Shown: one piece after another, positions 1 through 21,316 of the stretch
Layout of the letters: every line of letters starts with the position of its first letter
Position numbering within the stretch: the first letter of the stretch is position 1
Source of the DNA: a bacterium
Lineage (GTDB): Bacteria; SAR324; NAC60-12
DNA length: 21,316 bases
Direction: 5' to 3'
Assembly (NCBI GenBank): GCA_965233585.1
Contig: CBDDTI010000095.1
Coordinates: 1 to 21,316, forward strand
Program-made: the position numbers and the translations under genes
Notes under the pieces: model-generated
What the model was told of the DNA's origin: nothing
What the model saw: the letters and a program-made list of their open reading frames with translations, nothing else
The model's database searches: none

Positions 1-1984
1 TATATATGTAAGTATTCATTGTCGTGGGGTAAAATATTAGTCAGAGTGTAATTTCTAGTTCTGGAAAGGGAAATTACAACATTTCTGCCCCTGATATCGA
101 TGCTGATAGTAATGATTACAAGTTATTATTGTTTGCGTAGTGCAAGATTTGTCGTGTGACAACGTTCCTCTTCGTCTTTCCACAATAGATATTAAACAAA
201 AAATAATAATCATCGTGGCCACTTATAGCATAATCAGTGCATGATAAAGAAACACAAAGAGCAATCCATATTTAAGGTTTCTAGTCAGTAAAGATTCTGA
301 ACACAATTCAGTTTTTATTTTTCAGTTCAAAGGACTAACAGATGATTAATGTTTTAAATATAGCTAAAGTTTCTTTGAAACAACTGATAAAGAAATTACT
401 ATCGAATGACATTTTGAAACCTTGGGATTCGTGTTAATGACTGTTGGAACCTCGGGATGTATTTTAAGGAAAATTATAGTTTTAGGTTATAGTACGAAAC
501 TCTGTAGGTTGTCTTTCTTTTTGATAGCAAAATACATATAAGACTTTTGTTTTTTCAGCCGAAGCTAAATATTGCAATTTTTATGTCCGATTTTAGGATT
601 TTTCTTTTTTAAATGCTTAGATTATGTAGGGTATGGCATTTCTTTAAATTTGAAGTTTCAATGGCTTTGGAGTCACTGAGTGTGCAGGTATTCAAGCCTG
701 CTTGATTTAACAAAAATAACTTCTAGGAGAAATGTTATTAGCATCGAACATTTGACCAGTCCTATTTTTTTTTTTTTTCCCGAGAGAGAAGGAAAAAACA
801 TACTGTTTAGTTAAAAGATGTGATTGTACTGTATCATGACAAATTTTCAACACACGAAATAGCTGTTGGTGGAGTTGAGTCCTCTGCCAAATATACCTTT
901 GTTTAGAGGAGCACACGAACGAGGCTAAAGGGTCAAGGCAATGCAGAATTGACCCTTTCGGCTCGTTACCATGTCAAGACGCTGATAATTGCAATAAGAG
1001 CTATTATAATCTTTCAAAGAATTCCAGTCTCGGGTTTATTCTAAAAATATTCCTAAAATGTTACAAATTTCAGCCTCGATATTCTCAAATAATATATTCT
1101 TATAAAAAAAAATAGTAATAATAATAATATTTGTCGATTGGGACAAGTTTAATGCAAAAAGCGTTTTAAATACAAATATAGCATACTCTCTGCAATTTTT
1201 AAAGAGAAGAAGGAAAGGTATTATTTTGAAGCGATAGCTGCGTCTGCTGTTTGTTCATTTTGCCATAATATGAGGTTTGCTGGCCCTTTTCATATACTTT
1301 TTGAAATTTTGTCCGGTTGATGTTAAAACTACGTTCATTCTACCTTTCGTTTTTCACATTTCCCATTTCGTGTTTTTTAAATAGACATGGTCTTGCAACT
1401 TTATAAAATTTCCAAAATAACTGATGTGAGGTAATCCGTTTTTAACGCATAGCTTTATTCCCATTTCGTCACATGACGTTTTTTAGAATACACTATTTAA
1501 CACAAAGAAAACACGATTTGCGTAGCATTTTATGCATGAGTGCGTTATTAAAGATTAATTGATTAGGCTAACTTCTGCTACGACCAAATTAATTATGTCG
1601 GTTGCGAAATTCAAAGAAAATCAAAGACAAAACGCAGCAGCCCTCGCTATTAGCAATTTCATTAAAGAAAAGTCATTTGAAATTTGTATAAGCAGTTCGG
1701 GAGTGTGACGCTAGGGAGATAGGAGAAAAATATAAAGAAGAAACACAATCATGACGCGCGTATTACGTTAAGAGACAACGGGTTTTTCAAGATCTTTTTG
1801 TTATTGGATATTTCAAGAAGTTAAGAGAAGTATATTGGGATAAAGCGGAATTACTTGTATGTATCCGAACTAAAAGCAATTCTATTTTTTTCTGGTCGCT
1901 GAATTTTCGGATCGTCAACGGTAGGTAAGTGCTTATTGTAGCGGCAAGCTCCAGTGTAGTATTTAGTGGTATGATATTCTAATG

Positions 1985-2583
<599 letters not shown>

Positions 2584-3405
2584 CAGTTGGAAGGGATCAA
2601 GACGGTGACAAACTAGGAACGATTCTTGGTAAAAATGGATTTATATTATAGTTATTTAGATCTTTTTAGGGCACTGATCGGTCAAAACCTGCTCAAGCTG
2701 TTAAGAGCGTGTCCGTGCAAGAACCGACCACTCAAATTTTCGTGGAAAATGGATTGCCTTCATTTTTTCTACACAAGTCAACCAACATCTGCAATGACCT
2801 AAAATGAGCTTTATTTTGATAGATTCGTCTTTTTTAACTTTTTGAGGAAATGTTTTTGGACACAGCACGAAAAGCACACAAACGGGTAATTGAACCCCAA
2901 AAATTTGGGGTTACATTATGCCTGCTCAAACTTCGCATGTTGGATGAAACAGCCTCATTCTTTCAGGATCACTGCATAATCCTTCATTCTTTCCTCGCAA
3001 TTAAAAACTATTTGCTTATCTTAAACGCAAGCAAAGTTATGACGTTTTAACCTGCTCCTCTAATAAAGGTATTTGCCATCCTTGCTGCCTCCAAAAATAC
3101 AGATTATTTTTGCCAAAAATGGGACCTCTTCATGAATGATGACTGTATTAATTAGCTACAAGCTTAGCCCAAGCCTTAGCTACAATCATCTGTATTAAAA
3201 GTTGTGAGCACTCATAATTTTGATGCGCGAAAAATTCTACTAAATCGCGGAAAATTCAACATTTTGTGTAGAAATGACCAATCTCATCCTTTGACTGAAA
3301 TGCGATTTTAAGTTTCTCAGCGAACTTTTTGTTATTAAGAGATCAGAATTATTAGTTTTAACGCTTGAAGAACTCGATGAGCTCTCAAGCCTTGCTTTGC
3401 ATGAC

Positions 3406-3483
3406 TGATCGTCACCGGCTGTTCAGTCACGCAGCACGCATTTTTGGTTGAAGCAGGCGTTGATTTAAAATCTCGTATTCCTA
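3406..3483 (-). repeat. Dispersed repeat, inverted copy of 11120-11197; probable DNA-element terminus
   Basis: The reverse complement taggaatacgagattttaaatcaacgcctgcttcaacc...ggtgacgatca aligns ungapped to 11120-11197 with about 12 mismatches in 78 bp. Confidence 0.8.
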
Positions 3484-3866
3484 GAGAAATGAGCAGCCTT
3501 ATTAGATTATTTTATACGTTTTCAACACTTCATCTTTTCATTATCTTGGTTTTAAAAGCCATGCTCTAATTATAAGTGGAAAACGCACCAAATAATACTT
3601 CAATTTTGGGATGAGTTTTGGATGGGCATGGCCCCGGATCCCCTAGTGGTATGGGCCGATATTTGCTACTGGACGGTGACTCACACAACCCTAGCTTAAA
3701 CCTTGATTCAATGCATGTCGAGAATGAATTTCATCACCAGAGTGATGAATCAATAAAATTGATATCTTCCTGAACATCAAACCAAAAAAGCAATACTTTA
3801 TTTTGTTTCCCCGAGTAAAATGTTTTGAAAGTTAAACATATTTACAAACATATTTAAAAACTATTC

Positions 3867-4043
3867 TGTAAGAAATAATTGACAGTTCATAGTCACGTGA
3901 TTTAGACCACATGCTTTCGCAAGCTAGTTAGGTTTCGTGTTTCAAAAAGAATCTTGTATGATTTTCGCTTAGTTATGATGGAATGTGAATCGAACGATTA
4001 AACAAGTTAAAATTGGTGGTGGACGAACTCGTATTATTTGATA
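3867..4043 (+). repeat. 5' LTR (TG...TA; terminal CA mutated)
   Basis: Direct repeat of 10335-10511 with about 10 substitutions in 177 bp. Confidence 0.96.
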
Positions 4044-4061
4044 TGGCGCCCAACGTGGGGC
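4044..4061 (+). promoter_or_regulatory. Primer-binding site complementary to the tRNA-Lys(CUU) 3' end
   Basis: TGGCGCCCAACGTGGGGC directly after the 5' LTR; this is the canonical Lys1,2 PBS 18-mer. Confidence 0.93.
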
Positions 4062-4521
4062 AGTGAACACACAATCGACGAAATGAGCGAGGAATTAGCG
4101 CGGTCTTGCGCTAAACGTGGTGGTAATCAAACTGTATTGACGAAGCTTGCGAACGAAGCACATGATTTGCTGAAAAAGGAGGTGTTGAATCGGCCACGAT
4201 TGAAAACTCTGGCGGAATAGATATTAGAGAAGTTGGCAATTGTAAAATCCCTCGACGAAGCGATTCTGGAAACGTGTAAGGTCGAAGACATCGAACTCGA
4301 AAAAGAAGAATCGTACGAAATTAACGAAAGAGCGTTGGAAACACGACGAAGGATCATGGATGCGTTAGCCGCTGTCGAGAAGGGCCCCGACAAGTCCGAC
4401 AACAAGGAAATTGGTGGAGTTAATGTGCCCTTGGTGTCCCTTGAATAGCCTCCTATTTCTGGAGATGAACACGCAAATGAACCGTTAAATTTGGATTCTG
4501 GAAGCCCCTCAATTCATGTGC

Positions 4522-4619
4522 CGGGGAGCTCGAACGCAACACACGCTGGAAACACACAATCGTCGGGGAGCTCGAATGCAAACACACTACACGCTGGAAA
4601 CACGCAATTATCGGGGAGC
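4522..4619 (+). repeat. Short in-frame tandem repeat in gag (~42-48 bp, two units plus a partial)
   Basis: cggggagctcgaa..acacgctggaaacac repeated; encodes GSSNATHAGNTQSS / GSSNANTLHAGNTQLSGS. Confidence 0.8.
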
Positions 4620-4648
4620 ACTGATAATGCAGGTATGGTTCAACAAAC

Positions 4649-5071
4649 TAACTTTAGTTCGTTAGCTAATCCAAAGGCAAAGTTACCTAAGCTCGTTCTA
4701 CCGAAGTTTAGAGGTGTAATAACTCAATGACAGACTTTCTGGGATAGCTTTAACAGTGCCATTCACGTAAAGCCCGATCAATAAATTAAATCATTTACAC
4801 TCGTTGTTGGAAGGCCAAGCAGCCCGCGCTATACAAGGATTGACTCGAACAGACGCGAACTAACTTTAGTTCGTTAGCTAATCCAAAGGCAAAGTTACCT
4901 AAGCTCGTTCTACCGAAGTTTAGAGGTGTAATAACTCAATGACAGACTTTCTGGGATAGCTTTAACAGTGCCATTCACGTAAAGCCCGATCAATAAATTA
5001 AATCATTTGCACTCGTTGTTGGAAGGCCAAGCAGCCCGCGCTATACAAGGATTGACTCGAACAGACGCGAA
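4649..5071 (+). repeat. 212-bp tandem duplication inside gag
   Basis: 4649-4860 is repeated from 4861; one internal mismatch seen (catttacac vs catttgcac). Confidence 0.95.
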
Positions 5072-5779
5072 TTATCAATCGGCTATTGAAATTTTGCAGA
5101 ATCGTTTTGGAAGGCCCCAGAACATAATTTCAACGCATATGGATGAGTTGCTAAAAATTCCTGGGTGTACTAGCGACAAAGCTTCACAGCTCCGATTCCT
5201 GTATGACAAGATTAGCGTAACTGAACGTGCGCAGTCTGGAGTCCCTTGGTGTCAGTTCTAGCCATTATGGTAGCTTGTTAATTCCCTTGATTATGTCCAA
5301 ATTACCTCAAGAACTACGAATTCAATTCGCTAGAAACACGGCTCAAGAGGTCTGGCAAATGTCTGACATATTGGATGTGATTCGACAGGAAGTAGAGGCA
5401 CGAGCGAAGGTGTTAAGGTGAACGCTGACAAACCTAACCCAACATACAATCAGATGAAAACACCGTCTGCTGCAGCTCTTAGCGCTAACGTTAACGAAAG
5501 CTCGTTTGGAATTCCTCCGAAGAGATCGAAGATGTTTTGTTTGCTTGCGATTTGGTCATCAAAGCATGCAGTTCGTGTAGTTTGGACTGTCGGCGTTCTC
5601 ACGGAAAACGTCATCAGTCCCTGTGTCGCCAAACGAATTCACCGAGAGAGACATCTAACCCAAACGAGTATTCGCAAAACACGCAGACTCTTGTGGGTCA
5701 CGTTACAAACAGTCACACAATGGATGGTCACGCAGCGAACTCACAGACTCAGAGAATCACAACAGCTGCCAGTTCGGAG

Positions 5780-8700
5780 ACGAAAGGACACGTTTTATTG
5801 CAAACCGCAACTGCACTCGCAACAAATCAAGATGGGTCGAAGTCCACAAGGGTGAAAATATTGTTCGACTATGGAAGCCAACGTTCGTATTTAACAGATA
5901 GTCTTAAGTCTAGGCTTAGCCTGAAACCAACGAGGACGGAAACCCTCCAACTCAATACATTTGGGGAAAGGAACTTTCGAAAACAAAAATGTGATGTTGT
6001 AACTTTGCATCTTGAGAGCTGCAACGACGAGACTGTGGAGGTTTCGGTCCTTAGTTTTCCTGCTATTTGTTCACCGCTCCCGACAAGAGTAGACGCAAGC
6101 AGCTACCCGCATTTGAAAGGACTGCAATTAGCAGACTGCTCCGATTCTCAAGATTCGATTGATGTCCTAATTGGATCGGACTATTACTGGGACTTTGTAG
6201 CCAATGAAATCGTGCTCGGAGACTTTGGTTCTAGAGCGATCAATAGTAAATTCGGATGGCTGCTCTCAGATCCAGCGGAGTTCGCTACCAGTTCTGAAAC
6301 AACTGTGACAAACCTGATCATATCGGGCAACAACAATGATTTGTTCGACCACACCCAATACCCCCTCGTTGGCACTTTGAAGCAGTTCTGGGAAACTGAA
6401 TCTATCGGAATAAAAGTAGAATTGGAATGCGAGCAGTCAAGCGATTGTTTCAACGACAATGTGCGATTTAATGGTGAACGTTACGAAGTGGAGCTCCCGT
6501 GGAAGGAGAATCGTCCTGTCATATCAAGTGATTACGAACTGTGTGTTGACCGTCTCAAATCTCCGCAACGAAGATTGTTGAAGGACCCAGAGTTAATTCA
6601 GGAATACCATCGAATCATTGAAGATCAAATTAGCCAGGGAATTGGGGAAAAGGTCCCGGCAGAGCAAGGCGAAGTCAACGAAAGCGAAACTGTGCATTAT
6701 TTACCGCACCATGGTGTGATCCGAAGGGATCGAGAAACGACTAAATTAAGAATTTTGTATGACGGATCAGCTAAGCCACCTGGACGCATTCACTCCTTGA
6801 GCGACTGTCTTCAAACTGGTCCTAATTTTACACCACAGTTGTTTGACACTCTTGTTAAATTTCGCTGGCACAACATTGGTCTGACTGCCGATATCGAGAA
6901 GGCCTTTCTGATGGTAGGAATTCGTGAGACCGACAAGGACATGCTGAGATTCCTGTGGTTTAAAGATCCTGGCGACCTGAATTCCGAAATTGAACTTTTG
7001 AGATTTACGAGACTGGTGTTTGGACTGAGACCATCGCCAGCCATTTTAGGATCGACGATTCGACACCATTTAGATACGTAACTATCAGAAGAAATCAATA
7101 TGGAATTGATCGAGCGGTTAAAGAATTCCCTGTCTGTGGATGGTCTCGTTACCGGAGAACCGAACAACGATAAGGTGTTGGATTTGTACTCCAAGTCTGA
7201 ATCAATTATGCAGCGATGTGGATTCAATTTGCCAAAATGGAACACTAACTCGACCGTTGCAAGAGAGGTAATCAATCGATCAACCGAAGGAGTGACGCCC
7301 CCATCTGTATCCGAAGGCGCGAAGTTCGTCACCGAAGAAGATGAATCTTATGCAAAGGCCACAACAGGACCACCAGTCAATGACGACAAGACCGCTGACC
7401 GAAATATTGTCAAGGTGTTGGGCTCAATTTGGAATATTGCAACCGACGAGTTCACGTTCAACTTGTCTGATCTTGCAGAACAAGCTAAGCTGCTGCTGAC
7501 TACAAAGCGATCATTGCTGAAGATCTCGGCTAAAATATTTGATCCACCTGGACTGTTAAGCCCATTTACTATACAGTGGAAGGTTTTATTTCAAGTACTC
7601 TGTAATGAGCGCACCGATTGGGATGAACAATTGAGTGACGGACACTTGACGAGATGGAATTCACTCATCGCCGAACTTCAAACACTGAACAGTGTTCGCA
7701 TGCCGAGATGTTACTTCGACAGCCATTCAGCAAGTTTGCTAAAATCAGCGCAACTTCACTGTTTCAGCGATGAATCTGAGAAAGCGTACGCAGCAGTCAT
7801 TTATATTCGCTCGCTTTACGAGGATGGACATATGGAAGTCAATTTAATGGCATCGAAAACCAAAATTGCACCGTTAAAGAAACAGAGCGTCCCCAGGCTT
7901 GAGTTACTCGGCGCTACCATTCTGGCACGACTGGCTAAAACTCTGCAGAACGCGTTGCCCCAGAAGTTAGAAACTGTGTACTGGGTCGATTCCATGACAT
8001 TCTTATGCTGTATCAGGAATACAAGGCCATGGAAACAGTATGTCATGAGCAAGGTGCAAGAGATCCGTGAGAGCACTACTCCAGCGTCTTGGAACTTCTG
8101 TCCCGGCGAACAGAACCCAGCAGATATCCCTTCGCGTGGATTGACAGCGAGCGAACTGGTCACCGAATACAAATGGTGGAAGGGTTTGGAAATTCTGTAC
8201 AACGTTGAAGAAGAATGGCCGCGTGAGGACAACTCCCACTCCGAGAACGAAAATGCCATGAAAGAAATCGTGAAGAATCCTGCAACTATCACATATGTTT
8301 TGGTCAGCGGTGAACAAGTGTGAAAGACTGGCTTACATCAAATCATTGATGCTAACCACTACAGCAGCTTGACAAAATTGTTGCGTGTCACTGCTTACGT
8401 CCTTCGATTTACGAGGAGATCAAAGGAGAAGAGAGGTCCCGAACTGAACGCAGAAGAAATACGAGCTGCCGAAGAACTGTGGATTAAGTCCATACAGAAC
8501 CAATCGTTTCAAGAGGAAGTGTGCCAATTGATGTCGAAAGGAAAAACGCTCGTTCCAATTCTTGTGCGACAGTTTGACCTGTACATAGATGAGAGAGGCA
8601 TCATGCGATGCAAGAGTAGAATTCAGAACAGTTCACTCAATCAAGACGCCAAAACTCTAATGTTGTTGCCTTCAAAGCATCATGTGGTGGATTTGATTGT

Positions 8701-10143
8701 CGGTGTCAATCACCAGCGGATGCTGCACAGCGGAGTAAACGCAACGTTGACGTCTGTGAGAGAGCGGTTTTGGATATTGCAATGAAGACGAGCTGTCAAA
8801 AGGTGCCTAAGAAGATGCGTGACGTGCCGAGGGACAGCCATTCCCACTACCACAGACACCCGATTTACTCGAAGAACGAGTTTCTGATTGTCCACCTTTC
8901 ACGCACACAGGTGTGGACTTCGCAGGTCCTTTATACACGACAGATAAAGGTTGAACAAACACAGATGAAGCTAGAGCTTACGTTTGTCCGTTTACGTGCG
9001 CCTCCACTAGAGCCGTACACTTGGAGCTAACAAGACGAGTGACTGCCGAAGCCTTTCTATTGGCCTTTCGCCGATTCACGAGTAGAAGAAGTTTGCCAGC
9101 CACATTACTATCGGACAATGCCAAGACATTCAAGTCTGCTTCAAAGGAAGTTGTGAAAATAGCAAGAGCCCAAGAAGTTTTACATTACTTGGCAAACAAC
9201 GGTGTAACGTGGAAATTTAATGGTTGACTAGGCTCCATGATGGGGCGGATTCTGGGAACGCTCAGTTCAAACCGTAAAAAGGCCACTAAAGAAAGTGATT
9301 GGACGGGGTTGTCTGAATTTCGAAGAGCTCAGTACCTTGCTGACGGAAGTGGAATGTGTCGTCAATGCTAGACCTGTAGCATACGTTTAAGATGACTTGG
9401 ACGGTGTGAATTTTGCGCTAACTCCTTCACACTTGATCAATGGTAGACGCTTGCAGAACACTCCCAATTCAAGCCATTTTGAGGTTGTTAGCACCCATGA
9501 CAAGGGCGGATCCAGGATTTTGAAATGCGGGGTGAATTTTTGTAATAATGTCAGAGAAATCAAATATTATTTTAATATTTGAGGGATAAGAAAAAAAAAA
9601 AGGAATGGGGGGGGGGGGGGGGGGGCTCAGAAAAAAAAAAGGGGGGGGGGTGAAAATTCACCCATTTCACCTCCTCTGGATCCGAGCCTGCATGATACGC
9701 TGACTCGACGATCGCAGCACCAGAAACGCCTGCTGAATCAGTTTACAGCTGCCTGGAGATAGAAGTATTTGGTCAACTTACGCGAAGCACACGCCACGAA
9801 TTCGAGGAGAAAGGGAGAGAATCCCGGAATTGCTGTTGGCGACGTAGTACTGCTTCAGAATGATTCGACCAAGAGAGCACTGTGGAAATTAGCGATCGTG
9901 ACAGAATTGCTAGTAGGAAGTGACGGCCAGGTCAGAGCGGCTGTTGTGCGGGTAGCAGATACTGGAAACTTACTCAAGAGGAGTGTCAAACATTTGATTC
10001 CCATTGAAGTGAAGGCCAACGTTGACCCATTGCCGCAGCCCGAGGGTTCAGTTCGGTCTAAACAAGGAACAGTAACTGTTGATAGCAGACCTCGACGTAA
10101 GGCGGCGATTGATGGAGAAATTCTACGGAGACTGAGATCATAA
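5780..10143 (+). pseudogene. pol: BEL/Pao pol remnant: aspartic protease, RT, RNase H, integrase, C-terminal DUF5641-like domain
   Basis: Protease VLLQTA..ILFDYGSQRSY; RT YLPHHGV..KLRILYDGS, TADIEKAFL, LVFGLRPSP, with YVDD degraded to SVDG near 7133; RNase H LHCFSDESEKAYAAVIY, PRLELLGA, NPADIPSRG; integrase HQRMLHSGV..CVTC, GVDFAGP, SDNAKTF, WGGFWER; GDVVLL. Multiple stops and frameshifts. Confidence 0.95.
9501..9690. mobile_element. 190-bp MITE nested in the integrase region
   Basis: TIRs caagggcggatccag / ctggatccgagcctg; 5-bp TSD CATGA (9496-9500 and 9691-9695); removal restores ...VSTHD-TLTRR. Confidence 0.9.
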
Positions 10144-10326
10144 GAATTTTGACTATTTGAAATTTGCTGAACCTTTTTCGTGTTTCAATTTTCTCGAACT
10201 TGCAGTATGTTGCAATGGAACTGAGACCACAAGTGGTCTTCAAGAACTCATTAATTTGCGAGCTTCATTTGTTGTATTAGTTTTGTCATTTCACAAATAC
10301 ATCTGTATCACTAAGTGTGAACAGAT

Positions 10327-10334
10327 GCGGGGAG
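10327..10334 (+). promoter_or_regulatory. Short polypurine tract
   Basis: GCGGGGAG directly before the TG of the 3' LTR. Confidence 0.7.
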
Positions 10335-10511
10335 TGTAAGAAATAATTGACAGTTTATAGTTACGTGATTTAGACCACATGCTTTCGCAAGCTAGTTAGG
10401 TTTCGTGTTTCAAAACGAATCTTGTATGATTCTCGCTAAGTTATGGTGGACTATGAATCGAACGATTAAACAAGTTAAAATTGGTGGTGGACGAACTCGT
10501 AATATTTGACA
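10335..10511 (+). repeat. 3' LTR (TG...CA)
   Basis: Direct repeat of 3867-4043, followed by TSD TATTC. Confidence 0.96.
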
Positions 10512-11119
10512 TATTCAAAGTAGTGGATTTAGCTGTGCAATGTTCTACTAGCTTCCGGGGAATTCGTTTGCAAATTGCACAAAACTGCATGTCCGGGTTT
10601 TTCGGGTATCAGAACGCTTTGTGAACACGCCATCAAAATTGGTTTCTCTAACAATAAGAGGAAATTCTGCTTTAATCTAGTATGCCATATAACTTTGTGA
10701 AAATTGGCAAGTCTGGGATGCCATATTTTTATGACTTTGATATGGATACTTGTGAAACTTCGCCCACATTATGTATTCGATTTACTCGGAATCAAATCGA
10801 GCGGCTACTTAAGAACATTTGTATCGGCATGGTATCGGTAAAAAGGTCCATTTCGGATATCAGTTTGGATAAAAATCTTTCTATGAGCTCTCCCGAATTA
10901 TTAACAACTGACATTCGCAAAAAGAGTGTCCCGGACGGTCTAATGTGAGCAGCGAACAAATCACTCAAATGGTGTTGACATTGACCCAACTGTTGCTTTG
11001 GCGATGACTCAATTAAAATTAGTATAAGAGCAATCTTATAAAAAGAAATAAGAAAATAAAAAAGTCAAAGGTGTTAAAAAAGTACGTATCAAATAGTCTA
11101 AAAAGGCTGCTAATTGCTA

Positions 11120-11197
11120 TGGGAATAAGAGGTTTTAAATCAACGCCTCCTTCAATCAAGAATGCGTGATACGTGACGAAACGGTCGGTGACGATCA
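11120..11197 (+). repeat. Dispersed repeat, inverted copy of 3406-3483
   Basis: About 85% ungapped identity by eye. Confidence 0.8.
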
Positions 11198-11460
11198 CTA
11201 GTGGTCCGTCACAAGCACATCCTGGGAGACCCAGGGGCTACTAGCCGGGAGGAAGCGATATTTTTGGGCGAAAGTTTACTTCAAGAGCTGAAGAGCCCCT
11301 GGGAACTTCTTCTTACAGAACCAGTTCCAAAAGTGGTCAAATTCCGTCCCACTGATTGGACAAAGGCCAATCACCGAGGAGCTCCAGCCGGGTAACTCTG
11401 TCACCTTCTTACACAAAATGGTTTTCTTTATTCGATCGACCTGCTCGGCCCGTACAGCGT

Positions 11461-11802
11461 GAAAATTGTCTTGGAAAGTTTCATAAAAAAAGTTTCAACG
11501 AAGCCGATGAGATCACAAGCCGTAACATGGGGGCTGGGAAACAATACTCTGCCATCAATTATTTCATGAATTTTTACAGCTAATGTACGTGATCTCTACA
11601 CTGCACCGTTGTTTTAGGTTTCGGGGAGAGCTAGTCGTGTGCACAAGCTTACTAATTATATCCCCTCGATCGTTGAACAATTTCTGAAACTTACAGCATG
11701 TGCAGATCGTCATTGCACGGGCCATGCAACTGTGTCGACCGAACGTGGGAACGATCGACTAATTACAGTGCACGCGCCTTCTTGTTATCGCGCCAAACCA
11801 AA
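11461..11802 (+). repeat. Diverged outer inverted repeat, left copy (the interspersed repeat may begin near 11219)
   Basis: Aligns with indels to the reverse complement of 17265-17630; shared blocks caagccgtaacatgggggctgggaaacaata, agctagtcgtgtgcacaagcttact, cctcgatcgttgaacaa, atcgcgccaaaccaaa. Confidence 0.9.
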
Positions 11803-11899
11803 AATCCCTTAGCAATATGGCTTTCAACAGTGTTGGGCGTAGATTCCACTACAACTCGATAATTTCTGGCTATGATCTATCCCTGTTGTCGTTCTGTTA

Positions 11900-13564
11900 C
11901 AGTGCGGACACTCGAACCATGAACGCTATGGCTTTATTTTCGCTTTATTTGTACTTTTTTTTCACTTATTTTAATATTTTTTCCCAACTAGCCAATCACA
12001 GCCTCGAGTCGATGCAACGGCCGAGACTTTTTCCTGCCTTTTTTCCACGTTATTTTCAAAGTGGTGCCATGATTTCAAACAACGGCGGAGACATTTTTAC
12101 AATTTTTTTTCCGATTTTTTATCAATCACGGTTGTTTCGCTTCCTTACAAAAGTGGGATATTGTACCATTGAAACCAGTATAATGGCGCTTTCTGATGGA
12201 ATACTTGTGTTTTCCCACCACCGTGGCTATAAATAGCTTGCGTGCAAGAGACCAGATCTGGAGATAAGCTGTCAATCATGATGTTATAAATAACCGCAAT
12301 TCCTAATATTTGAATCATCTATTTTGGAAACAGCTTCGACAATTGCTATTTCGGTCTCATTGAGATCGAGTGAGCGATGTATTTTGTTTAAGGTAGCATT
12401 TTACCTGGTTGAAGCAAAACTCGCAGGTATTTTAGAGGTGGGGCGAGTACGAAGGCTGGAACAAAATATTGTAGTAATCAAATGAGTGAAACAGGTTTAG
12501 CGTCTAGTTCGCATTCGAGGCGTAGCGCAGTACTTCGATGGCAGGCTCGCCGATTTATGAATTACCCAATACAAGATTTCATGAAGTAAATTTGACACCG
12601 GTCTCATCAAAAAAGTGAAGTGTAGTACAGTCTAGTTGCGCAATTTGACCAAGAAAATAATCTTTTAAGTTGACGTTTACGTCTGACAATGACTCCGTCG
12701 GTAGTTGGCTAAGTTTTTTCTTCGTCATAAAACAGTCCTCCCGAACGCACTTTTTTGCACTTTGAGATGGCGAAAGATGAGGTGGCGAAACTCCATCCAG
12801 CAATAAGCGCTGTTGAAGTTCAGAAGTGTATGTGCTGGGCTTGCACAATTTCTCGGATTCAATGTAATCAACAACGTCTTGTGTAACAACATTACGAGTC
12901 GCTAATTTTCACGTCGGAGGAAGAGACATGTTGTTGTCGATGTCCACATAGTTTTGAACTACTTTATTGACATAGCCAATACTAACTCGCATTGTGCCTG
13001 AAATTCGTCTTTGGGAAAATCCCTGGTAGTGGAGATCAAGAATTCCCTCTCGATAAATATTTGGTAACGCGCTTTCATTATCGTAGATGCCTCGTTGCTG
13101 ATTAATCCTGAGATTACACTGATCTAATTATATCAAGACAAATAATAGAAAGTCATTTTTTCGTTCCCCAAAACAACAAAAATATCTAAAGATGCATCTG
13201 TTTAGATGAAAGTAGTACTTACTAGTATAATTTGCTGGAGCTTAGGCCATTTCACGGTGAACTGAATACCCGAGTCTGACTTCAGTGAACGCAAATTAAT
13301 TCCGGCCAAAAAACCCGCTAACCTTGTTTGGAATACATGTATAACCGTACACCGAAAAGCGTCTCAAACGTGTTGCGTGGAACAATAAAAACACTGAAAA
13401 AAAGAGAAAAAATGTCTGTGCCATTGCTTCGGTTCACAAATGTGATTGGTTAGTTCTGGAAAAATATAAAAAATAACTACAAGATAAGTGGAAAAAAAGT
13501 ACAAATAAAGTGAAAATAAAGTGAAAATAAAGCCATGGCGTTCATGGTTCGAGTGTCTGCACTG
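11900..13564 (-). mobile_element. IS630/Tc1/mariner-superfamily DNA transposon, copy with both termini (1665 bp)
   Basis: TA|CAGTGCGGACACTCGAACCATGAACGC ... GCGTTCATGGTTCGAGTGTCTGCACTG|TA; imperfect TIRs of about 100 bp; TA flanks; internal transposase remnant. Confidence 0.92.
12284..13250 (-). pseudogene. Paired-domain + DDE transposase pseudogene; predicted exons 13250-13223 and 13123-12284
   Basis: Manual translation: INQQRGIYDNESALPNIYREGILDLHYQGFSQRRISGTMRVSIGYVNKVVQNY...VVTQDVVDYIESEKLCKPSTYTSELQQRLLLDGVSPPHLSPSQS (paired domain), HFFDETGV, QPSYSPHL*NTCE, NCGYL*. Several in-frame stops; the second-Asp region appears deleted. Confidence 0.87.
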
Positions 13565-14490
13565 TAATTAGTCACGCAAAAGCGAAAGCGTGAGTTTTTC
13601 CCACAAGTTTTGCAGTTATTTTATCGGCTGTGGCTTAGCCTGCTGTGGCTTTGCCTATCGCGCTAAAAGCTGAATTCAACTTCGAACTAATATGTACATT
13701 ACCATTTTTGTTTTCTTAAGTCCAGGCAGCTGCTTTCAATCCGCTATCTGTGTTCAAAACTCGCTTGAAAGCGCACCGATCGCCTCGTTAATCGTTTTCG
13801 TCGCGGTTGAGCTAAGGGAAGGAAAATTATTCACAAGAAATGTTTGAGGGCTCCGTTCACCTTGATCTTCCATTCTGAGGCCACCTAAACATCGATTCAT
13901 GTTTTTAATTTTCATTTTAAGTGCCAAAGAAGTAATTTGTCCGTGTTAGGAATGAAAACAAGACCCTGGAAGTTTGTAGATTTGATCCGCAAAACGTCAT
14001 GATTAGCTGCACTATTCGAGCGCGTGATTTGAAGACAAAAAACCGTCTTCAATAGCACCGGGTCACCGCGTTTTTAAAAATTGTATACTATGACAAAATT
14101 AAATTTCCTTTTTTGGATATCGTCAAGAATCAGCCTTTTGATTTAATGTAGATTTTATGCCATTTTTATGCGACAAAGCATAGGCGCCCTTGGCCGGCGT
14201 GATTTTTATTTCCGGCCCTGCTGGCAGAAGAGACCTCTGCTAACAGGGAAGATTTTTATGAAAGCCGAGGCGTAATTCTGTTATCGAAATGAGTACACAG
14301 GCAGATGTTATTTTCTCTTTTCACATTAGTAATTAGAAGGTTTTTTTTCATTAAAGAATGTTTGCCATAAAATAGATTTTCATGTCCCGCGACAAACTTG
14401 TTGATGTGAACGACTCTAATGCATGCTAGTGTAAACGTGGGTTGCCAATGCAAAAGTGACCCCGGTAAAATTCACGAAGTGATTCTCGTT
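13565..14490 (+). repeat. Inner palindrome arm, left
   Basis: Reverse complement of 15085-16012, near-identical. Confidence 0.97.
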
Positions 14491-15084
14491 GTATTTAAGT
14501 ATGTAAGGCTGGCAAATTATCCTTGGCCCCCGCAGAGATTACGTGAGACCCTGAATGCGTCATTGTGTCAAGGGCTGTGCTGTAACCATTATCCCATAGG
14601 CTGCCCACAACAAGTCACCTTGACCGTTGTGGTCTGATTGCATTGTTAATCTGAATGAGATGTTATTTATAAAATTGAAGGAGCCAAGCCGCGCACAATC
14701 ACACACAATCAATTATGTGAGATCCTGAATGTGTCATTGTGTCAAGTGCTGCGAAATATTGTCTTTTCTTATCACAATGTGATCTGCATCATGGCAGCTT
14801 TCTATTGGTTACACCCAAAATCATGTTTAGTTATAAATGCACCATTATTCCGTGTAAGTTAGAGCACTTCTCTTCGGTGGCGTGCTGTACTGAGTAAGCT
14901 TTGTTCTAGTCGCTGTAAGGTTTTCGTTATTACTTGACACAGGAACGTTACATTAATTTTATTTTGTTTGTCTTTATTCTTAGATCTACGATTCACATCA
15001 GAAATTGAGGCTGGAAGCAAGACTACCCAATCAAAGGTAATCACTTTACGAATAGAGGAAAGATCAAATTATGCAGTATTTAAG
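14491..15084. other. Palindrome spacer bounded by the 9-bp direct repeat GTATTTAAG
   Basis: GTATTTAAG at 14491-14499 and 15076-15084, each directly abutting an arm. Confidence 0.85.
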
Positions 15085-16012
15085 AACGAGAATCACTTCG
15101 TGAATTTTACCGGGGCCACTTTTGCATTGGCAACCCACGTTTACACTAGCATGCATAAGAGTCGTTTACATCAACAAGTTTGTCGCGGGACATGAAAATC
15201 TATTTTATCGCAAATATTCTTTAATCAAAAAAACCCTCCAATTGCTAATGTGAAAAGAGAAAATAACATCTGCCTGTGTACTCATTTCGATAACAGAATT
15301 ACGCCTCGGCTTTCATAAAAATCTTCCCTGTTAGCAGAGGTCTCTTCTGCCAGCAGGGCCGGAAATAAAAATCACGCCGGCCAAGGGCGCCTATGCTTTG
15401 TCGCATAAAAATGGCATAAAATCTACATTTTAAAAATCAAAGGCTGATTCTTGACGATATCCAAAAAAGCAAATTTAATTTTGTCATAGTATACAATTTT
15501 TAAAAACGCGGTGACCCGGTGCTATTGAAGACGGTTTTTTGTCTTCAAATCACGCGCTCGAATAGTGCAGCTAATCATGACGTTTTGCGGATCAAATCTA
15601 CAAACTTCCAGGGTCTTGTTTTCATTCCTAACACGGACAAATTACTTCTTTGGCACTTAAAATGAAAATTAAAAACATGAATCGATGTTTAGGTGGCCTC
15701 AGAATGGAAGATCAAGGTGAACGGAGCCCTCAAACATTTCTTGTGAATAATTTTCCTTCCCTTAGCTCAACCGCGACGAAAACGATTAACGAGGCGATCG
15801 GTGCCCTTTCAAGCGAGTTTTGAACACAGATAGCGGATTGAAAGCAGCTGCCTGGACTTAAGAAAACAAAAATGGTAATGTACATATTAGTTCGAAGTTG
15901 AATTCAGCTTTTAGCGCGATAGGCAAAGCCACAGCAGGCTAAGCCACAGCCGATAAAATAACTGCAAAACTTGTGGGAAAAACTCACGCCTTCGCTTTTG
16001 CGTGACTAATTA
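15085..16012 (-). repeat. Inner palindrome arm, right
   Basis: Reverse complement of 13565-14490. Confidence 0.97.
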
Positions 16013-16019
16013 ATTCCAA

Positions 16020-16711
16020 CTATGTCAATAAAGTAGTTCAAAACTATGTGGACATCAACAACAACATGTCTCTTCCTCCGACGTGAAAATTAGCGACTCG
16101 TAATGTTGTTACACAAGACGTTGTTGATTACATTGAATCCGAGAAATTGTGCAAGCCCAGCACATACACTTCTGAACTTCAACAGCGCTTATTGCTGGAT
16201 GGAGTTTCGCCACCTCATCTTTCGCCATCTCAAAGTGCAAAAAAGTGCGTTCGGGAGGACTGTTTTATGACGAAGAAAAAACTTAGCCAACTACCGACGG
16301 AGTCATTGTCAGACGTAAACGTCAACTTAAAAGATTATTTTCTTGGTCAAATTGCGCAACTAGACTGTACTACACTTCACTTTTTTGATGAGACCGGTGT
16401 CAAATTTACTTCATGAAATCTTGTATTGGGTAATTCATAAATCGGCGAGCCTGCCATCGAAGTACTGCGCTACGCCTCGAATGCGAACTAGACGCTAAAC
16501 CTGTTTCACTCATTTGATTACTACAATATTTTGTTCCAGCCTTCGTACTCGCCCCACCTCTAAAATACCTGCGAGTTTTGCTTCAACCAGGTAAAATGCT
16601 ACCTTAAACAAAATACATCGCTCACTCGATCTCAATGAGACCGAAATAGCAATTGTCGAAGCTGTTTCCAAAATAGATGATTCAAATATTAGGAATTGCG
16701 GTTATTTATAA
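16020..16711 (+). pseudogene. Truncated paired/DDE transposase pseudogene (second copy)
   Basis: ORF 16147-16416 is identical to 12579-12848; same stop codons as the left copy. Confidence 0.87.
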
Positions 16712-17095
16712 CATCATGATTGACAGCTTATCTCCAGATCTAGTCTCTTGCACGCAAGCTATTTATAGCCACGGTGGTGGGAAAACACAAGTATTCCATC
16801 AGAAAGCGCCATTATACTGGTTTCAATGGTACAATATCCCACTTTTGTAAGGAAGCGAAACAACCGTGATTGATAAAAAATCGGAAAAAAAATTGTAAAA
16901 ATGTCTCCGCCGTTGTTTGAAATCATGGCACCACTTTGAAAATAACGTGGAAAAAAGGCAGGAAAAAGTCTCGGCCGTTGCATCGACTCGAGGCTGTGAT
17001 TGGCTAGTTGGGAAAAAATATTAAAATAAGTGAAAAAAAAGTACAAATAAAGCGAAAATAAAGCCATAGCGTTCATGGTTCGAGTGTCCGCACTG
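16020..17095 (+). mobile_element. Second, inverted, 5'-truncated copy of the IS630/Tc1 element
   Basis: Reverse complement of 11900-12975 with two mismatches noticed; ends CACTG|TA; lacks the equivalent of 12976-13564. Confidence 0.93.
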
Positions 17096-17264
17096 TAATA
17101 CTAGTGCACTGCGTAATCATCATTAGAAGAACTTAAAATTCCCCAACAATATTTTGTTTCCTTCCTTTATCCAAGAAAAATAGACCCACACAATCTGCAA
17201 CAATCCACTTCACACTGTGGATCCATCGTGCAGAAGACGAACTATATTTACTCCTACAGTTACA

Positions 17265-17630
17265 TTTGGTTTGGCGCGATGGCAAGAAAGTGCGTGCAGG
17301 GCGTGCACTGTAATTAGCAGTAATTAGTCGCTCGTTCCCACTTTCGGTCGACGTCGTTGCATGACCTGTGAAACAGCGAAAAGTTTCAGAAGTTGTTCAA
17401 CGATCGAGGAGATATAATAAGTAAGCTTGTGCACACGACTAGCTTTCTCCGCAACCAAAAACAACAGTGTAGAAATCGCGTACATTAGCTGTAAAAATTT
17501 ACGATATAACTTCGATAAATCCGCCGAGAAACCTGAAGGACGAATATTGTTTCCCAGCCCCCATGTTACGGCTTGCGATTTCATCGGCTTCGTTGAATCC
17601 GTTGATCTGAAACTTCCCACGACAATTTTC
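17265..17630 (-). repeat. Diverged outer inverted repeat, right copy
   Basis: Reverse complement aligns to 11461-11802, roughly 80% with indels. Confidence 0.9.
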
Positions 17631-18060
17631 CACTAAAGCTGAAGTAGCTGGTTACCTCCATTTGGCATGTAAAATACTGAAGCATGACAGAAATTGTAAC
17701 TTGTGTATTATTAACAAGTAAGTAAATGATTTTTCCCGTGCAATCTTTTAGTCGTTGAAAAATTTGCACGAGCTTATTTAATCCAAATTGCATTTAAAAT
17801 CATTTAATTACCTATACGAATAATTTAATGTAAAATGTTTCCTTTCTACCTCGTTATCATTCCCATAAATTTGGAATAACAAATTGTTCTCCCTCCATAT
17901 AACCTCGATTGCCTTACACTAAACTGGCCCCAGGAACGCTTAACTAATGCCTTTTAGAGCATAGTCCCGATTTTTTGTTTGCTTTGATAAATGTCATATA
18001 TATTTTATGAGATGCGACATATTTCAATTCAATGCGAGTCAGTCGAATATTCGACTGATC

Positions 18061-19043
18061 CACGCCGGGGCCAAACGCTCCTAAAATCGGTCATCTAGAT
18101 GTCCAAAGTTTGATTATTTCATCATAACTCTAAATGTAAAAAATATCTCAAATGTCCACATTTTTTGACAACAAAATTGACATCAAATATCAAAATATGA
18201 CGTCACAATTAATGACGTCATGCCTTAACCTTGATAAAAAAATTCCAACTATTTTTTGTTTTTCTTTAGAAAGAGCATAGCGAGAGGAGTTAAAAGCTGA
18301 AAACCGTTTGCCCATATCTTAAAAATTAAAGGAGATATGACATTTTGCATTTTATAGAAATCTCAGTCCAAAAACGGTGACCCCCGTCAATAAATATTTT
18401 TAAATTGAAGTTGTGTTTTCTTGTTAGTAATCTCGCTTGTATTGCATGTTGACTCTCCTATATGAGTAGAACTGGTCCAGTTCAAAAAAATGTCCATCGA
18501 TGTTTTTCCTGCCCCTCTAAGCACCTTAAAATGTATTTGTGATGTCATTAGAAGTGACGTCATCAATTATTTAAGCAACAAAAACTTGTTTAATAATCCA
18601 AAACTAAAAAATCTAAAATCATACGATTTTTAGTAGTACTAAGTACTCTATATTACTACATTCTCAGAGTTCCTCGAAGAAAACTGAAGAAAACAAATTA
18701 AGGGGTTTTGATATTAGAGGAACAGTCTGGTTCCAGGGGGGAAGCGAAATTTCTTTAACTTGCTATAACTCGAGAAATATTTGTCATAGCGAGGAACGGT
18801 TTTCAGTATTGTAGTCCCCTTGGCCCTGGTCATGCTCTTTCAGATGGTATATTTGGTGGTTTGAAATTAGAAAACTTGTATACCACGTTTTGATGACGTC
18901 ACAAAATGGCATTTTGCCTTTTTTTACTCTGGAAATGATCAAGACGCTTAAGCAAGGCAGTGTGCAAAGTTTGGTGAGAAAATGTGTGAAGAGTGCAAAC
19001 TTGCCCTAGATGACCGATTTTAAGGTCGTTTGGCCCCAGTGTG
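18061..19043. mobile_element. Non-autonomous TIR element with CAC...GTG termini (CACTA/Chapaev/Transib-like)
   Basis: Left cacgccggggccaaacgctcctaaaatcggtcatctag vs reverse complement of right cacactggggccaaacgaccttaaaatcggtcatctag; ATC on both flanks; no ORF. Confidence 0.75.
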
Positions 19044-19066
19044 ATCCAGTCGAATATACGACTGAC

Positions 19067-19290
19067 GTTCGACAGTTGATTTAAACGCCGTATTTTACAT
19101 GTGCCGAATCGAATTCAAATTGTTATATAATTAAAGTTTGATCCAATGGTATTTAAAAACACGTCGCTCGCGCTCAGCAATTTTATTTGGCAAAAAAATG
19201 CGACGTTTAAATCAAACGTATTCATTCGAGTCGCCTAAAATTAGTGTTTGATTCGGCGCATGTAAAATGCGACATTTAAACCGGGCCTTA
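19067..19290. mobile_element. Small Harbinger-like MITE or fragment
   Basis: Inverted repeat tttaaacgccgtattttacatgtgccgaatc / gattcggcgcatgtaaaatgcgacatttaaa; right end GGGCC|TTA. Confidence 0.6.
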
Positions 19291-20117
19291 GACTACTTTA
19301 AAGTCTGCTAATTTAAAACTCACCTTCTCGCGGAGTGTTGCATTTACCATTCACCGCCTGTTAATTTAGCCCGTGTTAAATTCAACTTGTCAAAATGGTT
19401 TTCAAAAAGTCGTTCCGTTTTCGGCAGTCAACATTGCCCCACCTAGTCTGAATTTTCAAAAATCCCATTTCGTTGTTGTCAACTTTATCAGTCGGTGTTT
19501 AGAGATTTCATTTTGCTTTATAATTATTATACATTTTTTTTAATCTTTGGATTCATACCATTACCAAAAGACCATGATCTAGATCACACGGAAGTATCGA
19601 GGAGAACTTTGTTCAACACCTCCCTGAAAAAAAAAAAAAAAAATTGAAAGATAGTTTATCTCAAAAAAGTTTCTAAGCAAATGAGGGGAGGACAAATACA
19701 CAGCGACAGGAAACAAAGATGGGCCTTTTGATCTACGCCTGTTTGCATGACTTCATCACAAAATCGATACAGTATATTGCTTATAAGTACTACTGCTCGT
19801 GAGTACTAAATCCAGCGAGACCGCCTCACAATTCCTTTGTTTTCAATCTCCAACAGTTAATCTTTCCGCGTATAGGTTTTATTTGGCAAACTTTATTGTT
19901 ATTCACAGTATCAGCTCAGCAGTTGAAAGTCAATTTGTTTTTTTTCTTTTCGCTCCATTCTTCTACACCCGAAGGTCCAATTAGGAAAAAAAAATCAGCA
20001 ACCATATTACCACACCTATCATTGTCGCCTACCTAAAATACAGGTCGGGCTTCGGATAGATGACTGAAATTAATGATCACAAGTTAATGTGTCTGTTGGC
20101 AAACAAAAATACACTAA

Positions 20118-20633
20118 GGCCTCGTCCACACTAATCCGTTTTCGAACGAAAACGGAGCTGTTTTGCTCTGGATACGGCTCTCGTCCACACCACAACGCCG
20201 AAAACGATGACCGAAAACGGAGCCATTCGAAAACGCTCTCCAGGGTGGAGCGATTTGAAAACGATGCTTTTTGAAAACGCTGTTTTCTAGTGTGGACGGA
20301 GAAAACGATGCTACCTGAAAGCGGTGACGTCATCAAACCAGATACGACCGGGCTCCAGACCACTCGACCGTCATTATCTAAAATGGTGGACAGACGCTAC
20401 CATGTGGCTTCACTTTCGCGCCAATTCCGCGGGCTGATATATTGAAATGCGCATGTGTCCGGTTCATTTGTGCATGCGCTTTGAGTGTATAAAAGCGTTT
20501 TCAAAACGGATACGGCGTTGTAGTGTGGACGGGGGAAACGATACGAAAACGATAAGTGTGGACGCAAATCTTTTTGAAAACGAAGGAAAACAGCTCCGTT
20601 TTTGTTTGAAAACGGATTAGTGTGGACGGGGCC
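20118..20633. mobile_element. PIF/Harbinger-type MITE
   Basis: TAA|GGCCTCGTCCACACTAATCCGTTTTC ... GAAAACGGATTAGTGTGGACGGGGCC|TAA; TIRs of about 45 bp, 3-bp TAA TSD, many internal GAAAACG and GTGTGGACG motifs. Confidence 0.9.
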
Positions 20634-20950
20634 TAAAAGAAAGCGAGCAACGTCAACCACGAAGCTAAGGTACTTATTGTACAGAGATGTTTTTTCTTTG
20701 TATTTTTCCCTGATGACCGCGGTTAGTTTAAGAACAAGTTGATGGAGATCTGTTTTCGATTCTTTACAGTACAGCTATTAGACATTCTTTGCATAACAAA
20801 TTGTGGGAAGTTTTCCGATGGGATGACGAACAAGATTCTATCGCTGCGGTTAATATTTTGCATGGGATTTCAAGAAACTTGAAGAAGCGCAGTCACGACA
20901 TTTTGTGCTATTTTCAACATTGACAAAATACCTTTGAGTTGAAAACTAGG

Positions 20951-21282
20951 ACAGGAAAACACGGGAGAGATAACGATAAATCATAAAGGAGAACCAGGAT
21001 GGCCACAGATTACAAACAACGAACATCAAACGGCGATTTAGCTTCTTTAAAATAACTTTTCGTTGTTACATCATTTTGACTTGCCGAGAAATAAATGTCT
21101 GGCGACCTATGATGTGTGGTATCAAAGTGATACAGGAAATAGTTTTGTGCATGTCCGTCAAATCATTTCACAAGAGGTGAAAGAAACCAGAAAACTGTAG
21201 TCTAGTAATACATGAAAACACTAAATTAAAGAGATAATGATAAACCATAAAGGAACAAGGCTGGCAACAGATTACAAACTAC
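20951..21282 (+). repeat. Diverged ~70-bp direct repeat pair (20951-21020 and 21211-21282)
   Basis: agagataacgataaatcataaagga..ggatggccacagattacaaac vs agagataatgataaaccataaagga..ggctggcaacagattacaaac. Confidence 0.7.
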
Positions 21283-21316
21283 ACCAACATGTACATCGAA
21301 TTATATCGCCAAAACT

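Follow-up and report, generated by a model that had tools for sequence, protein, structure and literature searches.

Layout of the palindrome

The window (the whole 21,316-nucleotide stretch of DNA that was analysed) carries a palindrome at 11897..17098, whose arms pair far beyond chance by sequence comparison and whose parts are collected in Table 1. The sequence-only reading had taken it for a bacterial composite transposon built like Tn10 from two inverted Tc1/IS630 copies. The arm pairs on which that view was built are real: 11897-12975 matches 16020-17098 with 2 mismatches in 1079, and 13565-14490 matches 15085-16012 at 98.07%, with 12 mismatches and 3 gaps in 930 columns, for an overall difference of 14 substitutions and 3 gaps. 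The precise outer Tc1/IS630-type termini also hold, with a TA outside each CAGTG end, arm identity stopping one base further out, and TTAA targets on both sides. The self-complementary cargo of about 2.4 kb is right as far as pairing arms go, but 594 bp of the inner 2.45 kb (14491-15084) is spacer. Likewise, the flanks are unrelated over the first 97 bp on the left and 167 bp on the right, but beyond that 11461-11802 and 17265-17630 are inverted homologues. What falls is the picture of two whole Tc1 copies round passenger DNA, because the right copy is truncated and the cargo consists of the ends of another transposon. Neither a functional transposase in a flank nor passenger genes in the middle, as Tn10 or Tn5 would lead one to expect, is present; the cargo contains no gene, and the block codes for nothing functional. 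The setting is not bacterial either: contig C95, which is the window, belongs to a bacterial assembly that also contains coral-like DNA, and the host is an animal. Long near-identical palindromes occur at 10 other loci in the same coral-like DNA.

Table 1. Coordinates and strands of the features in and around the palindrome.
Feature	Coordinates	Strand	Description
Host palindromic MITE, left arm and left part of centre	11218..11897	+	old element
Left junction TA	11898..11899	no strand	TTA context
A-left	11900..13564	-	complete non-autonomous Tc1/IS630-type element; 3' end 11900, 5' end 13564
Dead transposase frame	12354..13133	-	paired-type DNA-binding domain and DDE remnant
A-left inner (5') TIR	13492..13564	-	private change at TIR position 7 (base 13558)
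B-left	13565..14490	-	926-bp end of a chimeric transposon family present in many copies; starts at TA joined to A 5' end
B-left terminal module, ~160 bp	14331..14490	-	older, more diverged part of arm
9-bp direct repeat, copy 1	14491..14499	+	inside-out target-duplication-like
Spacer, 594 bp	14491..15084	no strand	no match elsewhere in assembly
9-bp direct repeat, copy 2	15076..15084	+	
B-right	15085..16012	+	15085 is the exact element terminus
7-base patch (+1 shared base)	16013..16019	+	equals uninterrupted B beyond TA; not on left arm
A-right	16020..17095	+	inverted copy of A-left 3' 1076 bp; without inner TIR and 5' end
Right junction TA	17096..17097	no strand	
Host MITE, right part of centre and truncated right arm	17098..17631	+	probable sister to left arm

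Two transposon families in the arms

Judged by its sequence (paired-like HTH and DDE regions, TIRs and a TA target), element A is a member of the IS630/Tc1/mariner superfamily. The TIRs of A-left are about 75 bp long and 88% alike, and the paralog C607 has both of its ends. The transposase frame is dead: its 260 codons include 7 stops, and about 63 more have been lost, the one for the second catalytic D among them; a PAX match is found in the window frame (E 3.4e-12) and a DDE_3 match in another A paralog (C735, E 8.9e-7), intact homologues combine PAX and DDE_3, and the homologues show a D..D38E spacing when counted by eye. The nearest relatives are paired-domain transposases of stony corals (PF00292 + PF13358), 7 homologues being 46-75% identical to A over aligned columns. 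A looks like a deletion derivative of these, with CAGT ends and a TA target, and differs from them in its dead frame; the placement is by similarity. We found no intact family-A transposase in the assembly, which covers part of the host genome, and the A TIR had 0 matches in viral contigs. The proposed mobilisation in trans does apply to family A, which is non-autonomous and was amplified in trans: C607 has the same stops and the same deletion. TA lies at all three A ends in the window and at both ends of C607, and the context is TTA at 7 of 7 family-A-like ends in the assembly. At TIR position 7, 6 of 7 TIR-like ends of the assembly have G, and the A-left inner TIR has A.

A-right lacks 588 bp on its 5' side, the inner TIR included. 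The block thus has three Tc1 ends and not four, both outer ends being the A 3' end, and the outer right terminus is 3'-type from position 7 inward. A-right differs from A-left at 2 positions, versus 20-22 from C607, which makes the split between the two copies about 10 times younger than that between A and the paralog (20/1076). The A arms are about as old as the outer B arms (2/1076 versus 4 events/755, p 0.24), and both are far younger than the paralog split; A-right was therefore copied from A-left, and a single event can account for both pairs of arms. In total, 1076 bp of A and 926 bp of B form an inverted duplication of element sequence.

By sequence comparison, the 'cargo' consists of a spacer faced by two ends of another transposon family, B, which is present in high copy number. 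B-left is 94% identical to its paralog C251, and the family runs on past 13565 in paralogs and in read contigs. The B-right terminus is common to 31 of 35 metagenome loci, with 24 distinct flanks that are not TTAA-specific. A second B end was seen in 0 of 19 metagenome loci and not in C251, and KolobokP-type direct terminal repeats were likewise not seen; a Helitron-like hairpin was also considered for the B end, where the fold is weak (-3.8 kcal/mol over the last 50 bases). A PF20700 transposase (E 2.6e-83) is reached from the B terminus in 3 of 31 loci, and its zinc-finger layout fits the description of Kolobok in PMC9587614. Outer B instead matches C39:246-2237, an element with a 9-bp duplication and a fragment that is RecQ-like by eye. 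For comparison, three sources give target duplications of TTAA for Kolobok, 8-11 bp for MULE and 9-10 bp for AcademH (PMC9587614, PMC6446971, PMC10045372). Neither viral contigs nor genome contigs held a B end (0 matches) or further PF20700 transposase loci.

The spacer is bounded by an exact 9-bp direct repeat (chance about 1e-5) that the sequence-only reading had passed over. C14 carries a second inside-out 9-bp repeat, and an empty target on the same contig joins spacer end to spacer start, so inside-out repeats can be real target duplications. Arm identity is 94.7% adjoining the spacer and rises in a step to 99.2-99.8% further out. The step, about 160 bp from the spacer, coincides with a family-wide B terminal module, where 170 columns hold 9 substitutions, against 6 in the 755 columns beyond it (Fisher p 3.6e-4). 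What happened at the centre of the palindrome goes further back and is not accounted for by Tc1 transposase. Outside the terminal module, 6 of 6 polarised changes lie on the right arm (p 0.03, with a boundary picked after the data were seen); when the module is counted in, private changes are similar in number on both arms. The patch at 16013-16019 matches C251 at 7 of 7 bases (chance about 1e-4) and, being equal to paralog sequence, is not random filler.

Host element, insertion site and copy number

The block is flanked by the halves of an older repeat. The left MITE arm is 75-77% identical to C569, C586, C642, C678 and C97 and partially to C671, and among the two-ended pairs listed for this family 8 of 11 have exact 9-bp target duplications. 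The right arm is cut off at 17631, where another repeat begins. Among 9 assembly arm segments the two flank arms are mutual closest relatives (tree support 100/99); 15 of 318 columns are common to these two alone, and they are 11% different over aligned columns. In orientation and spacing they suit a single element whose centre measures 264 bp, and if the flanks were joined the target would read TTAA. Probably, then, on the strength of this likeness, the flanks are sister arms of one old palindromic MITE and the block entered a single TTAA in its centre: if they are sister arms, entry at one site follows as probable. The claim of a compound element moved by transposase is to this extent borne out, since flanks that are halves of one older element fit entry of a block, but the centre of the palindrome is older than such a move. 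The inner CAGTG motifs at 11766 and 17310 were considered as a nested Tc1 MITE and rejected, being part of the host arms.

The searches turned up no empty site, and the case for single-site entry therefore depends on the tree of 9 segments. Past its first 45 bp, the 264-bp centre matched nothing else in the assembly, a 20-base left-flank pattern had 0 matches in metagenome contigs, and 40 related and 63 same-order genomes held no true match to the empty site; these genomes are bacterial and say little. One 45-base match in G014 (E 8.5e-4) was taken as chance.

It is also conceivable, if distinctly improbable, that the flanks are two separate MITEs of the same subfamily, joined by inversion, deletion or an A-driven rearrangement, in which case the two TAs are not one target. 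Every Tc1 end bears TA, and therefore TA on both sides is no proof of one target; other host copies have no homologue of the 264-bp centre past those 45 bp, and the truncated right arm makes a 9-bp host duplication uncheckable. Two copies of one MITE subfamily would look alike, which counts against single-site entry. The sister grouping, and an orientation and spacing right for one element, nevertheless speak against separate MITEs, and the two arms of the intact copy C569 group together in the same tree.

Read depth suggests one copy of the block. In runs X14 and X16 the unique spacer is covered at depths of 15-19 and 7-8, against 24-30 for the flank contigs, which is at or below single-locus depth, and its coverage shows 0 differences; the comparison spanned the left half (10520-15084), and the assembly holds part of the host genome. 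In X1 and X2 (share 0.11-0.12) the unique spacer has a depth of about 0 and the flanks many differences, from which we draw no inference. The block is probably present on some haplotypes only.

The further composite copies that were to be looked for elsewhere did not turn up: neither the assembly nor the 40 and 63 bacterial genomes holds a second copy. An established, repeatedly mobile Tn10-like composite family is thus very unlikely, the more so as spacer depth is below flank depth in both X14 and X16, and the cargo is without a gene; perfectly matched outer TIRs with a changed or missing inner TIR do fit the asymmetric-TIR model proposed for bacterial IS630 composites (PMC11544213). It is extremely unlikely that the palindrome is a fold-back artefact of assembly or library. 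Few reads may underlie host contigs that sit in a bacterial bin, none of the read records listed covers the whole block, and X14 and X16 may be the source samples. Yet the arms differ at the substitutions and gaps given above, the right arm agrees with C251 where the left does not, and the palindrome, after ending exactly at TIR and TA, continues into a sister arm that has diverged, which is not how a fold-back chimera would behave. In 2 of 4 runs, moreover, a single 347-bp contig carries the join of B-left and spacer with 0 differences, although its B side is 28 bases long, below the 31-base threshold. Among the joints listed this is the one displayed, and the absence of 11899 and of the right-hand junctions from that list carries no weight.

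Origin of the block and known counterparts

We tentatively favour, at somewhat less than even confidence, a history in which fold-back duplicated the sequence once and the product then moved as a composite unit. Two B ends already faced each other across the 9-bp-bounded spacer. A dead Tc1-type A would then have inserted at a TTAA inside the left B, as the junction indicates, and at a break or stalled fork the inverted B ends of about 160 bp may have paired and primed synthesis. Such synthesis could have laid down outer B and A a second time in reverse orientation, so that a long palindrome arose with an identical A 3' end on either side. A Tc1-type transposase acting in trans would have used these two like ends, a choice perhaps favoured by the changed conserved base in the inner 5' TIR, and set the 5.2-kb block into the TTAA of the MITE centre. 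A 588-bp deletion may have removed the right inner TIR, with 7 bases templated by an uninterrupted B filling in at the join. A newly made copy is expected to hold the changes, so the right-arm bias of the 6 polarised changes fits fold-back, and in yeast single-stranded DNA, diverged and spaced inverted repeats drive fold-back (PMC10164571). The 7-base patch is missing from the left arm, which means that plain copying followed by deletion fails and an extra templating step is needed. We see it as close to an even chance that the block is a fossil of repair and one transposition.

The main rival is a composite insertion of the maize type, which we hold unlikely. There, A sat in a palindromic B-spacer-B, sister-chromatid 3' ends inserted together into an unreplicated TTAA, the forks re-copied 4.1 kb and 1.08 kb and aborted, and the broken ends joined at 16019/16020. 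One junction with 1 shared base would explain the truncation and the 7-base patch together. Maize composite insertions have their ends outside, unequal halves and junction microhomology of 0-9 bases (PMC4270019), and carry inverted duplications of element sequence (bioRxiv 2020.01.07.897926); here, termini lie at both borders, the halves measure 4.1 kb and 1.08 kb, and 1 base is shared. However, this course requires a separate, equally recent duplication of outer B and a fork aborting within 8 bases of the place that corresponds to where A itself inserted. In maize a 5' end is paired with a 3' end, whereas both outer ends here are 3', and a donor copy of the spacer is expected, yet spacer depth is at or below single-locus; the contig runs for 4 kb to the right before it ends.

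It also seems rather improbable that the block never moved and arose by gap repair in place. In that case a plain A lay in the host centre, the ends of a break copied an ectopic A-in-B, one end reading into B-spacer-B while the other came in through the similar 3' TIR, before the two strands were joined up. The block appears single-copy, the A TIRs are alike, and single-copy TIR elements with captured sequence in animals have mostly been put down to gap filling, with no transposition (PMC8277862). But the terminus, 3'-type from position 7 inward, leaves little homology for a 5'-to-3' switch, two A insertions and two template switches are required, and the identity step in B goes unexplained.

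The fold-back that we favour is a known kind of event, and the locus would be a single clean example of it, not a new system. It is a long shot that fold-back during repair gave rise to a mobile unit bounded by two like Tc1 ends, that this unit then transposed, and that read-through from the neighbouring LTR or MITE gives a hairpin RNA of about 2 kb against two families, and equally doubtful that such a locus would be a coral counterpart of Mu killer and Ac killer, still segregating. It is mostly from maize that composite insertions and silencing hairpins produced by aberrant transposition are known; a young and apparently polymorphic coral Tc1 case, if true, would extend them to animals and suggest that two like ends suffice. 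The locus shows how two unrelated families can give rise to long foldback elements; for the present it counts as a single dead locus in coral-like DNA that is rich in long palindromes.

Several known systems share parts of this architecture. Tn10 consists of inverted copies of one element with matched outer and weaker inner ends. The same arrangement is met in the block and in the bacterial Tn5 and Tn630-NC1 (PMC11544213), the transposase frames of the latter pointing outward as they do here. These bacterial composites differ in that here one copy is truncated, both are dead, the cargo is a geneless palindrome, the host is an animal and the copy is single. The 'two recombinant TIR' copies of Drosophila Galileo (PMC3573991) and inverted-repeat-primed fold-back in yeast (PMC10164571) likewise lengthen the arms of non-autonomous elements with inverted internal sequence; here, however, the priming repeats appear to be inward-facing ends of another family, and the copied tract takes in the whole-end part of an unrelated Tc1-type element. 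Animal Pack-TIRs resemble the block in having TIR ends round captured DNA, a single copy and repair-type junctions, but keep a left and a right end and capture host sequence, whereas here two like ends enclose transposon DNA and a spacer (PMC8277862). An inverted duplication of element sequence is also met in the silencing loci Mu killer and Ac killer; among 17 sequencing-run records, 0 were of RNA. The maize Ac/Ds composite insertions and macrotransposons produced by alternative transposition (PMC4270019; bioRxiv 2020.01.07.897926, 'Ac killers') have the same outer ends, unequal halves, microhomology junction, inverted duplication of element sequence and movable-unit shape. They differ in belonging to hAT, with an 8 bp target, while the coral-like block is Tc1/IS630-type with TA and two 3' outer ends, and they are known with a pedigree, where ours is inferred from one contig.

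Source of the DNA

The window comprises contig C95 in full. Its assembly (12.0 Mb, 747 contigs) is filed as a bacterium, but the window is animal DNA. This follows from its BEL/Pao-type retroelement, from the lack of any true match to it in 40 related and 63 same-order genomes, from the coral metagenomes among the public runs that contain parts of it, and from the stony corals that supply the named homologues of its transposase. The assembly covers the host genome only in part, so a sequence missing from it tells little. Long palindromes are ordinary in this DNA: the assembly contains twelve arm pairs with a length of 700 bp or more and an identity of 97% or more, two of them the window's. The ten other near-identical palindromes (C15, C50, C110, C203, C251, C327, C339, C437, C461, C721) have arms of 737-3066 bp at 97.6-100%, and the assembly has no other long match to those of C339 and C437.

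Features of the window and related loci (window positions unless a contig or locus is named)
Feature	Position	Strand	Description
A-left	11900-13564	minus	complete non-autonomous element
A-right	16020-17095		3' 1076 bp of element A only
B-left, B-right	13565-14490, 15085-16012		family B ends
Spacer	14491-15084		594 bp
Host MITE	11218-11897, 17098-17631		
Second inside-out case	G000:C14:1522-6196		two ends of another MITE family facing a 2335-bp spacer with a 9-bp bounding repeat
PF20700 frame	L034:92-2361		open, 550 codons, behind a terminus; also L023, L048
RecQ-fragment element	L050:246-2237 (G000:C39)		2 kb, non-autonomous; TIRs, exact 9-bp duplication, RecQ-like fragment; presumably AcademH-like
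BEL/Pao-type retroelement	3867-10512		178-bp LTRs 94% alike, the right one pointing at the palindrome from 1.4 kb upstream; 5-bp target duplication; primer-binding site after left LTR; Pfam DUF1758, Peptidase_A17, DUF5641; frames broken by stops and shifts
Tandem duplication	4646-5069		212 bp, exact, within retroelement; very recent or assembly slip
Inverted pair	3406-3519, 11084-11197		114 bp, 84% alike, one each side of retroelement, which possibly entered an older element with these arms
Array	2301-2560		6-base G+C-rich unit; origin of long low-complexity ORFs
TIR element	18038-19066		
TIR element	20117-20634		87% alike to C531 over 535 bases

The palindrome and its host element

The palindrome is real and has TA at both outer ends. 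Its arms lie where the sequence-only reading placed them, the outer pair differing by 2 mismatches in 1079 bases and the inner pair by 12 mismatches and 3 gaps in 930 columns, but that reading interpreted the structure correctly only in part. It saw two inverted Tc1/IS630 copies, and the right one is truncated; its self-complementary cargo is not neutral but consists of family B ends facing a spacer bounded by a 9-base repeat. The flanks are unrelated, as it held, over the nearest 97 bp on the left side and 167 bp on the right side, but farther out they are inverted MITE arms, from a palindromic family whose 9-bp target duplications are exact in 8 of the 11 pairs listed. In a tree of nine arm segments the window arms are sisters (support 100/99), with 15 of 318 columns exclusive to both and 20 and 21 private columns. 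This sisterhood, together with an orientation and a 264-bp centre consistent with one old element, speaks for a single entry site of the block; two copies of one MITE subfamily would produce an identical tree, and that two such host copies were brought together is improbable. A contig in runs X14 and X16 (depth 27) joins the B end (14490) to position 11218, where the host MITE family begins, so the two families also adjoin at another locus.

Read contigs were compared with the left half of the palindrome region only; X14 and X16 come from one study, possibly the source. Each of these runs yields two contigs that cover the spacer and show 0 differences from it; one reaches across the B-left/spacer join but has 28 B-side bases, against a bar of 31, and the other extends 27 bases beyond 15084. 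No record among the read contigs shown, over that left half, spans the whole block. An artefact is barely credible. Spacer depth (15-19 and 7-8) is lower than flank depth (24-30), which hints weakly at a single-copy block carried by only some haplotypes. The unique parts of the spacer are missing from X1 and X2. An empty site was found neither in the assembly, the metagenome contigs nor the 40 related and 63 same-order genomes; an established mobile family is very improbable.

Elements A and B

With stops read as X, the A-left frame gives a paired-box match (E 3.4e-12) plus a DDE remnant. Of 314 candidate proteins, 124 pass E 1e-10, many with PAX and DDE_3; against seven of these the window copy lacks about 63 codons, the second catalytic D among them. 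The paralog C607 shares these stops and the deletion, so family A spread in trans after dying. Its summed contig depth in X14 and X16 (306-367, vs 24-30 for the flank contigs) suggests about a dozen copies, depth not being copy number. Two sites distinguish A-right from A-left, against 20 and 22 that distinguish the two from C607, so A-right is a recent copy of A-left. In coral data, paired-domain DDE transposases (P0122-P0241) are widespread, some labelled Pax proteins by their sources (e.g. P0220).

Identical 9 bases stand at both spacer ends, each abutting a B end (chance about 1e-5). The B end concerned is a precise terminus, common to 31 metagenome loci with 24 different flanks (35 carry its first 20 bases; 4 diverge at once, give no alignment and were dropped). 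Three loci lead from the terminus into a PF20700 transposase, while the match to outer B is an element that has TIRs, a 9-bp duplication and what was recognised by eye as a RecQ-like fragment, so B is a chimera. A second B end appeared in 0 of 19 loci with sufficient sequence. An inner direct repeat occurs in 4 of 449 inverted pairs (742 contigs), exactly abutting the arms in two, this locus and C14. At about 5429 of C14 an empty target copy joins spacer end to spacer start via one 9-mer (1 mismatch); inside-out repeats can thus be true target duplications, through tandem duplication or a circle, and, by analogy only, the window's repeat may be one too.

The L034 PF20700 frame, whose terminus has AT-rich, non-TTAA flanks, is Mutator-like per Pfam, and has a zinc-finger layout fitting Kolobok as described in PMC9587614; of 7980 candidates scored, 516 are its relatives at E 1e-20. 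The ends and target duplication of this element seem worth defining.

Origin of the block and known systems

The B arms are 94.7% alike in 170 columns beside the spacer vs 99.2% outside (p 3.6e-4); outer B (4 events in 755) does not differ from A (2 in 1076; p 0.24). The terminal module of B, the roughly 160 bp nearest the spacer, has private changes in both arms; outside it the right arm carries all six polarised changes (p 0.03, with the boundary set post hoc). That arm retains 7 bases of uninterrupted B beyond the TA where A-left joins (chance about 1e-4), and therefore did not arise from the left by plain copying and deletion. Gap repair in place we regard as distinctly unlikely.

The 3' end of A is outermost on both sides of the block, all seven TIR-like ends found lie in TTA context, and the single inner TIR carries A at its position 7, which is G in the other six. 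From anatomy, ages, terminus and sister flanks, all directly observed, we tentatively propose, at somewhat under an even chance as a whole, that old inward-facing B ends primed fold-back, copying outer B and A; that transposase in trans then moved the two like 3' ends into a host TTAA; and that the right inner TIR was deleted later, then patched. Composite insertion, in which sister-chromatid transposition is followed by aborted re-replication, is unlikely. Under either of these two readings a transposase would have placed the block as a unit, which we jointly consider probable, in line with the sequence-only reading.

The sequence-only reading likened the block to a Tn10-style composite. That membership fails on two tested features: unlike Tn5-type composites (PMC11544213) and Tn10, the block has neither two complete flanking elements nor a functional flank transposase with passenger genes. 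A coral or like-end Tc1 composite was absent from the titles and abstract openings of the openly accessible papers searched. The block is a further instance of an already known kind of event: it works like the maize composite insertion or macrotransposon (PMC4270019; bioRxiv 2020.01.07.897926) and resembles both Galileo TIR extension (PMC3573991) and fold-back at diverged repeats (PMC10164571).
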